IMG/VR virus record: IMGVR_UViG_3300036881_000024
Location: 1-61,419 of that record
DNA from: a virus
Taxonomy: Duplodnaviria > Caudoviricetes
DNA: 61,419 nt
Direction: 5' to 3' (one strand)
This document shows positions 1-61,419 of the stretch, in pieces. The stretch's first letter is position 1, and each line of letters starts with the position of its first letter. Both the position numbers and the translations under genes were made by a program. A model generated the notes under the pieces. It was not told where the DNA came from. It saw nothing but the letters and a program-made list of their open reading frames with translations, and searched no databases.

Positions 1-179
1 GAGCCGCCGTTCACCGTCACGGTCGTGCCGCCGCCTGAGACTCCGCAGGTCGGGCAAGAGAAGTCAATCGTGTTTCCTGTCGGAGTAGCAACGATAGGCG
101 ACGTGCCGGTGAAGTTGACCACGCCGACTGTTGGAGTTACCGGGGTTCCGCCCGCGTCGATGCCGGTGATATTGCCGCT
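1..179. repeat. Direct repeat of 60575..60753
   Basis: 1-126 is identical to 60575-60700; 127-179 has 5 mismatches. Both copies encode GNITGIDAGGTPVTPT(A/V)GVVNFTGTSPIVATPTGNTIDFSCPTCGVSGGG. Confidence 0.95.
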
Positions 180-2522
180 CGACCATGATGTGATGCAATT
201 CGTACCAATGCAAAATCCAGAGGGATCGTTCCACTGATTTGTTGCCGGATCGAACGTCGCCCCGATCACATCGCCCGCCCCGTAGAGGGTCACAAGCGTC
301 GGGTTATCGAAGCCGATACTCATACCGCCTGCTGATCCCGCAGAAATGTCTAGGCCACCAGCCGTATCGGTTCTGAAAGACGAATACGAGTGTGCGCCGG
401 GACTGAAGTCTCCAAGTTTCAACATCGATGTGCCATAGCCGATGGTTGGGACTCCATCAAACGCAGGGCTGAGCGCAAATACCGGGGAGCCTGTTCCTCG
501 CGGGGCATTTTCCGGAATGTAGACCGAACCGACTTCAATGCCAGAAGTTCCATTGCCCGCGAAGCTGCGAACGTTGTCGGCTGTTGCCGGGGCAATCTCC
601 ACCGACGTGATCGTTCCCGTGGTTGTAGCGTTGAGGGCGCAGAATCCGGTCACTCCTGATTCCACCGCTACAGAAGCGGCAGTGAACGTCAGCCCGGCGT
701 CTACCGTGCCTGCAGCACAGGTTGTGAGGTTAGCGAAGCCCCAGAGGGTTCCACTGGCTGTTGTCAATTTAAGGGCTGCGAAGTTGTATCCCGCCGCCTT
801 CACATTGGCGGTTAAATCGTAATAGCCGCTTGGCAACACGGTGTTAGCGGGGATCGGAAGCCCCTGTGCGGTGCTGGAACTTATGACCGAATGCGCCGTG
901 TTCGCAGTGGAAGGCACTGCAAGTGCCACCAGCGATCCATCTGCCGTGGCATTCGTGATCGTTGTTGCGGTGGCTGACCAGACGCCGGAAACGCCATCGA
1001 CTGCCGGCACGGGGCACGATGCGGTGTATCCATTCGGCGCGTCGATGTAGGTGTTTGAAATCAGGTTGCACACCGTCTGATATATTTGCGGCACCCTCAA
1101 CACCGTTGCTCCGCCGCCGGTAATCAAGTAGTTCAAGTCACCATGGTAAGTGAAGTTATTTGGTCCCAGAACCGCATCGGAGCCGCCGCTTACGTGAATG
1201 TCGGCACCCATCACGTTCTGATAGAACGTTGTGTTGTTCACGACAGTGTTTGTTGCTGGATTCAGAATTCCCACGCCATCCGATACTTCATTCGCCGTCA
1301 AAATGTAACCCGCGTTGCCAACGGTTGAATCGTATAGAGCGGTTTGCTGCCCCGCGATGGCAATAGTGTTGCCCGATCCAGGCACGGAAATATAGGTTGC
1401 GGCCCCGTCCGATCCGGTAACGATGTTGGTCAGAATTGCCCCGATGGAGTTCTGCCCAACAAAGATTCCGTAATAAGCATCCTGGCCGAGAACGCACCCA
1501 TCGATCTTAGCAAGCCGAGTCAGGCTTGTTCCTGTCCCGATCTGGATTCCCATCGCTACTGCCTGCATCGAGCAGTTGGTAATTGATGGCGAATCCATCC
1601 CGCCTGTAAGCTGCATCCCAACAGAAAGGGAATCAAAATTGAGATTGTGAAAGTGCGTCTGGTCGGTGTCGTAATCGACCGTTAATCCAACCTGTGAGCC
1701 GGTCCAGTTATTCGATCCGGTGAAATAAAGATCGTGAACGTAGACCCCGCCAAGCCGTGAAGGGGGAGAGGGCGCTGGATTCCCAACAGCCAACCCAGGG
1801 CCGTTTGTGCTCGTGACGGTGATTTTAGTTCCAGTGACTCCCGTTTGGCACCCACCGCCGCAACCGCCATCCGTGCCATAAGCGAACGTACCATCAAGCG
1901 TGATCCCTGGCGTTGAGATGCGAGGAGCGGTTGAGACAGAATAGGCAGACGGCGCTAGCGTTACCGTGCCGCCGTGAGTTGTAGCTGCTCGATCAATGAG
2001 GGACTGAATTCCCGCTGTGCCATCGCTGCTCGTGTATGGAGTTGTTTCTGTACCGATTGTAGTACTGGATTCGGAAAGGTCGTAACCGGAGAGTGTCAAT
2101 GTGAACGGCGTGATGTCCTGGCCGTCGACGCAGGTTCCGAGAGGACACCCTCCGCCACCACTGCCGACCGGATACAGCCCCGTGAACGTCACCGGAGATG
2201 GATAGGTATTTGGAGCAATTCCCCCACTCAACACCACGTCGTAGCCCTGATTGATGGCCGCATAGATGGGTGGAATGGAGCCGTTCGTGTTCGCGATGAA
2301 AGGGCTCTGCGGGGTCGTAGTGGCGAGGGTGGTGGTGCCCGTCAAATAGACGGTGACGAGACAAGAGGGGATCACGCCTTGCAGATAATTCGTCGAGACC
2401 AACCCGGAAGTCTTGGCTTGAACGCCCGCCTGAGTGCAAACATAGATAGGAAGAACGGCGGTTTGAGCGTGCGCCGCGAAGGAACCCGCCAAAAGCAAAA
2501 GCGACAAAATCCGTTTCAGCAT
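1..2522 (-). CDS. Giant fibre/tailspike-like protein, N-terminal part (runs off the window edge); Sec signal peptide and pectate-lyase-like beta-helix
   Basis: Absent from the ORF track, consistent with no stop before the edge. Translated by hand at the start, middle and end. ATG 2522 (alt 2534) gives MLKRILSLLLLAGSFAAHA-QTAVLP. Later GGTVTLAPSAYSVSTAPRISTPGITLDG and VHDLYFTG resemble pectate_lyase_3 beta-helices. The frame ends in ...TVNGG, matching the 57-61 kb ORF. Confidence 0.8.
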   Translation of the reverse strand, partial: MLKRILSLLLLAGSFAAHAQTAVLPIYVCTQAGVQAKTSGLVSTNYLQGVIPSCLVTVYLTGTTTLATTTPQSPFIANTNGSIPPIYAAINQGYDVVLSGGIAPNTYPSPVTFTGLYPVGSGGGGCPLGTCVDGQDITPFTLTLSGYDLSESSTTIGTETTPYTSSDGTAGIQSLIDRAATTHGGTVTLAPSAYSVSTAPRISTPGITLDGTFAYGTDGGCGGGCQTGVTGTKITVTSTNGPGLAVGNPAPSPPSRLGGVYVHDLYFTGSNNWTGSQVGLTVDYDTDQTHFHNLNFDSLSVGMQLTGGMDSPSITNCSMQAVAMGIQIGTGTSLTRLAKIDGCVLGQDAYYGIFVGQNSIGAILTNIVTGSDGAATYISVPGSGNTIAIAGQQTALYDSTVGNAGYILTANEVSDGVGILNPATNTVVNNTTFYQNVMGADIHVSGGSDAVLGPNNFTYHGDLNYLITGGGATVLRVPQIYQTVCNLISNTYIDAPNGYTASCPVPAVDGVSGVWSATATTITNATADGSLVALAVPSTANTAHSVISSSTAQGLPIPANTVLPSGYYDLTANVKAAGYNFAALKLTTASGTLWGFANLTTCAAGTVDAGLTFTAASVAVESGVTGFCALNATTTGTITSVEIAPATADNVRSFAGNGTSGIEVGSVYIPENAPRGTGSPVFALSPAFDGVPTIGYGTSMLKLGDFSPGAHSYSSFRTDTAGGLDISAGSAGGMSIGFDNPTLVTLYGAGDVIGATFDPATNQWNDPSGFCIGTNCITSWSSGNITGIDAGGTPVTPTVGVVNFTGTSPIVATPTGNTIDFSCPTCGVSGGGTTVTVNGG

Positions 2523-2632
2523 CAAGAGCCTCATATCGAGGCCGTTCGCGGGTGGGGCAAGTCCAACAGGAGATTACGAATTTAGCCTACACCCGAACTG
2601 AAATTTTCTCTACTACTTTGAGGAATCAGCGG

Positions 2633-2638
2633 TATAAT
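2633..2638 (+). promoter_or_regulatory. -10 box of a probable leaderless transcript
   Basis: TATAAT 7 nt upstream of ATG 2646, with no Shine-Dalgarno. Confidence 0.5.
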
Positions 2639-2645
2639 TCGCGCT

Positions 2646-3185
2646 ATGGATACGAATGTCATCACCTCAGAGCCACCCGCGCAAACCCCGAAGAAATCAC
2701 AAACCAAGAAGCACAAGATGAGCGCAGCCGGTCGTAAAGCCCTCTCCGCCGCTTCAAAAGCACGTTGGGCAGCGAAGAAAGCCACTCCTATACCTGACGT
2801 TGCGACAGTCGCTCCCGTCCCAGTTCCTATCCCTCCTTCGCCGGCCGTTCTCAAACTTCAGGAGCAGGTTGTCGAACTTGTCTCACAACGCAGCGCAGCC
2901 CGCGCACGGCTCTCCGAGGCTCATGCGGGCTACTTGCTTGCTCAGAGCACGTTTCAGGCTGCCGAAGCCAACGTGAAAGCCGCAGAACAGGATGCTCAGT
3001 ATCTCCTTGGACTGATCGCGCAACTAGAGAATCGGACACCTGTCATATCCGTCACCCAAAGTTCCCCCGTGCTCCAGATGCCGAGTTCGCTGGCCGGAGT
3101 GTCATCGGAACCGGCTCAGCCCCGGCAAATTTACGCTATGGCATCGGCGGACGATCTTAAGCGAGAGATGCGCGGGATGATGTAG
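2646..3185 (+). CDS. Basic histone-like/nucleoid-type protein with coiled coil (moron)
   Basis: KMSAAGRKALSAASKARWAAKK motif followed by a long heptad region; antisense to the virion operon with its own promoter. Confidence 0.6.
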   Translation: MDTNVITSEPPAQTPKKSQTKKHKMSAAGRKALSAASKARWAAKKATPIPDVATVAPVPVPIPPSPAVLKLQEQVVELVSQRSAARARLSEAHAGYLLAQSTFQAAEANVKAAEQDAQYLLGLIAQLENRTPVISVTQSSPVLQMPSSLAGVSSEPAQPRQIYAMASADDLKREMRGMM

Positions 3186-4080
3186 TCGGGGCGAACCCCA
3201 ACTCCGCACTCGGCTCCAGACCACGCGGACAGCACGATCTAAACGGGCAGGGATTCGTCCTCTGGAAGCATTGGCTGAATTGCGGCTCCGGGGGCTCCGT
3301 CGTCCCGGCAATGCGGCTCAGCTTAGATTCCGCGAGATGCAATATTGCATTAAAGTTTTCCGGCACATCGACGTGGTGGATCAGCACCACTTCCGGCAGT
3401 AAGCCGTCTTCCACGAGTTGATCCAGCCATTGTTCCCTTGTGAACCGCGATTCGTGCTGAAACACCGGCTCCCACGCACCGTCAAAGCCTGTCCCATCCC
3501 GCTTGCGGAACCTTAACTGCTTTGATACCGGGTGAGTCCAGCCCTTTACGAGCGGGCCATGCCGCCGCCCATTCCGTTCCTGCCCCAAAACCACTACCAC
3601 GAGGTCCATCGGAACGCCATAAATTGCTGATTCCAGAGTCCTCCAGTCATGCTCGGCTTCGAGTTGGCGGTAAATGTTCCACGTGGAACACAGAACAACC
3701 CTCCGTAGATGGCTCTCAGAGGGGTCTAGGAAGGCTGATGGGCTCCAGACATGGTTTCCTACCTTAATCGGCTCCGAGCGCTTCCACGGGCCTCCAGTGC
3801 GCAGCAAATAGACCACAAACGAAGCTATCCCGGCCAGATGTTCGGCCTGCCCCAACAAATCCTCTTGGTTCGAGTCGATGCCCCGGCTGGTAGCAATTTC
3901 CATCAAAGCATCGGAGGCCGCATCGCCGGGGTCTTTCCCTGTGCTATCTGTCAGGCCAGCTTCGACGGCGCTGTACAGGGCTTCGCTGGGCGTGAGCGCG
4001 GGAACCTGCCACCGCTCGAAGTAGTAGGCGGCTCGGCGGCAGTGGTCGTCGTCAGCGAGGATGCGTGGCGTACCATTCAT
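3157..4080 (-). CDS. Cas4/PD-(D/E)XK-like protein, possibly catalytically degenerate
   Basis: N-terminal HCRRAAYY and C-terminal QCFQRTNPCPFRSCC fit the 1+3 Cys Fe-S arrangement; no clear D..ExK motif. Confidence 0.5.
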   Translation of the reverse strand: MNGTPRILADDDHCRRAAYYFERWQVPALTPSEALYSAVEAGLTDSTGKDPGDAASDALMEIATSRGIDSNQEDLLGQAEHLAGIASFVVYLLRTGGPWKRSEPIKVGNHVWSPSAFLDPSESHLRRVVLCSTWNIYRQLEAEHDWRTLESAIYGVPMDLVVVVLGQERNGRRHGPLVKGWTHPVSKQLRFRKRDGTGFDGAWEPVFQHESRFTREQWLDQLVEDGLLPEVVLIHHVDVPENFNAILHLAESKLSRIAGTTEPPEPQFSQCFQRTNPCPFRSCCPRGLEPSAELGFAPTTSSRASLA

Positions 4081-5812
4081 CGCGGTCCTGCTCAAGTTGG
4101 CGCGTTTTGGGACCGCGCGGAGTGAGTGTCACCCCCACCAGAGCGGCAAGCGCGGGATTGACCTTGACACCTTGCTTATCAGCCGCTTGCACAATCGGCT
4201 TGAGGTCACCGATGAGGTCCTGGGGAATCTCGGCAATATCCTGTGCCGTTACACGAGTCAAGAATTTGATAACCGCTGGACGCTCCACTAGGCTCGCAAT
4301 CGCGTGACTTCCTCCGGCGATTGCCAAGCCTCCGCCAACAGTACCTCCTAGACTCGGCAATTCCCCTCTCACAACGTCTCGGATCACATCAAGGACAGGC
4401 CAGATCAGACCCATCCGGTATCCGACGCTGCGAATTAGACCAGCGGCTTTTTTGATGGGCGCTGCTTTTGCGGCGCGAATATCGCGCTCATTGACTTTTC
4501 CTGTCTCCCCTGGCGCAGGTTTGGGTGCCCCCTTTGAAGCCTCCTGCGCTTCGCTCAACCGCTTAAACTCCGCTGGAATCTCAGCATCAAAAGAGCCAAG
4601 CAATCGTACGCGGTTCGACAGCGTATCCTGCTCTGCAACATCGGGAGCCGCAGAGCGCAGAACGCCGGTAGCGGCATCGGTCTGTCCCAGCGGCTTGCCG
4701 AAGGTCTGTTTCATGCGCCGCCAGTAGTTCCGCGCATCCGTCAGTTTGGCTTCGTAGTTCGGGTTCGGCTCCCCTTTTTCTACCGCTGCCGCATCTTCCC
4801 TCGCGGCGATCCGGCCCATCTCTTTTCCCATCGCCTCGTGCAACTCGTCATAGGCGTGGAACTCGTCACCGGGCAGCGTTCCTTTGGACAGTTCCTTGCC
4901 GAGCCGGGAGTAGTCGCCTTGCAGGTCTTCGTAGGTAAACGCATCCCCTCGCTGAAGTTTCGCTTCCATATTTTTCAGCAGGGTCGGTTCGGTGTGACTT
5001 CCCCTGAGACTTCCCGCAGCATCAGCCAGAGCGCCTTCCATGAACTCCGGGTCTGCCTCGATGGGGTTGAGCGTAGGATTCACCGCAGCGTACTTCTGAT
5101 TGCCGACTTCCAACGCCTTCTGGCGTGCCGTCTCGATTCGCGCTCGAACACTGCTGTACGCATCAGCCGCTTCGTTTCCGGCTTGAACTTTCTTGACCAA
5201 TTCCGCCGTCGTCTTCGGTCCCGTCCCGGTCGCTGTTTCCGCGATCCTGCCGCCCGCTTTCTTCGCCGTGTCCATCAAGCCCTTTGTCACAGGCCCGACG
5301 ACTTCACTTGCCGCTCCTGTGAACGCCGCCTGTCCGGTCATTTGCTCTGCCGTCTCCAGCGGTTGCGCCTTGAATGCCTGCCACATCTCGTCATAGATGC
5401 TCGTTTTGCCGCTCAAAGCGTCGTGAAGCAGTCCGGCAGGGCTCATGCGAAACGCGCTTTCCGCCGTGGCAAGAGGGTGCAGGGGAATCGACAGAAGCCC
5501 GCCGCCGATGTTCGATAGCGCCGTGCCGTACTCCGCGGCAACATCTTTGACGAAAGCACCCGCAGATGGGTTCTTGACAAACTCCTCCGCCCGTTCCTCA
5601 AAGCGGTGCGGCTGGATCTCCGTCAACTTGTCGCGCAAGCCCTCTTCGGGAACCGGCGTGCCTTGGACGCTTGGCAAGGCAATCGCAGACTTGTACTGCG
5701 GATACTTCGCAATCACCTTGTTGGCGATGTCGGTGTCGGAGAAACTGGCGTACTGCGGATACTTGGCTTTGACCTTCTGGCCGAATTGCTCAAGGGTCAT
5801 CTGGTTAGCCAT
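4052..5812 (-). CDS. Putative internal virion/DNA ejection protein
   Basis: 586 aa, Ala-rich and helical with a C-terminal hydrophobic segment; position after the tail genes. Confidence 0.5.
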   Translation of the reverse strand: MANQMTLEQFGQKVKAKYPQYASFSDTDIANKVIAKYPQYKSAIALPSVQGTPVPEEGLRDKLTEIQPHRFEERAEEFVKNPSAGAFVKDVAAEYGTALSNIGGGLLSIPLHPLATAESAFRMSPAGLLHDALSGKTSIYDEMWQAFKAQPLETAEQMTGQAAFTGAASEVVGPVTKGLMDTAKKAGGRIAETATGTGPKTTAELVKKVQAGNEAADAYSSVRARIETARQKALEVGNQKYAAVNPTLNPIEADPEFMEGALADAAGSLRGSHTEPTLLKNMEAKLQRGDAFTYEDLQGDYSRLGKELSKGTLPGDEFHAYDELHEAMGKEMGRIAAREDAAAVEKGEPNPNYEAKLTDARNYWRRMKQTFGKPLGQTDAATGVLRSAAPDVAEQDTLSNRVRLLGSFDAEIPAEFKRLSEAQEASKGAPKPAPGETGKVNERDIRAAKAAPIKKAAGLIRSVGYRMGLIWPVLDVIRDVVRGELPSLGGTVGGGLAIAGGSHAIASLVERPAVIKFLTRVTAQDIAEIPQDLIGDLKPIVQAADKQGVKVNPALAALVGVTLTPRGPKTRQLEQDRDEWYATHPR

Positions 5813-7131
5813 CAGAGCACCCCGAGCGGGTCTTTAGTTTTCTTTTGCGCGTCACGATTCTTCTTCGTCGTCGGACCTTCGGGAGCCGCGATCTCCGGCA
5901 ACTCAGGCTTGGTCTGATCCGCCATCGTGCGCTGCTCTTTGGAGACTGCTTCCATGCCATCGAGAAGCATCTTCCTGAGCGGATCGGGAAGTTCACCACT
6001 CGCGGCTTTGTCGGCCATCTGCTGAATGTTCATGCCAAAACTGCCGATCTTGAGCGTCAGGTTCAACTCGGCAGCGGTTTTGCGTCCGCCCTTTTGCACG
6101 ACCGTCGTGTAGAAGTTCTGGAGTTCGTTGTCAGCCGCAGATTTGTTGCCTGGCTGCGCGTACTGATTCTTGAGCGCCGCGACCGTCTCTTCGGATTGGT
6201 CCGCCTGCGTGTTCAGCGTGCGATAGGTTTGCAGGTCGGAACGATACTGAGCCATGTTCTCTTGAAATTGCTGGCTCATCCCCATCCGCTCAAAGCCAGC
6301 GGCAATTGAACGTGACTGAGCCTGTATGCGCTCATCTTCCTTCTTGTCCTCTTCGGCCTGCTTGTCCTTCTGCGCCTGTTTGATGGTCTGCCAGATTTGC
6401 TTCGCTTCGGGGGGAGCATCGCCGTTCGCGCTCAACTGCGAGGGAAGGTACTGCTTGCCGGTGTCCTGATCCTCCACACCGTAAGCCACGCCGCCCTGCT
6501 CAAGAGCCTTGAGGCCCTTCGGCGCTTTTTCATCTCCCGGCAGTATCGGGACTGCACCTGGAGGAATCTTGCTCGGGTCTTTCGCGTCCAGATACATCTT
6601 CGTGCCGTCCGGTAGCTTGTACGGCTTCATGTCGGGCGTCTTCTCCGCGCCGGGGTCAAGACCGCCCTTGATCCGCGCTGCCGCGTGCGCCTCGGCCGGT
6701 GTAAGTTCGGCAGGATTCGGCGGGGGCGTTCCCTGCGCGTACTGTCCCGCCATCGCCTGATTCTGCTGCTGATACTTCGCCGCGTCCTGAGCACGTACCT
6801 GTGCGACGTGCGCCTTGAGATGGTTCGTGATGTGGAGCTTCGCCAGTAAGTCTCCCGCGCCTGCCTCAACCGGATTCGGGCCTCCAGCCTTCTCGCCGAG
6901 AATCCCCCGCATCTGGCCGATAGTCTGCGTCATGCGGTTGACCGTCTCTTCGTACTCTTTTTCCTTGCCTGTGACGGCCTTTGAGGGATCGTTCGGGTCG
7001 GCGTAGAGGGCGAGGCGCGTCTGGTCTGCCTGGAGAGCCTGAGACAGTGGAGCGAGTTTGAACTTCGTGTCGTCCGCCCACCGCTGATCCTGCAACGTGT
7101 GCGCTCTTTGAAGATACGGGTTCGTCGCCAT
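5812..7131 (-). CDS. Putative internal virion/DNA ejection protein
   Basis: 439 aa, Q/A/K-rich and helical; translationally coupled to the next gene. Confidence 0.5.
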   Translation of the reverse strand: MATNPYLQRAHTLQDQRWADDTKFKLAPLSQALQADQTRLALYADPNDPSKAVTGKEKEYEETVNRMTQTIGQMRGILGEKAGGPNPVEAGAGDLLAKLHITNHLKAHVAQVRAQDAAKYQQQNQAMAGQYAQGTPPPNPAELTPAEAHAAARIKGGLDPGAEKTPDMKPYKLPDGTKMYLDAKDPSKIPPGAVPILPGDEKAPKGLKALEQGGVAYGVEDQDTGKQYLPSQLSANGDAPPEAKQIWQTIKQAQKDKQAEEDKKEDERIQAQSRSIAAGFERMGMSQQFQENMAQYRSDLQTYRTLNTQADQSEETVAALKNQYAQPGNKSAADNELQNFYTTVVQKGGRKTAAELNLTLKIGSFGMNIQQMADKAASGELPDPLRKMLLDGMEAVSKEQRTMADQTKPELPEIAAPEGPTTKKNRDAQKKTKDPLGVL

Positions 7132-7140
7132 TCTGACCCC

Positions 7141-7692
7141 TTACGTGAGAATTGACGCCAATGCGTTCAAGTCCTGAGACGCGCCCGGTTTCACGCCCTT
7201 CAAGGAAGCAATCGAGCCAATCGTCTTTCCGATAGCGTTGATGATCTCGTTCCACTTTGCCGCCTGCTGCGCCTGCATCTGAGTCGCCATGTCGAACCCG
7301 GCTTCATTCCCGGACATGCCCATCGAGAGCAGTCCCGCGCCCTGTGAGCCCAGGTTGGTTGCCGCGCTATTGGTCAAGGCTCCCGTGAGGTTGATGATGT
7401 CGCTGCGTCCTGAAGTTCCGAGATTCGCTACCGTCGCCGCATTGCCACCCGAGCGCGGAGCGAACTGCGCGGTCTGATTGCGCTGTTGCTGGTTCTGTTT
7501 CTGCATGGTGCTGATCTGGGGAGCAAGCGCCTTGGAGACGCGAGTCGGGTCGCCGGAAAGAATATCCTGCATGAAGTTGCTACTGGCCGTCAGGTCTGAT
7601 TCCCCGAGCCCGGTCGCAAAGCCGCTCGACGCTACAAGATTGTTGTAGTTCGATTTCTCGCCGCCGCTGGGTCCAATATCGATGCCAAAGAT
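7141..7692 (-). CDS. Putative ejection/pilot protein with uncertain start (possible ATC at 7692; first ATG at 7572)
   Basis: G/S/A/Q-rich. The frame is open and protein-like upstream of 7572 ([19 protein letters not shown]), and GAAGGGAGG lies 9 nt before an in-frame ATC. Confidence 0.55.
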
Positions 7693-7726
7693 AGAATTAG
7701 CCCTCCCTTCGGTGATACAATTTTGC

Positions 7727-7837
7727 GTGAATCGAAAGAAGATATTTCTTGGCCTGTTTAATACCGCACAAGAGGCTCATCAAGCGTACTGCGAAGCGGC
7801 CACCAAGTATCACGGGGAGTTTGCTCGCTTTTCGTAG
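7727..7837 (+). pseudogene. AP2 DNA-binding domain remnant of an HNH-AP2 homing endonuclease
   Basis: [36 protein letters not shown] matches the typical AP2 tail (LG.F.T..EA..AY..AA...HGEFA); preceded by TGnTACAAT. Confidence 0.75.
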
Positions 7838-7864
7838 GACGATGCCAAACATGATGCCTCCATT

Positions 7865-8494
7865 CTACGTCGGATTCACAATCGCCGTAATAATTCCTGC
7901 GGTTACGGTCAAAGACCCGTCCGTTCCCCCAACCGTGACCTTAGCCAGCGGCACCGTTCCGCTGACCCCTGCCGGAGTCGATACGCTGAATGCTCCCGTG
8001 GAGGAGTTATACCCCGTCAGGTACTCCCCGGCCACCGCAGCGGTATTCGCGGGAACCACAGGGATTATGGTCGAACCGATGAACGCCGTCCATGCACGGT
8101 TCGCATAGTAGATCGTGCATCCCTGATGAGCGGCCAAGGTCAGACTCGATGCGCCTTGGTTGATGGCCGAGCCGTCGCTCGTGGTCAGCGTGATTGCGCC
8201 TGTGCCGAAGTTCAAAATGTTGCAAGTGAAGTTGGGCTTGACCGTCGAGTTGAGAGTGACCGCGATAGCCGAAGTGTTGTTGAACTGGATGATTCCTTGA
8301 TAGTCCGTGTTCTGTACGGTGTAGCTGGTGCCGCTCTCTTGGGCAATTCCCGAAGCAAATGCTCCCTGTGCGTAAGTTGAATTCGTATCCGCCGATGAGC
8401 CGGTATTTGGCGAAGTCGTACCGATGGGCGACACACCGGCACGCGACGGTATATTTGCCGGCTCTTCGGCATTTGGTTCGATGATCGCTGCCAT
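7865..8494 (-). CDS. Small tail fibre/tail-associated protein
   Basis: 209 aa, T/S/G-rich beta protein ending in LTVTAGIITA, a fibre-type motif. Confidence 0.55.
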   Translation of the reverse strand: MAAIIEPNAEEPANIPSRAGVSPIGTTSPNTGSSADTNSTYAQGAFASGIAQESGTSYTVQNTDYQGIIQFNNTSAIAVTLNSTVKPNFTCNILNFGTGAITLTTSDGSAINQGASSLTLAAHQGCTIYYANRAWTAFIGSTIIPVVPANTAAVAGEYLTGYNSSTGAFSVSTPAGVSGTVPLAKVTVGGTDGSLTVTAGIITAIVNPT

Positions 8495-8671
8495 CTACTT
8501 CCCCTTCAACTGAGTTTGAATCGCTGTGATCTGTGCCTTCAAAGACTGGTTCGCGGTCTGCAAATCGACAATCTGCTGATCGTGGTTATAGATCGTCTGC
8601 TCCACGTCGGGATGAACTTTCCCTTTCAGGTTCGGAGGAACGCGCATCGAAATCGGGTTCGGTTGACTCAT
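8495..8671 (-). CDS. Small coiled-coil virion protein (58 aa)
   Basis: Hand-translated MSQPNPISMRVPP...QIVDLQTANQSLKAQITAIQTQLKGK*; fills the gap exactly, with an ATGA overlap. Confidence 0.7.
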   Translation of the reverse strand: MSQPNPISMRVPPNLKGKVHPDVEQTIYNHDQQIVDLQTANQSLKAQITAIQTQLKGK

Positions 8672-11600
8672 CCTTCGCCTCCACTCTGTCCGAACATCTG
8701 AATCGGCTCGTACTCGGCGTCAGACCCCCACGGTTTGCAATATGCAACGCATCCGTCCATATACACCTTGAGTGCCGGATCGGTCGATTGAAACTGCCAG
8801 TTCAGCCACTTCCATTTGTTCGGAGACGGCTTTACAAAATACTTGGTCGGGGTTGTCGTAGCGGGAAGGGTAATGGCCGATGGAGCATAGCTCCCGTTAT
8901 CTGCGTCCTGCACAATTCCAGTGAGCGTGACCGTATCTGCCGAAGTGTATTCGATCACCAACGCGCCGCAGTGTCCCCACCCTCTCAGGCCAATCGCAGG
9001 CGTTGCAACCGTTCCCGTCACCGCTTCCGTTCCCGAACTTGAGAACTGCCGGATGGTGAAGTCCGAACATCCCACCAGAACACCTTGCACGCTCTGGCCC
9101 TGATTCGAGGCATGAGTCGTGGCCTTGGGGGTCGTCAAGTCGAGCACCCACGCCATCGCGTTGATGTCGAAGACCAGCGTGTAGCGGTTGCCGTCCGTTC
9201 CGATGTAGTTGTAGTAAACATAAGGCCCCTGCCCCGAGAACTGCTGCAAGTCCGGTTTCGTATCGTCAGGCGGATAGATCGTCACGCCGTTTCGCGTAAT
9301 CGCTGTGGGGGTTGATCCCTCATGCGCGAACAGCGGATACAGCGTTTCATCTGTCACGGACTCCGAAGGCCCGCCCGACTGCGAGAACTCAATCCCATCA
9401 TCGACCCGGAACAATGTCTTGCCGCTGCCCTCGACATAGAGACACCGGGGAATGAACAGGCCGCGCTTAATCTCCGTGGTCCTGAAACTCCACGTCTGTC
9501 CCTGTGTGCCTTCAGCAGTTGCCGTCGCCATTGCCAGATTCGGCTGCATGACCCATGCTCTCTTGATCGAGAACACAATCGCGTAGCCGGAACTCATCGC
9601 CCCGTTCACCAGAGCTTCAGACGGGTCAGTCAAGTTCTGCTGATTTGTGTCGGGAGCGGAATCAAGGTTGTTCCCCTTGCACCAGTAAATCGTTCCCGGT
9701 CGCAACGGATCGCCGACTCCGCACTGAAAGGGAATGTTGTCAGTCGGGCCGAAGAGATAGGGCAATGGCTGCTGAGCCAGTTTCGGCTGTGCAATATCGT
9801 AAGGAACGCCCGCGCCGCCCGATGTTCCGATGGTGTCGGGAATGTTGGGAATCACAAGTTGAGTCGTGCTCAGCGGTCTTGCCACCAATGAATAGGCATT
9901 CTGCGTGGGAGAGCCAATCAGCATGAGCGTGCCGGGAAGCCAGCGAGTGTCGAACTTGTCGCCGGATTTCCATGTCACCACGCCGTCCACGATAGTCACC
10001 ACTCCCGACTTCGGAGTGTCGATCGACGGAAACGGCTCAAAGTCGTCTTCCGCCATAATCTGATTATTCGCGGCGGCAAGATCGCTCAGCGTGTCCTCGA
10101 TGGCCGTGTTGTAGACCTCGCCGTTGATCGTTCCGCCAAGCCCATCGTTCGGGCCTGTGGCGACGTAGGTCGGATTCGCCAGCGCATCATCCTGCCGGTA
10201 GCAGTCCCACTTGTTGGCTTGGGGATCGCTCGAATACGGCATCAGGATCGTGTTCGCCAGAACTGGGGTCTGCTGAATCGGGGAAGCCTGGCCGGGATTC
10301 GACTGCGCTCCCGTTTCCGTGGCGCGGTACTTGCCCCAATATCGCACTCCCGTCCTCACTCCCTGGGGCAGCGGAGGAATCACCGCTACAGCCGCCCCCG
10401 GAGTCGGAGCCATCTCGACAATCAGCGAACGCCCTGAGTGATACCAGTAGTCCCAATCGATCTCAAACGGATAAATCCCCGCCGCTGGAAACGTCACACT
10501 GACGGTGTTCGTGACGTGGGTGCCCGTGCCGTTCGGCGTGGAGACAAAGAGTAACGGAAGCCCGCTCGCCACGGTGATCGCCTGCCCCATCGCTCCATAA
10601 ACCGCTCCGCCCGTCGAAGTGGCTCCGCCCCCGATCCCGAACATGATCTGGTCCTTGTTCTGGATCTGGATGGCGTAGGTGCCGCCCTGGGGAATCCACA
10701 ACGAGCCGGTGATGCAAGCATTGAAGTCCTGATACCCGTCCGATTCGAGAGCCGGAGAAAAGAGGTTGATCGAGCCCACCGTTGCGCCGGCTGAGTCGAG
10801 AGTTGACCACAAGACAGGGACCGTTCCGTCTTCAGGGGTCGAGTCGAAGATCAGGGAATTGTTGGAAGCGGTAGCCTGAGCCGTCCCTAAAGTGCGGGCA
10901 ATGCCTGTTCCGCCGTCGTTCGGATTCTTCCAAATGTACTCGGCGACAGGCCCGGAGTGTGGAGAGTCGCCGAAGACCGCCGCATTCACCAAGCCAACAA
11001 GCGAGGCAACCTGAGTGATCGCAGAGGTCGATACGACCGCCTCGACAAGAAATGCCCCTGAGTTCGCGGAGAAGGTTCCGCCTTGAGAGTTAATGCCGAT
11101 TTGGAGTTGCGCCGCTCCCGCGGGAACGGTCAGGGTAGCCGATGCTCCTACGTTTCCTACTACTGGCGGAGCGCCACTGACCGTGGATTGCGCAATGATA
11201 TTTCCGTCCGCGTCGGTGAAGGCGAATACCACGATCTTCGGAGACGTGATGAAGTCGCCAGGATAGTTCGCTGCGTGAGTTCCCGCATCTCCCGGCGCAT
11301 GAGTCGCCCGGTTCACCGTGGCTGTTCCCGTCACCGTCAGAGTGACCGTAGAGCCCGGAACCGGCGTAGCGATAGCTGTCGGATACGGCGGCTGAATGTC
11401 GCTTCCTGAGTAGTTGTAGTTCGCGTTCACCCCAGAGATGTTTGTCCACGGCGGCGTGTTGGCAGGAAGACTCAACCATTGCGTCACGTTCACCGTGTTC
11501 ACGCCGACAATGGGAGGATACTGCGGTTCCTTGATGCCTGTTTTGCGCACCAGACCCGTGCTCGAAACCTTAATCATCCCCGAGCACGTAAATCCGCCTG

Positions 11601-11979
11601 TCACCGTCACGTCCCCGGCGGCGGCGGAGTCGCCAAGGTACATGAAGGGGCGCACAGACTGATTGGGCTGAAACGGCGCGAACGAAACTGGATTGCCCGA
11701 GAGCCCTGTAGCGATCTTCGTGTTCCCGTTGTATAGATTTCCGTCCGCATCGACGGATAGAATTGCGTAGCCGCTCGATGGACCCGCAGGGGTTGTGTCA
11801 TTCAACCGAGCGATGGATTGTACAGCGGCAGAGAGGGTGTAGAGCGCCGCGCTCAGGGGATTGCGCAGCGCGAAGCCGCCACGAAGGAAAGCGCGGACAT
11901 TGACGGCCAGAGCGCAGAATCCAGCCCTGATCCGATTGATCGGATGAGCTAGATCGAGGCCGTGGAATTCAATCGCCAT
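8668..11979 (-). CDS. Large tail protein (nozzle/tail tubular B-like) with an inserted PA14-like domain
   Basis: 1103 aa, beta-rich; position in the tail block; internal ITGSLWIPQGGTYAIQIQNKD...GIYPFEIDW resembles PA14. Confidence 0.55.
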   Translation of the reverse strand: MAIEFHGLDLAHPINRIRAGFCALAVNVRAFLRGGFALRNPLSAALYTLSAAVQSIARLNDTTPAGPSSGYAILSVDADGNLYNGNTKIATGLSGNPVSFAPFQPNQSVRPFMYLGDSAAAGDVTVTGGFTCSGMIKVSSTGLVRKTGIKEPQYPPIVGVNTVNVTQWLSLPANTPPWTNISGVNANYNYSGSDIQPPYPTAIATPVPGSTVTLTVTGTATVNRATHAPGDAGTHAANYPGDFITSPKIVVFAFTDADGNIIAQSTVSGAPPVVGNVGASATLTVPAGAAQLQIGINSQGGTFSANSGAFLVEAVVSTSAITQVASLVGLVNAAVFGDSPHSGPVAEYIWKNPNDGGTGIARTLGTAQATASNNSLIFDSTPEDGTVPVLWSTLDSAGATVGSINLFSPALESDGYQDFNACITGSLWIPQGGTYAIQIQNKDQIMFGIGGGATSTGGAVYGAMGQAITVASGLPLLFVSTPNGTGTHVTNTVSVTFPAAGIYPFEIDWDYWYHSGRSLIVEMAPTPGAAVAVIPPLPQGVRTGVRYWGKYRATETGAQSNPGQASPIQQTPVLANTILMPYSSDPQANKWDCYRQDDALANPTYVATGPNDGLGGTINGEVYNTAIEDTLSDLAAANNQIMAEDDFEPFPSIDTPKSGVVTIVDGVVTWKSGDKFDTRWLPGTLMLIGSPTQNAYSLVARPLSTTQLVIPNIPDTIGTSGGAGVPYDIAQPKLAQQPLPYLFGPTDNIPFQCGVGDPLRPGTIYWCKGNNLDSAPDTNQQNLTDPSEALVNGAMSSGYAIVFSIKRAWVMQPNLAMATATAEGTQGQTWSFRTTEIKRGLFIPRCLYVEGSGKTLFRVDDGIEFSQSGGPSESVTDETLYPLFAHEGSTPTAITRNGVTIYPPDDTKPDLQQFSGQGPYVYYNYIGTDGNRYTLVFDINAMAWVLDLTTPKATTHASNQGQSVQGVLVGCSDFTIRQFSSSGTEAVTGTVATPAIGLRGWGHCGALVIEYTSADTVTLTGIVQDADNGSYAPSAITLPATTTPTKYFVKPSPNKWKWLNWQFQSTDPALKVYMDGCVAYCKPWGSDAEYEPIQMFGQSGGEG

Positions 11980-12147
11980 CTATCGCTTGCCGCTTCCCTT
12001 CCTGCGTGTCTTTTTCTTCCCGTGCTTGACCTCGTGATACTTCCCTGCCACCACGACGCCTTTCGCGTGACTCTTGATGCCGTGAATGTGGCGATATGCT
12101 CTCGATTTCCGGTACGCTTCCTTGCTGCGAAATCTGTCTACTGGCAT
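11980..12147 (-). CDS. Small very basic protein
   Basis: MPVDRFRSKEAYRK...KHGKKKTRRKGSGKR; RBS GGGAGGGG. Confidence 0.65.
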   Translation of the reverse strand: MPVDRFRSKEAYRKSRAYRHIHGIKSHAKGVVVAGKYHEVKHGKKKTRRKGSGKR

Positions 12148-12169
12148 GGCCCCCTCCCTGCTCACCGCG

Positions 12170-13687
12170 TCACGCTGGTTCATTGCTCTCAGCCTCTCTC
12201 GGCTTAGCCTCGTCCTGCTTCTTGCCTTGCGCTCTCAGCAATTCCACAAACACACCATACGTGGCCCAGCGTTTGTTCACCGCTACAGCCGCACGGTAGA
12301 AGTCCTTGAGCAGCGGCATGGTCGCCGCAAACTCCCCCCCCCCACACTTGAACATCGCCGCGTGCTGAGCGTAGTTCAAAATTGCTTCAAAATCATCCCT
12401 CGAACACTGGACGTAGGTATTCGTCGAATCGAGGAGCGGCGCGTTGCCTACGAGTTGCAGCGTGACCAACTGCCCGCTCCCCGGAACCGGCGCGATCAAG
12501 TCCATCCCCGCCTCAACCACCGAGGGCAAATTCTGCTGAGATTGCTGCCAACCCACCGCCAACGAATCCATCTCCGCGAGAGACGTTGCATCGGCTACCT
12601 TCCCATTGATGAGCGTCTGCAAGAGCCAGTTCGACCCCTTCATCATTTCGAGCATCTGCGTATAGCGTTCCATGCAGTATGCCGACCTCTGCCTGTCCGT
12701 CGCTTCCGACTCCATTCCCAATACATCCGCCAGCGCCCCGTACATCGGCACCAAGGCCCAGTCATCCGGCACTCCAAGCAGCGAAGCAGCCGGCGGAGCG
12801 AACGTTGGACCAGCGTTCAGCGCCAGTACCTCGAAGTTCCCCGGCGTGGTCGGAGCAATGTCCACATCGAACGCCAGCGGAGGCTCCGAAGCAATCGCCC
12901 ATGACTGCGGAAAACCGACCGTCTGAAGGTACTCCGGTTCGAATGACTGGAAAGCTAGCGCATCTTCGCGGGTCAAGGTAATAGGCCGCCAGAACTGCAC
13001 CGCCGACCCTGCCAGCGCCCCGGGAGTGGGCAAGCTGATCGACACCGCAAGCCCTGTGATGTCAGTCACAAAGGTTCCCGCCTGAATCCCCGTTCCCGTG
13101 ATTATCTGCCCCGCCGCAATGCCCGTTGCCGCCCCTACGTTGATCTGAGACGCGCCGAATAGGGCTGTGCCGGTGGTCTGGGCCATCAGCGCCATAAAAC
13201 GAATCCTGCGCGGTTCTAGCACCGTATCCGGCAGCACCGATCTGCGAGTTCCGGGGGTCGAGTTGACGGGAGAAATCAGTGCGATATTACACGAAGTCGC
13301 CTGAATGACCTCCTGAGTCCGTTTCTGGAGGCAGTATTGAAGATTCTGGAAGGTGAACTGATTAGTCCCCGCCCAGGTCCCCGCGTTCAACTGCGGCTCT
13401 AGAAGCATCGAGCACATCTGGCCGTATAGGTACTGGTCGGTCACCGAGCGCAGACGTGGTGATCCGGTCAGCGTCCCGGTGTTGATCCACTGACCTTGGG
13501 CATTGTTGATGTTGAAGGGTGCGTTCCACTGCTCAGTGAGGCCATTGAAATGCCTCAGGCCTTCGGTCAGCAGCATCCAAAGCTCCGCCGCCGTCCACAG
13601 ACCCGGATTCGCCGCAGTGACTTTGAGCCGCCCCTGAAGGGCTTGGATTGCAGCGGTTTTCGTGAGCCAGGTGAAAGGAGTTGCCAC
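12170..13687 (-). CDS. Virion structural protein (head-tail adaptor-like)
   Basis: GTG start after AGGAG; position between head and tail genes. Confidence 0.5.
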   Translation of the reverse strand: MATPFTWLTKTAAIQALQGRLKVTAANPGLWTAAELWMLLTEGLRHFNGLTEQWNAPFNINNAQGQWINTGTLTGSPRLRSVTDQYLYGQMCSMLLEPQLNAGTWAGTNQFTFQNLQYCLQKRTQEVIQATSCNIALISPVNSTPGTRRSVLPDTVLEPRRIRFMALMAQTTGTALFGASQINVGAATGIAAGQIITGTGIQAGTFVTDITGLAVSISLPTPGALAGSAVQFWRPITLTREDALAFQSFEPEYLQTVGFPQSWAIASEPPLAFDVDIAPTTPGNFEVLALNAGPTFAPPAASLLGVPDDWALVPMYGALADVLGMESEATDRQRSAYCMERYTQMLEMMKGSNWLLQTLINGKVADATSLAEMDSLAVGWQQSQQNLPSVVEAGMDLIAPVPGSGQLVTLQLVGNAPLLDSTNTYVQCSRDDFEAILNYAQHAAMFKCGGGEFAATMPLLKDFYRAAVAVNKRWATYGVFVELLRAQGKKQDEAKPREAESNEPA

Positions 13688-13692
13688 ATCCG

Positions 13693-13977
13693 CTACTCCT
13701 GAAACATTATGTCGCAGGTATCGGTGTTCACGATATACGCGAACCACTCATTCAAGTTCTGGCCTTCGTGCTGCGCAGGCCCAAAGGTCATCGATCCCCC
13801 CGGCGTGATGAGGATTCCCTTTGTCGCACTCGTGCTCGAATCCCCGAAGCGCATATTGTGTGAACCGTTGTTTTGGACCGTCACCCACTGAAAAGGGACC
13901 GTGGGCATAATCTCTGTCGTGCGCGGAATGACCGGGATTGTTCCCGTCGCCGTTGCTGTGATCTGAAGTAGCTGCAT
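13693..13977 (-). CDS. Small structural protein
   Basis: MQLLQITATATG...WVTVQNNG; TAATG coupling to the upstream gene. Confidence 0.6.
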   Translation of the reverse strand: MQLLQITATATGTIPVIPRTTEIMPTVPFQWVTVQNNGSHNMRFGDSSTSATKGILITPGGSMTFGPAQHEGQNLNEWFAYIVNTDTCDIMFQE

Positions 13978-15005
13978 TACACGCCCCCTCGCGTTGGATA
14001 CCCACCGATTTGCAACTTGCCTGAGTATGTGGCGAAGGCACCGCTGCCATTCCACTTGCCCGGCTGATTCGTGTGCGTGAAGTTTTCCCCGTCAAGGTTC
14101 AGGTCAATCGAGAGCACTTGCCCGAAGTATTCGTAGTACGTTTTCTGCGCCATCGTCGAGAGCAGCATCATGCCCTTGCCCGAGCTCGGAGTCTTCGCTT
14201 CCATCTCCGCTGCCTTGTCCATGAAGAGAATTTCTTTCGCCTTGAACTCGACCATGTTATCGGTGATTGGCGCTTCGGGATACATGCTCATCCAGTCAGT
14301 CACCACTTCCGGCAACTGCCCCCTGCGCCGGTACGTCAGCGTGTAGGGCGTGAGATTGCCCTGCCACGGGTACAGCTCAAAGCGCTGCCAGCCGTAAGTC
14401 GAACTCCCCGGCCTCTGGTCGATTCCGGCAGGAACAACGTTGGTCGGTAGCGACTGGTCTTGCCGCTGCGGGTCGAGGTTCGCAAGGTCGGCGCGTGTCA
14501 GGCTCCAGAAGTCTAGCGGCTGGTCATTGGTGAAATCTTGAATCGCAATCCACTTCCTGAAGTCCTGTACCGGCGACACGAAGTAGTGCTGGTAGATGTA
14601 GTAAGGCTGGCCACTCCCCGATCCCGGCTCCATCCACGGACGGTCCAGAGTCAGGGTCACGAAGCCGGGGTTGATGGTGTTGTAGTCGTATCCAACGATG
14701 TCGTAAATGGCGAAGGCCGGGTTGCGATACTGAAGTTGCGTGATGAACGGGCGTCCAGTGTAGGCGATGAGCACAGCGGTCGCCGTCGCATCGGCGATGA
14801 CTTGATTCGAGTATGGAGTCGTTGTGAAGGTGCCAGTGTTGAAGACGACGCCCGGAGCAAGCCACCCCGCAAAGCCCTTCTGAAACGACCAGTCAGTTTG
14901 GTTGTAGATCGCCTCAAGAGCGCGGCGCACACCCGTCTGAGCACGCGATAGAGGCGTATCTGGAACCAACCGGGTTAAGTTGAAGCTGACCGTGTACAGC
15001 GACAT
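13977..15005 (-). CDS. Head-tail adaptor/tail tubular A-like protein
   Basis: IYNQTDWSF and FELYPW motifs typical of adaptors; first gene after the head terminator. Confidence 0.5.
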   Translation of the reverse strand: MSLYTVSFNLTRLVPDTPLSRAQTGVRRALEAIYNQTDWSFQKGFAGWLAPGVVFNTGTFTTTPYSNQVIADATATAVLIAYTGRPFITQLQYRNPAFAIYDIVGYDYNTINPGFVTLTLDRPWMEPGSGSGQPYYIYQHYFVSPVQDFRKWIAIQDFTNDQPLDFWSLTRADLANLDPQRQDQSLPTNVVPAGIDQRPGSSTYGWQRFELYPWQGNLTPYTLTYRRRGQLPEVVTDWMSMYPEAPITDNMVEFKAKEILFMDKAAEMEAKTPSSGKGMMLLSTMAQKTYYEYFGQVLSIDLNLDGENFTHTNQPGKWNGSGAFATYSGKLQIGGYPTRGGV

Positions 15006-15016
15006 TCTCACTCCCT

Positions 15017-15051
15017 AAAAAAAGGGACGAGCGGCTTTTGCCACCCGCCCC
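15017..15051 (-). terminator. Rho-independent terminator after the head genes
   Basis: GGGGCGGGTGGC-AAAA-GCCGCTCGTCCC-TTTTTTT on the minus strand. Confidence 0.8.
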
Positions 15052-15074
15052 GATGGGCCACCCGCGATGACGGC

Positions 15075-16298
15075 CTACAAACTCGATACCAGCGCCGCGA
15101 ACTGTACCTGCTCTGCGCTCAAATTCGTTCCCGCTGCCACCTGATTGCCATTCACCGGAGCGCCTGTCACCAGCACCGCCGCGGTCCCGCCGTCGGCGGA
15201 TGTGTTCGCAATGGCTGTCCAGCCGTTCGCCTTGATGAGTTGGTTCGTCAGGCCGGTCGCAATCACCGTTCCCAGACTGCCGTTCAGGACCGTGTTGGTC
15301 GTGACACCCTGCACCACAATCAACTCGCCCGGCACAAAGTTCTGCGTCGCCGTCAAGGTGAAGAGGCCGGAGTGCGACGCATCGGCGGCAACCGCCAAAG
15401 TGTTCGTGATGCTTGCCGGGGTCGCTGTCGTGATTGGAGCCCCGCCGTTCGTCACCAGCAGCGAAGCGGTGCCGGTTTCGCCGGTTGTCGCGCTCAGGTT
15501 AGCGGCCTGTAGGTTCGCCGTCCAACCCGTCGAGGATGCCGTGACGATCTGCGCGACCGTTCCCTGCGGAACCTCGCCAGCAACGAGACCTTGCAGGACC
15601 ACAAACTGTCCAACAGAGAAAGTGTTGGCTTGGACGACAGTGAGCACATCTGACGCGACCGCAACACTGGTTACCGCGCCGCCGGACACAACCGCCTGTA
15701 ATGGGTTTCCAGACGCGGCTTGTACGACCTGAAACTTGAGAGCCGCATCTGCAGCAGAAGCGTAGCTGAGTGCTTTCGCGGGACCGTAGTTGAAACTGAA
15801 CTGCGTCGCGCTGGCCGCCGTCACCTGCACCATCACGCCATTGAGGAAGATCGACTTTGCGCTTGCGCCGCCGGAGAGAACGACGAATTGCCCCACCTGA
15901 AGCGAATTGGCAACCACGATTGTCCCAACGCCGTTGGCAGTGAACGCGCTGGTCGTAGCGGCAGCGGAAAGAGGTCCGAGAGACAGAGGCACACCGGCGA
16001 CGGGAGTGTTTCCGTTGGCTCCCGAATACTCCCACACCGCCGTCCAGCCAGAGACCGAGGGACCGCCCACGCCGCCCCCGGCCCGGACTTGGTTGTAACC
16101 CACAGCAAGCGGGATGAAGCGCACCTTGTAGTTTCCGCTCAGGCTCGTGCAGTCGGACGGGAAGTTGATGTACTCGCCGGAACCCGGATTGTAGACCGGA
16201 TCGCCAGCGGAGACGTAGGACGAAGGACCGCTCGCGTAGAGCAGGGCATTGCGAATCTCGCCTACCTCCGCCGCAGGAAACACATAGCTGGTATTCAA
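15075..16298 (-). CDS. Capsid decoration/minor structural protein with repeated beta domains
   Basis: Three internal repeats of N..(S/V)GQFVVL.G; A/T/G-rich. Confidence 0.5.
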   Translation of the reverse strand: MNTSYVFPAAEVGEIRNALLYASGPSSYVSAGDPVYNPGSGEYINFPSDCTSLSGNYKVRFIPLAVGYNQVRAGGGVGGPSVSGWTAVWEYSGANGNTPVAGVPLSLGPLSAAATTSAFTANGVGTIVVANSLQVGQFVVLSGGASAKSIFLNGVMVQVTAASATQFSFNYGPAKALSYASAADAALKFQVVQAASGNPLQAVVSGGAVTSVAVASDVLTVVQANTFSVGQFVVLQGLVAGEVPQGTVAQIVTASSTGWTANLQAANLSATTGETGTASLLVTNGGAPITTATPASITNTLAVAADASHSGLFTLTATQNFVPGELIVVQGVTTNTVLNGSLGTVIATGLTNQLIKANGWTAIANTSADGGTAAVLVTGAPVNGNQVAAGTNLSAEQVQFAALVSSL

Positions 16299-16306
16299 TG
16301 GTCCCC

Positions 16307-17167
16307 CTATCCCTGCACTACGGGCAAGCGCAAGCGCACGCGCGTCAATGACGTTGCGGCTGCAATGTCGATGGTGTTGCCGATGTAGCCAAGCGTCGGC
16401 GCGGTTGCCGATGTCGTGGTCGTCACCGCCGCAGCCGTTGCCGCGCTCGCTACCGAGCCCGAGGCGGTTGCCGTGGCCGTGGTCACGTACAGCGGCGCAT
16501 CGCCGAGTTCCTGAATCAGAATCCAGGCCGCCGCGCTGATCTGAGCCGCCGTCAACGTGGTCAGAGCGATACCGCGCACATCGACAAGATTGCCAGAGCT
16601 TGAATCGAACGAGCTGATGAAGTTCGGGCTCTCATGCTGCTGTGCGACCACCGACCCACCCGAGCCGGTCGAAAGCACGCTCGACAAAGTGAATGTCGGG
16701 ACGGAGGTCATGTTCGCGCCCGCATAAGTGACTTGCGCCGAAGTGATGACGCCCGCCGACAGCGTGAGATTCACGGTTGCGGCCGTCCCGCCGGCTGTCG
16801 AAGAATTGATCGCCACGGTGCCGGTTCCTGAGCCGGTTGCGGTGATGACGTACCCGGTGCCCCCGGCGACAACAATGGCATTGTCGATGTAGGTGCCAAG
16901 GCCGTAGCCCACGGGATAGCCAAACCCGAAGTTCGAGTACGTCGCATTCGGCGAAACCCTCACGAACCGATAGCGGCCCGGATAGAGCTTGTTCCCGTAG
17001 GCGATGTTCCACTGCGCGGCTTCGCTGAGTGTCAGGTCAACGTAGTCACCTTCGTGCAGGGTGCCGCCGAGGTATGGCGTGCCCGTGATCGGGCTGGACA
17101 TGCCAGTGGGCGACGTGTAGACGGCGTAGGGTCCGAGGTAGACCGCATTGAAAGGAACTTGTGCCAT
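16307..17167 (-). CDS. Capsid decoration/cement-like protein
   Basis: Directly follows the capsid gene; YRFVRV and AWILIQELG motifs. Confidence 0.5.
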   Translation of the reverse strand: MAQVPFNAVYLGPYAVYTSPTGMSSPITGTPYLGGTLHEGDYVDLTLSEAAQWNIAYGNKLYPGRYRFVRVSPNATYSNFGFGYPVGYGLGTYIDNAIVVAGGTGYVITATGSGTGTVAINSSTAGGTAATVNLTLSAGVITSAQVTYAGANMTSVPTFTLSSVLSTGSGGSVVAQQHESPNFISSFDSSSGNLVDVRGIALTTLTAAQISAAAWILIQELGDAPLYVTTATATASGSVASAATAAAVTTTTSATAPTLGYIGNTIDIAAATSLTRVRLRLPVVQG

Positions 17168-18450
17168 TACTGTCCCACTCCTTTGAATCCGAAGAGCGGC
17201 AGCCCATGTGTCGGCTGGTCTCCGAAGATATTTGTCGCGTAACGGAGGTAGCGGATCGAGGACGAAATGTTGTTCGGAATCCGGTTCTCGTCAAAGTCCA
17301 TGTTCCACCCGGAACCCGCCTTCGGCTTCAAAGCGACCAGCGAGTACGGGTCGATGAACCACAAGACCTCGCCGGGGTTGATCGTGGTAGCCGAAGGAAT
17401 GTTCGAGCCGGTCGGCGATGCCGTTCCCGCGCCCACATTGACGCCGTTCAGCTTGTACGTCGGCGTCAGGAACGGGGTAAGCTGCGTTGTGCCGCCCACG
17501 CCGTCGTAGAACTTCGCCGTGCTCGCGCCGCCGAACGCTCCGGGGTTTCCCCCAGGCAACGTCTGCCACGCCGCGCTTGAAGGCGCCAGCGGGTCAGCGT
17601 GAATCTTGCAGCCATTGAAGTCAACCGAGGGCCAGCCGAAGTCCGTGCCTTCCTTGACTTCGAGTTGCAGAATGACCGCCTGTTGCCGGAAGGCCAGCGC
17701 AATTGCGCCCCATCCGTAGAAGCTGGTGAATCCGCACAGAGCCTTTGCGCCCAGAGTTCCGAGACGGGCATTGGCGAGCAGGAAGTGCGAGTAGTTGATC
17801 GACCCTGCCTGCCCTGCGAGCGAGCCGCAGTAGTAGGGTGTCGAGTTGTACGCCTGCCCCACAACGCCGTTGCGGGTGATGCCGCCGGTCAGCGTGAAGA
17901 AGTTGCCGAACGGGGTGGGATCGACGCCGTTGGTGAAAATCTCCTCGAAGCCGTTCATGGCAAGGTGACGGTCGGTGTTGACGCCCGCCGCAGAAGATCC
18001 CGAAACGCCGGAACCGGAGTTCCACTGGCCGTGCTGGTACGCCTGCATCTCGACCATCGACTCCAGCCGTTGCGTCATGCAGTAGTTGTCAATCAATTCC
18101 TGATCGGCAACCTGCGTCTCGCCGGGGGCGTTGTAGAGCTTGTATTCGGTCGGCTCAACGATGAGGTTCGACTGCATGAAGCGGATGTCGTACACGGTAT
18201 CCGTCACGCGCTGCTGATTAGTCGGGTTGATCGTCGCGCCCGGTTGGGTAGCCGAACCGTCCGTATAGTTGTAGATGCCCGGAGTGCGGACACCCGTACC
18301 CTGGAAGTCGAGATCGATAATCCCCGCTTCACGCAAAAGCGTCATCAGCGGATAGTTCGTGCCGAACCAGTCGATGCACGTTCCCTTGCGAAGCATTTCC
18401 CGCGAGACGGCATCCCTGACGTTAAAACTCGGATCGTTGGGCAAACCCAT
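17167..18450 (-). CDS. Major capsid protein
   Basis: 427 aa; synteny portal-scaffold-capsid; strong RBS AAGGAG; strongly biased codon use. Confidence 0.75.
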   Translation of the reverse strand: MGLPNDPSFNVRDAVSREMLRKGTCIDWFGTNYPLMTLLREAGIIDLDFQGTGVRTPGIYNYTDGSATQPGATINPTNQQRVTDTVYDIRFMQSNLIVEPTEYKLYNAPGETQVADQELIDNYCMTQRLESMVEMQAYQHGQWNSGSGVSGSSAAGVNTDRHLAMNGFEEIFTNGVDPTPFGNFFTLTGGITRNGVVGQAYNSTPYYCGSLAGQAGSINYSHFLLANARLGTLGAKALCGFTSFYGWGAIALAFRQQAVILQLEVKEGTDFGWPSVDFNGCKIHADPLAPSSAAWQTLPGGNPGAFGGASTAKFYDGVGGTTQLTPFLTPTYKLNGVNVGAGTASPTGSNIPSATTINPGEVLWFIDPYSLVALKPKAGSGWNMDFDENRIPNNISSSIRYLRYATNIFGDQPTHGLPLFGFKGVGQ

Positions 18451-18466
18451 TTTCCGTTACTCCTTC

Positions 18467-19282
18467 TTACGCGGCAGCCATCCGCGTTTTGATTTCGTTG
18501 CTCACGCGGTCGCGTGCCGTGCGAATCTTTTCCATCGGCGACATTCCGGCCAACTTTGCCACGCCCGCGGCATCGGAGGGCTTGGGGATGTTCGGGAAGT
18601 TCGATGGGACGCCGGGGCCAAGCTCCGGGTGCCCGGTCGTAATCGGGTGCGCGGCCTTGTATTCCTCGACACCTGCTGCCACCGCATCGTCGACTTCTTT
18701 CTTGTGCGCTGCGGCGACAGTTGCCTGCTCCCTTTCGGAGACCTTGTACGTCTGCTCCATGTAGGCGCGGACGTTTTTGAATCCAGCCGCAACCGCGCGG
18801 TCTGCTAGTGTAGCCGGGTCTTCGGGAAGCGGAGCGCCAAACACGCGCTGATAGCGGTTGACTTCGTTCATGGTCTGCCCCATCGCCGCAAATCCGCCCA
18901 TGAGCTTGTCGGTCAGTTCCTTCACCGGGTCTTTCGCAGGAGCCGTTGCGAGCGGGGGAAGATCGGGGACCGTGATGCCCGTGAAGCCCTGATCCTTGAT
19001 TGACTTGATCGCGGCATCACGCGAGGCAAGAGCGGCGGTGAGCGCGGCGTTGTTTGCCTGCAACTGCGCCATGTTCATTTCGGTGAGGCCGGACTTTGCG
19101 ATGTTGTCGTCGATCACGCGCTGCAAATCCTGCGCGTCCTTCAACTGCTTTTGAGCATCGGCCAGCTTCTGCGCTGCGCCCGATTCGGTTGCGGCAAGCG
19201 TCGTATTCCACTTCGCAACATTTGCGGTCTTCGCGGGATCTACAGTGACTCCAAGATCGTTTAAAATTTCTTCAACAGTCAT
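18467..19282 (-). CDS. Capsid scaffolding protein
   Basis: Ala-rich coiled coil immediately upstream of the capsid gene. Confidence 0.6.
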   Translation of the reverse strand: MTVEEILNDLGVTVDPAKTANVAKWNTTLAATESGAAQKLADAQKQLKDAQDLQRVIDDNIAKSGLTEMNMAQLQANNAALTAALASRDAAIKSIKDQGFTGITVPDLPPLATAPAKDPVKELTDKLMGGFAAMGQTMNEVNRYQRVFGAPLPEDPATLADRAVAAGFKNVRAYMEQTYKVSEREQATVAAAHKKEVDDAVAAGVEEYKAAHPITTGHPELGPGVPSNFPNIPKPSDAAGVAKLAGMSPMEKIRTARDRVSNEIKTRMAAA

Positions 19283-19291
19283 TTTCTTCTC

Positions 19292-19534
19292 CTAAGACTG
19301 CATCGGCGCTGATGGCTGCTGCGGCGCACTGGGACTCGCCTGCGCGGACATCTGAATCGCCTGCACTATGTTTTGCACTGCTGCGTTGAGGGGTTCCTGT
19401 ACGGAGGTGTTCTGTGCCGCAACCTGCTTGAGCAGCATCGCAATCTTCCCCAGCGTTTCCGTCAGAGGGTTAGCAGGCTGCCCTCCGCCCGGTGGAGCGG
19501 TAGCAGCCTGCGGATTGGGCATTGACGTAGCCAT
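19292..19534 (-). CDS. Hypothetical protein (P/Q/A-rich)
   Basis: 80-aa ORF in the head operon. Confidence 0.6.
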   Translation of the reverse strand: MATSMPNPQAATAPPGGGQPANPLTETLGKIAMLLKQVAAQNTSVQEPLNAAVQNIVQAIQMSAQASPSAPQQPSAPMQS

Positions 19535-19547
19535 TGGGGGTCAGCTA

Positions 19548-19655
19548 CTACTTCTTCCCGTGCTTCCGACCACGGACCTTGCGACCGCGCTTTTTGCCAC
19601 GGCCCTTGTGCTCGCTGACGCCCTTGATGTGCATTCCCTTTTTGCCCTTTGCCAT
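19548..19655 (-). CDS. Protamine-like basic peptide (35 aa)
   Basis: MAKGKKGMHIKGVSEHKGRGKKRGRKVRGRKHGKK with RBS AAGGAG. Confidence 0.7.
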   Translation of the reverse strand: MAKGKKGMHIKGVSEHKGRGKKRGRKVRGRKHGKK

Positions 19656-19783
19656 GATGCTTCTCCTTTGGTTGAATTTCGCCCTAAAAAGCGAACGGCC
19701 CCAAAGCCATTCGCGCTCTGAGGCCGTTTCTGTCTCCAAAGGAGTGAAACTGGATTCTCGAATCGGTAATCTAAAATCAGACG

Positions 19784-20110
19784 TTACGCCGTATCCGGTT
19801 TCCTGTCAACACCATTATTTTCGAGACGAAATACCTGATCGGTCAAATCGTCGAGTTCGGAGCCTAGCTTTACCCGGCCATTTTGTTCCGTCAGAACGTT
19901 CACCACGCCCCCCTGATTGACGTTCACGTTGACCTTCCCCGTGACCCTACCGCGATGAATCATTGACTGGATATGAGCGATGGCTTCGGGGATGCGGTCC
20001 TTGTTGCGGAGAGCCACGGTTTCGCGGTAGGAAACGATTTTTTCCCGTTTGACTACTTCGATCCCAAGGTCTTTCTCGATCTGTGTGCGGGTGTCCAATG
20101 TTGCCTCCAA
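19784..20110 (-). CDS. Hypothetical protein
   Basis: 108-aa ORF directly after the portal gene. Confidence 0.55.
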   Translation of the reverse strand: MEATLDTRTQIEKDLGIEVVKREKIVSYRETVALRNKDRIPEAIAHIQSMIHRGRVTGKVNVNVNQGGVVNVLTEQNGRVKLGSELDDLTDQVFRLENNGVDRKPDTA

Positions 20111-20112
20111 AG

Positions 20113-22914
20113 CTACGAACTGGAATTGACTACGCGAACCTGTCCCGATTTACTGCCTTTTTGCTCTGGATGATGCGCCGTCTTGCCGGTTGGCTTGCGC
20201 CCACCACCCGCACCTTGCCCTTTGCCTTGGTCCGGCGGCGGCTCGATGCCGAGCGACTTCATCTTGTCCTGCACCGCCTTCGCCACTTCGAGTTTCCAGA
20301 TTTCATCGGCGAGCTGCTCTTCCTTCCACTTCTCATGCCGCACCTGATAATCGGGAACGCCGATCTTCTCCATTGTCGTTTCGAGGTCAACGGGAAGATG
20401 CTGTTGCACGATGTACATTTGGAGCATCCGCTCCTGAATGTGCGTCACGTTCAAAAGCTGTGCCGGCGTGTTGATTACGCGCATCCGCTCGCAGTACCAC
20501 TTCGCGCGTTCCTGCCGCGTGTGGGCGCTGGCGTTGCCTGTATCCTCGCCGGGGAGATGCGACGGAACCAGAGAATTGGGATCGTTGTCAAACGTCTCGA
20601 CTCCAACTCCCTCCGGGCCGATCATGTCCATAATCATCGACACGGTGAAATACTGAGCGATGTTGTATTTCAGCATCTCCGCGTCTTTAGAGTTCGCAAT
20701 CCACTGATTTACCGCGATGCCTTTTGCCACCGGACCAAGATTCTCGATGATCTTGTCCATCGCCTGGTCGCTCATGTTGCCCTTGACTTCGCGCATCGAA
20801 GCAATGTCCGTCAGACCGAGAGCAGCTTTGATGGATGACCGCAGCATTTCGACAGTCTTAAAATCCGTCTCGTCGATTTTCAGGGACTCCGGCAAGAGAG
20901 ATTTCGTCCACTTCGAAGGATCGCCCTTGCCGCCGATTCTCACGCCCTGAGCGTGAAGAAGATCGAGCTTGTCCATCTGCGTCCGAGAGACGCCGGTCGA
21001 AACGTCAGAGCCAAGCGGAGGGTCTTTCTCAATTGCCTTCACAGTGTTGATGTCGGATAGGCGGTCGCGGCTGGCAACCTCCAAGCCCCGAATGCCGCTC
21101 ACGATGGAGTAGCCCATCGGCGACCACACCCAATCGTTCACGTCATGCTGCGTGACTGGTATCTTGCCGTGCCAGTCAAAGGCGGTGTCGTCGTAAAGCG
21201 GGACCGGGCAAGACGGCGAAGTAATAACCAGCCGAAGTTGCGGGTACATCCGGCAATCGGCAATCTCAGCTTTCCGGCTCTGCGGCAATCTGTTTTGCGG
21301 ATTGACCGTCACGATCAGGTCGCCCAGCGAAGGCACTTGGTATCCCCACCTCGTTCCGTCTACGCCCATCTGCTGCATGTAGCCGGTATCGTTGATTCGC
21401 AAATCATGGACAAAGTGATAGCGCAGCTCGCAGTTTCCGGTGATAGTTATTACGTCACCCTGACGCATTAGCCACGTTCCTAGCCCCGTGGTCGGGCACC
21501 ACACGTCCTGCGTTTCGCATTCCTCTCGCTTGAACTCCGTTCTCCTGTGAGGGTTTTGGAATAACGAAAATGTCCTAGTTTCAGACCCTTCGCCTACCTT
21601 CCTCCCTATTCCGGTGGATATTCCCTCAAGGGCACAAGCCAACTTCATAGCGTCGTACACTGGCCCCGGAAGTTGCGCAAACGATTCGTAATGATATTCT
21701 CCATCACCATGCGTCCGGCTGTTCCCTTCGCCAAATAGCATCCCGAGAATGAATGCCCTTCTTTCCCCTGAAGTCATTTGAAGGACCATCTCAACAGCTT
21801 TGCCTTTACGGATATAGTTTCCGACATCGATACCCTGAAGGCCGGGACCACTGGGAGCAAGCGCGGATTGAATCAGAATCGAGGCGTTTGAACAGTCGTC
21901 AATGGTTGCGAATTCTGAAGTTTCCCTGTAGAACTGCTCTGGCCGATTTTTCCTTGACTTTAGCGACGCCCTTTTCCGCACCACCCAGCGATGGTGGCGA
22001 GTGCATCGAACTGAGAATTTACTGCTCTTATACCAGTAGACTTTCTGTTCTGGGAAAACGTTGATGGCGTTCAACTTCGTCCACTCGCACCTGCGTGTGG
22101 TTTGGTTGTATCCCATGACCTCTTGGCCGATGACTAGTTCATCGTGCTTCTTCCATCCGTCCTTGGTAAGAATCTCCGAATCAAGCGGAACACAATATTT
22201 CTCGACCCAATCGGAATTACTTGACCCGCCGAATCTCCACCTGTCATAGAACTCGTACCGGCGAAGCATGTTCGGAGTTACGTTGACTCCCGTTCGCGCA
22301 TACTGCGAAATCGGCGTGAGCCATTGCTGGAATCGCGGGAACCGCGCGTGCGCTTCGGCGAGGCCCATCGGGAACACAATCGTCCCCGCATAACCATCGT
22401 CCAAGTCGCCGTTGTGCGGAAGCTGGTCCGGTAAGAATTCCCTCGGCCCCAGAGCTTCAAATTTCATCTTCGCCACGCCGCCGTTGTGCCACGGGCGAGA
22501 GAACTTCTGCCACTTGTAGCCGCGACCAAGCATGGCCCATTGAAGAGCTTTACGAGTATTCGGAACGTAGAGCGAATCCCAAAACACGAACTTGAAAATG
22601 TCGTTATAGAGCGCGACGGTTTTCTTTGACTGCTCCGCCTTCGATCCCATCGTCGCAATCTGGCGGAGGTCGGTAATCGTTTCGATGAATGAGCGGATGT
22701 CCGGCTGGAGAAGGTTCGATGGCATATCCCGGTCTTGGCCGGTGCCCATCAAAAGCTGAATGTCGTTTGTGAGGTTCGCAATACCGGGTTGATTCTGGAC
22801 CCAGGCATCGCCAGTCGCAACGAGGTCGGCCATCCAGCCAGCGATTTGGTATCTCGGCGTCTCACGCGGCGGGGCTTGCCAAGATAAAACCTTCCCATCG
22901 TCCTCACGCAGCAT
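20113..22914 (-). CDS. Portal protein, intein-containing
   Basis: Lies between terminase and scaffold; about 680 aa after intein removal; RBS GAGGTG before ATG 22914. Confidence 0.75.
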   Translation of the reverse strand: MLREDDGKVLSWQAPPRETPRYQIAGWMADLVATGDAWVQNQPGIANLTNDIQLLMGTGQDRDMPSNLLQPDIRSFIETITDLRQIATMGSKAEQSKKTVALYNDIFKFVFWDSLYVPNTRKALQWAMLGRGYKWQKFSRPWHNGGVAKMKFEALGPREFLPDQLPHNGDLDDGYAGTIVFPMGLAEAHARFPRFQQWLTPISQYARTGVNVTPNMLRRYEFYDRWRFGGSSNSDWVEKYCVPLDSEILTKDGWKKHDELVIGQEVMGYNQTTRRCEWTKLNAINVFPEQKVYWYKSSKFSVRCTRHHRWVVRKRASLKSRKNRPEQFYRETSEFATIDDCSNASILIQSALAPSGPGLQGIDVGNYIRKGKAVEMVLQMTSGERRAFILGMLFGEGNSRTHGDGEYHYESFAQLPGPVYDAMKLACALEGISTGIGRKVGEGSETRTFSLFQNPHRRTEFKREECETQDVWCPTTGLGTWLMRQGDVITITGNCELRYHFVHDLRINDTGYMQQMGVDGTRWGYQVPSLGDLIVTVNPQNRLPQSRKAEIADCRMYPQLRLVITSPSCPVPLYDDTAFDWHGKIPVTQHDVNDWVWSPMGYSIVSGIRGLEVASRDRLSDINTVKAIEKDPPLGSDVSTGVSRTQMDKLDLLHAQGVRIGGKGDPSKWTKSLLPESLKIDETDFKTVEMLRSSIKAALGLTDIASMREVKGNMSDQAMDKIIENLGPVAKGIAVNQWIANSKDAEMLKYNIAQYFTVSMIMDMIGPEGVGVETFDNDPNSLVPSHLPGEDTGNASAHTRQERAKWYCERMRVINTPAQLLNVTHIQERMLQMYIVQQHLPVDLETTMEKIGVPDYQVRHEKWKEEQLADEIWKLEVAKAVQDKMKSLGIEPPPDQGKGQGAGGGRKPTGKTAHHPEQKGSKSGQVRVVNSSS
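21433..22194 (-). mobile_element. Intein (254 aa) in the portal, with a degenerate LAGLIDADG-like core
   Basis: Starts CVPLDSEILTKDGW, block B CTRHHRW, core RAFILGMLFGEG, ends VWCPTTGLGTWLMRQGDVITITGN followed by +1 Cys. Confidence 0.9.
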
Positions 22915-23668
22915 ATAGCACCTCATACTTTATAATTGAAGTGCCCTTCTTTGAATTACATACGCCACATAGCGGCTGCAAATTCTCAATCGTGTTTGAG
23001 CCGCCTTTAATCAGTGGAACAATATGATCGACGGTCAGCTTTATTTCTGGTTCCCGTTTACCGCAGCAGAGGCAGCGATGCTCGCAGTATTCAACAAGCG
23101 CGGTCCATTCTTGGGCGGTGAAATTTCCCCTTATCCTAGCCGCCGCCTTGCGCTTCCGATTCGCCTTCCTGCTCACTTCTCTATGGGCGTGTTTCCACAC
23201 AGCCTTTACGGCCTTATCTTGAACCTTTCTCTCCGCGTCTCTAGCAGCAAGACGAGCCTTCTCTATCTCATTTTTGTGCTTCTTCTGATCGGCGTCTCTC
23301 TTTGCGTACCATTCGCGGTTCTTTTGGCGAAAAGACTCTTTCCTCTCTTCGGACGCAGACTTCCACGCTCTCTGGTAGGAATTCTCGGCTTCCCTATCCG
23401 CAGGAGTCATGCTCTTCCGTCTCGCCCTGGCATGGTCTTGCTTTTGCTTGTTTCTTGCATCCTTTTTATCTGATACAAGATTCCGATGCCAAAGTCTATT
23501 TCTTTCGCGGAAATGCTCGATTCGTTTAGGGTCATGATAACGACGACGCGCACCCTCTTTATCTTCGGCGCGAGCTTTCTCCAGTTCCTCTGGAGTCATA
23601 TCGGCTCGGCGCTTCTTGCGCCAATTTGCTTGCCAGCTAAGGACGCGCTCTGGCTCTTCAATCCTCAC
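22904..23668 (-). CDS. Free-standing HNH endonuclease
   Basis: CLCCG...LTVDHIVPLIKGGSNTIENLQPLCGVCNSKKG, preceded by basic helical repeats. Confidence 0.9.
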   Translation of the reverse strand: MRIEEPERVLSWQANWRKKRRADMTPEELEKARAEDKEGARRRYHDPKRIEHFRERNRLWHRNLVSDKKDARNKQKQDHARARRKSMTPADREAENSYQRAWKSASEERKESFRQKNREWYAKRDADQKKHKNEIEKARLAARDAERKVQDKAVKAVWKHAHREVSRKANRKRKAAARIRGNFTAQEWTALVEYCEHRCLCCGKREPEIKLTVDHIVPLIKGGSNTIENLQPLCGVCNSKKGTSIIKYEVLYAA

Positions 23669-24129
23669 TGGCTCAATCTCCCCGCTCGCCCATCCTTCAC
23701 GATGCGCGTATCATCGCCGCCCTGCTCGTACCGCTCTGCCGCCAGTTGAGGTATAGCCCTCATCCGCTGGCTCAGGATGCGCTCGTAGAGCTTGTCCTGC
23801 GCGTCCAGCATCCGCAGGTTCACATCGCGGTTGAATTGGTCCAGATGCGCGTTGCGTGCGATTACCGCGTCACGCACAGCTTTGCGGAAACCGCGCTCGC
23901 GTTCGAGCTTCGAGACTGCGGCCCGTTCTTCGTCTTCGATGTGCTGTTGGCGGTACTGATCCATGAAGCGGTCGAGGTCTGAGGCGTGCAGGCACTCGAT
24001 AGTCTCGTAGCGGATACCCGGCGGGACGTGCAGCGGGGGTGCGCCAGCCACGCCGAAGGATAAAATCCTTCCGCTGTCCAAATCCTTGTAGACTACGGTG
24101 CGCTCTTTGCCTGTTAACTGGACGCTCAT
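23665..24129 (-). CDS. Hypothetical protein
   Basis: ATG 24129 is preceded by a TTGCCG-17 nt-TAAAGT promoter-like element. Confidence 0.6.
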   Translation of the reverse strand: MSVQLTGKERTVVYKDLDSGRILSFGVAGAPPLHVPPGIRYETIECLHASDLDRFMDQYRQQHIEDEERAAVSKLERERGFRKAVRDAVIARNAHLDQFNRDVNLRMLDAQDKLYERILSQRMRAIPQLAAERYEQGGDDTRIVKDGRAGRLSQ

Positions 24130-24228
24130 GCTGAAACAAACTTTACATCGTCGGAGAGCAAACGGCAAGATATAATGGGGCTGTGGATGTTTGAGCATCC
24201 GCACATCTCAGGCTTTAGGGAGCCGTCA

Positions 24229-24432
24229 ATGCCAACCCCATCTGACAAAGTGTACAACGCCAAAGAGCGTGCGCGTGCTGCCGTGCGCAAATATCATGCT
24301 TCCCACAGAGAAGAGAAGAACGCATATTCGCGCAAATACTACAAAGCAAATCGGGAAAAGATACTCGCGCAAAAAGTGGAGATATTGCTTGCTGCCATTG
24401 AATACCTTTCAGTAGCCCGGAACAAGGATTGA
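24229..24432 (+). pseudogene. Internally deleted homing endonuclease relic (endonuclease VII-like ends)
   Basis: Basic N-terminus (RKYYKANREKIL) joined directly to C-terminal LLAAIEYL, with no catalytic core; antisense to terL. Confidence 0.55.
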
Positions 24433-26583
24433 CCTTTCGGACCACCCATCTTCGAGAGCCTTCTTGATCCGCGGTTCCAGCGGCCACCTAGACTGAATTC
24501 TCTGAGCGGAGTTTTCGTCATCGTGTAGTGCCGTCCAACATAACGCATCTCCGAATATCCCGTCGTCGTGCTGTCCGACTTCATGTTCCATGCGAGCGGC
24601 TGCGCTTCTCCCTTCGCTTGCATCGAACTTGCGAACGAACGTGGCTAATTGGCGAATGGAAATCGGATCATTTAATATCAACCATCCAGTGTTAACCGCA
24701 TCGACGTACCGACTCAGAAGAATCGCTCGCGTATAGGTCCGCGTGAACCATCCCTCCTGAGTTCCCTTGTTCGGGTCGATATTTCCTTTCGAGTCGTAGC
24801 GGTGCATGATGTGGTGATCGAGAAATCCCATGATCTTGAGTTGGTGCATACACTCGTCACCGGGCTTGCGTACCTGCTCAATGATGAATCTCGCCAGCAA
24901 GGGATTCGATGAAATAACATTTCCCCTGCCATCGCTCCCATACAACACGGCTACAGCAGCAGCGATACGCGCCATCTGGGGGGAATTCACGCGGAGAGAA
25001 TTGAAACTTGCCACAATTATGTCGGGGTCGCGGCTGTGTCCGTATTTGCTCACCCGTAGCGCCGATCGATCTTCGTTGGGCTGATTGAGCCCATGCGCAG
25101 TGTCAATCGAGATCGCGTACTCCGCCCCTGGTTGCGGCTCCTCAAAGATCAGCAGCTTGTCGAAGCATGGCTCGTCAGTCGAATCGTCGAACTGGCGCAG
25201 CGGCACAAGGCTCCAGCGGTATTGGTTGTCGTCCAGACCAGTCCAGTCGAGCACGATGTTCGGCTCGTTCGGATTCACGTCCACAGGATCGGGCTCGTAA
25301 GGCTTGTTCTCATTGCCCATCAAGATCGTGCGGCCTGTGATCGCGTAAGCCGCGTAGTTCTTTTCCCGCGCATCGGTTACCAGCGTGATCGTTTCCTGTG
25401 TGAACACCGGATCGTCTTTCGACTGGAAAGCATCTACCGGGGTGACGGCGTTGGCGGCGAGGAATTCCCGCTCCGTGTGTCCAGCGATTGCCTCTTCGTA
25501 GCCGCACTGCCAGAACCACTGAAACTCTTTAGGCATCTCCCAACGCTGGCCCAGCACTTTCCAGAGATAGTCCGTCGAGCGAACGTAAAGCTCTCCCCTG
25601 CGCCGCATCTTGCGCGTAGCGTCCGTTACGTGCTCGTTCCATGGCTCGGGGACCGGATGCTGCCGCAACCACGACTCCGGCGGGTACAGGTCTGTCGCAC
25701 AGGCCGGGGGGATGAAGAATGCCTTGAACCGGCCACGACCCGATGAGTAGAGTTCCCACTTCTCTTTCTGCCACGTCGTAGCCGTCGAACCCGTTCCTTC
25801 AAGCACCATGAAAAGCGACGGCAGTTGATGACACGCGGGAAACAGACCTTCGTCCAGCGTATGCGCCGGGTTCGTATAGTCGCCCAGCTCTGAGATATGA
25901 ATACATGAGGGCGAATCACCCTGCGCGATACCGACTTCCTGCGCGCCAGCTTGAACCGAAAGACGAGAGCCATTCGTCCAGCGCGGCTCAGTGACTTTGA
26001 TAGACGACTGCGGAACGCGGAGCCAGAACGGAAGCCGCTCCTGACAGGTGTCGATCATGTTCTTCAACTTCTGCGATTGCGGAACCTGCACAGACGCCAT
26101 GACCGCGTAGGTGTTCGCAACGTAGAGAATCCGGTGCAGGAAGAACAGAGCCGTGACCGTCGAGACGCCCAACTGCCGCGCCTTCAAAATGAAAAGCTGA
26201 ATCGCTATCTGGAGGTCGTCGCACTCAGCAAGGAACGCGAGAAAGATTTTCTGAGCGAGCCGGAAGTCGAAGTGAACGATCTGCGTGTTCGCGGCGCGGA
26301 TGAAAGCGTAGCGGGTGACGAAATACTCAGCCGAGGCGAAGCTCAGGAACCGTTCGTTGGTGATCCATCGCTTGATCTTTTTGACTGTCGCCGGTGAGGG
26401 AGATTTTTCGTCCTTCCAGAAGAAGTACGACCGCGCTCCGGTTTTTGATTGCGACATATCCGCATACTTCGCTATCTCCTCAACCATGTGATCGCACTCG
26501 CCGACCGAGTGCATCTGCGGCTCCCAGCCGTTGCGCAGTTCAAAGTCTCGGATTGTAGCGGCGACGACCTTATCGCTGTACAT
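24409..26583 (-). CDS. terL: Terminase large subunit
   Basis: ILKARQLGVST (Walker A region), IHISELG (Walker B), ISIDTAHG and HDDGIFG nuclease aspartates. Confidence 0.9.
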   Translation of the reverse strand: MYSDKVVAATIRDFELRNGWEPQMHSVGECDHMVEEIAKYADMSQSKTGARSYFFWKDEKSPSPATVKKIKRWITNERFLSFASAEYFVTRYAFIRAANTQIVHFDFRLAQKIFLAFLAECDDLQIAIQLFILKARQLGVSTVTALFFLHRILYVANTYAVMASVQVPQSQKLKNMIDTCQERLPFWLRVPQSSIKVTEPRWTNGSRLSVQAGAQEVGIAQGDSPSCIHISELGDYTNPAHTLDEGLFPACHQLPSLFMVLEGTGSTATTWQKEKWELYSSGRGRFKAFFIPPACATDLYPPESWLRQHPVPEPWNEHVTDATRKMRRRGELYVRSTDYLWKVLGQRWEMPKEFQWFWQCGYEEAIAGHTEREFLAANAVTPVDAFQSKDDPVFTQETITLVTDAREKNYAAYAITGRTILMGNENKPYEPDPVDVNPNEPNIVLDWTGLDDNQYRWSLVPLRQFDDSTDEPCFDKLLIFEEPQPGAEYAISIDTAHGLNQPNEDRSALRVSKYGHSRDPDIIVASFNSLRVNSPQMARIAAAVAVLYGSDGRGNVISSNPLLARFIIEQVRKPGDECMHQLKIMGFLDHHIMHRYDSKGNIDPNKGTQEGWFTRTYTRAILLSRYVDAVNTGWLILNDPISIRQLATFVRKFDASEGRSAAARMEHEVGQHDDGIFGDALCWTALHDDENSAQRIQSRWPLEPRIKKALEDGWSERSILVPGY

Positions 26584-27050
26584 CGGTTCCCTGCGGTTTG
26601 AAGCAACGCGCGATGTGCGAGGAAAGCGGAAAGGGAATCTTTGCGATCATGGCGGATGCGGCCTTGCGGGAATCTGATTTGCTTCCAAATCTTCGACCGA
26701 GTGTATTTTTTCCCAGCGGTTGTCCGTTCGGCGTAAATCCCTTAACGCCGTCTTCTGTGACTTTGAACTCTTCCCGGTATCGCTGTGCGGCGGTCACGTT
26801 GAATCCCTGCGGCTTGTAATCGGGGTCGCCGTGCCTGCTCCAGTTCATACCGGGAACCTTGCGGCCATCATTTTCACGCTGGCTCGTCAGATGCGCCCCT
26901 TTCCCGCCGTTGCGCCTCGGGTCCGAATAGCCGACAATCCTCTGGTGATTTATTGGCGGCATCAGCGCCGGCACATCACCCCACAGGTAGAAGCTGCCGT
27001 AGTGCCACCGTGCATTTCCGACCCACTTCTGCGCCCCGCGAACGCTCTCG
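26570..27050 (-). pseudogene. C5-cytosine methyltransferase, C-terminal fragment
   Basis: VESVRGAQKWVG (ENV motif altered to ESV)...AASAMIAKIPFPLSSHIAR; no start of its own. Confidence 0.6.
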
Positions 27051-27051
27051 A

Positions 27052-27852
27052 CTACACTCCGCACATTCCTTCGCACTCGTTCTCAAACAGGTTTATCTGC
27101 GCATCTTTGTTGGCAGTGAAGTTGACTTGGTCAATGGGGATTAGCGATGGGTGTAAGAACAGTCCAGTTCTGTGATTATCATTCGTTGCCACCGCTCTCT
27201 CGAAGGCCACCGCTCTCTCGAAGGCTTGCGGTTCCTGATCCTGCAGGCGCTTCCATTCTTCATTTGAATGATAAGGGCAGAACACGCAAGCTGATCTCGG
27301 AGGTTGCGGAAAACCGCGCCGCTGCATCCAGTTCAAGCAATCAGTCCGACTTATTGCAGCTTCAATCAACGGCCAGCGATTCTCTTGCCAAGGCTCCCGG
27401 CTGTCCTTCATGCGGGTCGCTTCGTTAGTAGAAATACCTATCCACTGGATAATACCCACGGTCTTTTGGCCGCGCTTTATGCCGCCGATCTCACGCGCCT
27501 TCTTGGAAATCGGTGCGATCTTGTAATCGTAGGTGCATTGACGACGTGGCACCTGACCCTTTTTGCCGTTCACCGACGTGAAATAGGGAAGGCCCTGCTT
27601 GATATAGGTGTGCCCATCTTTGGCGGTTCTACGGCGAGTCATATCGCTTTCCAGATGGCCCTTAGAGACACGGTACACGGGAAACGGTAATTGCTTCTCC
27701 AGCCAATCCAGCCAGATATAGACGCTGTTTGGCTCGGCCTGTGTATCCGCAAAGATCGCAGCGTCAGGCATCGGCGTAATCTCACCGGCAGCAGCCATCA
27801 GCGCCATCGTGCTCGACTGGACCCCTGCTCCGAGGCTGATTATGTGCTTCAT
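27052..27852 (-). CDS. PAPS reductase-like (PP-loop) protein
   Basis: ISLGAGVQSS, IFADTQAE, RQCTYDYKIAPI, WIGISTNE, PPRSACVFCPY, ECEGMCGV. Confidence 0.8.
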   Translation of the reverse strand: MKHIISLGAGVQSSTMALMAAAGEITPMPDAAIFADTQAEPNSVYIWLDWLEKQLPFPVYRVSKGHLESDMTRRRTAKDGHTYIKQGLPYFTSVNGKKGQVPRRQCTYDYKIAPISKKAREIGGIKRGQKTVGIIQWIGISTNEATRMKDSREPWQENRWPLIEAAISRTDCLNWMQRRGFPQPPRSACVFCPYHSNEEWKRLQDQEPQAFERAVAFERAVATNDNHRTGLFLHPSLIPIDQVNFTANKDAQINLFENECEGMCGV

Positions 27853-27877
27853 TTGCTTCCCTCCCCGTTCTCCCACC

Positions 27878-28078
27878 TCACTGCTCGGTCGGTTTTCCGG
27901 TTATCACTTCGGCTCCGCTAACGTGAGCTTGGATGTAGCCATTGCTGTTTCCGATATTGAGAAGCGATTCCAGTTCAGCATTCTCGACATCAAAGGTGCG
28001 CATTGTCACCTGCACAGGACCGCCAACATTAGCAGCCATTCCAGCATCCGCCACGGTTACACAAATACGAACCATCAC
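27878..28078 (-). CDS. Hypothetical protein
   Basis: 66 aa with RBS GAAGGGAG. Confidence 0.55.
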   Translation of the reverse strand: MMVRICVTVADAGMAANVGGPVQVTMRTFDVENAELESLLNIGNSNGYIQAHVSGAEVITGKPTEQ

Positions 28079-28250
28079 TCGCTCCCTTCCTTCATGCCAC
28101 GGCGTAACTCGGCCAGACGTGCTTGCTCGACGGCTAGGATGCGGGATGCCGCATCTGGAATAGAAATCCGCAATAACTTCTCACTGAGCCAAGTAATCTC
28201 TTCCTCGACCTCGGAAATCTCCTGCTCACGCTGGACGGTGAAGGCGCGGA
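28075..28250 (-). pseudogene. C-terminal fragment paralogous to 47412..47786
   Basis: AFTVQREQEI..EEITWL...EQARLAELRRGMK versus QFTEAREKEI..EDIGWL...EQAALDELRRGMK. Confidence 0.65.
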
Positions 28251-28448
28251 CGGCGAAGCTACGATACACGCCGCATCTTTGCACTCCTCGCCAGTGATTG
28301 ATCGCACATCTCTGAGGATCAGCGTGCCGGGATAGCCCCCGGTCCCGTAATCGTGCGCCTCAATGTCATATCCAGTCACGTCGTACCCCTCGGCGAGAAA
28401 TCCTTCCGCCCAGCCGCCTAGTCCGCAATAGAGGTCGTAGACTTTCAC
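28250..28448 (-). pseudogene. C5-cytosine methyltransferase, N-terminal fragment
   Basis: Motif I VYDLYCGLGGW; breaks at IVASP just before the expected catalytic PC. Confidence 0.7.
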
Positions 28449-29254
28449 TTCCCGCCCTCCAATAGCTTATGTTTATCCGCACTCCACGTTTTCACTTCAT
28501 CGCCCAGCGGCGGAAACGCCTCGTCCCATGCTTCGTCGGCGTCCGAGTCTTCATCGCGCTCTTCCGCTGGCCGTCCCAGCCCGAAGTTAATATTCACTTC
28601 GCCGCCCTTCTTCGACGGCAGAAATCCGACCGCTTCGTGCATGATCCGCTGCGCCGCCACGTCGCCATGATCGTAGCGCAAGACTTTTCCCTCCTCATCG
28701 AAGACCGGCTTGCCGCCCACTAGGACCGGGGTTCCCTCGGTGGCGGCGTCCACCGTCGCCTGTACTACCTCTGGATGGGCCAGAATTGCCTTGAGGGCCG
28801 ATTCCTGAGCCTTCATAGACCTAGCGGCTACCACTACGGCCCCCATGAGCGCTACGGGACTTACTCGGGCTCTGACACACATCGCCTCAAACGATAGTTG
28901 CTTCAGGTCAAGCGCACGAATCTTGCGGATGGCATTCATAAATGTCACGGCCACGGGATCATTCGAGACAGCGGCAAACGACAGGATGCGCTGGCGGGGG
29001 AGATTCTTTCCGCCTCCAAGACACCGGGTAAGGATTTCGGCGGGCTCGCGGGGCATGAGCGCCACTTCTGCAGGGTCGATGTCGAGACGGCGGAGAATGG
29101 CCGTTGACTCTCTGGACCCGCCGCTACGAGCGAGCGCCGATCCTTCTGGCGAACGCTTCGACTGGATCTTCCCGCGGCTCGAAGTTGTTGTACTCTTCAC
29201 GGCTTTGCGGGAGCGCACGATCTCCAACCCGGCTGATGGTGGCTTCGACTTCAT
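28445..29254 (-). CDS. Hypothetical protein, candidate terminase small subunit (start uncertain)
   Basis: Helical protein with an acidic tail upstream of terL; its 5' part overlaps 29124..29348. Confidence 0.4.
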   Translation of the reverse strand: MKSKPPSAGLEIVRSRKAVKSTTTSSRGKIQSKRSPEGSALARSGGSRESTAILRRLDIDPAEVALMPREPAEILTRCLGGGKNLPRQRILSFAAVSNDPVAVTFMNAIRKIRALDLKQLSFEAMCVRARVSPVALMGAVVVAARSMKAQESALKAILAHPEVVQATVDAATEGTPVLVGGKPVFDEEGKVLRYDHGDVAAQRIMHEAVGFLPSKKGGEVNINFGLGRPAEERDEDSDADEAWDEAFPPLGDEVKTWSADKHKLLEGGK

Positions 29255-29348
29255 CGGTTTCAGGATACTCCCGATCTGCCCAGCGTTCGGCAACTTTTAC
29301 GGCGCGGTCGATGATGGAGAGCAGACGGTCAAGCTGCTTGGAGGTCAT
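29124..29348 (-). CDS. Hypothetical protein
   Basis: ATGA-coupled to the upstream 29345..29521 ORF. Confidence 0.5.
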   Translation of the reverse strand: MTSKQLDRLLSIIDRAVKVAERWADREYPETDEVEATISRVGDRALPQSREEYNNFEPREDPVEAFARRIGARS

Positions 29349-29521
29349 GCTGGAACCACCGGGAGCTGCTTACCTATTCCTTGAATCGTCGCCAGAAAGA
29401 AGCGTTGGTCGGTGTCCAGTTCGTCCACCTGCTGCATGAGTTGATCGTTGGCCTCTTTTACCATTGTCGCCAAAATCAGCGCCTCGAATGGGGAAAGGCG
29501 AATCGTTACTAAATCACTCAT
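29345..29521 (-). CDS. Hypothetical protein (58 aa)
   Basis: Hand-translated MSDLVTIRLSPFEALIL...; ATGA overlaps at both ends. Confidence 0.6.
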   Translation of the reverse strand: MSDLVTIRLSPFEALILATMVKEANDQLMQQVDELDTDQRFFLATIQGIGKQLPVVPA

Positions 29522-30006
29522 ACCTGCCTCCGCCTTCCATTGCCCCGCGTAGACCGCGAGAACGTAGACTTCTCCGGCTCCGGCGGCTTGATCTCCGTTG
29601 GCTTGGGAATGGGCTGGTCAGTCTCGCGGCGGAAGCGGTCAGGGGGAGCTTCTTCGATTACGCCTGAGAGCTTCGTCGCTCCGTTGGGAATGTCACCCCA
29701 AGAACCGCCGCCAATGCCGCCACGAGTAACCCTGCCGAAGTCGTTCAGTTCGTAATCAACCCACCATCCACATTCGAGCAAGTGCGGCACTCTGCGCCAC
29801 CACGCCAGACGCCACGTCGCCTTGAACTTCGCATACGCGGCGTTCGCCATCAGCGAGCACGTCTTTCCCAGCCCTGCAATGATCTGCTCCCGCAACGGCT
29901 CGGCAACGTCAGCGGGGAGTCCCTGCGTCATGCGGACAGCGATGCCCTTTTTTATTTCGATTCCGCCGAGTGGCTGAGGAATTGACTTCACTGGTGCCGT
30001 TGCCAT
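29518..30006 (-). CDS. Hypothetical protein
   Basis: 162 aa, coupled within the operon. Confidence 0.6.
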   Translation of the reverse strand: MATAPVKSIPQPLGGIEIKKGIAVRMTQGLPADVAEPLREQIIAGLGKTCSLMANAAYAKFKATWRLAWWRRVPHLLECGWWVDYELNDFGRVTRGGIGGGSWGDIPNGATKLSGVIEEAPPDRFRRETDQPIPKPTEIKPPEPEKSTFSRSTRGNGRRRQV

Positions 30007-30347
30007 CAGTTACCCCTCGCTTGCGCGCGCTGGAACCGCTGCGTCATGTTCGCAAACATCCCGCGTAGCCGTTTGAATACGCTCGTGCCAGTCAACGGAT
30101 CGCCGTCCGGTCCCCGGTCCTCTCCCGGTACACCGGCCAGTTGCAATGCGCGCTCACGCTTCTGCTCGGCCTCGGTTTCCCGCATCCGCTCCTTGGTGGC
30201 CTTGCTCAACCTTCCGGTATGTCTCTCCAGATTCCGCGCCGAGAACACTGGCTTATTGCGGCAGCACAACTGGCGCAATTTCTTCCGGCTAAGAGGCTTC
30301 TCGCAGTCCGTCTGCGTGCCCGTCATGTCGTGAATGATGAATGTCAT
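30006..30347 (-). CDS. Hypothetical protein
   Basis: 113 aa, coupled within the operon. Confidence 0.55.
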   Translation of the reverse strand: MTFIIHDMTGTQTDCEKPLSRKKLRQLCCRNKPVFSARNLERHTGRLSKATKERMRETEAEQKRERALQLAGVPGEDRGPDGDPLTGTSVFKRLRGMFANMTQRFQRAQARGN

Positions 30348-30564
30348 TTTCTTTCGCCTCCCGGTACTTCCTCTGCAATGCTTCGAGCTTCATTCTCGAA
30401 CTCACATTAGGCCTATGATAGCCGCGCTCCACGTTGATAACCGTCCGCGCTGAAATCCTCAACACCGATGCCATCTGCTCCTGCGTCCATCCTTGAGACT
30501 TCCGCCAGCGCCGCCACTCACGCGCGTAATTCCGTGATGGGTCGCCGTGGATGCGCTGCCTCAT
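30289..30564 (-). CDS. XRE-family helix-turn-helix regulator
   Basis: WRKSQGWTQEQMASVLRISARTVINVERGYHRP. Confidence 0.85.
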   Translation of the reverse strand: MRQRIHGDPSRNYAREWRRWRKSQGWTQEQMASVLRISARTVINVERGYHRPNVSSRMKLEALQRKYREAKENDIHHSRHDGHADGLREAS

Positions 30565-30854
30565 GCGTCATTCCTAATGTCTCTGACGACAGTTTCACCG
30601 CAATGTATGTCGCACGCGCATCGCTTATACCAAGGTTCAAACGGCCACACTGCTCCGTCTGGAATTAGGTCACTCACGTGCAGGACCACGCCTGAAAATC
30701 TAAACCATCCCTGATTGTCACGATCTCTTATGCTCTGCGTTGGAACTAGGGCGCACGCAATCTGCTGGTAGGTTTTTCGGTTACATATTCCTTGGCCGAT
30801 GCGCACGAGTGCTTCCGATGAATGCAGTAAATGATTGGCTTCTTCTTCTGTCAC
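30561..30854 (-). CDS. Hypothetical protein
   Basis: 97 aa, with overlaps at both ends. Confidence 0.5.
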   Translation of the reverse strand: MTEEEANHLLHSSEALVRIGQGICNRKTYQQIACALVPTQSIRDRDNQGWFRFSGVVLHVSDLIPDGAVWPFEPWYKRCACDIHCGETVVRDIRNDA

Positions 30855-31105
30855 GACGGCCTCACTAGCGCCACACGCGCTACCTCAGGCGGCTTCTGGC
30901 CGACGAACTGGACAGCCAGCGTGTAGCCGCAATCGCCGCACCAGCACACCGATACCAGGGCTCCCATTCCCGTCACCAGAGTATTCTGCGCGAAATTCAA
31001 AGGCGAGTGCTCACACGAGGGGCACTTCGGGTCTTTGGGCGGTTTCGGAACGATCTCAAGGCTCATTGCTCCCACTTTCCCGCCAGCCAGTAGCCGAAGG
31101 CGCAC
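30851..31105 (-). CDS. Zinc-ribbon protein
   Basis: CPSC...CGDC. Confidence 0.55.
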   Translation of the reverse strand: MRLRLLAGGKVGAMSLEIVPKPPKDPKCPSCEHSPLNFAQNTLVTGMGALVSVCWCGDCGYTLAVQFVGQKPPEVARVALVRPS

Positions 31106-31446
31106 ACAATCACCGGCAGAGTGAACAAGGCAATCTCCACGTCAGACTCCGTGGCCGATCACGTCAGCGTCAGGAAGAGGGCCGGGAAACGGTAAAGGCA
31201 CTTCGCCCTTGAGCCGCTTCACCGGACCCAACTCCGGCTGCCGGCAATTGAAGTGTTCGCGGGTGGTCCATGTCCAAAACAGGAAGCGGTGATAGCGGCG
31301 GTGCCACCTGTGGGAGCGAAAGAAACGGCGTTTGCATTTCGAGCATGTTTGTCTCATCGGGTACCTTTCAGAGGTGCAATATTGCATCTGCTCTTGGCGC
31401 GGGATGACGAACAAGTCGCTGAGCCGCGCCGTGAGCAGGGGAGAAA

Positions 31447-31923
31447 CTAAGCGACCTGGTCGAATTTGCCGCCGGTCACGTCGTCCACAATGCCCTCTTC
31501 GGTCACTGTGCCGGTGACGGTGGCAACGACGCCATCGGTGTTGGTGTAGGTCCAGGTCACGGTCAGAGCCTCGCCGGAGGGGTCAATGACCGCATCGGGA
31601 GTCAGGTTCAGAACGAACGTCGCGCCTGTCGGATCGTCGGTGAGGTCGAGCACGGCAGGAGCATTGACGGTATCGGAGGTTGTGACGGCTGCTTTCGAGC
31701 CATCGAGAGTGAAGGCGGGTCCGCTGAAAGTCGGCGTGACTTGAAACTTCGGCGATTGTCCGGGCTGGATGGGAACCATTGGATCTCCTATCTGGGACAT
31801 GACGCCGCCCAGAACGCGGTTGGGGGTTAAAAGCCTGAGAATCATGCGGAGCAGAAAACGGTTCTCGCGCTCCAAGTACAGCATCTCACGAAGTTCATGG
31901 TACGGGTTGTTGGATACAGTCAT
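31447..31923 (-). CDS. Hypothetical protein with an Ig-like C-terminal domain (internal RBS and ATG at 31779)
   Basis: T/V/D-rich beta strands; AGGAG before 31779. Confidence 0.55.
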   Translation of the reverse strand: MTVSNNPYHELREMLYLERENRFLLRMILRLLTPNRVLGGVMSQIGDPMVPIQPGQSPKFQVTPTFSGPAFTLDGSKAAVTTSDTVNAPAVLDLTDDPTGATFVLNLTPDAVIDPSGEALTVTWTYTNTDGVVATVTGTVTEEGIVDDVTGGKFDQVA

Positions 31924-32279
31924 TTCGACCTCTTCATTTCAGTTCCCCGCGAGCAATCCTGCACATCGTACAGGGACAGTTCTCGCGGTGCTTGGGCCTT
32001 ACGGCTTGCGATTCGCCGCCAGCACCACTCTCAGGTCTTGCCTCAACCTCTCGCCGTGGCACTTCCGGCAGATCGACTTTCGACTGCTTCCCGTTTCTCG
32101 GTCGGGCAGTTCTCGGGGTCTGACTCCGCATAGTTTTCATTTCAACGGCGCTGTTGTTATTCCCACCCTCAGCCCCCTTTTTCGGCTCCGACCAGTCCAC
32201 CCGCTTGCACCTTGGACACTGCACCGGCAACCGACCCTTTAACCTGATCGTCCAGTCTTGCCCGCATTGGTTGCAGTGT

Positions 32280-32720
32280 GCGTGTTTTATTATTACTTCC
32301 ACAACATCCACGCTACGCTTATTATTATTATTTGTCAAGTGTAAAAATGACCCGTTTCTGTTTTTGCCGATGGAAGCGTCCAAGCCATCACACCGCCCAC
32401 CTCGGGACAACATCCGACAACCCACCAGCAGGCCAGCTCTGCACCCTTTGGACAATGCGCCAATCGCACGCGGAAGGCCCGCCAATCAAGCGCAGATCCA
32501 CTGCCGCAGGGCGCGGAGAGGCAGGGCGAGACGCACATCAAGGCATCGCGATGTGACGATGCAGAGCAAGGCGGAGGAGGATGGGAAAGCGCTCCTATAC
32601 ATAGATAGCGTATGACATGGTAACGCATTACCAAAGATTAGTTAGTATGATACGATTTTAGTTGACATGAGTTAGCAATAGGAGCAAGGTGGAAGAGTGA
32701 ATCAGCCAAGGTTCACAGAA
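32280..32720. promoter_or_regulatory. Divergent promoter region
   Basis: Strand switch, AT-rich patches, and TTGACA on both strands (about 32334-32339 minus, 32663-32668 plus). Confidence 0.6.
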
Positions 32721-32734
32721 TGGAGCGAAACAAG

Positions 32735-33085
32735 ATGCAAGCTTATTCAAACCCAAAGAGAGCAAGTGATCCGTACTCCCTGCCTGATGTAGAAGTCTTT
32801 CAGCTCACGGCTACTGAAGTAGCAGCGATGGATGAAGACCTTGTTTCGGAGTACTCACGGCGGAAGGAATTCCGCCTTTGCCACATGAATAGCCGCACGC
32901 GCGAAGCGATGCTGGATGCGATGGTCGAAGAGGAGGGGATCACTGGCGGATGGTTCTGGTGGACGTGCCTTCCTGGATGCCTGCCTGATTCATCGGCAAT
33001 GGGACCATTTGAGACGCGCGAGCAAGCCCTGGCCGATGCACAAGAGAATTCAGACCTCGGCGACGAGGAATCGGACGAAGAGTAA
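32735..33085 (+). CDS. Acidic early protein
   Basis: GWFWWTCLPGCLPDSSAMGPFETREQALADA; acidic tail. Confidence 0.7.
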   Translation: MQAYSNPKRASDPYSLPDVEVFQLTATEVAAMDEDLVSEYSRRKEFRLCHMNSRTREAMLDAMVEEEGITGGWFWWTCLPGCLPDSSAMGPFETREQALADAQENSDLGDEESDEE

Positions 33086-33172
33086 CTTTCCCCTGCCAGC
33101 TCCAATGGGGGAGACGCGCAAGTGGCACTTGCTGGGCCGGAGCGTAGACCGGCCAGAATTCAGGAACCCACA

Positions 33173-33373
33173 ATGACCCTCGCACTGATTCTCGTCGCCC
33201 TGGCCCTCGTGCTGCTCGTTATGGCCCTGCTACGCCTCAGACGCGCACGCCTAGACCGGCTATTCCTTGACCGGCTGGAGGCCGAGTCCTGGCAGAGCTA
33301 CACCGACCAGAAGTATCCGCCTACCCTCACCGATGAAGAAGTAGCCGAGTACCACAAAATGCGGTGGGACTGA
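33173..33373 (+). CDS. Small membrane protein
   Basis: N-terminal hydrophobic helix. Confidence 0.6.
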   Translation: MTLALILVALALVLLVMALLRLRRARLDRLFLDRLEAESWQSYTDQKYPPTLTDEEVAEYHKMRWD

Positions 33374-33436
33374 GTTTGTGCAATATTACACAAACCCGAA
33401 ACCGACTAGCGGCAACCAGCCGCATGGAGAGATGAA

Positions 33437-33739
33437 ATGACAAAAGCACAGCAAATCGTGAAAGCGTTGTTTGAACTTAACCCCCCTTGCCCTTTCCCAC
33501 CGTCTGATGGACGCTACAAAGAATGGTTTCACTTGTGGGAGAAGGTTGCGGCAGAGGCTGGCCGTGTGACGACTCCGGTTAGCAAGTGTCCCGGTTGCGA
33601 ACAGTGTGGGGAAACCTACTCTCCAGACCATGACTGTACGGCTGGAGATCACCACTACACGGCTAAGGGTGCAGTACAACTCCCTGATCCATTTCGGGAA
33701 ATCGCCGTCTCCCTTAGTCTAGCAAGGATGAATCCATGA
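33437..33739 (+). CDS. Hypothetical protein
   Basis: RBS GGAGAG; CPGCEQC. Confidence 0.6.
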   Translation: MTKAQQIVKALFELNPPCPFPPSDGRYKEWFHLWEKVAAEAGRVTTPVSKCPGCEQCGETYSPDHDCTAGDHHYTAKGAVQLPDPFREIAVSLSLARMNP

Positions 33740-34103
33740 GCGCCCAGTCTAATCTGCTCCCACGTATCTATGTCCAGACCGCGCGGACTGACGGCAAGTT
33801 TAAGGTGCAATACGTTTTCCCGATTACCGGAACACGTACCACTAAGATCATTACCCGCGCCAAGCTAGATGACGCTCAGGCATCCGGATCGTACGCGGTG
33901 ATCTTTACCGGAACACAACGAACTTCACGCCCTATGGCATCACCGTCAGGCTCAAGGGATTGCGGTCGAGCTACACCATCACCCCGGCCGCAATCTACAA
34001 CCGCGCTGTAATGGCGCACGTCGAGAGGCAGCGCGCGGAGCGGAAAGCGAAGAAACGGTAACCCGGTAACAGCGGCCTAGACTCAGCCGCATGGAGAGAT
34101 GAA

Positions 34104-34322
34104 ATGAAGAATCTGATGGTCAAGACGCGCCTTCAAACGGCACAGGATTTGGTCAACACGCTAACCGAGTTCGGCGAGATTTGCGGTCGCGGACTGGATG
34201 AGATTTACATCGAAGATCTTGACATGGCCGCACTGGTTGAAGAAACGCTCACGGACGGCAGCAAGGTCTACAACGTAGAACTGACCGATGTGGGTCCAGA
34301 CATTAGCCTGCCCACTCACTAA
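34104..34322 (+). CDS. Small acidic protein
   Basis: LVEETLTDGSKVYNVEL; same RBS module as the gene at 33437. Confidence 0.65.
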   Translation: MKNLMVKTRLQTAQDLVNTLTEFGEICGRGLDEIYIEDLDMAALVEETLTDGSKVYNVELTDVGPDISLPTH

Positions 34323-34391
34323 CCTTCGCCGCGCCGTCTCTACGGTAAACCAAATCAGTGCAATATTACACAAGCCCGAAAGGACGACCCC

Positions 34392-34601
34392 ATGACCAAA
34401 GCCAAGGCGCCACCACCTCAAACCCTAGACCGCGATCTGCTCACCGTAGACGAAGCCGCGGCCTACCTCCGAGTACACCCCATGACCGTGAGGCGCATGA
34501 TCCGCGAAGGCAAGCTCAAAGCCTCGCAGCTCGTCGCCCGTGGCCGCGTCCTCATCGCTGCAACTGACATCGAAAAGCTGCTCGAAAAATCCAAGCACTA
34601 A
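34392..34601 (+). CDS. Excisionase-like (HTH_17) DNA-binding protein
   Basis: LLTVDEAAAYLRVHPMTVRRMIREGKLKA. Confidence 0.85.
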   Translation: MTKAKAPPPQTLDRDLLTVDEAAAYLRVHPMTVRRMIREGKLKASQLVARGRVLIAATDIEKLLEKSKH

Positions 34602-34881
34602 TTTTCAGACTGGAGATACCGTGAACGCTCGTGACCGCGAAGAGATAGAAGGCCGTCCCGTGGGCTGGCGCGGCGAGACACTGTTCTTTGCATTCTGTGT
34701 CGCAGCCATCATCCTCGAAAGCTGGGGAGTGTGGGAATTATGGAAGTGGGCGACACGATGACCCGCGACGGATGGGACCAACTCACTTACATTCTGGCCG
34801 CTATCACTGGCGGCTGCATGGCCTTCGTGATCTACCGCGTAGGCTGTTGGATTTGCAACTAACCCGCGAAAGGAAACCATC

Positions 34882-35664
34882 ATGGCCGTAGAATTCACCG
34901 TACCTGGTCACCGCACAAGCGAGAACCGCTTCCTCCCTGAGCACATCGAAGTCGATGCCAAACTGAACGGTCGGCATGAGCTGCCTGATATTCAGTGGAT
35001 CATTGATTCGATTCTCCGACATGGGCAACTTCAACCCGTCACCATCCGCCGCACCGGAGGCAAACCCGTTCTAGTCGCCGGATTCTCTCGCTGGCGTGCG
35101 GTGTCTGAAATCAACAAGCGCAAGCTTTACGAGAAGGAGCCGCTGGAACTGCGCTGCTCCTACACGCAGTTGACCGAGAAACAGGCGTTTCTGGCAAACA
35201 TCGAAGAGAACCGCGTCCGCAACCAAACGACGCCGATGGACGACGCCTACAACATCCAGCGGCTCGTCAACGTGTACCAGATGACCCTGGACGAAGTGGC
35301 CGACGCCTACCGCGCCTCAGTGTCATGGGTCAAGGGCAGACAGGCGCTCATCGAGGCCACGCCGGAAGTCGAGAAGCAGATCCGTGCTGGCAAGATCAAA
35401 GGCCCAGCGGCCAAGGCAGTCGCCAAGCTCTCGAAGGAACACCAGAAGAACCTCGCGGCCGTCGCCGAGAAGAAGGGAAAAGTCACAGCGGCAGACGTTC
35501 GCAAGGAAACCGGCAAGCCTGAGCCCGCGAAGAAGCCCGACGCGGCCAAGGCGCTCCAGTTCGCCGACGACCTGGCCCGTCACGTCATCAAGGACGACCT
35601 GACGTTTGAGAAGATGGAAGCACTCGCCAAGGCATACTTGAAAGTGAGGGGCATCGAGCTTTAG
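34882..35664 (+). CDS. ParB/Spo0J-like protein
   Basis: SILRHGQLQPVTIR...LVAGFSRWRAV, ANIEENRVRN, followed by an HTH. Confidence 0.85.
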   Translation: MAVEFTVPGHRTSENRFLPEHIEVDAKLNGRHELPDIQWIIDSILRHGQLQPVTIRRTGGKPVLVAGFSRWRAVSEINKRKLYEKEPLELRCSYTQLTEKQAFLANIEENRVRNQTTPMDDAYNIQRLVNVYQMTLDEVADAYRASVSWVKGRQALIEATPEVEKQIRAGKIKGPAAKAVAKLSKEHQKNLAAVAEKKGKVTAADVRKETGKPEPAKKPDAAKALQFADDLARHVIKDDLTFEKMEALAKAYLKVRGIEL

Positions 35665-35936
35665 TTCCGCGCGAAGGATGCGCCATAATGTTCCCTGGGC
35701 CGGGGAATGAACCGAAGACGGTTGAAGTTAGAAGGGAGGGTAGCGATATGCGGGCTTGACCGCCCGTGCCATGCAGTGACCTCTACCAGAGGCAACCTAG
35801 ACATGCAACACGCCTTCAATGGCTATCGGAGCCGGGGCCGAAAAATGGAGTACCCCGGCACGTCTTCATACTTCCGCAACACCTTACCCGCAGCACCACT
35901 TCGCTCCACCATCCGCAAACGGTCCCACCAAAATAA

Positions 35937-35968
35937 AACGCCGTCCGAGAGGCTTTCGGACGGCGTTC
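35937..35968. terminator. Strong hairpin between convergent operons
   Basis: AACGCCGTCCGA...TCGGACGGCGTT, with a T-run after it on the minus strand. Confidence 0.6.
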
Positions 35969-36394
35969 CCTCTTTGCAGAGGCTACGGGGCAACTGGGGC
36001 AAGTTGCTTAGGCTTAGCCAGGGAGGACAGGTGTCACCCCGCATTCCCATGTTGACATAATTGACCGCCTCATGCAACCTTTAACTTGCTTAGGTAAAGC
36101 GGAGTCGGGAAACCGATTCGGGGAGTTCGCGGGACACTCAGCCCAATAACAACGGCCCGCTTGAGCACGACAGGTACGGACAGAGGCACCCGATGAAAAC
36201 ACTCACAGACGAAACTCCGGGCAACGGGCTGGTGCTTGATCCAGCAATGGGGACTACGCCCCGGTCGCATGGGACGCTACGCAAGTAGTGGCTAAATAAG
36301 CTGTGCTGTTTTCCAGACCTGAGAGCTAAGCCGAGAGACAGAGGCACAGAACCCAAAGGCTTTTCCCGAGGGAAGTCCCCAAGTGTGTGACCCG

Positions 36395-36730
36395 CTATGA
36401 AGGCAGAAACGTCACACCCAGGACCGCCAGCACGTCATCGATCGCAGTACCGGCGTGCACCATCTTCGCGGTGTAGCGCAGCAGCATCCAGCCGCCTTTC
36501 TGCAGGGCGTTGTACTTGTCCAAATCCGAGGCGAATCTGCCGTTGATCCGATGGACACTTGACTCGATCTCCACAGCAAGTTTCCGCTCCGGCCAGGCGA
36601 AGTCTATCCGCCACTTTCGGGTAGGGTGAAACAGGTACTCTCGCTCCGGCCTCAGCTTGTAGATGCGGCAGTGCAACGAAAATTCTTCCTCACCGGCACT
36701 ACTCGGCCTTGGGAGGGACTGGCTTACCAT
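36395..36730 (-). CDS. DUF559/Vsr-like endonuclease (putative resolvase)
   Basis: EREYLFHPTRKWRIDFAWPERKLAVEIE...KYNALQKGGWMLLRYT. Confidence 0.8.
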   Translation of the reverse strand: MVSQSLPRPSSAGEEEFSLHCRIYKLRPEREYLFHPTRKWRIDFAWPERKLAVEIESSVHRINGRFASDLDKYNALQKGGWMLLRYTAKMVHAGTAIDDVLAVLGVTFLPS

Positions 36731-36980
36731 GCAATTCACCTGAATGTTCCTTCCAATGGCACGCGGCGCACAGCAGACGGCAATTATCAGCCACGTCTGA
36801 GCCTCCAGCGCCCCGGCTGATGATGTGGGCCAGATGCCCGGACGCCCAACTGCACGGACGCCCACACTCGCGGCACTTCCACTCATCGCGGGTGAATACT
36901 TCCCGGCGCAGAGCCTCCAGGGGCTTTCCTTTGAGCCTGATTCTGCCGAGCTTGCCTGGTACTCCGCTGCGGATGGTCAA
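36699..36980 (-). CDS. HNH endonuclease
   Basis: RDEWKCRECG...HLAHIISRGAGGSD...LLCAACH. Confidence 0.85.
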   Translation of the reverse strand: MTIRSGVPGKLGRIRLKGKPLEALRREVFTRDEWKCRECGRPCSWASGHLAHIISRGAGGSDVADNCRLLCAACHWKEHSGELHGKPVPPKAE

Positions 36981-37155
36981 GGACGCCACCCAAGAGACCA
37001 ATGAACGACGCAATCCTTGGTCGGGTCCGCTTTCACTTTCGGCGGAAATGCCGGGTTGTTCAGCATCGCGGTTATGGCCTTGATGAGCTTCGGGCTCCCA
37101 ATGCTGAAACCGAGCGCGTCTAAATCTTCTCTAACGTCCTCTTCGGTGCGGTGTC

Positions 37156-37815
37156 TCATGCTGTCTGCTCCTTTAGGTGTTCGTACTCGGCAGCGTGGTC
37201 TTGGATGTAGCTCACAGCGATTGCCTTGATGGCGTCTGCGCGCGAGTGGCAGTCCTCAAGCGCCATCGCCATTTCGATAGCAGACTCAAACTCGCTAACA
37301 TCCCCCGTAGGGGCCATCGTTACGGGATGCTTCACTTCGAGGTGCTGATTGTGGTCGCGGTTCATCGTTTCCACGAACTGCTTTTCCGGCAGGGTCTTGG
37401 CGGCTTCGATCACGGCGGGCAACGACCTTACCCCGGTAGAGACTTGCTTTAGCTGCTCCAGGTTGCACCGCTTGACCTGCACCAGTTCGCCGGGAGCAAT
37501 ATCCTTCAGGGCTTCGATGGTTCTCTTGGCGTCGTAGCAGTAGCTCCACGATCGGGGAGCCAGCCATTTTACCCATCTATCCTGACTGGCGAAGGGCATC
37601 CCTACTTCGGGGTCGATGTGTTCCCGCCACAACTCCCGCTCCTCGGCCAGCACCAGACACATCCCGCGCACGGCGAAGACTCGCTCCTCAATGCCTTCCA
37701 GGCTCACCAGGATGCCCGCCAGCGCGTCCGCACACTGCCGGGAAGGTTCCAGCCTCAACGCGAAAAAATCAGGCGTTCTAAGGATGTTGTGCGATATTAC
37801 ACCAACTGTACTCAT
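37156..37815 (-). CDS. Hypothetical protein
   Basis: ATGA-coupled ORF. Confidence 0.6.
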   Translation of the reverse strand: MSTVGVISHNILRTPDFFALRLEPSRQCADALAGILVSLEGIEERVFAVRGMCLVLAEERELWREHIDPEVGMPFASQDRWVKWLAPRSWSYCYDAKRTIEALKDIAPGELVQVKRCNLEQLKQVSTGVRSLPAVIEAAKTLPEKQFVETMNRDHNQHLEVKHPVTMAPTGDVSEFESAIEMAMALEDCHSRADAIKAIAVSYIQDHAAEYEHLKEQTA

Positions 37816-38106
37816 GGTTTGGGATCTCCAAAGGGCCGTAAATCCGGGTTGTTGAAATAGTACGCCAAAACTCTGTTCATGCAACCGGCCAATAGGGGAA
37901 CCAGATACCTTTCGTTTGACCCCACGGCCATAAGGAGCGAAAGAGCCTTTGCCGTCTCCCAGTCCGTGCAGTAGTCGGCCTCCGTGTAGCGCATCAGCTT
38001 GCGCATTCTGGAGACTTCGGGATCGAAGTTATAGCCGGTGCTGCTTCTCACTGAATATCCGCCTCTCCCTGCTTTCCATCGGCCAGTTTTCGGTCGCGCT
38101 TGGGCT

Positions 38107-40626
38107 TCATACTTTTGTCCTCATCATGGAACGCTTGGCATCGATAGCCGCGCTCACCTGCCCTTTGGTCGCCCCCGGAGGCACCGCGAGTCTCAGGATG
38201 CGTGCCAGAGATAATTGCTTTTCTGTCGGCTTGTCGCCGTGCCATCTCGCATCGCGCTTCACCAGCCCGGTAAATTCCTTCGGCACCATCGCGTCTGCGA
38301 TGTTAAATGCGCCAGGTAAATTCTGTGCTGAGTATTCGATCTGCGCTCCATTCAGGTTTCCGCGTATCTGGTACTCATCGCGCAAGTCTTTCGTGATTGT
38401 GACCACGCCGCGATTGACCACCAGCATGTACCCGTCGCCGTTCTTCCGCCAGCCGAATTCAGATAGCTTCGAGACTTCAGGCGGGTAGTGAACCTGAAAC
38501 AGCGCAATGTCTTCTGCTATCGCGTCCAGCTTTGACAGGCTCAGAACTTCGCTCAGGTCGGCGCTTGGAAATTCTTTGGCCACCTTCTCAAACTGTTCCT
38601 TCGCCCGGATAACTGACTTGCCCTTAAGGTCGAGATTCGTCGGCAGTCCCAACAGACTCGGCATCGTTACCAGCGAGTGCTTTGAAGTGTTGTCTACCAC
38701 ATCCATAATCAGCGTGTACTCTTTGCCGTCATCGATCCGGGTTCCCCGTCCGATCATCTGCGTAAAGAGAAGCTGAGACTTCGTGGGCTTTGCCAGCACG
38801 ATGCACTTGATTCCCGGGTCGTCGTATCCCTCTGTCAACACTGCACAGTTACACAGGACCGTCAGGGCGTTCTCTCTGTGCCGCTGGAGCTTGCGTGCGC
38901 GCTCGGGATCGTCTCCCCAAACTGCCTCGGCTTCAATGGAGCACTGTTTGAACGCCGCCGCGAGGTCGAGGGCGTGCTGAATATCCACAGTGAATACGAC
39001 CGTCTTAAATCCATAGGCGACCCGCATCCATTCCTTAACGATGATTGCGTTGCGCTCTACCGTGTTCACTGCATCCGATAGTTCATCCTCGGCAAAGTCA
39101 CCGGCCCGTGAGTGAACCTTGTCGAGATTCGTTTTGGTTGATACGCGGACGCCGCGAAGATCAACGAGCCACCCGGACTCGATGCCCGAGCGGATACCCA
39201 TGTCGAATACGATCTCATCGAAGAACTGCCTGAGCCCCTGTCCGTCGGAACGGTTGGGCGTTGCCGTCAGGCCCAGCGAAAGTATCTGCGACTCTCCCGG
39301 TCTAAGGAGGCCGAAGTATTCAAGCACGTTCCGCCACTGAGCGCCGGTCGCATGGTGACAGTTGTGAACTAGGAAGCCGTTGGCGAAATAGGTGTGAGTT
39401 TCTTCGACTTCGAGATTGTAGACATAATCACATTCAGGACGCCCGGAAGATTGTTGAGGATTTGGTCGTTCCTGAACCTCAATACCGTCCACCCTAACCC
39501 ACTCAGAAGCGCATCCTTCTTCCGGTCCTGTTCCTGTCGAGATAGCATCCCGTGAGAAGTCCCTTCGGCCTCCACACCTACCTTGAGGTCGCGGTTCCCA
39601 ACATCCAGCTTGTAGACGGTCGGATAGCCACTGCCACGGCCTTTGCCAGTAAGAACGCCAACCTCCGTTTCCCACCCCAACGCTGCTGCGAGCATCTGCT
39701 GCGGTTTCGTGAGTCCCGTCCCGTTCCCCCCGCGCACTGAGGGCTTGTGTCCCATCGCCCTCAGTGTTGCGGTCATCTTTTCTTTCGATCCCGCTCTCCG
39801 CATGGGATTGTTCGTCTTCATACGAGCCGAACAGTGCTCTAAGTTGGTCCGCGTCATGCGCTCCGAACTGAGACGTGCCACATATGCTACCTTGCAAGAA
39901 TCCGAGCAGTAAGCCCTGCCCTTTTTCGCGTATAGCATCATGCGGTCGTGTGATTGGGTGCAGAGGTCCACGTCTCCAGTGCAGTGAGAACAAGAGACGA
40001 TCATCGCTGGTGAGGTCGATTGCATTGATCCATCCTTTCTGTGTATAAATCGGATGTTCCGCCGTGCAAGTGAAGTTGCCGTCTGCGGTTTTCACCAGCA
40101 CTAAATATTCAGGCATCGGGTTCCTGTATATTCGAGAAACCCCGCGTTTTTCAATGGTCCCATTGGACTCATCATACGACAATACAGCTTCCCCAATGCG
40201 GATAGTTTCTATAGGTTTCCCGTCGATCAATGTGCCTGCTGGGAAGCACTCATCAGAGACAACGCAATCGAAGTCGTCGCGGTGAAACTTCAATATGCGC
40301 TTCGATCTTGCCCGTCCGAGCGTGGGCACGGACGCCACGATGAATGTGTCCATCGGGCTTGAGGTTCGCTCCGCCTTTTCGACGCCAACCATCAGGTCCG
40401 GGTTCCAGCGTTGCAGTTTATCCGCCGCCTGGTTAGCCAACTCCTCGCGGTGTACAAGAACCATGATCTTCTTGCGGAAGTTCATCTGGTCCCTGAGCGC
40501 CGCGAAGAGAACTGCTTTGCCGAGTCCGGTAGCCAACACGCCAAGCTGCCGCGTAATTCCCGCATCATATCTCTCTCTAACTCGCTGGAAGAATTCGCGC
40601 TGGTAGTCCCGAAGTTGAAGGGTCAT
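38107..40626 (-). CDS. Superfamily 2 DEAD/DEAH (ResIII/IRC3-like) helicase, intein-containing
   Basis: LRDYQ, ATGLGKA, SDE|CHH (motif II split by the intein), LTATPNR, LTEGYD, QMIGRGTR. Confidence 0.9.
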   Translation of the reverse strand: MTLQLRDYQREFFQRVRERYDAGITRQLGVLATGLGKAVLFAALRDQMNFRKKIMVLVHREELANQAADKLQRWNPDLMVGVEKAERTSSPMDTFIVASVPTLGRARSKRILKFHRDDFDCVVSDECFPAGTLIDGKPIETIRIGEAVLSYDESNGTIEKRGVSRIYRNPMPEYLVLVKTADGNFTCTAEHPIYTQKGWINAIDLTSDDRLLFSLHWRRGPLHPITRPHDAIREKGQGLLLGFLQGSICGTSQFGAHDADQLRALFGSYEDEQSHAESGIERKDDRNTEGDGTQALSARGERDGTHETAADARSSVGVGNGGWRSYWQRPWQWLSDRLQAGCWEPRPQGRCGGRRDFSRDAISTGTGPEEGCASEWVRVDGIEVQERPNPQQSSGRPECDYVYNLEVEETHTYFANGFLVHNCHHATGAQWRNVLEYFGLLRPGESQILSLGLTATPNRSDGQGLRQFFDEIVFDMGIRSGIESGWLVDLRGVRVSTKTNLDKVHSRAGDFAEDELSDAVNTVERNAIIVKEWMRVAYGFKTVVFTVDIQHALDLAAAFKQCSIEAEAVWGDDPERARKLQRHRENALTVLCNCAVLTEGYDDPGIKCIVLAKPTKSQLLFTQMIGRGTRIDDGKEYTLIMDVVDNTSKHSLVTMPSLLGLPTNLDLKGKSVIRAKEQFEKVAKEFPSADLSEVLSLSKLDAIAEDIALFQVHYPPEVSKLSEFGWRKNGDGYMLVVNRGVVTITKDLRDEYQIRGNLNGAQIEYSAQNLPGAFNIADAMVPKEFTGLVKRDARWHGDKPTEKQLSLARILRLAVPPGATKGQVSAAIDAKRSMMRTKV
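39361..40248 (-). mobile_element. Intein (296 aa) inserted in helicase motif II
   Basis: CFPAGTLI...TCTAEHPIYT...VYNLEVEETHTYFANGFLVHN followed by +1 Cys. Confidence 0.95.
39369..40025 (-). CDS. Nested out-of-frame DUF559/Vsr-like endonuclease inside the intein
   Basis: CSHC...YCSDSC zinc finger, NNPM..GSKEKM NUMOD-like motif, YKLDVG...VGVEAEGTSH...QDRKKDALLSGLGWTVLRFRN; AAGGATGGA upstream of the ATG. Confidence 0.85.
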   Translation of the reverse strand: MQSTSPAMIVSCSHCTGDVDLCTQSHDRMMLYAKKGRAYCSDSCKVAYVARLSSERMTRTNLEHCSARMKTNNPMRRAGSKEKMTATLRAMGHKPSVRGGNGTGLTKPQQMLAAALGWETEVGVLTGKGRGSGYPTVYKLDVGNRDLKVGVEAEGTSHGMLSRQEQDRKKDALLSGLGWTVLRFRNDQILNNLPGVLNVIMSTISKSKKLTPISPTAS

Positions 40627-40832
40627 GATTTCCTGAATGAATCCTGCTCTGTGCAAGTGGCCCAATGCGCGACCGCCGCATCCCCGCCGCGCTGCATCGG
40701 GTTCATCGGAATGTTCTTGCCGTTGGGAGTCTCCCACCATTCGATAGACTCCCCGCAGCCCTTGCACTCGGCATGGTCCTTGAACTTGTAGCCGCGCGCC
40801 GTCATTTCGTCTAGCGTTTTCGGAAATGCCAT
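40623..40832 (-). CDS. Small zinc-binding protein
   Basis: CKGCGESIEWWETPNGKNIPM...HWATC. Confidence 0.7.
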   Translation of the reverse strand: MAFPKTLDEMTARGYKFKDHAECKGCGESIEWWETPNGKNIPMNPMQRGGDAAVAHWATCTEQDSFRKS

Positions 40833-40970
40833 ACTACTCCCACCTTGTATAGCGGTCATGTTTGCTCGCCTGACTGCAAAGCCATTCCCCGCAGCGATGA
40901 ACGAATCGCCAGAATCGGGTACGGCTTACCCACACCACCGAGTATCCGAGGGCATCAACTTGGTCGTCGC

Positions 40971-41756
40971 TCACCTGTCCACCGGCACCTTTCTCTCATT
41001 CACCGTGATTGCCCCGGCACCGACGAGTTGTTCCGCTGTCCGATGCATCGACCGCACCAGCGCCCCGATTTCCTTGTCCTTCGGTGTCAGGAACTCCGGC
41101 TTGAGCTTGGTCACATCGTTCAGCACCCACTCCCACACCGACCGGAAGCTGACGCCCTGGACCTGGGGAACGGTTGACGGCAGTTCCACGGCCGGCGCTT
41201 CGACGGTCACCGCCTCTTCGAGAATGGCCTCCGCGACCTCAGTTTTGCCCTCTGCCGCGGCGAGACGGGCTTCCTCGATCAACCGGGCCTCTTCCCGCTG
41301 GCGAGCCCCTTCCTGAGCCCTCTGAGCGGCTTCGCGGCGCTTGCGCTCCTCTTCGGCGGCAAACTGCTCGCGCTCACCTTTGAGCCGCTTCGTCTCGGCC
41401 TGTATCGGCGTCAGGTAGGAGCTGCGGATTGCCGTCGCTGCCCGGTGCGCCGCGAACAGCTTCTTGATGAACGGCTCCATGAGTTCGTTGATCTCATCTT
41501 CGGTCGAGTTGAGCGCCTTGACCTGCTCCGACGCTTTCATGAACGCATCGGGATCGGAGACGGTGATCTCGCCACGGGGTCCGCGCTGGAATACGACGAT
41601 GGCCTTTGACTGCGTGACAAGAGCCTCGCTCATGGCGACGTTCGACTCCATCTCTGGCAGGTTGGCGAAGAATTGCTCAAGGGTGGTTTTCAGGTCCGCT
41701 TGCAGGTTGGTCACCTGAGTTGCGAGTGTCAGTTCGGTAGTAGCCACGGGTGTCAT
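40971..41756 (-). CDS. Coiled-coil protein of the recombination module
   Basis: Long E/R/A coil, then GVSFRSVWEW...KLKPEFL. Confidence 0.6.
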   Translation of the reverse strand: MTPVATTELTLATQVTNLQADLKTTLEQFFANLPEMESNVAMSEALVTQSKAIVVFQRGPRGEITVSDPDAFMKASEQVKALNSTEDEINELMEPFIKKLFAAHRAATAIRSSYLTPIQAETKRLKGEREQFAAEEERKRREAAQRAQEGARQREEARLIEEARLAAAEGKTEVAEAILEEAVTVEAPAVELPSTVPQVQGVSFRSVWEWVLNDVTKLKPEFLTPKDKEIGALVRSMHRTAEQLVGAGAITVNERKVPVDR

Positions 41757-42439
41757 CCTTTCATCAGCTTGTTGTTAATGCGGAATTGCGAGAGCATCAG
41801 CGCAGCCAGGAATATCTTCTCGTCGCCACGGTCCTCGTGCGGCTCGACCGCGTAGAACTTGCCAGAGCCGTTCGCCTTGTCCAAGAGATAAACGGCCATC
41901 CTCTTTACCGGCACCGATCCGTCACCCTTGAATGGAATGGCTTGCCCCGCCGTCTGGATGCGGTGACTCGGCTCCTTATCGGCGCACGTCTTGATCTCGA
42001 CCACCGCCCAGCTTCCCTTCTCCGCCTTGATCTCTTCGAGCGTGCCGAGAACGCCGAAGCGGTCCACCGTCATGCCGTAGAGCATCCCATTGACCTTGAC
42101 GGCGCAGGGAACCTCGCACCAGTTCAAGTCAGGGTTGAAGTGGAAGTCCTCGCGGAATTGCAGCCAGCCTGTGATTCGTGGGCCGTACTTCGGGTGAGCC
42201 TTCAACTGCTCAATGTCCGGCGGGTCCAGCTCCCCCTGATCCATCCACTTCGTGTACTCGTGGACCTTGGTTCCGAATTCAGCCTTGTTCTTGAGCACCA
42301 CGGGATCGATGTGCGAATAGTCGATCAGCCCGGCGGCGTCCAAAAGCTGCGTGAGCGAAATCAGCCGGTCGCCCTTGAGCCGGTAGACGTGATCCTTCTC
42401 CTCGAAGGTCAGGCCGTCTTCAGTCCTGAAAAACTCCAC
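41753..42439 (-). CDS. PD-(D/E)XK exonuclease-like protein
   Basis: FEEKDHVY..., GTKVHE, GMTVDRFG...VVEIKT, IQTAGQ; own RBS GGAGG and GTG at 42439. Confidence 0.75.
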   Translation of the reverse strand: MEFFRTEDGLTFEEKDHVYRLKGDRLISLTQLLDAAGLIDYSHIDPVVLKNKAEFGTKVHEYTKWMDQGELDPPDIEQLKAHPKYGPRITGWLQFREDFHFNPDLNWCEVPCAVKVNGMLYGMTVDRFGVLGTLEEIKAEKGSWAVVEIKTCADKEPSHRIQTAGQAIPFKGDGSVPVKRMAVYLLDKANGSGKFYAVEPHEDRGDEKIFLAALMLSQFRINNKLMKG

Positions 42440-42603
42440 TACTCTACCTCCCGCGCTTTGAGCATCGCGTCGGCCCATCGGTAAGCCTTTGCCGCCATTA
42501 GGTCCGCTTGCTCGATCCCCTGCGGGAAACCGGCCAGCATCCCCACCATTGCCGCCATCGCAAACTCGTCCCGCAGTGTTTTGTACGTCACTGGTTGTTC
42601 CAT
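42439..42603 (-). CDS. Small phage protein (LRDEFA...AY..ADAML..R type), nested in an alternative frame
   Basis: MEQPVTYKTLRDEFAMAAMVGMLAG...AKAYRWADAMLKAREVE*; RBS AAGGTG. Confidence 0.75.
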   Translation of the reverse strand: MEQPVTYKTLRDEFAMAAMVGMLAGFPQGIEQADLMAAKAYRWADAMLKAREVE

Positions 42604-42826
42604 TGCTCACCTTCTCCGGCTTCTCTACCGGGTACTTCCCCTTCACGGTCTGCGTGAAGTATTTGTCGGGATACGGCACGCGTCGGAGGCTAACCCAAAT
42701 CTTCTCCGGCACGCCCTTAAATCGGTACGTCCCCGACTTTGCGAACTGCACAGCGAGGATTCCATCCACCGGCTCGTAACCGGCGCTGACGATGTTCTTC
42801 CCGCGTATGGACACCATCTGCATCAC
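42604..42826 (-). CDS. KTSC-domain protein (no stop of its own; frame continues into the exonuclease)
   Basis: NIVSAGYE...LAVQFAKSGTYRFKGVP...DKYFTQTVKGKYP. Confidence 0.7.
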
Positions 42827-43095
42827 GACACCTGCTGCGGCTCCGTCTCAATCTTCGTGAACGGATACTTCTCAGGGAACGGCTTGATGTGCTGGTGGAA
42901 GTACCGTCCCACGCTCTCTGCCGTCATCAGAGCCGCGTGAACGTCCTGCGGGACAAACTGGTAGTGGTACTCGCTTCCCCGCTGTCCCGCTTCCTTCTGC
43001 TTCTTCGTCGGCGTGAAGCGGATGCCGAGGGTTTCCGTCTCCGCCTCATAGCCAACAGCTTCGATCTGTGAACTTTCAACGCTCTGCCAAATCAT
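42823..43095 (-). CDS. KTSC-domain protein
   Basis: VESSQIEAVGYE...YHYQFVP...LMTAESVGRYFHQHIK. Confidence 0.85.
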   Translation of the reverse strand: MIWQSVESSQIEAVGYEAETETLGIRFTPTKKQKEAGQRGSEYHYQFVPQDVHAALMTAESVGRYFHQHIKPFPEKYPFTKIETEPQQVS

Positions 43096-43109
43096 CGCGG
43101 GTTATCCTT

Positions 43110-43424
43110 TCAAAACGGAAGATCGTCGTCTTTGACTTTGGCGACGGTTACTGGCTCCGGCAGTGGAGCGGGTTCTGGTACAGGTTCCGGTTCTGGCGCT
43201 GGCTCAAACAACGCCGTAGAGAGACCGCCGCAGGCCGAATCGTCCAACTTCGGGATGAGGAGGTTAGCAGCGTCCCGACATGGCCTTGCGCCGTAGGTCC
43301 CGTGGTAAGCATTGGCGCACACCTTTTCGTGCAGCCATTCCTCGAAGCGATCCCGAAGGACGCTCTGCCTCTCGGTGAGAGCCGTCCCTTCGATGATCTT
43401 TCCGTCCTCTGTGATGAACTTCAT
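43110..43424 (-). CDS. Hypothetical protein with an SSB-like acidic tail
   Basis: Ends in DDDLPF. Confidence 0.55.
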   Translation of the reverse strand: MKFITEDGKIIEGTALTERQSVLRDRFEEWLHEKVCANAYHGTYGARPCRDAANLLIPKLDDSACGGLSTALFEPAPEPEPVPEPAPLPEPVTVAKVKDDDLPF

Positions 43425-43433
43425 GGTTCCCTC

Positions 43434-44522
43434 CTACTTGGGTTTGTTCTGGTGAAAGCGCATTTGGGGATCGATCGCGTCTACGGCCGCTTCGTACAGC
43501 CGCTTCGGGATGCCGTCACGATGGCCGTGGTAGCCGAGCTTTGCCAGCCGCGCCTTGCACTCCCCTTCCGACAGGTCAGCCGAGCGCATGATCGCAAAAA
43601 ATCTCTTACTTTGGGGTCCGGTGATCGTCGGCTCCGAGGTCACCACTTCGCCTTGTACCGCCCCGCCTTGCCCTTGGCTTGGCTCAGGTGAGGCCGCTGG
43701 AGCTTGGGGGGAGGGTTGGGCACCCCTCTGGCTCCGAGGGCGTATATCGGGTTCTGGAGCGTTGTGCGATATTGCACTGCCCTCAGTCGTCCCATTCGGA
43801 GCAGCCCCACCCGAAGCCGAGGATGGTTGCGTAGTCGTCGTTCCAGTCGCGCTCTGAATCGGCTCCGTCCCCTCTTCCACGGTCCCCGTCATCTCCTCTG
43901 CCGGTGTCGGCTTGTACCCGGCGAGAACCACGACCCACTTGAAGAGGTTTGACAGCGCCTTCGCACAGGCCCGTGTCTGCGCCATCGACCGAAGCTGGAA
44001 TAGCGGAGTCGCAATCTCTCCGACCTTGACCTTTTTGCGCTTTGGCAAGTCTTTTCCCTTGGCTGCGTTGTATTCCCATATCTTTTTCCCCTGTCCATCC
44101 AGAACGTCTTCCCACTCGTACTGTGGCCTCATGCCCCAATTCTCTTCGTCATTGAGGCACATCGCTTCGCCCCGGCTCACTTCCCGCCCGTTGCAGTCCA
44201 GAGCAACCGCCGCGGCCTCGAACCCCTGCGCTTCGCCGAACTGGACGAACCGCGTGCTCTCGATCTTTGCCGTGACGCCGTAGAACTTAGCTACGGTCTG
44301 CCAGTCTCCGCTCTCAAGGTACGTCTCACCGTTGAAGACGATCTGCTTCTTCTTCGACTTCACCACCTTCATCAGCGCAGCGGCGGCTTTCTGTGCGTCG
44401 GCCAGAACTTCTTCCGGCTCCCGCGTTACCGCCAGCGCCTCGCCGGGGATGTACCGGACCATCTCGCTTCGGATTGGAGTTGCATCCATCATCGGTGCCT
44501 CTTGATCCACTTCGTTTGCCAT
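43434..44522 (-). CDS. Putative single-strand annealing/recombination protein
   Basis: SMAQTRACAKAL...LAGYKPTPAEEM; sits upstream of the exonuclease. Confidence 0.55.
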   Translation of the reverse strand: MANEVDQEAPMMDATPIRSEMVRYIPGEALAVTREPEEVLADAQKAAAALMKVVKSKKKQIVFNGETYLESGDWQTVAKFYGVTAKIESTRFVQFGEAQGFEAAAVALDCNGREVSRGEAMCLNDEENWGMRPQYEWEDVLDGQGKKIWEYNAAKGKDLPKRKKVKVGEIATPLFQLRSMAQTRACAKALSNLFKWVVVLAGYKPTPAEEMTGTVEEGTEPIQSATGTTTTQPSSASGGAAPNGTTEGSAISHNAPEPDIRPRSQRGAQPSPQAPAASPEPSQGQGGAVQGEVVTSEPTITGPQSKRFFAIMRSADLSEGECKARLAKLGYHGHRDGIPKRLYEAAVDAIDPQMRFHQNKPK

Positions 44523-44534
44523 GTTCCCTCTCTC

Positions 44535-44843
44535 TCAGAACTTTCCGAATTCGCGGTTGCCCCGTGTGATCCTTGCTTCCTTGCCTTCCACCAAATCGAA
44601 ATTCGCCAGCAACTCTCCGGCGAAGTCCTTGCAACGGTCACAGTAGCCGCCGTTGGTTTTCTGTTGGCGGTCGAATTGCTGCTCAACTTGATCGGCCGTG
44701 TATCCCGCCGTGAGCTTGAGCGCGAAGTCATGGTAGGAGTTTTCTTCGCACAGCCACTTCGCCAGCTTGTCTAGCGCATCTTTGTCCAACTGTGAGACTG
44801 TTTCCACTCCCGACGATGTGTGAGCCAGTACCGGGTTTAGCAT
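44535..44843 (-). CDS. Hypothetical protein
   Basis: First gene of the leftward early operon; RBS GAGGG. Confidence 0.55.
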   Translation of the reverse strand: MLNPVLAHTSSGVETVSQLDKDALDKLAKWLCEENSYHDFALKLTAGYTADQVEQQFDRQQKTNGGYCDRCKDFAGELLANFDLVEGKEARITRGNREFGKF

Positions 44844-44937
44844 CTGGTTTCCCTCTTCTTTACGGAGGCTAGCATAGCCGTTTCTTGTTGTCAACTTTTT
44901 TGTTGCAATTACTTTTGAAGTGTGCAACGATGTGTCC

Positions 44938-45162
44938 ATGAAGTTCTACACCGAAGGCGAATTGTTCAAAGTTCTGCGGGAGAAGTTTCAGCCTCGCGCA
45001 GGCCAGACGCAAACTCAGACGGCGGCGAAGCTCGGCTTTTCTGTCCAGTTCATCAATATGGTGCTTGATGGCCAGCGGCCAGTTACAAAGGATATGGCCT
45101 CTGCGCTTGGTTTCCGCGAGTGTCCGCGCAGGTTCACCCGCAAAGCGACCGCAAAGCCATGA
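44938..45162 (+). CDS. Cro/XRE-like HTH protein
   Basis: TQTQTAAKLGFSVQFINMVLDGQRPVT; sits at a divergent AT-rich promoter (44850-44937). Confidence 0.8.
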   Translation: MKFYTEGELFKVLREKFQPRAGQTQTQTAAKLGFSVQFINMVLDGQRPVTKDMASALGFRECPRRFTRKATAKP

Positions 45163-45274
45163 CGCTGCTGGACCTGTTCTGCATCATCCCGGCCATCGGC
45201 ATTGCGCTGATGCTGCTTTTGCCGGCACGAAAAGAGTGGTAACGCCCGGCGGCAAGCCGGAGAAGGGGATCGCA

Positions 45275-45904
45275 ATGACACTGACCACCACATTTAAGCG
45301 GCTGCGCAAGGCTCACGCCTGCTCATCGCGCTACAAGTTTCTGCGCAAAGCTCTACCGCGCAAAAAGTACGGCGACGACACGCCCATCAACCTGCTCATG
45401 ATCTTAAAGACGAACGGCCTCAACAATGCGCTGTGGGCGCTCCGCGCGGTAACGACGAGTCGTGCTGAGGCAAGGGCATGGGCTATTCACGCTCTTAGCA
45501 TCTGCGATCCAGAACTGAAAACGTGGGAAACAAACCGCATTGTAGATTCTTTGATTCGGTTGATGGCGGCTGATTTCGCCGAGGAAGTTTTGCCGATCTG
45601 GCAGAAATACGCTCCTGATGACAAGCGCCCGGAGTTGGCGATTAAAGCGGCGCGGGATTTCGCAAACGGACGTATCTCCCGCGAGGCATTGGCCGCCGCC
45701 GGGGACGCCGCCGGGGACGCCGCCTGGGCCGCCGCCGGGGCCGCCAGGGACGCCGCCTGGGCCGCCGCCGGGGACGCCGCCTGGGCCGCCGCCGGGGCCG
45801 CCAGGGACGCCGCCGGGGCCGCCGCCAGGGACGCCGCTCAACAAAAGCAGCGCGAGATTTTCACTCGTTACCTGCAACCCGCCAAGAGGAAGGTCCGCCC
45901 GTGA
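45275..45904 (+). CDS. Ala-repeat phage protein (AAGDAAWA repeats)
   Basis: DKRPELAIKAARDFANG followed by 12-nt-unit repeats at about 45692-45838. Confidence 0.75.
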   Translation: MTLTTTFKRLRKAHACSSRYKFLRKALPRKKYGDDTPINLLMILKTNGLNNALWALRAVTTSRAEARAWAIHALSICDPELKTWETNRIVDSLIRLMAADFAEEVLPIWQKYAPDDKRPELAIKAARDFANGRISREALAAAGDAAGDAAWAAAGAARDAAWAAAGDAAWAAAGAARDAAGAAARDAAQQKQREIFTRYLQPAKRKVRP

Positions 45905-46038
45905 CCGCGCTCGCCCTTATCCTCGCCGCCGCGTTCCTCGTGGGTGTGCCGTGGGTCATGTGGTACAGCCGGTGCTGGCACAGGCGCGCGGTGGAGCGCC
46001 CCGACATGCGCGATCACAGGCAGAAGGGACGGTGAGCC

Positions 46039-46287
46039 ATGACCGATGAAGAGTTAAAGAATAAGACAGCCCTCATCCTGAATTTGGCGATGCTCGTTAG
46101 GCGGCTGGTACGGAAAATGCACCAACTTGCCCCGACCGATCCCATCATTCAACAAGCAATGGACTTTCTCTCCAAGAATGGATTGCAGGGAAGTGTATTG
46201 CGCGCCGAAGCAAGCGAACACGACCGCGACTGGTATCAGGAGAACGATCCTCAATCGCTGGTCGATTCGATCAACAACAGCAAATAG
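46039..46287 (+). CDS. Hypothetical protein
   Basis: Lower-GC ORF between repeat copies. Confidence 0.6.
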   Translation: MTDEELKNKTALILNLAMLVRRLVRKMHQLAPTDPIIQQAMDFLSKNGLQGSVLRAEASEHDRDWYQENDPQSLVDSINNSK

Positions 46288-46334
46288 AACGCGGCCGGAC
46301 ACGCGCGATCACAGAATGAAAGGAAGGTAAATCA

Positions 46335-47168
46335 GTGAAGAACGTGGAGTGTAGAACGCAGCTGGAATTAGATACCGCCTTGAAAGACCCAAATGTGTCG
46401 CCGATCCTGGTCGGGAATGGGACATTCACGGCCTGCGACTCCTCGCAGGTGAGGGCCTACGGCTCCTCGCAGGTGACGGCCTACGACTCCTCGCAGGTGA
46501 GGGCCTACGGCTCCTCGCAGGTGACGGCCTACGGCTCCTCGCAGGTGACGGCCTACGACTCCTCGCAGGTGAGGGCCTACGGCTCCTCGCAGGTGACGGC
46601 CTACGACTCCTCGCAGGTGAGGGCCTACGACTCCTCGCAGGTGACGGCCTACGGCTCCTCGCAGGTGACGGCCTACGACTCCTCGCAGGTGAGGGCCTAC
46701 GGCTCCTCGCAGGTGACGGCCTCAAAACATGTAGCGGTCACGAAGCATGGGAAAGGCACAAGGGTGTCAGGTGGGGTTCAGATCGACTATCTCCCGCCGC
46801 AGACTCTTGCCGAATGGCTGGAAGAATACGGCGTGCAAGTGAAAGATGGGATCGCCATTGTTTACAAAGCGGTGGACAGCGACTTCAAGAGCCCACATGG
46901 CGGCGATTATTCCCCAGGAACTCTGACGGAATGTGATCACTGGAATACGACCGTTGAGTGTGGCGGCGGGCTGCATGCATGCGGGACGCCTCGTCACGCG
47001 CTTAGATTCTATGTAGACGCGAAGCGGTTCGTTGCGCTTCCAGTAGCAGTCAATTCAATCGCACATTGGCCCAACGGAGATTACCCAACAAAGGTCAAAG
47101 TGCCGCGAGTCGTCGCGCCCGGATGCTACGAAGTGGATATAAACGGAAAACCGATAGTCGCATCGTAA
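46335..47168 (+). CDS. Octapeptide-repeat (beta-solenoid) phage protein
   Basis: 12 x A(Y/C)(D/G)SSQV(T/R), then YKAVD...ECGGGLHAC...KVKV. Confidence 0.8.
   Translation: MKNVECRTQLELDTALKDPNVSPILVGNGTFTACDSSQVRAYGSSQVTAYDSSQVRAYGSSQVTAYGSSQVTAYDSSQVRAYGSSQVTAYDSSQVRAYDSSQVTAYGSSQVTAYDSSQVRAYGSSQVTASKHVAVTKHGKGTRVSGGVQIDYLPPQTLAEWLEEYGVQVKDGIAIVYKAVDSDFKSPHGGDYSPGTLTECDHWNTTVECGGGLHACGTPRHALRFYVDAKRFVALPVAVNSIAHWPNGDYPTKVKVPRVVAPGCYEVDINGKPIVAS
46430..46722 (+). repeat. 24-bp coding tandem repeat, 12 copies
   Basis: GGCCTACGRCTCCTCGCAGGTGAS units with no spacers. Confidence 0.95.
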
Positions 47169-47411
47169 GGAGCGGCCTGATTGCGCGATCACAGAATGAA
47201 AGGACGGTGGCCCGTTGAGTGAGATAGATTACTCTTGCCGTATTTGTGGGAAAGAATGCGATTCCGCTCCCAGTCTTCCTGAGCGCGTAATTTGCGAAGA
47301 TTGTTGCGAGGATCACGACTATTGTTATGAGCGGGAACTACGCGGGCACTTCTGCAAGAACTGCGGGAAGTCCGCTCCGTCAGATTGGTTCTCTTAGGAA
47401 GGACGTCCGCA

Positions 47412-47786
47412 ATGACCAACGAGGAGTACGTGCGTGAGCGCGTCTTGAGTTTAAGCGCTAGGCCCGGTGAAGATGGTGGATACAACGTTCTGCTTCATGA
47501 CGTTGTAAATCCGTCTGGAGCGAAATATGCGGCAAATGGGGTTGCAGCTCCATCTGCTTTTTTGGCTTGGTTCAGATATGCTTCTAAATCCGAAGCCTGG
47601 CTCGCCGCCCGCCAGTTCACGGAAGCCCGCGAGAAGGAAATCGAAAAGCGCGTGGAAGATATTGGCTGGCTGAAGATCATGGGCCTTGATCGCGTTGCTT
47701 GGGATCAGCATGGCCAAGCAATTCTTACCCGCGAGCAGGCCGCGCTGGATGAGCTTCGCAGGGGGATGAAAGGACGCCCGCAATGA
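47412..47786 (+). CDS. Hypothetical protein
   Basis: Flanked by AAGGACGYCCGCAATGACC direct repeats. Confidence 0.65.
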   Translation: MTNEEYVRERVLSLSARPGEDGGYNVLLHDVVNPSGAKYAANGVAAPSAFLAWFRYASKSEAWLAARQFTEAREKEIEKRVEDIGWLKIMGLDRVAWDQHGQAILTREQAALDELRRGMKGRPQ

Positions 47787-47959
47787 CCGATGCGCACGAC
47801 CCCCGCGGGAGCGATCCGCCGGACTCGAAGGCGCTCTCGGATGATCCGCCCCAGGTCAGCGCGGGCTTGCGGCGGCTGGTCTGGTACGCGATAGCGATTG
47901 AGCTTGCAGCCGCGCTCGCGGCCTGGGGCGCGTGGTGGATTTGGAGGATATGGAGATGA
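47783..47959 (+). CDS. Small membrane protein (58 aa)
   Basis: Hand-translated; C-terminal TM segment LVWYAIAIELAAALAAWGAWWIW; ATGA overlaps at both ends. Confidence 0.6.
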   Translation: MTDAHDPRGSDPPDSKALSDDPPQVSAGLRRLVWYAIAIELAAALAAWGAWWIWRIWR

Positions 47960-48189
47960 GCGTCATTGGCGATAAGTTTTCGCTGGAATTGGCGGTGTTC
48001 GAGCGATACCGCCGGGAGTGGTATCGTTTCCACCCCGGCGAATTTGTCGTTATCCAAGGTGAAGAAATCGCGGACGGGTTCTTTAAGACCTATGCCGAAG
48101 CCTTGAAGGCAGGTCTGCAGAGGTTTGGTGCCGAGCGCGAGTTCCTTGTTAAGCAGATTTGGGTCACGGAGCCGGTGTACTTGGTATGA
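47956..48189 (+). CDS. DUF5678-like small protein
   Basis: HPGEFVVIQGEEI..FF.TYAEALKAG..RFG...FLVKQI. Confidence 0.55.
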   Translation: MSVIGDKFSLELAVFERYRREWYRFHPGEFVVIQGEEIADGFFKTYAEALKAGLQRFGAEREFLVKQIWVTEPVYLV

Positions 48190-48203
48190 GAGAGGATTTG
48201 GAG

Positions 48204-48383
48204 ATGAGCGAGACAACGTTACTGCCGTGCCCGTTCTGTGAAGGCGAGGCGCGCGTTGAGCCTGACGCGCTGTACAACGTGCTCCGCGAAAAGCCGCGCA
48301 AGCGCATGGACCCGGCGACAAAGATCAGCCTTTGGATCACAGGCGTAATCGCGGTGATCCTCATGTACTGGATTTTCAGCTAA
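48204..48383 (+). CDS. Lar-like zinc-finger start fused to a TM tail
   Basis: LLPCPFCEGEA; second Cys pair absent. Confidence 0.45.
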   Translation: MSETTLLPCPFCEGEARVEPDALYNVLREKPRKRMDPATKISLWITGVIAVILMYWIFS

Positions 48384-48519
48384 TTACCCGTACAGGAGAG
48401 GGGGTGAGCAAATTGACCACATTCAGGCGAAAAGGGTATTTATCGGCAATTGCGTTAGCTTGGACGATTCTCGTCCCGGTTCTCCGCACACAGGATACTA
48501 TTCCTGCCCGCCAGATTGA

Positions 48520-48573
48520 CGGCGCTGCATAGGGCCCCGTATTGCAGGCCGCACCACACACGGGGCGCAAATA
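48520..48573 (+). ncRNA. Candidate pseudoknot RNA motif, copy 1
   Basis: Stem CGGC(G)CTGCA/TGCAGGCCG; loop GCCCCGT is complementary to downstream ACGGGGC. Confidence 0.55.
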
Positions 48574-48679
48574 AAGCGCAGCAGCGCAGGAGAGGGGGTG
48601 ATACTTCGATGAGCCGATGCAATTGTACCGAGCCTTGGACTGGATTCCAGAGACAGCCGTGTCCCGTGCATGGTTCGTA

Positions 48680-48733
48680 GCCGCGCCTCGTAGGTCCCGT
48701 ATCGAGGCGCGGCCCACACACGGGGCGCAAATA
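48680..48733 (+). ncRNA. Candidate pseudoknot RNA motif, copy 2
   Basis: Stem GCCGCGCCTCG/CGAGGCGCGGC; loop GTCCCGT pairs with ACGGGGC; identical 3' 20-mer. Confidence 0.55.
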
Positions 48734-48767
48734 GCCCGCAATCCACCGGGGCGGCCGCGAGGATTAC

Positions 48768-49262
48768 ATGACGCACGACGATTTGCGGATGAAGGCCATT
48801 TCGATTCTCAGGCGCAGCAACGCCGTTGCTCGAAAAGGGGGATGGAAACATCAACTCGGCTTTTCCTGCGGAGTGATTCTGTCTGAGATTTCATCTGCCG
48901 CCAACGATAACCCGGACGCGATTGGCTGGAGCTACGGGCGCTCCGTAATGATCGAATGCAAGATGAGCCGAGCAGACTTCTTTGCCGACTCCAAAAAGCC
49001 TCAACGTTTGACGGGCACCGGAGCCGGTGAGCGCCGGTACTTTATGACCCCAAAGGGGCTGCTGAAACCCGCTGAATTACCTGAGAACTGGGGACTGATA
49101 GAGTGGGACGGGAATGAGACCATCGAAGCAGTTGGAGCACCGAAAAGACAACTTGATTTACTGGGGCATGTCGCCGAAAAAAAGATGCTGCTTTCAACCG
49201 TCCGGCGGATCAGGATGCGGGAATTTCTGATTATTCAAGACGAATGCGTGCCAGCGCACTGA
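48768..49262 (+). CDS. PD-(D/E)XK nuclease (MmcB-like)
   Basis: PDAIGW...MIECKMSRADFFAD..K...ELPENWGLI. Confidence 0.7.
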   Translation: MTHDDLRMKAISILRRSNAVARKGGWKHQLGFSCGVILSEISSAANDNPDAIGWSYGRSVMIECKMSRADFFADSKKPQRLTGTGAGERRYFMTPKGLLKPAELPENWGLIEWDGNETIEAVGAPKRQLDLLGHVAEKKMLLSTVRRIRMREFLIIQDECVPAH

Positions 49263-49288
49263 GGCGGCGCGCGAGAGGAGGCGGAAGG

Positions 49289-49765
49289 GTGAATTGGCAA
49301 GCGCAATCCGAACGCTGGCAGACTCCGCCGCAGATCTTTGACCCGCTCATGCGCGAGTTTAGCTTTGATTTGGATGCCGCTGCAGATCCGCAAACGGCCC
49401 GCGTGCCGCGGTTTCTTTCGAATGCCCTCGATAGTGAAGAGTGGCCGGGAGAGCGGATTTGGATGAACCCGCCTTATGGTAGAAAGCTAGAATCCTTCGT
49501 ACGTAGAGCTGCGTGGGAGCATCAACGGTATCCCAACAAGACCATTGTCGCTTTAATTCCGTTCCGCTGCCGCGCTTCGTGGTGGCATGAGTGCGTAATC
49601 GGCAAGGCGCAAGAAGTCCGCTGCGTGAGAAAGCGCATCCGATTTGTTCGCCTTGACGGGGCTCCAGGACGGTTCACTGGCTCCTGCGACTCCTGCTTAG
49701 TGATCTGGCAGGGAAAGGCGAAGAGGACTGTGCTGGTTTCTTGGAATCCCGCCAAGGTCTACTAG
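49289..49765 (+). CDS. Phage N6-adenine DNA methyltransferase (Dam family)
   Basis: WQTPPQIF...FDLDAAA...WMNPPYG. Confidence 0.9.
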   Translation: MNWQAQSERWQTPPQIFDPLMREFSFDLDAAADPQTARVPRFLSNALDSEEWPGERIWMNPPYGRKLESFVRRAAWEHQRYPNKTIVALIPFRCRASWWHECVIGKAQEVRCVRKRIRFVRLDGAPGRFTGSCDSCLVIWQGKAKRTVLVSWNPAKVY

Positions 49766-49914
49766 CGCCCCTGCTCCCTTTTCCACTGCTGCCACGCGGC
49801 CTCGCTAGGCGCCGGAGGGCGCGGAGGTGGCTTCGGCGCAGGCTTGGGAATGTGTATCTTTTTGAGCACAATCCAGTTTAGCACGGGTGGTAGGATATGG
49901 GGAGAGGTGACCTC

Positions 49915-50124
49915 ATGCTTGGACTGCTCGTTACGATTCTGGTTATGTGCATTATTTTTGGGCTGATCTGGTGGATCATCAGCGTGATCCCACTCCCCCC
50001 GCCGTTCGCTAGGATCGCCCAGGTGGTATGCGTTGTCCTATTTTGCCTGTGGCTTATCTATTTGATTCTGCCGCTTGCAGGCGGCGGATTCGGGCATCCG
50101 CTCCCAGGTCCATACCCGCGCTAA
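49915..50124 (+). CDS. Small two-TM membrane protein (moron)
   Basis: LIWWIISVIPLPPPF hairpin between two TM helices; RBS GAGGTG. Confidence 0.7.
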   Translation: MLGLLVTILVMCIIFGLIWWIISVIPLPPPFARIAQVVCVVLFCLWLIYLILPLAGGGFGHPLPGPYPR

Positions 50125-50216
50125 CGCACCAAAGGCCGCTCGCGCGGCCCTCGGTGTCCTACTGCGGCAATAGACGGATTACCCCCGACTATCGCGCCTA
50201 GCCTGCGCGCGATCCC

Positions 50217-50762
50217 TTATCCCGCGATCCTCAATTGCGGCAAGCCTATGCCAATCGCGGTGTCGTTGTACTGCTGCTTGAACGATCCGGCGGGCGTCTG
50301 CAGAAAGTGCGAAGCCTTGAGCGCCACACGGCCCTTATGCGGGTTGTTCTGAATCGTGGCGCGCTCCCTGGTGAACTTCATGCTCTGCGGCGCGAAGTAG
50401 TTAATCACCGCCTCGATGCCGGATATAATCAGGTCAATCAGCGGAGAGTAGAGCGCGGTGAACGGGATCACAGCGACCACTGCCTCAATCGTGTTCAGCG
50501 CGTCGATCACGATGGCTGCGGCCCCGCCTGTCTTCCACGATGCCTCGGCCTGTTCGAGCGCGGACAGCGCATTTGAGAGTTCCACCGCCCACGGCTGCGA
50601 ACCGCCAATATATTTCAGGAGCCCCTGCAAAGCGTCGATGATAACGCTCAAGGTGCCGCTCACCGAGAACGAGCAGCCTTCCATGAGCATTGTGGATGGT
50701 GTCAAGACCGCGACTGCGGCGCCTGTGCCCGAGAGTCTGAGAAATGTTCTGCGATCAATCAT
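50217..50762 (-). CDS. Tat-signal putative lipoprotein
   Basis: MIDRRTFLRL twin-arginine motif, then a lipobox-like MEG-C. Confidence 0.65.
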   Translation of the reverse strand: MIDRRTFLRLSGTGAAVAVLTPSTMLMEGCSFSVSGTLSVIIDALQGLLKYIGGSQPWAVELSNALSALEQAEASWKTGGAAAIVIDALNTIEAVVAVIPFTALYSPLIDLIISGIEAVINYFAPQSMKFTRERATIQNNPHKGRVALKASHFLQTPAGSFKQQYNDTAIGIGLPQLRIAG

Positions 50763-50772
50763 GTGATTCTCC

Positions 50773-51570
50773 TTAGTTGCTCGGTGGTATGTTGGCCTTT
50801 GCCGCTTTCATCGCGGCTATAAGGCTGTCAAGGTTGAGGTTCGTGGGCGACTTCTGTTGTTGATTGAGCCAGTCTGGACCCACGACAATGTACCCCTCGT
50901 CGATGTAGCCGCCCATAAAGCCAGCGGACGCCGGAATGAATAACCCCCAAGAGCGCATCTTGCCGCCGAGTGATCCTTCTCCAGCTTGAACGATGCAGTG
51001 TCCGCCCGCGATGGGAAGTCCCGGCGCGAAGTTCCAGTTCGTCGTGTTATCCTCGCACTTCTGAGGACACTGGATTCCAAGATAGTTCCCGCCGAACGTG
51101 TACCCGGCCCAACGAAGGAGCGCAAAGCTGGAGATGTCGAGCGAGGCCCACCCGACGATCTGGCTCAGTCGTGTCTTGCCAGATCGTGTCGTTACTTCAA
51201 AGCCTGTAGTCTGCCAGGAATTGAGCAAGTCAGTGAGGACCGTTCCCTGATCCGTGGACGGATCATTTGGATCGAATCCAGTCAGTGCCGTGTAAAGAGC
51301 AAGCACCTGATCCGTGGTAGGGACAATAGGATCGCTCGCATTTGCGTTGTTGCTTTGAATCTGTGCTAGGCCGTAGGCTCCAGCCGGAGCACAGCAGCCG
51401 TACAAATCGTTGCCCAGCACGCTCATCTCGTCTTGTGAAACTGCGAATTCCCACCCCTGCGGCGGAACCCGAGGCCATGTGACAGTGGCTCCCATGTGAT
51501 CGGTGAGCGCGACGTGCCACGGCTTGTGAACCGGTGGCAGTTTCCCGCCCTTGAATCGCTTAAACGGCAT
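50773..51570 (-). CDS. Papain-like (C1-type) cysteine peptidase
   Basis: GNDLYGCCAPAG, TDQGT, GGHCI, RSWG. Confidence 0.65.
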   Translation of the reverse strand: MPFKRFKGGKLPPVHKPWHVALTDHMGATVTWPRVPPQGWEFAVSQDEMSVLGNDLYGCCAPAGAYGLAQIQSNNANASDPIVPTTDQVLALYTALTGFDPNDPSTDQGTVLTDLLNSWQTTGFEVTTRSGKTRLSQIVGWASLDISSFALLRWAGYTFGGNYLGIQCPQKCEDNTTNWNFAPGLPIAGGHCIVQAGEGSLGGKMRSWGLFIPASAGFMGGYIDEGYIVVGPDWLNQQQKSPTNLNLDSLIAAMKAAKANIPPSN

Positions 51571-51799
51571 CGTAATTCTCCTCGAATTCTTGCTTCTTTA
51601 TCACGTGAAAGCCACGATCCGCGCCCCTCACCATGTAGTCTCCGGGATCGCAGCGCATCATGCCTTCGAGCGTCTGGATGCTGATAAAGCCGCCGTTATT
51701 CATCAAGCCGTGGCCGGTGAACTCGTCCATCTCCGGCCAGTTCTCTCCGGTCCACCGGACGGCATGGACGATAGTCGGCTTGTGGCGGAATTGTGTCAT
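51560..51799 (-). CDS. Small conserved phage protein (PGDY motif)
   Basis: KPTIVHAVRWTGEN...IQTLEG...PGDYMVRG. Confidence 0.75.
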   Translation of the reverse strand: MTQFRHKPTIVHAVRWTGENWPEMDEFTGHGLMNNGGFISIQTLEGMMRCDPGDYMVRGADRGFHVIKKQEFEENYDAV

Positions 51800-51803
51800 G
51801 TGC

Positions 51804-52040
51804 TCACTTCGCGGGCGTGGCCGCGCCGACCTCGGTGAAGTGAACGTAGAAAAACTTGCCCAGCTCAAAAAACTTCACCGCTTCCGGGTTGTCAACGTAA
51901 ATTTGGATGGTGCCGTCGGGCACCATCAAACGCTCACCATCCTTGACCGTGGTGTCTCGTTGAGGGAAAAGTGTCACCTCGATCGCGCCCCCATAGATGG
52001 TTCTCGCGACCTTTTGAACCTGAAACATCGCCTTTAGCAT
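51804..52040 (-). CDS. Hypothetical protein
   Basis: PDGTIQIYVDNPEAVKFFELGKFFYVHFT. Confidence 0.7.
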   Translation of the reverse strand: MLKAMFQVQKVARTIYGGAIEVTLFPQRDTTVKDGERLMVPDGTIQIYVDNPEAVKFFELGKFFYVHFTEVGAATPAK

Positions 52041-52087
52041 AATTCTCCCTTCCTTCAACTTCCTTTCAGTGTCGCCGCGCTGACTTG

Positions 52088-52438
52088 CTATTTTACTTCA
52101 CCGTCGGTTATGAATCCATGCCAGCCCTCACAGGCTGGTTTCGCGGGATCAATTAGGATCGATGGGGTCGTAGTCAGGTCAGAATATCCTGATCCAGCAA
52201 CACTCCAGCGACTCGGATTCCCCTCGCGGTTGTGGCTTCCCTGATGATCGAGCACTCCTTTATTAGCGAAACTCACTTCGATATAGTGAGTACCGATGGG
52301 TCCATTGTGCGCAGCGAAACAGACTGGACAGAGAAACTGAATGCCTTGCGCCTCGGCCAGAGAATCGACTTGTCGCAAATACTGATGATCGCTAGTCTCA
52401 TAGCGCATAAATTGCGGCTCTAGTTCGCTCAGTCGCAT
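52088..52438 (-). CDS. DUF6527-like zinc-binding protein
   Basis: FLCPVC...LTTTPSI...CEGWHGFITDGE. Confidence 0.65.
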   Translation of the reverse strand: MRLSELEPQFMRYETSDHQYLRQVDSLAEAQGIQFLCPVCFAAHNGPIGTHYIEVSFANKGVLDHQGSHNREGNPSRWSVAGSGYSDLTTTPSILIDPAKPACEGWHGFITDGEVK

Positions 52439-52776
52439 CACTTCCCCGGTGTCGCCGCCTTGACCTCGGTTGCGGTGGGCGGGTTGTCGCCTGCTTCGAT
52501 TGCCTTGGCTTGCGCTACGGTTCCTGCAGCGGATGACGAGTGCGAGAAATTTCGCCACAGGGCCACGGCGGCTGCAATGTTGGTCATCAGTTCGCCCAGG
52601 CGCGTCACCACCACAGGATAGCCGGTAAACAGCGTGCCGATGTAGTTTCGCAGTTCCGGCGAACTGTCGTACAGACAGGCAAAGGTGATGATGGCTACGC
52701 CGATGCTATGTGTGGTGACATTCTTCCCGCGAAGCCACGGGCCGATGCTGCGGAGCCAGGTCAAGATTGCGTTCAT
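52438..52776 (-). CDS. Holin-like membrane protein
   Basis: Two hydrophobic segments; lysis-region position. Confidence 0.45.
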   Translation of the reverse strand: MNAILTWLRSIGPWLRGKNVTTHSIGVAIITFACLYDSSPELRNYIGTLFTGYPVVVTRLGELMTNIAAAVALWRNFSHSSSAAGTVAQAKAIEAGDNPPTATEVKAATPGK

Positions 52777-52791
52777 GTTGTGCCTTCCATG

Positions 52792-53058
52792 TTACTCCCG
52801 CCTTCCCGATTCCTGTCCAGCAGCGTAAATTTCCTTCCACTGATTCAGCCGGGCAAGTTCCCGGTCAGCGTCGTTCATGCGCTTTTCGTGGATATCGAGT
52901 TCCGTGCGATGTACATTGACGCGCGTGGTAAGGTTACTGACACGCTCAGTGAGCTTGCCCCACATGATGCCGCCGATGCCAACAGTCCCTACCAGCGTCA
53001 CCACGGAAGCAAGCGCGCTAACCGCTCCCCAGTTGAAAAGTTCGCTCACCTGTGCCAT
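52792..53058 (-). CDS. Holin/antiholin-like protein (TM plus coiled coil)
   Basis: N-terminal TM followed by heptads; located after the fibre genes. Confidence 0.5.
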   Translation of the reverse strand: MAQVSELFNWGAVSALASVVTLVGTVGIGGIMWGKLTERVSNLTTRVNVHRTELDIHEKRMNDADRELARLNQWKEIYAAGQESGRRE

Positions 53059-53094
53059 CTGTTCACTCCGAGCCCTTCTTTCCGGTCCCCCGGT

Positions 53095-53580
53095 TTACAT
53101 CCCTTTGAGCTTCACGTCCAGTTTCCCTATCGCGGCCAGCGTCGGCTTCGGCTCCTCAGCCTCGCTCGTGGTTACCGGACCTACGGCCGGGATCGCAGGT
53201 GCCGTAGCTGCGACTGCGAGAGCACGGCTCACAATCCATTTGACTCCTGTGCAGGTCGTTCCTGTGCCGGCAGTGCAAGTCCACGAGATCCCATTCTTGC
53301 CCGTAGGGCCGCCCGCGGATGGTCCAACGGTGTTGCTCCATGCGCCATAGCCGGGGCCGGACAGCCAGCCGGTGACAACGTAACAGGATTGGCCCGAGGG
53401 CGTATCGGTGTAAGTCATAGCCGTTGTGGGCGGATTCGCTGAGCCTACGTCATTGAGCGCCGTGTAGGCATTGTTGCCCGCGGTCGGACAGGTGTAGACA
53501 GGGGGTGTTGGGTTCGGCTGCCCGTGACAGCCACAGGTGACGACCAGGAGTGCGATTAAAGCGAATGGTGCGCGTTTCAT
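53095..53580 (-). CDS. Secreted/lipoprotein, permuted FN3-like domain
   Basis: Signal MKRAPFALIALLVVTCGC; TYTDTP, SCYVVTG, WSNTV, ISWT, WIVSR. Confidence 0.6.
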   Translation of the reverse strand: MKRAPFALIALLVVTCGCHGQPNPTPPVYTCPTAGNNAYTALNDVGSANPPTTAMTYTDTPSGQSCYVVTGWLSGPGYGAWSNTVGPSAGGPTGKNGISWTCTAGTGTTCTGVKWIVSRALAVAATAPAIPAVGPVTTSEAEEPKPTLAAIGKLDVKLKGM

Positions 53581-53589
53581 AGGATCTCC

Positions 53590-55578
53590 TCAAAGCGGTG
53601 AAAGTAGCAGGTTCTGTGGCGCAGCCGGTGTCGGTGTGGGCGGCGTGCTCGTGTAACATGTGTTGGCGTCGAAGGCGAGCACGGACCCTGTACCGTCCTG
53701 TGGTCCGCTCATCGTCACAAAGTAACAGTTCGCGGCAGGGATCAATGCGGCATGGCTGGCTACGCCCGGAATTGTCCCTGTCGCTACATCCGGCCCAATC
53801 GCAGGCCACGAAACCGATCCCCACCAGGAGGGCTTCGAGGTTAGCCAGAAGGACGCGGGCAGCGTGTGGCTGGCCGGTACGGAGTTCGCATAGCCGTCAC
53901 TCAACCCGCTGGGAACTTCTCCACTGACCCACCGCACAGCCGCGTTGTAGGTATCGTAGTTCCCCCAGCGCATCATCGAGGTAACGGTGTAGGGGTCGGC
54001 TAGAACAGTGGTATCCGCTTCCGTATCGCCCGCACCGAGGTCGTAGATCGTGTGATCCGGCCCGTCCCCCACGCTGGTCTGATAGGCCGTTGGATAAGGG
54101 GAGCCGCAGTTGCCGGGGAAGGTCGAAGTCGCATTGTTGCATCCAAGCACGTTCCCGATCACGTTCTCGAAACGATTGTAGGAATAAAGCTGAAAAGCGG
54201 CGGTGTTTACGGCCTTGCCTGGTGCCCAGCCGACCACATAGTTTCGGAAGGTCGTGTTCGCCCCACCCGTGCCGTGGAAAGCATCCTCGGCGAAACCCTC
54301 CGAAATGTTCCCCTCGAACAAGTTGTATTGCGCCCCAGCATCGTGACGGAGCGAGTCCGCGATCATCCAGTCGGACACGGTGTAGGGATAATCGATCATG
54401 AAGTTGTAGGCGAATACGGAACCTGTCGAGGGACCATTCACGAGTCCACCCGTCACCTGCTGAAAGATGTTGTTCTCGACAAGATTATCTCCGGCCATGA
54501 ACGACTCCACGCCGTAGCTCACCGAGGCGGAATTGTCGCTCAAATAAAAGTAATTGTTTGCAACGGTGATGTGTGCGCTCTGGTAGAGCCACACATGATT
54601 TCGGTTGGGCTTGATCCCCCGCACCCCGGTTTCCCAGCAGTTGAAGGCATTGAGGAACCACGTCCCGACATTGTTGTTCCCGACGCCGGTACCCGTGGAG
54701 TCGATGGTCAGATTCTCGATGCCGGAGTTCTGCATGTTGTTCGCGGACCACCATGCGCCAGGGGAATGCGAAGTATCCCACTTGAGGCCGTAAAGCCCCG
54801 GCGTGATTGTTACGCTGAAAGGCCCAGCGCCCGTACAGGCAGAGGCGCACCCGCTGACGACCTTGACGAATTGAATCAGGTTACGCTCTACGCCGCCGGT
54901 AACACGTCCCGGCGCCCCACCTTCGAGCGAGCATCCGTCCGTTGCGCTTACGTTGTCGCAGATTAGCATTCCAGTTGAAAACGTGGTTGAGGGCGTGGCC
55001 GGATTGTCATTGATCTGGTCGAGGTAGATGTACTGTCCGTTCACGACGCCGGCCGCCCCAATGCTCGATAATTGGATGGTCGTCGCGCCCTGCGAGTAGG
55101 TATTGTTACACGCCCCGCTTGAGGCGGTCCCGCAGAACGTTGCGGCGTTCGATCCACCCGGCTGCGTTGGCGAACTATCAACACCGTATCCGTTCGAGTC
55201 CTTGAAGCAGATCGATGCCCCCAAACCGCCGCAGCTTCCTGCCGCGCTAAAGACGAGAAGTGTCGAACTCGACCCGCTGCCGCGCAGAACCACGTTCGGA
55301 ACCATGTTGAGGCCGGTTGAAAGGTTGAAGGTTCCCGCGCCAAGCAGAACGTAGTGATTCGCCGCACAGCCATTCAGAGCCGATTGGATCGTTGCTGCGC
55401 TGGCTCCTGCCGCGATGGTCGAGCCGCATTGCGTCCAAGTTGCGGAGGGAACGCCGCCTACCACGCCGGGCGAGGTAGCTGACCAGTCGATTGCGCGCGC
55501 GGGTGCGATGACGCCGGACCATGGTTGTGCATGGACAATTGTCGAGAGAAGCGCGAGGAACAAAATAGCGTGCTTCAT
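53590..55578 (-). CDS. Secreted right-handed beta-helix glycanase/depolymerase (pectate lyase/GH55-like)
   Basis: Signal MKHAILFLALLSTIVHA-Q; ATIQSALNGC...VLLGAGTF...VVLRGSG; repeated (L/I)VENNIF-type rungs. Confidence 0.8.
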   Translation of the reverse strand: MKHAILFLALLSTIVHAQPWSGVIAPARAIDWSATSPGVVGGVPSATWTQCGSTIAAGASAATIQSALNGCAANHYVLLGAGTFNLSTGLNMVPNVVLRGSGSSSTLLVFSAAGSCGGLGASICFKDSNGYGVDSSPTQPGGSNAATFCGTASSGACNNTYSQGATTIQLSSIGAAGVVNGQYIYLDQINDNPATPSTTFSTGMLICDNVSATDGCSLEGGAPGRVTGGVERNLIQFVKVVSGCASACTGAGPFSVTITPGLYGLKWDTSHSPGAWWSANNMQNSGIENLTIDSTGTGVGNNNVGTWFLNAFNCWETGVRGIKPNRNHVWLYQSAHITVANNYFYLSDNSASVSYGVESFMAGDNLVENNIFQQVTGGLVNGPSTGSVFAYNFMIDYPYTVSDWMIADSLRHDAGAQYNLFEGNISEGFAEDAFHGTGGANTTFRNYVVGWAPGKAVNTAAFQLYSYNRFENVIGNVLGCNNATSTFPGNCGSPYPTAYQTSVGDGPDHTIYDLGAGDTEADTTVLADPYTVTSMMRWGNYDTYNAAVRWVSGEVPSGLSDGYANSVPASHTLPASFWLTSKPSWWGSVSWPAIGPDVATGTIPGVASHAALIPAANCYFVTMSGPQDGTGSVLAFDANTCYTSTPPTPTPAAPQNLLLSPL

Positions 55579-55589
55579 TTACTCCTCTC

Positions 55590-56018
55590 CTATAACACGG
55601 TTCCAATCAAATTCTGCAGTGCCGCGGGGGTCGAGTTCATCGCTGGCCCTCTACTCAGAATGTATCCTGTTGACGTGAATGTGTCCGCTCCGTCTGGGGC
55701 ATCCCACTCGATTTGCGCCACGTAGCCGTTTGGCACCGTTACCATGACCGCGCTCGAAGGCGGACTGATCCCGTAAAGAGCGACATTCGGCGGAACGATG
55801 GCCCATGTCTCCACCGTGTAGCACCAAGTTCCCACACCAGGATCGTCGATTGCGGTCAAGCCCGTGATGTTCGCGTTTAGGGTGTTGTCAGCAGGGGCGT
55901 TGATCTCTGTATAAGTAGTTCCTGTACAGGTCTGTGCTCGACAGACAACCGAGCAAGATAGGGCCGCACACGGAAGCGCAAAAATCAGGGCTGCTAACCA
56001 TGCTGTAATCCGGCGCAT
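55590..56018 (-). CDS. Secreted permuted FN3-like protein
   Basis: Signal MRRITAWLAALIFALPCAA; TWCYTVET, SPPSSAV, IEWDAP, GYILSR, PAALQNL. Confidence 0.6.
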   Translation of the reverse strand: MRRITAWLAALIFALPCAALSCSVVCRAQTCTGTTYTEINAPADNTLNANITGLTAIDDPGVGTWCYTVETWAIVPPNVALYGISPPSSAVMVTVPNGYVAQIEWDAPDGADTFTSTGYILSRGPAMNSTPAALQNLIGTVL

Positions 56019-56992
56019 TACCAGCCTCCGGTTGTGCAGATCGAAGAACCACCAGAGTAACTTCCCGTATTCGGCCCGTAGACCACACCGCTCTTGACGT
56101 TGGTCGAACCGGGGTCTGTTGGCATCAGTGTGGCGTGGCTGTCGATGGTTCCAAGCGTGTAACTGGAGTCTTTTGGGTAGAGGATATAGCTCGTGGCGGA
56201 TGGCGTGTATAAAATTGGGCCGGACTGCCCTGTCGCCTTCAGTCCGTTGATGATGTTTCCGTTAAGCGTGAACGTACCGGCAGTCCCGAAAGAATAACAA
56301 CCTGCCGTGGCGACTGTGTTTGACCCAACACAATTTCCGTTCACCGTAACTGAACCAGAGCCGCCATTGACAAGATTCATTCCATAAGCTGTTGTCGCGC
56401 TTCCCGATGTGACATTTCCTATGATGGTTAGCGCCCCGCTACCAACTCCATATACCCCCACTGCGCTCGATACACTCCCTCCGGTGACGTTTCCGATAAT
56501 GTACTGAATCGTGCCGGACGTGTTGATAAATACTGGTTCCGAGTATGTCTCCACAGACGACCCGGTAACGGTCCCGCACAAGGTGCCTCCGCCAGAGCCG
56601 TTCATCAGCAGGGTGTATGAATTTGCTCCCGCGATCACGTTGGCGTGAATCACGAGAGTTGTGGCCTGATATTGAAACGAGCCTCCAAGCGAAGCATTGC
56701 TTTGAATTGTCACCTGAACCGTCGTCGTCCCGCAGACTCCTTGACTTGCTCCCGTAGCCGTTCCGGGATCGACGTTGAGTTGGATTGTGATGCAGCCGTT
56801 CGCATCGAATACGTCCCCGTTGGCCTGAGCACCCCAAACCAGAGCCGTGCCGCTTCCCGTGCATGATCCTGTCGAAGTCGGAACCCACAGTGAGGTTGCG
56901 TTGATGTTCGCTGATGAAGAAGTGGCGTACCAAGTCGTCGCGTAGAGCGGAGCGGAAAGCAGCAAGAATAAAAGTGGCAGAAATCTTTTCAT
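56018..56992 (-). CDS. Secreted G/S/T-rich beta-helical fibre-like protein
   Basis: Signal MKRFLPLLFLLLSAPLYA-T; IIGNVTGG rungs; C-terminal NVKSGVVYG. Confidence 0.7.
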   Translation of the reverse strand: MKRFLPLLFLLLSAPLYATTWYATSSSANINATSLWVPTSTGSCTGSGTALVWGAQANGDVFDANGCITIQLNVDPGTATGASQGVCGTTTVQVTIQSNASLGGSFQYQATTLVIHANVIAGANSYTLLMNGSGGGTLCGTVTGSSVETYSEPVFINTSGTIQYIIGNVTGGSVSSAVGVYGVGSGALTIIGNVTSGSATTAYGMNLVNGGSGSVTVNGNCVGSNTVATAGCYSFGTAGTFTLNGNIINGLKATGQSGPILYTPSATSYILYPKDSSYTLGTIDSHATLMPTDPGSTNVKSGVVYGPNTGSYSGGSSICTTGGW

Positions 56993-57000
56993 GGCTATCC

Positions 57001-60000
57001 TCATCGGGTCGTGGTCATCACGCATTGTATTGATGTGCTGGTGCCATCAGCGACGAACGTCCAGTTGGTCCAGACATTTGAGGCGATGGTCGTCGTCGCG
57101 CTCTGCGTGCCAGCGACAAAAGTATTGGCCGTGTTCATTGTGATCGCGCCAGTCAGCAGCGCATTACTCCCGCTGTCAGCCACATTCGCCGTCGAGGTTC
57201 CACTGTTGTCGGCTTGGCAGGTTACGCCTGTGATCGTATAGGTCACGCCGTAAACATTCAGGCAACGGGCATTGACGTGGTAGGTTGCCGCCACGATAGC
57301 TGATCCGCCGCCCCATATACCCACACCGCAGGGAATGATACGGTTGGCGGTAGGCAAATCCGTCGCAGCAATGGCACGGAACGCAGGGGCCGTGGCCGTG
57401 GCAAAGAGCGCCTGGGTTGTGGTCGTGCTGGCTGCGATGGTGGATGGAGCTGCGCTCGCTCCGCCGCCGATCATCACCCCGTACTGGGTAAGAAGCGCGG
57501 ATGCCGACTCGCTCGTGGTCGTGTCGTACCACGGAATTGCACCTGCCACGCCCGCAGTCTTCGCCGCGTTCATGGTGTACGTGTTCGAGAGCGTGGTTCC
57601 GTCCGCGACGGTGAGCGTCGAGCCGGTAGCAGGAGCCGTTACTGTGACTTTGTTGATGCTCGTAGAACTGGAAAGCGCGGCAGGAAGATCAGCAGCCGCA
57701 ATCGCGCTAAAAGTCCCTATTCCCGCTCCGGCAGTCGCGTGAAGCACGTAGGCCGTGTTGGAAGACGAGGCCGATTCCGCGATCAGCGTGTCACCGCTTG
57801 CGATGGGGAAATACTCTGTGATTGTTCCCAGCGCCCCAGTGATCGGCTCAATGGTCAGCAGTCCGCTGGTCGCGTTGCCCATCGTGAGGGAGCCGAGCGT
57901 GCCCGCAGCGCCCAGTGTCGGCGTAGCGGTCCACGAGGCCGCGCTGCTGCTGGTCGTGTCGGGGATGGTTCCCGCTGCCGCGCCCGCGCCGAAACTCACG
58001 CCGTTGACCGCGCTCACGGTCGGGGTAGCCGTGGTCACCGTCGTAAGCTGTCCAGCCGCGTTGTAGGTGATGACCGGGATTGAAGTAGCGCCTCCGGTCG
58101 GACCAGCCCCCGCGATAGTTCCGCCAAGGACTACTTGATTCGATCCGGTCCCGGTGGGCAAATCAGTATAGGCAATAGCCGCGAAGTTCGCCACGCCTGC
58201 GACTGCCGTGGCATGAGCAACATGCGTTGTCGTCGTGTCGCTGTTCGCGCCCACCATGTACTCAGTGGTATTCGGGAAAGTTAGCGTGACTGCGCCGGAA
58301 GACGCCGGATAAGTCGAGGTCGTGAGATTGGTCAATGTTCCGGTGACAAGCTGATTGCTCGCGGTTCCCAGATTCAGCGGCTGATTGAACGTACCCTTAT
58401 TCGTCGCGAAGGTCAGCGTGGGCGTGCCGGAATCCGCGCTTCCGACCGATCCGCCCGCTGCAAGTTGCAATGCTCCCCCGCTGCTCAGTGTCGAGGTTGT
58501 AGAGGGAGTTTGCAGTGTTGTGGTTCCCCCGCCTGTCACCAGAGCGGTTGAGGTCAGGTTGCCAGAACCCACGACGGTGACTGTGCCCCCTCCCGGCGTT
58601 GCGCAAGTCCCATCGCTTTTCAAATAGCCTGAGCATGATCCGCTCGCCCACAGCGAAACCACGTCGCTGTACCCAGCGTCAGAGAGCGCTCCAGTTGTGA
58701 TGGTGTTCTTGACAATGCCAGTGCCGAGGGTCGCCCAATTCTGATTACTGCTGCCAAGCGTGAGCGTCGCGGTATTTACAACCCCCGTCCCGCCGTTCCC
58801 TGCCGCAAGCTGAGTCCCTGACCAGTTCCCGTTATTGATTGCACTGGCGTTTGCCAACGTCCCGAATGCACTCCCGTTGGCGTTGGAGATTTGGGCGGTT
58901 AATCCTGTCCCGTCTATCGTGGTGATGCTCGCCGATGCGCCTACCGGAATGATGCACGAGGAAGGAACACACGCCAGTGTGGGACCGCCTGTAACGATGG
59001 TGACAGCCGCCGTGCCCGCGTTATAGATCGCCGCGAGGAATCCCGCGCTGGACGACGCTGGAGACGTTGCGTTGACCGCGCCGGACCCGGTGAAGCGATA
59101 GCACGCATTGGTCGCAAACGAGAATGCGGAAGTCTCAGGAGTGCAGTTGGGAAGCGCCGCTGCTGGCGCATATCCTGCATCCGCGATCTGGCCCCCTGTG
59201 CCTGTATATATCGCCGCATTGCCGCTGGTTACTCCGCTTGCAGGTCCAGTCGTGATCCCTGCGCCTGTTCCGGCGAGTGCTTTACTACTGGTTACCGTAG
59301 AGGCCGAAGCGGCGAGAGGAACCTGCCCGGAAGTCATGCCGGACAGCCCCGAGCCGCTTCCCCCCGCTGCGAATGTGCAGACTGACGGATTCGCCGCCGT
59401 GCAGGAGAGATAGGTATTAGCCCCCGAAGGCTGTGCGACAGGAAGTTGAAGCGTGTACGAGGTGATCGCGCCTGTGGCGGGTTCCAAAGTCAGCAGCCCG
59501 CTTGTCGCGTTGCCGAATGTCACGGAGCCAAGCGTTCCCGCCGCACCGAGCGTTAGAGGCTTGTTGACCGTGACGCTGTTGGTTCCGAAGGTGATTCGCG
59601 GCGTTCCAGTATCGGAGCTTCCGAGTGACCCGCCAGCAGGCAGCGTCGTGGCTCCCGTGCTTGCATGGTAAGTCGCTGACACTACGTCCAACGCCTGATT
59701 TGATGAAGAGTTGGCGGGCGCGAGAACCAGGTAATAATCCGTGCTATCGGATTTCGTCGTCGTGGCAGCGTTGGTTGCGTTCGTTGCTGTCGTAGCTGTA
59801 CTGGCGGAACTAACCACCAACGTGTTGACGTTGATTGCAGTGGGGGCCAGCGCTGCGCTTCCTGTTATTACCCAACCCATCGCATAGGTTCCGTTCACAG
59901 TCGGCGAGGCTACGTCTGTCAGCGCCGCAGCCGTTCCTGCGCTGTACGGGATCGAATACTGCGGGATATTGATGAGAGCACCGAGGTGCGCCTGAGTAGC

Positions 60001-61419
60001 TGACGTAATCGATGTGCCACCGCTGAACTCCGCAAGCTGTCCGGAGGACGGAGAGCCGGTTGTAGTGACGGTGCCCGCCCCGGCTGGCGTATCGCAACTT
60101 GGCCCGCTGGTCGTGTCTCCCGTCTCGAATTGCCCAGCCGTACAGCTTCCCGTTCCTGCCCGCGCTGCCGCAGCCCCGGAAAGATCGTAGGTATTCGTAT
60201 CCAGCGCGAACGTGCCTGCCGCGGTCATCTTCACGAAGGGGCTTCCCGAGGCCCACGTAGGATAGTTCAACGCGCCCCAGGTGCCTACGGAGGGGACAAC
60301 GCCACCATCCGCGATCAACGTTCCGCTCGTGTTGTTCATCACGGCAAGGTGCCCGACCGTCGCTCCGCTTCCGGGGCCGGTCACGGGGTTGGTCAACGCA
60401 TTCTGCTTTCCGTTGAACGTGCTCCAGTTTGTTGAGGAAAGATAGCCGTTGTCGGAGGAATCCGCGACGTGTTGCTCGACGATCATGTTCGCGCCGCTGA
60501 TCTTGGGCGTGAGCGCCATATTGCTCGCGTCCGGCGATGGCGTTGCGGCATTGATGTTCAGAGAGCCAAGCGAGGAGCCGCCGTTCACCGTCACGGTCGT
60601 GCCGCCGCCTGAGACTCCGCAGGTCGGGCAAGAGAAGTCAATCGTGTTTCCTGTCGGAGTAGCAACGATAGGCGACGTGCCGGTGAAGTTGACCACGCCG
60701 GCCGTCGGCGTGACCGGGGTTCCGCCCGCGTCGATGCCGGTGATATTGCCGCTTGGGGTGCCGCAGCCAGACCCATCAGTCTTAGCGTAAGTTCCTGCAC
60801 CGCAACCGCTTCCGACGAGAGTGAGATTCAGAGCGGCAAAAGGAGCATATCCACTGGTCTGATCATAGGCATAAACAGTTCCACCCGCCGCGTCATTATA
60901 CAGATAAGTGTTTGGCGAAAAATAGCTCAGGATCGTCTTCGCGCCGTCCTTCACTCCGGCAGATGGATTAAGAGGAATATCTTCTACCCGCGCGAAAGTG
61001 CCGGCGAGAGATGGATAGGTAAGGGCAATTCCCGAAGCAAGATTTGATTGGTAGAAGTGGTAAAAGTACCCGTTCGTCAGGTTCGTCGCGTTGAGTGGAA
61101 AGATGAACGAGTACCCGCAGTTCGACGGTAGCGTTGCACTCCACGCGGCGGCTGCGGAAGCACACTGAACAAAATCGATGTTTCCACCGTTGTCTCCTTG
61201 AACCGAGGAAGCGTAGAACGTGCTCGATCCAGTGTTGGCCCAGTAGTTCCATCCGGGTTGAGAGAAAACCGAATTGGCCGACATATAGTTCGGTTGCGCG
61301 GTAGACCCGGAATAAATCGGAGTCGGAGCTTGCTGATTCAGAGGCATCAGCGTATTTAGAAGCGTGGTCTGTGCGCCAAAACCCAACGTGTAATTTACGT
61401 TTCTCTGGAACCAGGATTG
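57001..61419 (-). CDS. Giant tail-fibre-like protein, C-terminal part (5' end beyond the window edge)
   Basis: Frame stays open to 61419; fibre motifs GYLSSTNWSTFNGKQNAL, WSGTQLAAGNGGTG and IPVITYNAAGQLT; many Cys pairs. Confidence 0.8.
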   Translation of the reverse strand, partial: QSWFQRNVNYTLGFGAQTTLLNTLMPLNQQAPTPIYSGSTAQPNYMSANSVFSQPGWNYWANTGSSTFYASSVQGDNGGNIDFVQCASAAAAWSATLPSNCGYSFIFPLNATNLTNGYFYHFYQSNLASGIALTYPSLAGTFARVEDIPLNPSAGVKDGAKTILSYFSPNTYLYNDAAGGTVYAYDQTSGYAPFAALNLTLVGSGCGAGTYAKTDGSGCGTPSGNITGIDAGGTPVTPTAGVVNFTGTSPIVATPTGNTIDFSCPTCGVSGGGTTVTVNGGSSLGSLNINAATPSPDASNMALTPKISGANMIVEQHVADSSDNGYLSSTNWSTFNGKQNALTNPVTGPGSGATVGHLAVMNNTSGTLIADGGVVPSVGTWGALNYPTWASGSPFVKMTAAGTFALDTNTYDLSGAAAARAGTGSCTAGQFETGDTTSGPSCDTPAGAGTVTTTGSPSSGQLAEFSGGTSITSATQAHLGALINIPQYSIPYSAGTAAALTDVASPTVNGTYAMGWVITGSAALAPTAINVNTLVVSSASTATTATNATNAATTTKSDSTDYYLVLAPANSSSNQALDVVSATYHASTGATTLPAGGSLGSSDTGTPRITFGTNSVTVNKPLTLGAAGTLGSVTFGNATSGLLTLEPATGAITSYTLQLPVAQPSGANTYLSCTAANPSVCTFAAGGSGSGLSGMTSGQVPLAASASTVTSSKALAGTGAGITTGPASGVTSGNAAIYTGTGGQIADAGYAPAAALPNCTPETSAFSFATNACYRFTGSGAVNATSPASSSAGFLAAIYNAGTAAVTIVTGGPTLACVPSSCIIPVGASASITTIDGTGLTAQISNANGSAFGTLANASAINNGNWSGTQLAAGNGGTGVVNTATLTLGSSNQNWATLGTGIVKNTITTGALSDAGYSDVVSLWASGSCSGYLKSDGTCATPGGGTVTVVGSGNLTSTALVTGGGTTTLQTPSTTSTLSSGGALQLAAGGSVGSADSGTPTLTFATNKGTFNQPLNLGTASNQLVTGTLTNLTTSTYPASSGAVTLTFPNTTEYMVGANSDTTTTHVAHATAVAGVANFAAIAYTDLPTGTGSNQVVLGGTIAGAGPTGGATSIPVITYNAAGQLTTVTTATPTVSAVNGVSFGAGAAAGTIPDTTSSSAASWTATPTLGAAGTLGSLTMGNATSGLLTIEPITGALGTITEYFPIASGDTLIAESASSSNTAYVLHATAGAGIGTFSAIAAADLPAALSSSTSINKVTVTAPATGSTLTVADGTTLSNTYTMNAAKTAGVAGAIPWYDTTTSESASALLTQYGVMIGGGASAAPSTIAASTTTTQALFATATAPAFRAIAATDLPTANRIIPCGVGIWGGGSAIVAATYHVNARCLNVYGVTYTITGVTCQADNSGTSTANVADSGSNALLTGAITMNTANTFVAGTQSATTTIASNVWTNWTFVADGTSTSIQCVMTTTR

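What the first reader, a model, noticed from the sequence alone, without database searches (positions are those of the whole stretch)
39361..40248. Intein whose endonuclease is a separate gene overprinted in another reading frame
Seen: the helicase intein has normal splicing blocks (CFPAGT, TAEHP, YNLEV...VHN/C), but the ~170 codons between them read as unstructured filler in the intein frame. The same DNA in a shifted frame on the same strand (39369..40025) encodes a 218-aa protein. That protein has a Cys zinc finger, a NUMOD-like NNPM motif and a DUF559/Vsr-type nuclease (LDVG...VEAEG.SH...QD..KD..L...GW.VLRF.N), with its own SD-like AAGGATGGA. Both frames are stop-free over about 650 nt, and the nested ORF also overlaps blocks F/G. 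Established: intein homing endonucleases are normally in-frame domains. Inference: this is a distinct mobile-element design in which the endonuclease is translated independently (or via a frameshift) while the intein keeps the host frame open and splices the filler out.
Basis: partly seen in the sequence, partly recalled or inferred. Interest (0 to 1): 0.92.

Follow-up and report, generated by a model that had tools for sequence, protein, structure and literature searches.

The report
Helicase intein with overprinted homing endonuclease
A phage helicase gene carries a self-splicing intein whose middle also encodes, one base out of step, a complete DNA-cutting "homing" enzyme; the double coding is real and kept by selection in over a hundred other sequences, but this kind of layout was already described in recent preprints.

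Summary
Observation confirmed. The helicase ORF (38107..40767, minus strand) carries a 296-codon intein (39361..40248) in motif II (DE|CH). The +1 frame holds a 218-aa ORF (39369..40025) that matches Pfam DUF559 (E 2.6e-11).

It is not an assembly error. Contigs of 4 runs show no indels. In 120 of 122 whole related loci the host frame is stop-free across the nested ORF, against 0.25 expected from synonymous shuffles.

Selection acts on the nested frame. Mean pairwise amino-acid identity is 0.40 (nested), 0.21 (host) and 0.22 (unread third frame). In 9 close pairs the middle has 393 changes that are silent only in the nested frame and 84 silent only in the host frame.

AlphaFold folds the nested protein well (pLDDT 88.8). 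Its best fold match is the homing endonuclease I-Bth0305I. The host frame gives two Hint lobes joined by about 145 disordered residues.

Expression, splicing and cleavage are inferred.

Out-of-frame intein endonucleases are in 2025-26 preprints, but I found no report of this same-strand DUF559 helicase family. This scan has noted the family before on other DNA: 77 notes, at least 60 genomes.

The parts
38107..40767 (-). Longest helicase ORF (886 aa), superfamily-2 ResIII/Helicase_C helicase interrupted by the intein. The likely true start is the ATG at 40626 (MTLQLRDYQ...), which overlaps the stop of the upstream 78-aa ORF as ATGA.
   Evidence: The start is inferred from intein-less relatives that begin near this motif.
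40249..40626 (-). N-extein, ending ...VVSDE (first half of helicase motif II)
39361..40248 (-). Intein, 296 codons in the helicase frame: Cys1 (CFPAGT...) to ...LVHN
   Evidence: Pfam Intein_splicing 38.4 bits, PT-HINT; NCBIfam intein_Cterm; invariant C1, T62, H65, N296 and nearly invariant H295
39970..40248 (-). Hint N-terminal lobe (intein residues 1-93, blocks A and B)
   Evidence: AlphaFold pLDDT 95-98, beta strands
39517..39969 (-). Host-frame 'filler' (intein residues about 94-244). It is kept stop-free but is not conserved as protein and is predicted disordered.
   Evidence: pLDDT about 45, no secondary structure; host-frame identity equals that of the unread frame; 0 stops against 8.8 expected
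39361..39516 (-). Hint C-terminal lobe (intein residues about 245-296, blocks F and G, terminal HN)
39369..40025 (-). Nested +1-frame ORF, 218 aa plus stop: putative homing endonuclease with a Cys4 N-terminal module, a helical middle and a DUF559/Vsr-like nuclease
40033..40037 (-). Shine-Dalgarno-like AAGGA, 7 nt upstream of the nested ATG. In the host frame it falls in the K-G-W codons after block B.
39894..40001 (-). Nested protein residues 9-44: four conserved Cys (C12, C15, C40, C44), a putative zinc-binding module
   Evidence: Zinc binding is inferred.
39405..39716 (-). Nested protein residues 104-207: DUF559/Vsr-like nuclease domain (invariant D141, G155, S157, H158, D167, GW..R..N)
38107..39360 (-). 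C-extein, starting with the +1 Cys (39358..39360) of CHHATG. Splicing would restore ...SDE-CHH... (DECH box).

Best explanation
This is a composite mobile element made of two overlapping genes.

(1) A class-1 intein (Cys1, block B TxxH, terminal His-Asn, +1 Cys) sits in helicase motif II between DE and CH. It is translated as part of the helicase. Its two Hint lobes are joined by a disordered loop of about 145 residues, and it splices itself out to restore the DECH helicase.

(2) A homing endonuclease gene is written over the same DNA in the +1 frame. Its product has a Cys4 module, a helical region and a DUF559/Vsr-like nuclease. It is translated on its own from an internal ATG with a Shine-Dalgarno-like site, on the helicase mRNA. 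It cuts intein-less helicase alleles, and repair copies the whole element in.

Selection acts on the endonuclease frame in the middle. On the host frame it acts only to keep it free of stops. At the ends both readings matter: the first ~19 nested codons lie over the Hint N lobe and the last ~48 over the Hint C lobe.

Shown: the ORFs, frames, folds, conservation and stop avoidance. Inferred: translation start, splicing, cleavage and homing.
For: Profiles and folds.
- The nested ORF matches DUF559 (E 2.6e-11) and PDB 3hrl (E 7e-12).
- Its AlphaFold model has pLDDT 88.8. The top Foldseek hits are 3r3p (I-Bth0305I homing endonuclease, prob 1.00), 3hrl and Vsr 1cw0/1vsr.
- The host frame gives Hint lobes at pLDDT above 90 and a middle at about 45.

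Conservation of the layout.
- 40 of 40 phage records with a tblastn hit cover at least 80% of the query. The 30 listed rows lie under helicase-type CDSs.
- The +1 offset was checked in 3 of these.
- 419 relatives were found in viral contigs and 105 in genome contigs; the best 80 of each were kept.
- Of 122 whole distinct loci, 120 have the host frame open across the nested ORF, against 0.25 expected. The third frame is open in 0 of 122.

Selection.
- Amino-acid identity is 0.396 (nested), 0.210 (host) and 0.215 (third frame).
- Nucleotide identity by nested codon position is 0.516, 0.562 and 0.369.
- 393 changes are silent only in the nested frame and 84 only in the host frame.

Start signal.
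- A start codon precedes the first CxxC in 119 of 121 spanning loci.
- An SD core lies upstream of 35.8% of candidate starts, against 21.6% and 19.9% in two controls.

Insertion site. It reads xDE|C in 93 of 94 mapped loci.

Mobility.
- The 3 nearest full-length helicase relatives (51-57% C-extein identity) are intein-less, with contiguous DECH or DEAH.
- The endonuclease scores more bits per residue than the C-extein in 87 of 88 loci.
- 2 free-standing relatives sit directly upstream of intein-less helicases.
- L007 is a mini-intein that keeps only the 3' remnant of the endonuclease gene.
Against: - There is no direct evidence that either product is made, that the intein splices, or that the nuclease cuts the DECH site.
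- The SD signal is modest: 44 of 121 loci have no SD core before any candidate start.
- 2 of 121 loci had no start codon before the first CxxC by my rule.
- No sigma-70-like promoter was found inside the gene. This is neutral for internal initiation on the helicase mRNA.
- At the two ends the substitution counts still favour the nested frame (41:16 and 32:17). Host-frame constraint there rests on invariant splicing residues, not on that test.
- The nearest intein-less helicases are only 51-57% identical, so no recent homing event is seen directly.
- The Foldseek E-values are weak (2e-3 at best). The profile match to I-Bth0305I is marginal (E 0.036).
Confidence: 0.8

Rival explanations
1. Programmed frameshifting. 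Ribosomes shift +1 after block B and back before block F. The endonuclease is then made as an in-frame domain of a canonical bifunctional intein and not as a separate protein.
For: Both frames are open on one strand, so a shifted read-through is physically possible. The nested-frame stop upstream lies 22 codons before the ATG in the window.
Against: Two precise opposite shifts would be needed in every translation. A start codon lies between the upstream nested-frame stop and the first CxxC in 119 of 121 loci, and in several loci directly after that stop. SD cores are enriched there. Free-standing relatives are ordinary separate genes. I did not search for slippery sites.
Confidence: 0.05
2. 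The nested ORF is real and conserved but is not, or is no longer, a homing enzyme. It could be a domesticated nuclease serving the phage, or a silent passenger kept only because it overlaps the intein.
For: DUF559 proteins are mostly of unknown function. L137-L167 are ordinary DUF559 genes unrelated to inteins. No cleavage data exist.
Against: Overlap alone cannot explain amino-acid conservation in the filler region, where the host frame is unconstrained. The location inside an intein, the sporadic distribution, the free-standing relatives beside the same target gene, and the best fold match to a proven homing endonuclease all fit homing.
Confidence: 0.1
3. Artefact. Two compensating indel errors in the assembly put an in-frame endonuclease out of frame.
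For: None found.
Against: No inserted or missing letters appear in contigs of 4 runs over 39200-40400. Two of these runs may be the source; two others cover the stretch only in part. The same +1 offset with both frames open is seen in 120 of 122 distinct loci from independent assemblies, including cultured phages MR14, CP-T1 and K391. No longer fused form was found among longer proteins (weak evidence).
Confidence: 0.01
4. The insert is a group I or group II intron with an endonuclease ORF, removed at the RNA level and not as protein.
For: Vsr-like endonucleases also live in group I introns (Dassa 2009, passages read).
Against: There is no intron match in Rfam at E<=1 over 39000-40800; the only hit is a chance lncRNA at E 0.87. 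The host frame is open, and complete Hint blocks with junction residues are present.
Confidence: 0.01

Closest known systems
Non-canonical actinobacteriophage inteins (Gosselin, Arsenault and Gogarten, bioRxiv 10.1101/2025.01.02.630785). I read the abstract, sections 8 and 15, and term passages.
   Same: A contiguous, presumably splicing intein whose homing endonuclease is a separate ORF overlapping the intein. The authors explain it as invasion of an intein by a free-standing endonuclease gene. They include a same-strand case (EndoVII-like in 'frame 3') and VSR-like endonucleases.
   Different: Their VSR-like endonucleases are on the antisense strand, and their same-strand case is EndoVII-like. 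The hosts are terminase, DNA polymerase, minor capsid and thymidylate synthase in actinophages. They call the layouts rare and say the second ORF typically lies outside the splicing domain. Here the DUF559/Vsr-like gene is on the same strand in +1, in helicase motif II, and overlaps both Hint lobes. It is the normal state of a family with 419 relatives in viral contigs.
Cyanobacterial dnaX intein with an out-of-frame LAGLIDADG endonuclease (Phillips, DeSimone and Gogarten, bioRxiv 10.64898/2026.09.14.751524, following Gorbalenya 1998). I read the abstract and section 17.
   Same: A broadly distributed intein with the endonuclease in an overlapping frame ('+2ORF'). Selection depends on frame: it is purifying on the endonuclease frame and relaxed on the intein frame. 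Mini-intein relatives exist.
   Different: The endonuclease family is LAGLIDADG, the host gene is bacterial dnaX, and no free-standing ancestor was found. Here two free-standing relatives lie beside intein-less helicases.
[quoted passage not shown] 2009, PMC2677866). I read the abstract and term passages.
   Same: A Vsr-like putative homing endonuclease lies between the N and C parts of an intein, mainly in phages. The endonuclease 3' end overlaps the downstream intein part by 6-69 bp.
   Different: There the host gene is broken into two ORFs and the intein is split (trans-splicing). Here the host frame runs unbroken through the endonuclease gene in 120 of 122 loci, so the intein is contiguous.
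I-Bth0305I (PDB 3r3p), the 'EDxHD' homing endonuclease of a phage recA group I intron; and DUF559 protein NGO0050 (PDB 3hrl)
   Same: These are the best fold matches of the nested protein's C-terminal domain. 3hrl also matches by sequence profile at E 7e-12.
   Different: I-Bth0305I is intron-encoded and matches only marginally by sequence (E 0.036). The Cys4 and helical N-terminal half of the nested protein has no clear solved relative.
Out-of-frame HNH endonuclease in a phage methylase insertion (ShiLan domain; Arsenault et al. 2025, PMC11855218). I read the abstract only.
   Same: A hidden endonuclease lies in a shifted frame of an insertion that stays open in the host frame.
   Different: That insertion has no splicing domain and is thought to stay in the protein as a loop. 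The nuclease is HNH.

Membership tests
Intein (Hint domain, class 1) | N-terminal Cys/Ser nucleophile and block B TxxH | tested here: met
   C1, T62 and H65 are invariant in 40 aligned inteins. The window reads CFPAGT ... TAEHP.
Intein (Hint domain, class 1) | C-terminal His-Asn followed by Cys/Ser/Thr at +1 | tested here: met
   The window reads LVHN|C. Of 94 loci, the junction is HN|C in 81, SN|C in 9, AN|C in 1 and HN|S in 2. One (L003) was mis-assigned by my regex and is VHN|CHH. NCBIfam intein_Cterm scores 33.5 bits against a cut-off of 15.6.
Intein (Hint domain, class 1) | Hint fold | tested here: met
   Pfam Intein_splicing scores 38.4 bits against a cut-off of 35.8. AlphaFold gives beta-rich lobes at residues 1-93 and 245-296 with pLDDT above 90. 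I made no fold search of this model.
Intein (Hint domain, class 1) | In-frame insertion at a conserved site, absent from some homologues | tested here: met
   The site reads xDE|C in 93 of 94 loci. Intein-less relatives have contiguous DECH or DEAH.
Intein (Hint domain, class 1) | Protein splicing activity | not testable with these tools
   Needs an expression assay.
DUF559 / Vsr-like endonuclease (PF04480) | Profile match above the curated cut-off | tested here: met
   43.8 bits against 20.6, residues 138-204. Nearly all of 110 relatives carry PF04480.
DUF559 / Vsr-like endonuclease (PF04480) | Vsr-type restriction-endonuclease-like fold with conserved acidic and His residues | tested here: met
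   The fold hits are 3r3p, 3hrl, 1cw0 and 1vsr. D141, H158 and D167 are invariant and E152 and D154 nearly so. I did not map these one-to-one onto Vsr D51/H69/D97, which are named in Dassa 2009.
EDxHD homing endonucleases (I-Bth0305I type) | Sequence membership and the EDxHD motif | tested here: inconclusive
   It is the best fold hit (prob 1.00, E 2.3e-3), but the profile E-value is only 0.036. The family consensus here reads IEVDGxSH. The motif definition is recalled and was not tested.
Non-canonical intein with the endonuclease in a separate overlapping ORF | Contiguous open intein frame plus an intact endonuclease ORF in another frame, with purifying selection on the latter | tested here: met
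Fractured gene / split intein (Dassa 2009) | Host gene broken into two ORFs, with intein halves on separate polypeptides | tested here: not met
   The host frame is unbroken in the window and in 120 of 122 loci.
Canonical bifunctional intein | Endonuclease domain in the intein's own reading frame | tested here: not met
   The offset is +1 in 120 of 122 loci. The longest nested stop-to-stop ORF is 363 aa, so none is fused. No longer fused protein was found (weak evidence).
NUMOD DNA-binding motifs | Profile match to a NUMOD family | tested here: not met
   No NUMOD family appears among the Pfam matches at E<=1. The conserved RM..NNPM helix is unclassified.

The most novel reading that the evidence does not exclude
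The overlap is not a passing intermediate between a mini-intein and a split or in-frame intein. It is an old, stable design. The endonuclease gene's ends are written over the Hint N and C lobes, so neither partner can be deleted or decay without harming the other. The endonuclease is made at a low level by internal initiation on the helicase mRNA. Together with the free-standing relatives beside intein-less helicases, this family would show the whole route by which a free-standing homing endonuclease captures a mini-intein. It would also be the largest known family of overprinted inteins, and it is unannotated in public phage genomes.
Probability: 0.45. Interest if true: 0.65.

Novelty: new variant of a known kind. 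Interest (0 to 1): 0.5.

Why it matters
It gives a large natural data set (over 120 distinct loci here and 419 relatives in viral contigs) for an intein layout that the literature treats as rare. The data set has three states: free-standing relatives next to the same target gene, full composite elements, and mini-inteins that keep only an endonuclease remnant. This makes the 'free-standing endonuclease invades a mini-intein' model of intein origin directly testable.

It also matters for annotation. The four phage records I opened for the element (MR14, CP-T1, K391, 159E43-1b) annotate only the helicase. PHROGs has no family for the nested protein. A whole nuclease family is therefore hidden in phage genomes.

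The intein with its disordered linker and the site-specific nuclease could both be of use as tools.

Tried and rejected
Sequencing error: rejected.

Intron: rejected. There is no Rfam intron match.

In-frame fused forms: none was found among longer proteins. The tool itself calls this weak evidence.

Internal promoter or terminator: 0 were found in 39200..41000. This says little.

PHROGs: no family matched the nested protein.

Expression: no RNA holder was listed among 21 runs, so nothing can be said on expression.

Joints (39427 to 40160/40164, run X3 only, 21 letters on the short side): these are most likely contigs of other organisms that share only the conserved intein blocks, as the tool warns. 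I did not use them as evidence.

Parts of the stretch without cover in X3 and X4: not used.

My regex for the C-junction missed L089, L091 and L092, where the junction lies outside the search range. One search shows LVHNCHH for L089; L091 and L092 were not printed. The regex also mis-assigned L003, which is VHN|CHH.

The N-junction was mapped by BLASTP in only 95 of 121 spanning loci. The other 26 are mostly SNF2-type hosts with divergent block A.

Rows dropped before the count: 2 loci cut by contig ends (L021, L067) and 4 weak ordinary DUF559 hits (L140, L142, L143, L161). L137-L167 in general match only the C-terminal domain and are ordinary DUF559 genes.

I did not read the supplementary tables of Gosselin et al. 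because supplements are closed. They may list cases like this one. My claim that the same-strand DUF559 helicase family is not in print therefore rests on searches and on the sections I read.
Full report
WHAT IS THERE

The window is a complete-looking 61.4-kb virus record. On the minus strand, ORF 38107..40767 (886 aa) is a superfamily-2 helicase. It matches Pfam ResIII (E 3.2e-21) and Helicase_C (E 4.8e-6). Its likely start is the ATG at 40626 (MTLQLRDYQ). That start overlaps the stop of the upstream 78-aa ORF as ATGA. The intein-less relatives begin near this motif.

Between ...VVSDE and CHHATG... lies a 296-codon insert, 39361..40248, with the marks of a class-1 intein:
- Cys1 (CFPAGT), block B TAEHP, terminal VHN, and a +1 Cys.
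- Pfam Intein_splicing 38.4 bits (cut-off 35.8) and PT-HINT.
- NCBIfam intein_Cterm 33.5 bits (cut-off 15.6).

The +1 frame of the same strand holds an ORF of 218 codons, 39369..40025. It matches Pfam DUF559 above the cut-off (43.8 against 20.6 bits, E 2.6e-11, residues 138-204). Its ATG is preceded by AAGGA with 7 nt between. Its stop lies 8 nt before the last intein codon. The ORF is therefore wholly inside the intein and overlaps blocks F and G.

Two labels are not confirmed as named. 'NUMOD-like' has no profile match. The zinc finger is inferred from four conserved Cys.

IS IT AN ERROR OR CHANCE?

Contigs of four public runs laid on 39200..40400 show no inserted or missing letters. Two of those runs may be the source of the window. 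The other two cover the stretch only in part.

The layout also recurs widely. A tblastn search of the nested protein against 50,697 phage records found 40 records (37 Vibrio, 2 Corynebacterium, 1 Pseudomonas). All 40 cover at least 80% of the query at 44-47% identity. The 30 listed rows lie under CDSs annotated as helicase or similar. I opened three of them (MR14, CP-T1, K391). In all three the match is +1 relative to the annotated helicase CDS, and both frames are open.

A protein search found 110 relatives, nearly all carrying PF04480. With an alignment of 35 of them (A1) I scanned two collections:
- Viral contigs: 419 relatives, best 80 kept.
- One genome per prokaryotic species: 105 relatives, 80 kept.

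In a script, 139 loci, the window included, matched at least 100 residues of the query. These gave 128 distinct nested ORFs. I set aside 2 loci cut by contig ends and 4 weak ordinary DUF559 hits. Of the remaining 122 loci, 120 have the frame one base upstream (the host frame) free of stops across the whole nested ORF. In these it forms a long ORF, more than 650 aa wherever the locus holds the whole gene.

Shuffling synonymous codons within each nested ORF (300 shuffles per locus) predicts 9.4 host-frame stops per locus on average and 0.25 open loci in all. For the window itself, 8.8 stops are expected, 0 are seen, and 0 of 300 shuffles are open. The third frame is open in 0 of 122 loci, with a mean of 15.4 stops. 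Avoidance of stops in the host frame is therefore a selected property.

WHICH FRAME IS UNDER SELECTION?

In an alignment of 120 loci, read in all three frames over the same columns:
- Mean pairwise amino-acid identity is 0.396 in the nested frame, 0.210 in the host frame and 0.215 in the unread third frame.
- Nucleotide identity by nested codon position is 0.516, 0.562 and 0.369.
- Nested position 3 (host position 1) is thus the freest. Host position 3 (nested position 2) is the most conserved.
- Only in the last 18 nested codons does the host frame draw level (0.334 against 0.323).

In 9 independent close pairs (out of 24 candidate pairs at 70-99% nucleotide identity), I counted changes that are silent in only one of the two frames:

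| Region | Silent only in nested frame | Silent only in host frame |
|---|---|---|
| Middle | 393 | 84 |
| 3' overlap with the Hint C lobe | 41 | 16 |
| 5' overlap | 32 | 17 |

At the ends the ratio falls but does not invert. Host-frame constraint there is better seen in the conserved splicing residues: C1, T62, H65, V276 and N296 invariant, Y277, N278 and H295 nearly so.

WHAT THE TWO PRODUCTS LOOK LIKE

With alignment A1, AlphaFold folds the nested protein at mean pLDDT 88.8. The model has a small beta-hairpin module around the four Cys, long helices, and then an alpha/beta domain at residues 107-209. The best Foldseek matches in the PDB are:
- The catalytic domain of homing endonuclease I-Bth0305I (3r3p, prob 1.00, E 2.3e-3, TM 0.60 on the target).
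- The DUF559 protein 3hrl.
- Vsr (1cw0, 1vsr).

A profile search of PDB sequences gives 3hrl at E 7e-12 and 3r3p at E 0.036.

The host-frame intein was folded with 40 homologous inteins (A2). Residues 1-93 and about 245-296 form confident beta-rich lobes (pLDDT above 90). Residues 96-240 have pLDDT about 45 and no secondary structure. In the helicase frame the element is thus a mini-intein with a disordered linker of about 145 residues. The first ~19 nested codons lie over the end of the N lobe and the last ~48 over the C lobe. The family-wide tail MSTISK of the nested protein is the +1 reading of block F, VYNxEVE.

HOW IT IS LIKELY EXPRESSED

A start codon lies between the upstream nested-frame stop and the first CxxC in 119 of 121 spanning loci; it is ATG in 109. 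An SD core (GGAG, GAGG, AGGA or AAGG at -18..-4) precedes 35.8% of those starts. The controls give 21.6% for all positions and 19.9% for internal start-type codons. 77 of 121 loci have at least one such start.

No sigma-70-like promoter or terminator was found inside the gene. The simplest reading is internal initiation on the helicase mRNA. This is inferred. Double programmed frameshifting is not excluded but is unparsimonious.

MOBILITY

The insertion site reads xDE|C in 93 of 94 loci where both junctions could be mapped. This is helicase motif II, which must be restored for activity (established knowledge of DExH helicases).

Hosts differ widely. They include ResIII-type phage helicases and SNF2-type or methylase-fused proteins in bacterial MAGs whose host-frame ORFs are 1,442-1,810 aa as held and mostly run off the locus ends.

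The nearest relatives of the window's C-extein in viral contigs are 51-57% identical. All three that are full length are intein-less, with contiguous IQDECHIG or IQDEAHIG. Phage Tunturi_3 also has an intein-less 540-aa helicase.

Between the window and 88 other loci, median identity is 45.0% for the nested protein, 38.2% for the Hint N lobe, 29.9% for the C-extein and 31.9% for the N-extein. The exteins gave no hit in 21 and 26 loci respectively. The nested protein scores more bits per residue than the C-extein in 87 of 88 loci. This pattern fits horizontal spread, but I built no tree.

The two loci without an open host frame, L045 and L065, are informative. There the endonuclease is a free-standing gene. 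It lacks the MSTISK tail and has 21 and 29 host-frame stops, as many as the shuffles predict. It lies directly upstream of an intein-less ResIII helicase with intact DECH or DEAH, and in L065 its 3' end overlaps the helicase start codon by about 35 nt.

L007 shows the opposite end of the cycle. It is a mini-intein that keeps only about 48 codons of the endonuclease 3' end in the +1 frame, exactly the part that overlaps the Hint C lobe.

COMPARISON WITH WHAT IS KNOWN

Canonical inteins carry the endonuclease in frame; that is not the case here.

Dassa et al. 2009 described Vsr-like free-standing endonuclease genes between the halves of split inteins. The endonuclease 3' end overlaps the C-intein by 6-69 bp (passages). 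Here the host gene is not broken.

Gosselin, Arsenault and Gogarten (2025 preprint; I read the abstract and sections 8 and 15) report actinophage inteins with endonucleases in separate ORFs. These are antisense LAGLIDADG, antisense VSR-like, and a same-strand 'frame 3' EndoVII-like type. The hosts are terminase, DNA polymerase, minor capsid and thymidylate synthase. They call the layouts rare.

Phillips et al. (2026 preprint; abstract and section 17) show frame-dependent selection for a '+2ORF' LAGLIDADG endonuclease in the cyanobacterial dnaX intein.

The kind of layout is therefore known. My searches were made, 'fractured genes' + 'split inteins', and 'intein' + 'DUF559' (whose one hit is a Thermosynechococcus genome paper I did not open). 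Neither they nor the sections I read turned up a same-strand +1 DUF559/Vsr-like endonuclease in a helicase motif II intein, the extension of dual coding into both Hint lobes, or the size of this family. Supplements were closed and may hold more.

This scan has met the same family before on other DNA: 77 notes in at least 60 genomes. The eight notes shown reach the same reading. I had reached mine before that call and tested it independently here.

VERDICT

I class it as a new variant of a known kind. Interest is moderate. It is no longer a surprise in principle, but it is a large, unannotated and well-structured family that makes the origin of bifunctional and split inteins testable.

Noticed in passing
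L007:1056-3293 (viral contig locus): This helicase carries two inteins. One is an in-frame LAGLIDADG-type intein in the P-loop region. The other is a mini-intein in motif II that keeps only about 48 codons of the DUF559 endonuclease 3' end in the +1 frame (63% identical to the window).
   Followed up: partly
L045:2417-4706 and L065:2498-4766: Free-standing relatives of the nested endonuclease lie directly upstream of intein-less ResIII helicases with intact DECH or DEAH. In L065 the endonuclease 3' end overlaps the helicase start by about 35 nt.
   Followed up: partly
L109, L117, L120 (bacterial MAG contigs): The same intein plus +1 endonuclease sits in very large SNF2-type helicases (host-frame ORFs 1,442-1,810 aa as held, L109 and L120 cut by the locus ends). 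L117 is fused to a DNA methyltransferase domain (DUF6094/N6_Mtase). The element is thus not confined to phage ResIII helicases.
   Followed up: partly
L042:802-5313: This host helicase has a second, upstream intein with Hom_end_hint and LAGLIDADG_3 matches, in addition to the DUF559-bearing one.
   Followed up: no
window 40623-40626: The likely helicase start ATG (40626) overlaps the stop of the upstream 78-aa Cys-rich ORF (40623..40859, minus strand) as ATGA. This suggests translational coupling.
   Followed up: no
window 39356-39427 and 40160-40186 (run X3): Very deep contigs (depth 75-560) of one permafrost run match only the conserved intein end blocks, and two of them join 39427 to 40160/40164. 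They may come from an abundant relative with a shorter intein or from unrelated organisms. Only 21 letters lie on the short side.
   Followed up: no
L002 (MR14), L003 (CP-T1), L004 (K391), L169 (159E43-1b): The public phage records annotate only the helicase CDS over this region, and the nested endonuclease ORF is not annotated. PHROGs v4 has no family for it.
   Followed up: yes
L089, L091, L092 (Cyanobacteriota MAG contigs): The nested frame stays open well past the intein end (327 aa from stop to stop), unlike the usual stop within block F/G.
   Followed up: no

Follow-up and report, generated by a model that had tools for sequence, protein, structure and literature searches.

A duplicated hairpin-and-tail element behind micro-ORFs in a phage accessory operon: a candidate lineage-restricted RNA motif

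The DNA analysed here, hereafter the window, is a whole stretch of 61,419 bases that constitutes a complete virus record (linear, rated 100% complete). Within it lie two copies of a 54-nt element, E1 and E2, each made up of a hairpin and a 20-nt tail and each standing at the 3' end of a micro-ORF. Judged from sequence comparison, the element is a real, lineage-restricted and new RNA motif. The reading of its function that we favour, at a probability of roughly 40%, is that E1 and E2 are cis-acting structured RNA between genes, marking the 3' ends of the micro-ORFs for mRNA stability or processing, with the repeats also driving the gain and loss of units. Each such unit, or cassette, consists of a strong ribosome-binding site, a micro-ORF and an element, and the coordinates and sequences that the original prediction gave for these parts were all correct. 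The parts are as follows:

48393-48407, + strand: 15-mer CAGGAGAGGGGGTGA, copy 1, an extended Shine-Dalgarno region, separated by 5 nt from the TTG of ORF1
48413-48532, + strand: micro-ORF1, TTG start, 39 aa; the E1 loop opens with its TAG stop (48530-32)
48520-48573, + strand: element E1, 54 nt, hairpin plus 20-mer tail
48520-48551, + strand: E1 hairpin, arms 48520-29 and 48543-51, 9 pairs, bulged G at 48524, 13-nt loop at 48530-42
48554-48573, + strand: E1 tail, the 20-mer CCACACACGGGGCGCAAATA, an exact match to the E2 tail
48587-48601, + strand: 15-mer CAGGAGAGGGGGTGA, copy 2, a Shine-Dalgarno region, separated by 7 nt from the ATG of ORF2
48609-48680, + strand: micro-ORF2, ATG start, 23 aa, cysteine-rich; its TAG stop abuts the E2 stem
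48680-48733, + strand: element E2, 54 nt, hairpin plus 20-mer tail
48680-48713, + strand: E2 hairpin, 11 perfect pairs, 48680-90 with 48703-13, 12-nt loop at 48691-702
48714-48733, + strand: E2 tail, the 20-mer CCACACACGGGGCGCAAATA, an exact match to the E1 tail

The 15-mer that leads each cassette has two exact copies in the window, at 48393 and 48587, and the 20-mer that closes it occurs exactly twice, in the window and in the whole virus record alike (+ strand, at 48554 and 48714). If as many as three mismatches are allowed, 0.01 matches to the 20-mer would be expected, and none of 100 shuffles held two or more. The 20-mer repeats, which had been described from the start as identical, far exceed chance. 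The two copies of the element are spaced by 160 nt, which is not a multiple of 3; necessarily, therefore, no one frame on either strand reads both copies alike, and a protein repeat is ruled out; the earlier description of a duplicated element is borne out, and the element does not code at the level of the repeat. The two units have ORF parts that bear no relation to each other, aligning with a score of 9 against 6.3 +/- 6.6 in 300 shuffles, and what is kept between the units outside these unalignable parts amounts to 15, 12-13 and 20 nt, corresponding to the ribosome-binding site, the loop and the tail. Micro-ORF1, the product of which begins with a basic N-terminus and continues as a hydrophobic helix, is an orphan in that a 42-aa version of it is without a homologue in a large protein collection, and its sole tblastn match over the loci collected for this study is the strain contig L014 described below. 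Moreover, six alternative ORFs across the region match no phage protein family (best E 0.046).

The case for a selected structure comes from the stems. When the two elements (loops TAGGGCCCCGTAT in E1 and TAGGTCCCGTAT in E2) are aligned by structure, from the loop outwards, nine stem pairs are common to both, of which five are identical, four are altered on both sides and none is altered on one side only; that is, the differing stem positions are compensated in 4 of 4 cases, and a G-C pair of E2 corresponds to the bulged G in E1. Under a null of four random substitutions per E2 arm, all nine pairs survive in 157 of 200,000 trials. Since survival of all the pairs is so rare under this null, the comparison indicates that the hairpin has been kept as a hairpin by selection, and the loop (12-13 nt) and the 20-nt tail of E1 and E2 have evidently been held constant in sequence. 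Such a combination, of a compensated stem with a fixed loop and tail, is typical of a folded nucleic acid in which loop and tail make specific contacts. The original prediction had it that the stems differ in sequence and that both pair; the pairing is indeed kept, but the stems are not wholly different, as five of the nine pairs are the same.

Taken as isolated hairpins, E1 and E2 have calculated energies of -14.2 and -24.2 kcal/mol, respectively. The fold of E2 over 66 nt has z = -3.61, with 0 of 200 shuffles equally stable; that of E1 is equivocal (z -1.31), the unrestricted best fold taking a long-range helix over the hairpin. The 7 terminator-like sites found include neither element: a rho-independent terminator has a U run after its G+C-rich hairpin, and here the stems give way to C/A-rich sequence. 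Nor do the elements resemble the pseudoknots that stimulate -1 frameshifting or read-through, which have a slippery heptamer or a stop codon at a fixed short distance 5' of the first stem: there is no slippery heptamer 5' of either stem, and the UAG falls inside the loop of E1 but immediately precedes the stem of E2.

It had also been proposed that loop and tail pair with each other to form a pseudoknot. In E1 the loop sequence GCCCCGT (48534-40) is complementary to ACGGGGC in the tail (48560-66) over 7 bp, with a duplex energy of -17.8 kcal/mol; in E2 the loop sequence GTCCCGT (48694-700) is matched to ACGGGGC (48720-26) over 7 bp, including one G.U, at -13.0 kcal/mol. From 20,000 composition-keeping shuffles of loop and tail, the P value of such a pairing run is 0.008 for E1 with Watson-Crick pairs only, 0.024 for E1 with G.U allowed and 0.030 for E2, which places the loop-tail pairing only mildly beyond chance, suggestive and not compelling. 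Moreover, as sequence conservation extends to loop and tail alike, their pairing in both copies is not independent evidence. The sole difference within the pairing is a C in E1 against a U in E2, opposite G, a difference that keeps a G.U pair on + strand RNA only; in this regard it hints, mildly, at RNA and at the + strand. It would also be the only comparative support for a pseudoknot, the copies available for comparison being these two plus one identical copy in the strain variant. The loops of the candidate pseudoknot (3-4, 2 and 6-8 nt) look sterically workable, going by general pseudoknot geometry, and an H-type pseudoknot is a possible and reasonable hypothesis. Of the proposal, the 7-bp complementarity in both copies stands, but the pseudoknot itself is not established at P values of 0.008-0.03.

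Two further stretches near the elements have sequences that bear on pairing. Within ORF2, GTCCCGTG (48661-48668) could form 8 bp with the E2 tail and so compete for pairing. Beyond E2, a degenerate third tail-like stretch, CCACCGGGGCGG (48743-48754, + strand), lies just 5' of the ribosome-binding site of the nuclease-like gene that follows, and could act as an alternative, competing partner of the E2 loop.

The phage has a G+C content of ~58% and the majority of its genes are on the minus strand. The elements are housed in a + strand island of small genes at ~45065-50124, which forms a long accessory operon; the genes around the elements are all on the + strand and separated by short gaps. Those nearest to the elements are as follows:

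48204-48383, + strand: 59-aa protein; CPFC motif, hydrophobic helix at the C-terminus
48768-49262, + strand: 164-aa nuclease-like gene, a member of PHROG 631 that matches PHROG 5429, 'DNA repair protein', too
49244-49765, + strand: phage-type Dam N6-adenine methyltransferase (PF05869, E 7.5e-24)

The 59-aa protein is weakly Lar-like (PHROG E 8e-4, NCBIfam E 0.13), and an Imm5-like protein and a DUF7666 protein are encoded farther upstream. The 164-aa protein has no match in Pfam, NCBIfam or PADLOC; its D..E-C-K residues are invariant, and the profile of its family matches 3dnx_A (E 5.5e-05), an uncharacterised structural-genomics protein, with which it presumably shares a restriction-endonuclease-like fold. 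Relatives of the 164-aa protein in bacterial genomes are mostly in Acidobacteriota (Terriglobia) assemblies, and the sequencing runs that contain the stretch, 17 DNA runs among them, are peat and permafrost metagenomes; the host of the phage is therefore likely to be found in Acidobacteriota. The identical 164-aa protein occurs on 9 contigs, the longest of which, at 158,600 bases, is well above the 61-kb record, such that the phage or the gene may also be integrated into, or assembled with, host DNA.

Junction sequences common to unrelated genes are seemingly a habit of this operon. Two 19-mers at 47944-47962 and 48192-48210, 95% identical and ending in ATGAGCG, form near-identical translation-start regions ahead of genes for small proteins of 77 aa and 59 aa that are unrelated to each other. 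The sequence gcgcgatcacag is found at 46005-46038 and again at 46301-46334, ~20 nt 5' of the starts at 46039 and 46335, and the genes that start at 46039 and 47783 share the opening ATGACCGATG. Where the + strand island converges on the gene that follows on the minus strand, at 50134-50149, a G+C-rich hairpin with a stem of 6 bp and a loop of 4 nt is not followed by a T run; the terminators of this phage may be free of U tracts.

The number of units varies between strains, a point that the original prediction did not raise, any more than the unrelatedness of the two micro-ORFs or the reading frame that each element shares with its ORF. The 1,728-base metagenome contig L014, which is the sole true match outside the record, is 100% identical to 48412-48573 and 99.2% identical (1,534/1,546) to 48693-50237, with the E1 hairpin and tail passing straight into the sequence 3' of E2. 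What it does not contain is the following:

48574-48733, equally 48554-48713: 160-bp unit absent from L014, with the junction inside the 20-mer repeat

The one-unit form still has one complete element. L014 differs from the window elsewhere and is therefore a separate strain and not a copy of this record, and collapse by the assembler is unlikely, since the 20-base repeat is shorter than the usual assembly word. In an independent DNA run, X2, a 1,144-base contig is identical to 48073-49216 and has both units present. Taken together, these one-unit and two-unit contigs mean that both forms exist in nature and, from their alignment with the window, a unit has evidently been gained or lost between strains at the 20-mer. 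Deletion between the 20-base direct repeats is the simplest cause of the one-unit form; alternatively, a cassette may have been acquired through 20-mer homology. At the far end of L014, the last 71 bases (1658-1728) repeat in reverse complement the stretch that immediately precedes them (window 50190-50260), beside the convergent gene junction, which is either a fold-back assembly artefact or an inversion.

This polymorphism bears on an alternative that deserves weighing although we consider it unlikely, namely that the repeats are a DNA-level recombination linker like the PeSL (promoter-early stem-loop) cassettes of T4-type phages. The hairpin and junction sequences would then serve mainly as short homologies for the shuffling, gain and loss of orphan micro-genes, and the hairpin would be at most a transcription attenuator. 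Identical short sequences do flank two unrelated ORFs, the strain variant is set apart by one unit exactly, its crossover falling in the repeat, and the operon has further short junction repeats before unrelated genes (the 19-mers at 47944 and 48192). Precedent is available too, in that PMC2839356 and PMC4122927 describe indels between sister phages with crossovers in or beside a PeSL stem-loop. A promoter, however, is half of the definition of a PeSL, and no sigma-70-like promoter was found in 44500-50700, where 2.2 would be expected; the tail, read as a promoter, likewise gives no sigma-70 match. Moreover, a linker leaves unexplained the presence of a fixed loop alongside a compensated stem, and the deletion of sequence between 20-bp direct repeats requires no dedicated function. 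Nor is the junction sequence present on any other contig in the metagenome and virus collections, so that no pool of exchange partners is visible.

The distribution of the element was sought more widely. None of the 4227 families of Rfam 15 reaches its gathering threshold anywhere over the whole window, in agreement with the original view that the RNA is not a recognised one; the three Rfam matches at E <=10 over 48200-48900, the best of which is on the minus strand with E 0.095 and 21.5 bits against a gathering threshold of 81, are noise. For the riboswitch, ribozyme and antiterminator roles named in the original prediction, this absence of Rfam matches is the one result that bears on the matter. 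A covariance model built from the two copies and run with filters off finds only E1 and E2 in the window (E 4.9e-19 and 3.3e-17), the next match, at E 0.084, being the palindromic E2 stem on the opposite strand. Exact patterns of the loop plus tail, or of an 18-mer, return nothing from the virus collection, in which a 16-mer is found in 8 stretches and the loop plus CCACAC in 3, none with the hairpin or the remaining element. The loop-plus-tail pattern returns 11 stretches from the metagenome collection, 10 of them chance matches and the other the strain variant L014, and blastn against a GenBank phage collection gives no match. As these collections omit records very near the window, close kin may be under-counted.

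Loci around relatives of the nuclease-like gene (4 + 80 + 80 fetched) are similarly devoid of the element. It is absent, by eye, upstream of the six closest relatives of that gene (63-65% identical); a script for the motif plus hairpin finds no element in 2.62 Mb from 174 other loci; and the covariance model R1, run over the loci with L014 set apart, gives best E values of 0.13-0.98. One of these matches, in L092 (E 0.39), was rejected, being explained by a different conserved palindrome. This palindrome, AACATT-N10-AATGTT, overlaps a TACAAT box ~60-90 nt before position 4001 of each of the loci L037, L052, L067, L091, L092, L093 and L096, which hold chromosomal relatives of the nuclease-like gene in Bryobacterales-type assemblies; from its sequence it looks like an operator, perhaps a damage-inducible one.

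Whole records that hold nuclease-like relatives contain the element in 0 of 5 cases, as do phage records chosen by their terminase (76-83% identical; 0 of 5). In the best terminase relative, G411, the genes that flank the island are conserved and the content of the accessory island is different, and its intergenic hairpin region is not significantly similar to that of the window (41 against 33 +/- 5.3). The syntenic island of G411 has its own exact 17-mer ribosome-binding repeat (L218:11345-11361 and 11541-11557, 196 nt apart), after which there is no hairpin-tail element, and, at L218:10200-10395, a CCGCC-rich run of 12- and 21-nt periodic repeats that is probably coding low-complexity sequence. 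Among Acidobacteriota genomes, 1 of 5 has a match at 3 mismatches, and 401 sampled genomes give 1 match to the 20-mer at <=2 mismatches, compared with 2 for a control pattern. The overall emerging picture is that, as far as these searches of sequence collections reach, the element appears to be confined to one phage lineage. Apart from the strain variant L014, no homologue came to light in any of these searches, which goes a long way towards the outcome that the original prediction had named as counting against it.

A restricted distribution of this kind is what makes a neutral leftover worth considering, that is to say a tandem duplication of long ago, or a pair of terminator-like hairpins unrelated to each other, now serving no function and owing their identities to chance or to recent gene conversion. 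Occurrence in one phage lineage only, relatives without the element and the evident dispensability of one unit in L014 all favour this reading, which we nevertheless regard as distinctly improbable. The divergence between the units is uneven, with ORF parts that are unalignable and yet 15, 12-13 and 20 nt that are kept; the changes in the stem are compensated in all four cases; and the one-unit variant retains a complete element.

What bears on expression comes from three RNA-library runs that contain a small share of the stretch. In one of these, from peat, a 181-base contig at depth 9 is identical to 48596-48776; it starts 23 bases past the E1 tail and spans ORF2, E2 and 43 further bases. 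Over the 1.6 kb compared, the same run has no other phage contig, and the flanks are uncovered. The contig fits a locally abundant RNA containing E2, but is a hint only, since contigs give neither ends nor strand and DNA can contaminate RNA libraries; as it extends 43 nt beyond E2, it demonstrates no 3' end at the element. In the other two runs, X18 and X20, the pieces are confined to 48118-48257 and 49174-49400 or else have foreign ends, so that neither run is informative on the element.

If E1 and E2 are, as we favour, cis-acting RNA elements between genes, then their mode of action can be sketched, in steps that are inferred; what is shown is that selection acts on the hairpin, that loop and tail stay fixed, that the units are laid out as cassettes and that strains differ in unit number. 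On the mRNA, the hairpin, which is G+C-rich and which the 7-bp loop-tail helix would probably lock as an H-type pseudoknot, would provide a stable 3' boundary to the message of the micro-ORF, and the AAAUA at the end of the tail, which is the only A+U-rich stretch nearby, would be a likely site of entry or cleavage by an endonuclease. The element would in this way uncouple the amounts of micro-ORF message from those of the downstream nuclease-like and Dam messages, and the micro-ORFs, presumably highly translated, could be expressed at a level of their own. A ribosome ending on either micro-ORF would cover the 5' arm of the stem, such that translation and folding would be coupled. At the level of DNA, the identical 20-mers would act as direct repeats, through which a whole unit could be deleted or acquired by slippage or homologous recombination. 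Against this favoured reading is the fact that related phages (terminase 74-88% identical), and the phages with the closest nuclease-like genes (63-65% identical), do without the element.

The same layout could be read as an undescribed cassette system, although we think this highly improbable. The modules of ribosome-binding site, micro-ORF and pseudoknot would themselves be exchangeable, the pseudoknot RNA would be the product (for example a decoy for an RNA-guided or RNA-cutting defence of the host, or an exonuclease-blocking cap) and the 20-mer would be the site of module exchange.

A coding explanation, in which read-through of the UAG adds a conserved C-terminal peptide and the hairpin stimulates the read-through, is prompted by a genuine peculiarity of the reading frames. 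In both units the sequence from the CCC of the loop onward is in frame with the upstream micro-ORF, a stop (TAA or TAG) is completed by the first base past the 20-mer, and the two extensions would share the same six final residues. Such agreement of frame would be expected by chance at a rate of some 1 in 12 to 1 in 36, however, and there are zero synonymous differences in the 20-mer, whereas four consecutive stem codons change their amino acid while staying complementary. The geometry of the UAG is unlike in the two units, in the loop in one and before the stem in the other. Moreover, a scan of the window reveals no tRNA genes in the phage, suppressor tRNAs included, and the phage gives no sign of stop-codon reassignment. 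We consider read-through to be very unlikely.

Least probable of all is an anti-defence RNA, either a decoy or antitoxin mimic, as pseudo-ToxI of phage TE is for ToxN (a mimic of type III pseudoknots being among the roles in the original prediction), or a protein-binding RNA controlling the nuclease-like gene: although the accessory module includes a weakly Lar-like protein, a nuclease-like protein and Dam, although processed type III antitoxins would be resembled by an H-type pseudoknot that has single-stranded tails and ends in A-rich sequence (AAAU), ToxN of Pectobacterium cutting AA/AU (PMC5086642), and although copy number varies between strains, much as the repeat number does in pseudo-ToxI escape mutants (PMC5086642), the 54-nt copies are not tandem but have a translated ORF between them, no ToxN, CptN or AbiQ-type gene and no PADLOC family is nearby, the 20-mer at <=2 mismatches is in 1 of 401 Acidobacteriota genomes against 2 control matches, and the closest nuclease-like genes are without such an upstream element, so that the antitoxin mimic in particular fails on tandem repeats and on an adjacent ToxN-type toxin.

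If E1 and E2 are working RNAs, they would represent a new structured motif from phages of Acidobacteriota-rich peat, in which almost no regulation has been characterised, and a compact natural example of a hairpin or pseudoknot that is tied to micro-ORF cassettes varying between strains. If, on the other hand, they are only stabiliser hairpins or a recombination scar, they are ordinary. The strain polymorphism, together with the many peat runs that bear the phage, makes this question testable with existing data.

Several known systems bear comparison with the elements. Integron cassettes are promoter-less small ORFs followed by an imperfect hairpin, the attC site, the number of cassettes varying between relatives, and the units described here follow the same cassette logic. 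The attC site has a two-box layout, however, whereas E1 and E2 have a simple hairpin with a conserved loop, and no integrase or recombinase family was found among the ORFs scanned, which were part of those of the phage. Intercistronic stabiliser hairpins and processing sites are well known from polycistronic mRNAs, as in REP hairpins and the RNase sites of phage early operons. With these, E1 and E2 share a G+C-rich hairpin right behind a stop codon in an operon, followed by an A+U-rich single strand; what differs is that the loop and tail here are conserved and complementary, suggesting a pseudoknot or a specific partner.

The RNAs of type III toxin-antitoxin systems (ToxI, CptI and antiQ) are head-to-tail tandem repeats of 34-45 nt, whereas the copies here are of 54 nt at a spacing of 160 nt, an interval that takes in a ribosome-binding site and ORF2; no ToxN-, CptN- or TenpN-type endoribonuclease adjoins them, the downstream protein being 3dnx-like. 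With these RNAs and with the pseudo-ToxI of phage TE (PMC5086642, PMC3475682), the elements have in common that the 3' end is A-rich, that copy number varies and that they are found in a phage; if the loop-tail pairing forms, an H-type pseudoknot flanked by single-stranded tails would be a further likeness. The PeSL cassettes of T4-type phages differ from the units described here in that the latter have no sigma-70-like promoter, are present in two copies only with no other carriers in the collections searched, and have a conserved loop and 3' tail that are mutually complementary. The likeness to PeSLs (PMC2839356, PMC4122927) lies in short conserved intergenic stem-loop motifs that flank small orphan genes in a variable region and in close relatives that differ by whole cassettes, with the crossover in or beside the motif, as is the case here for L014.
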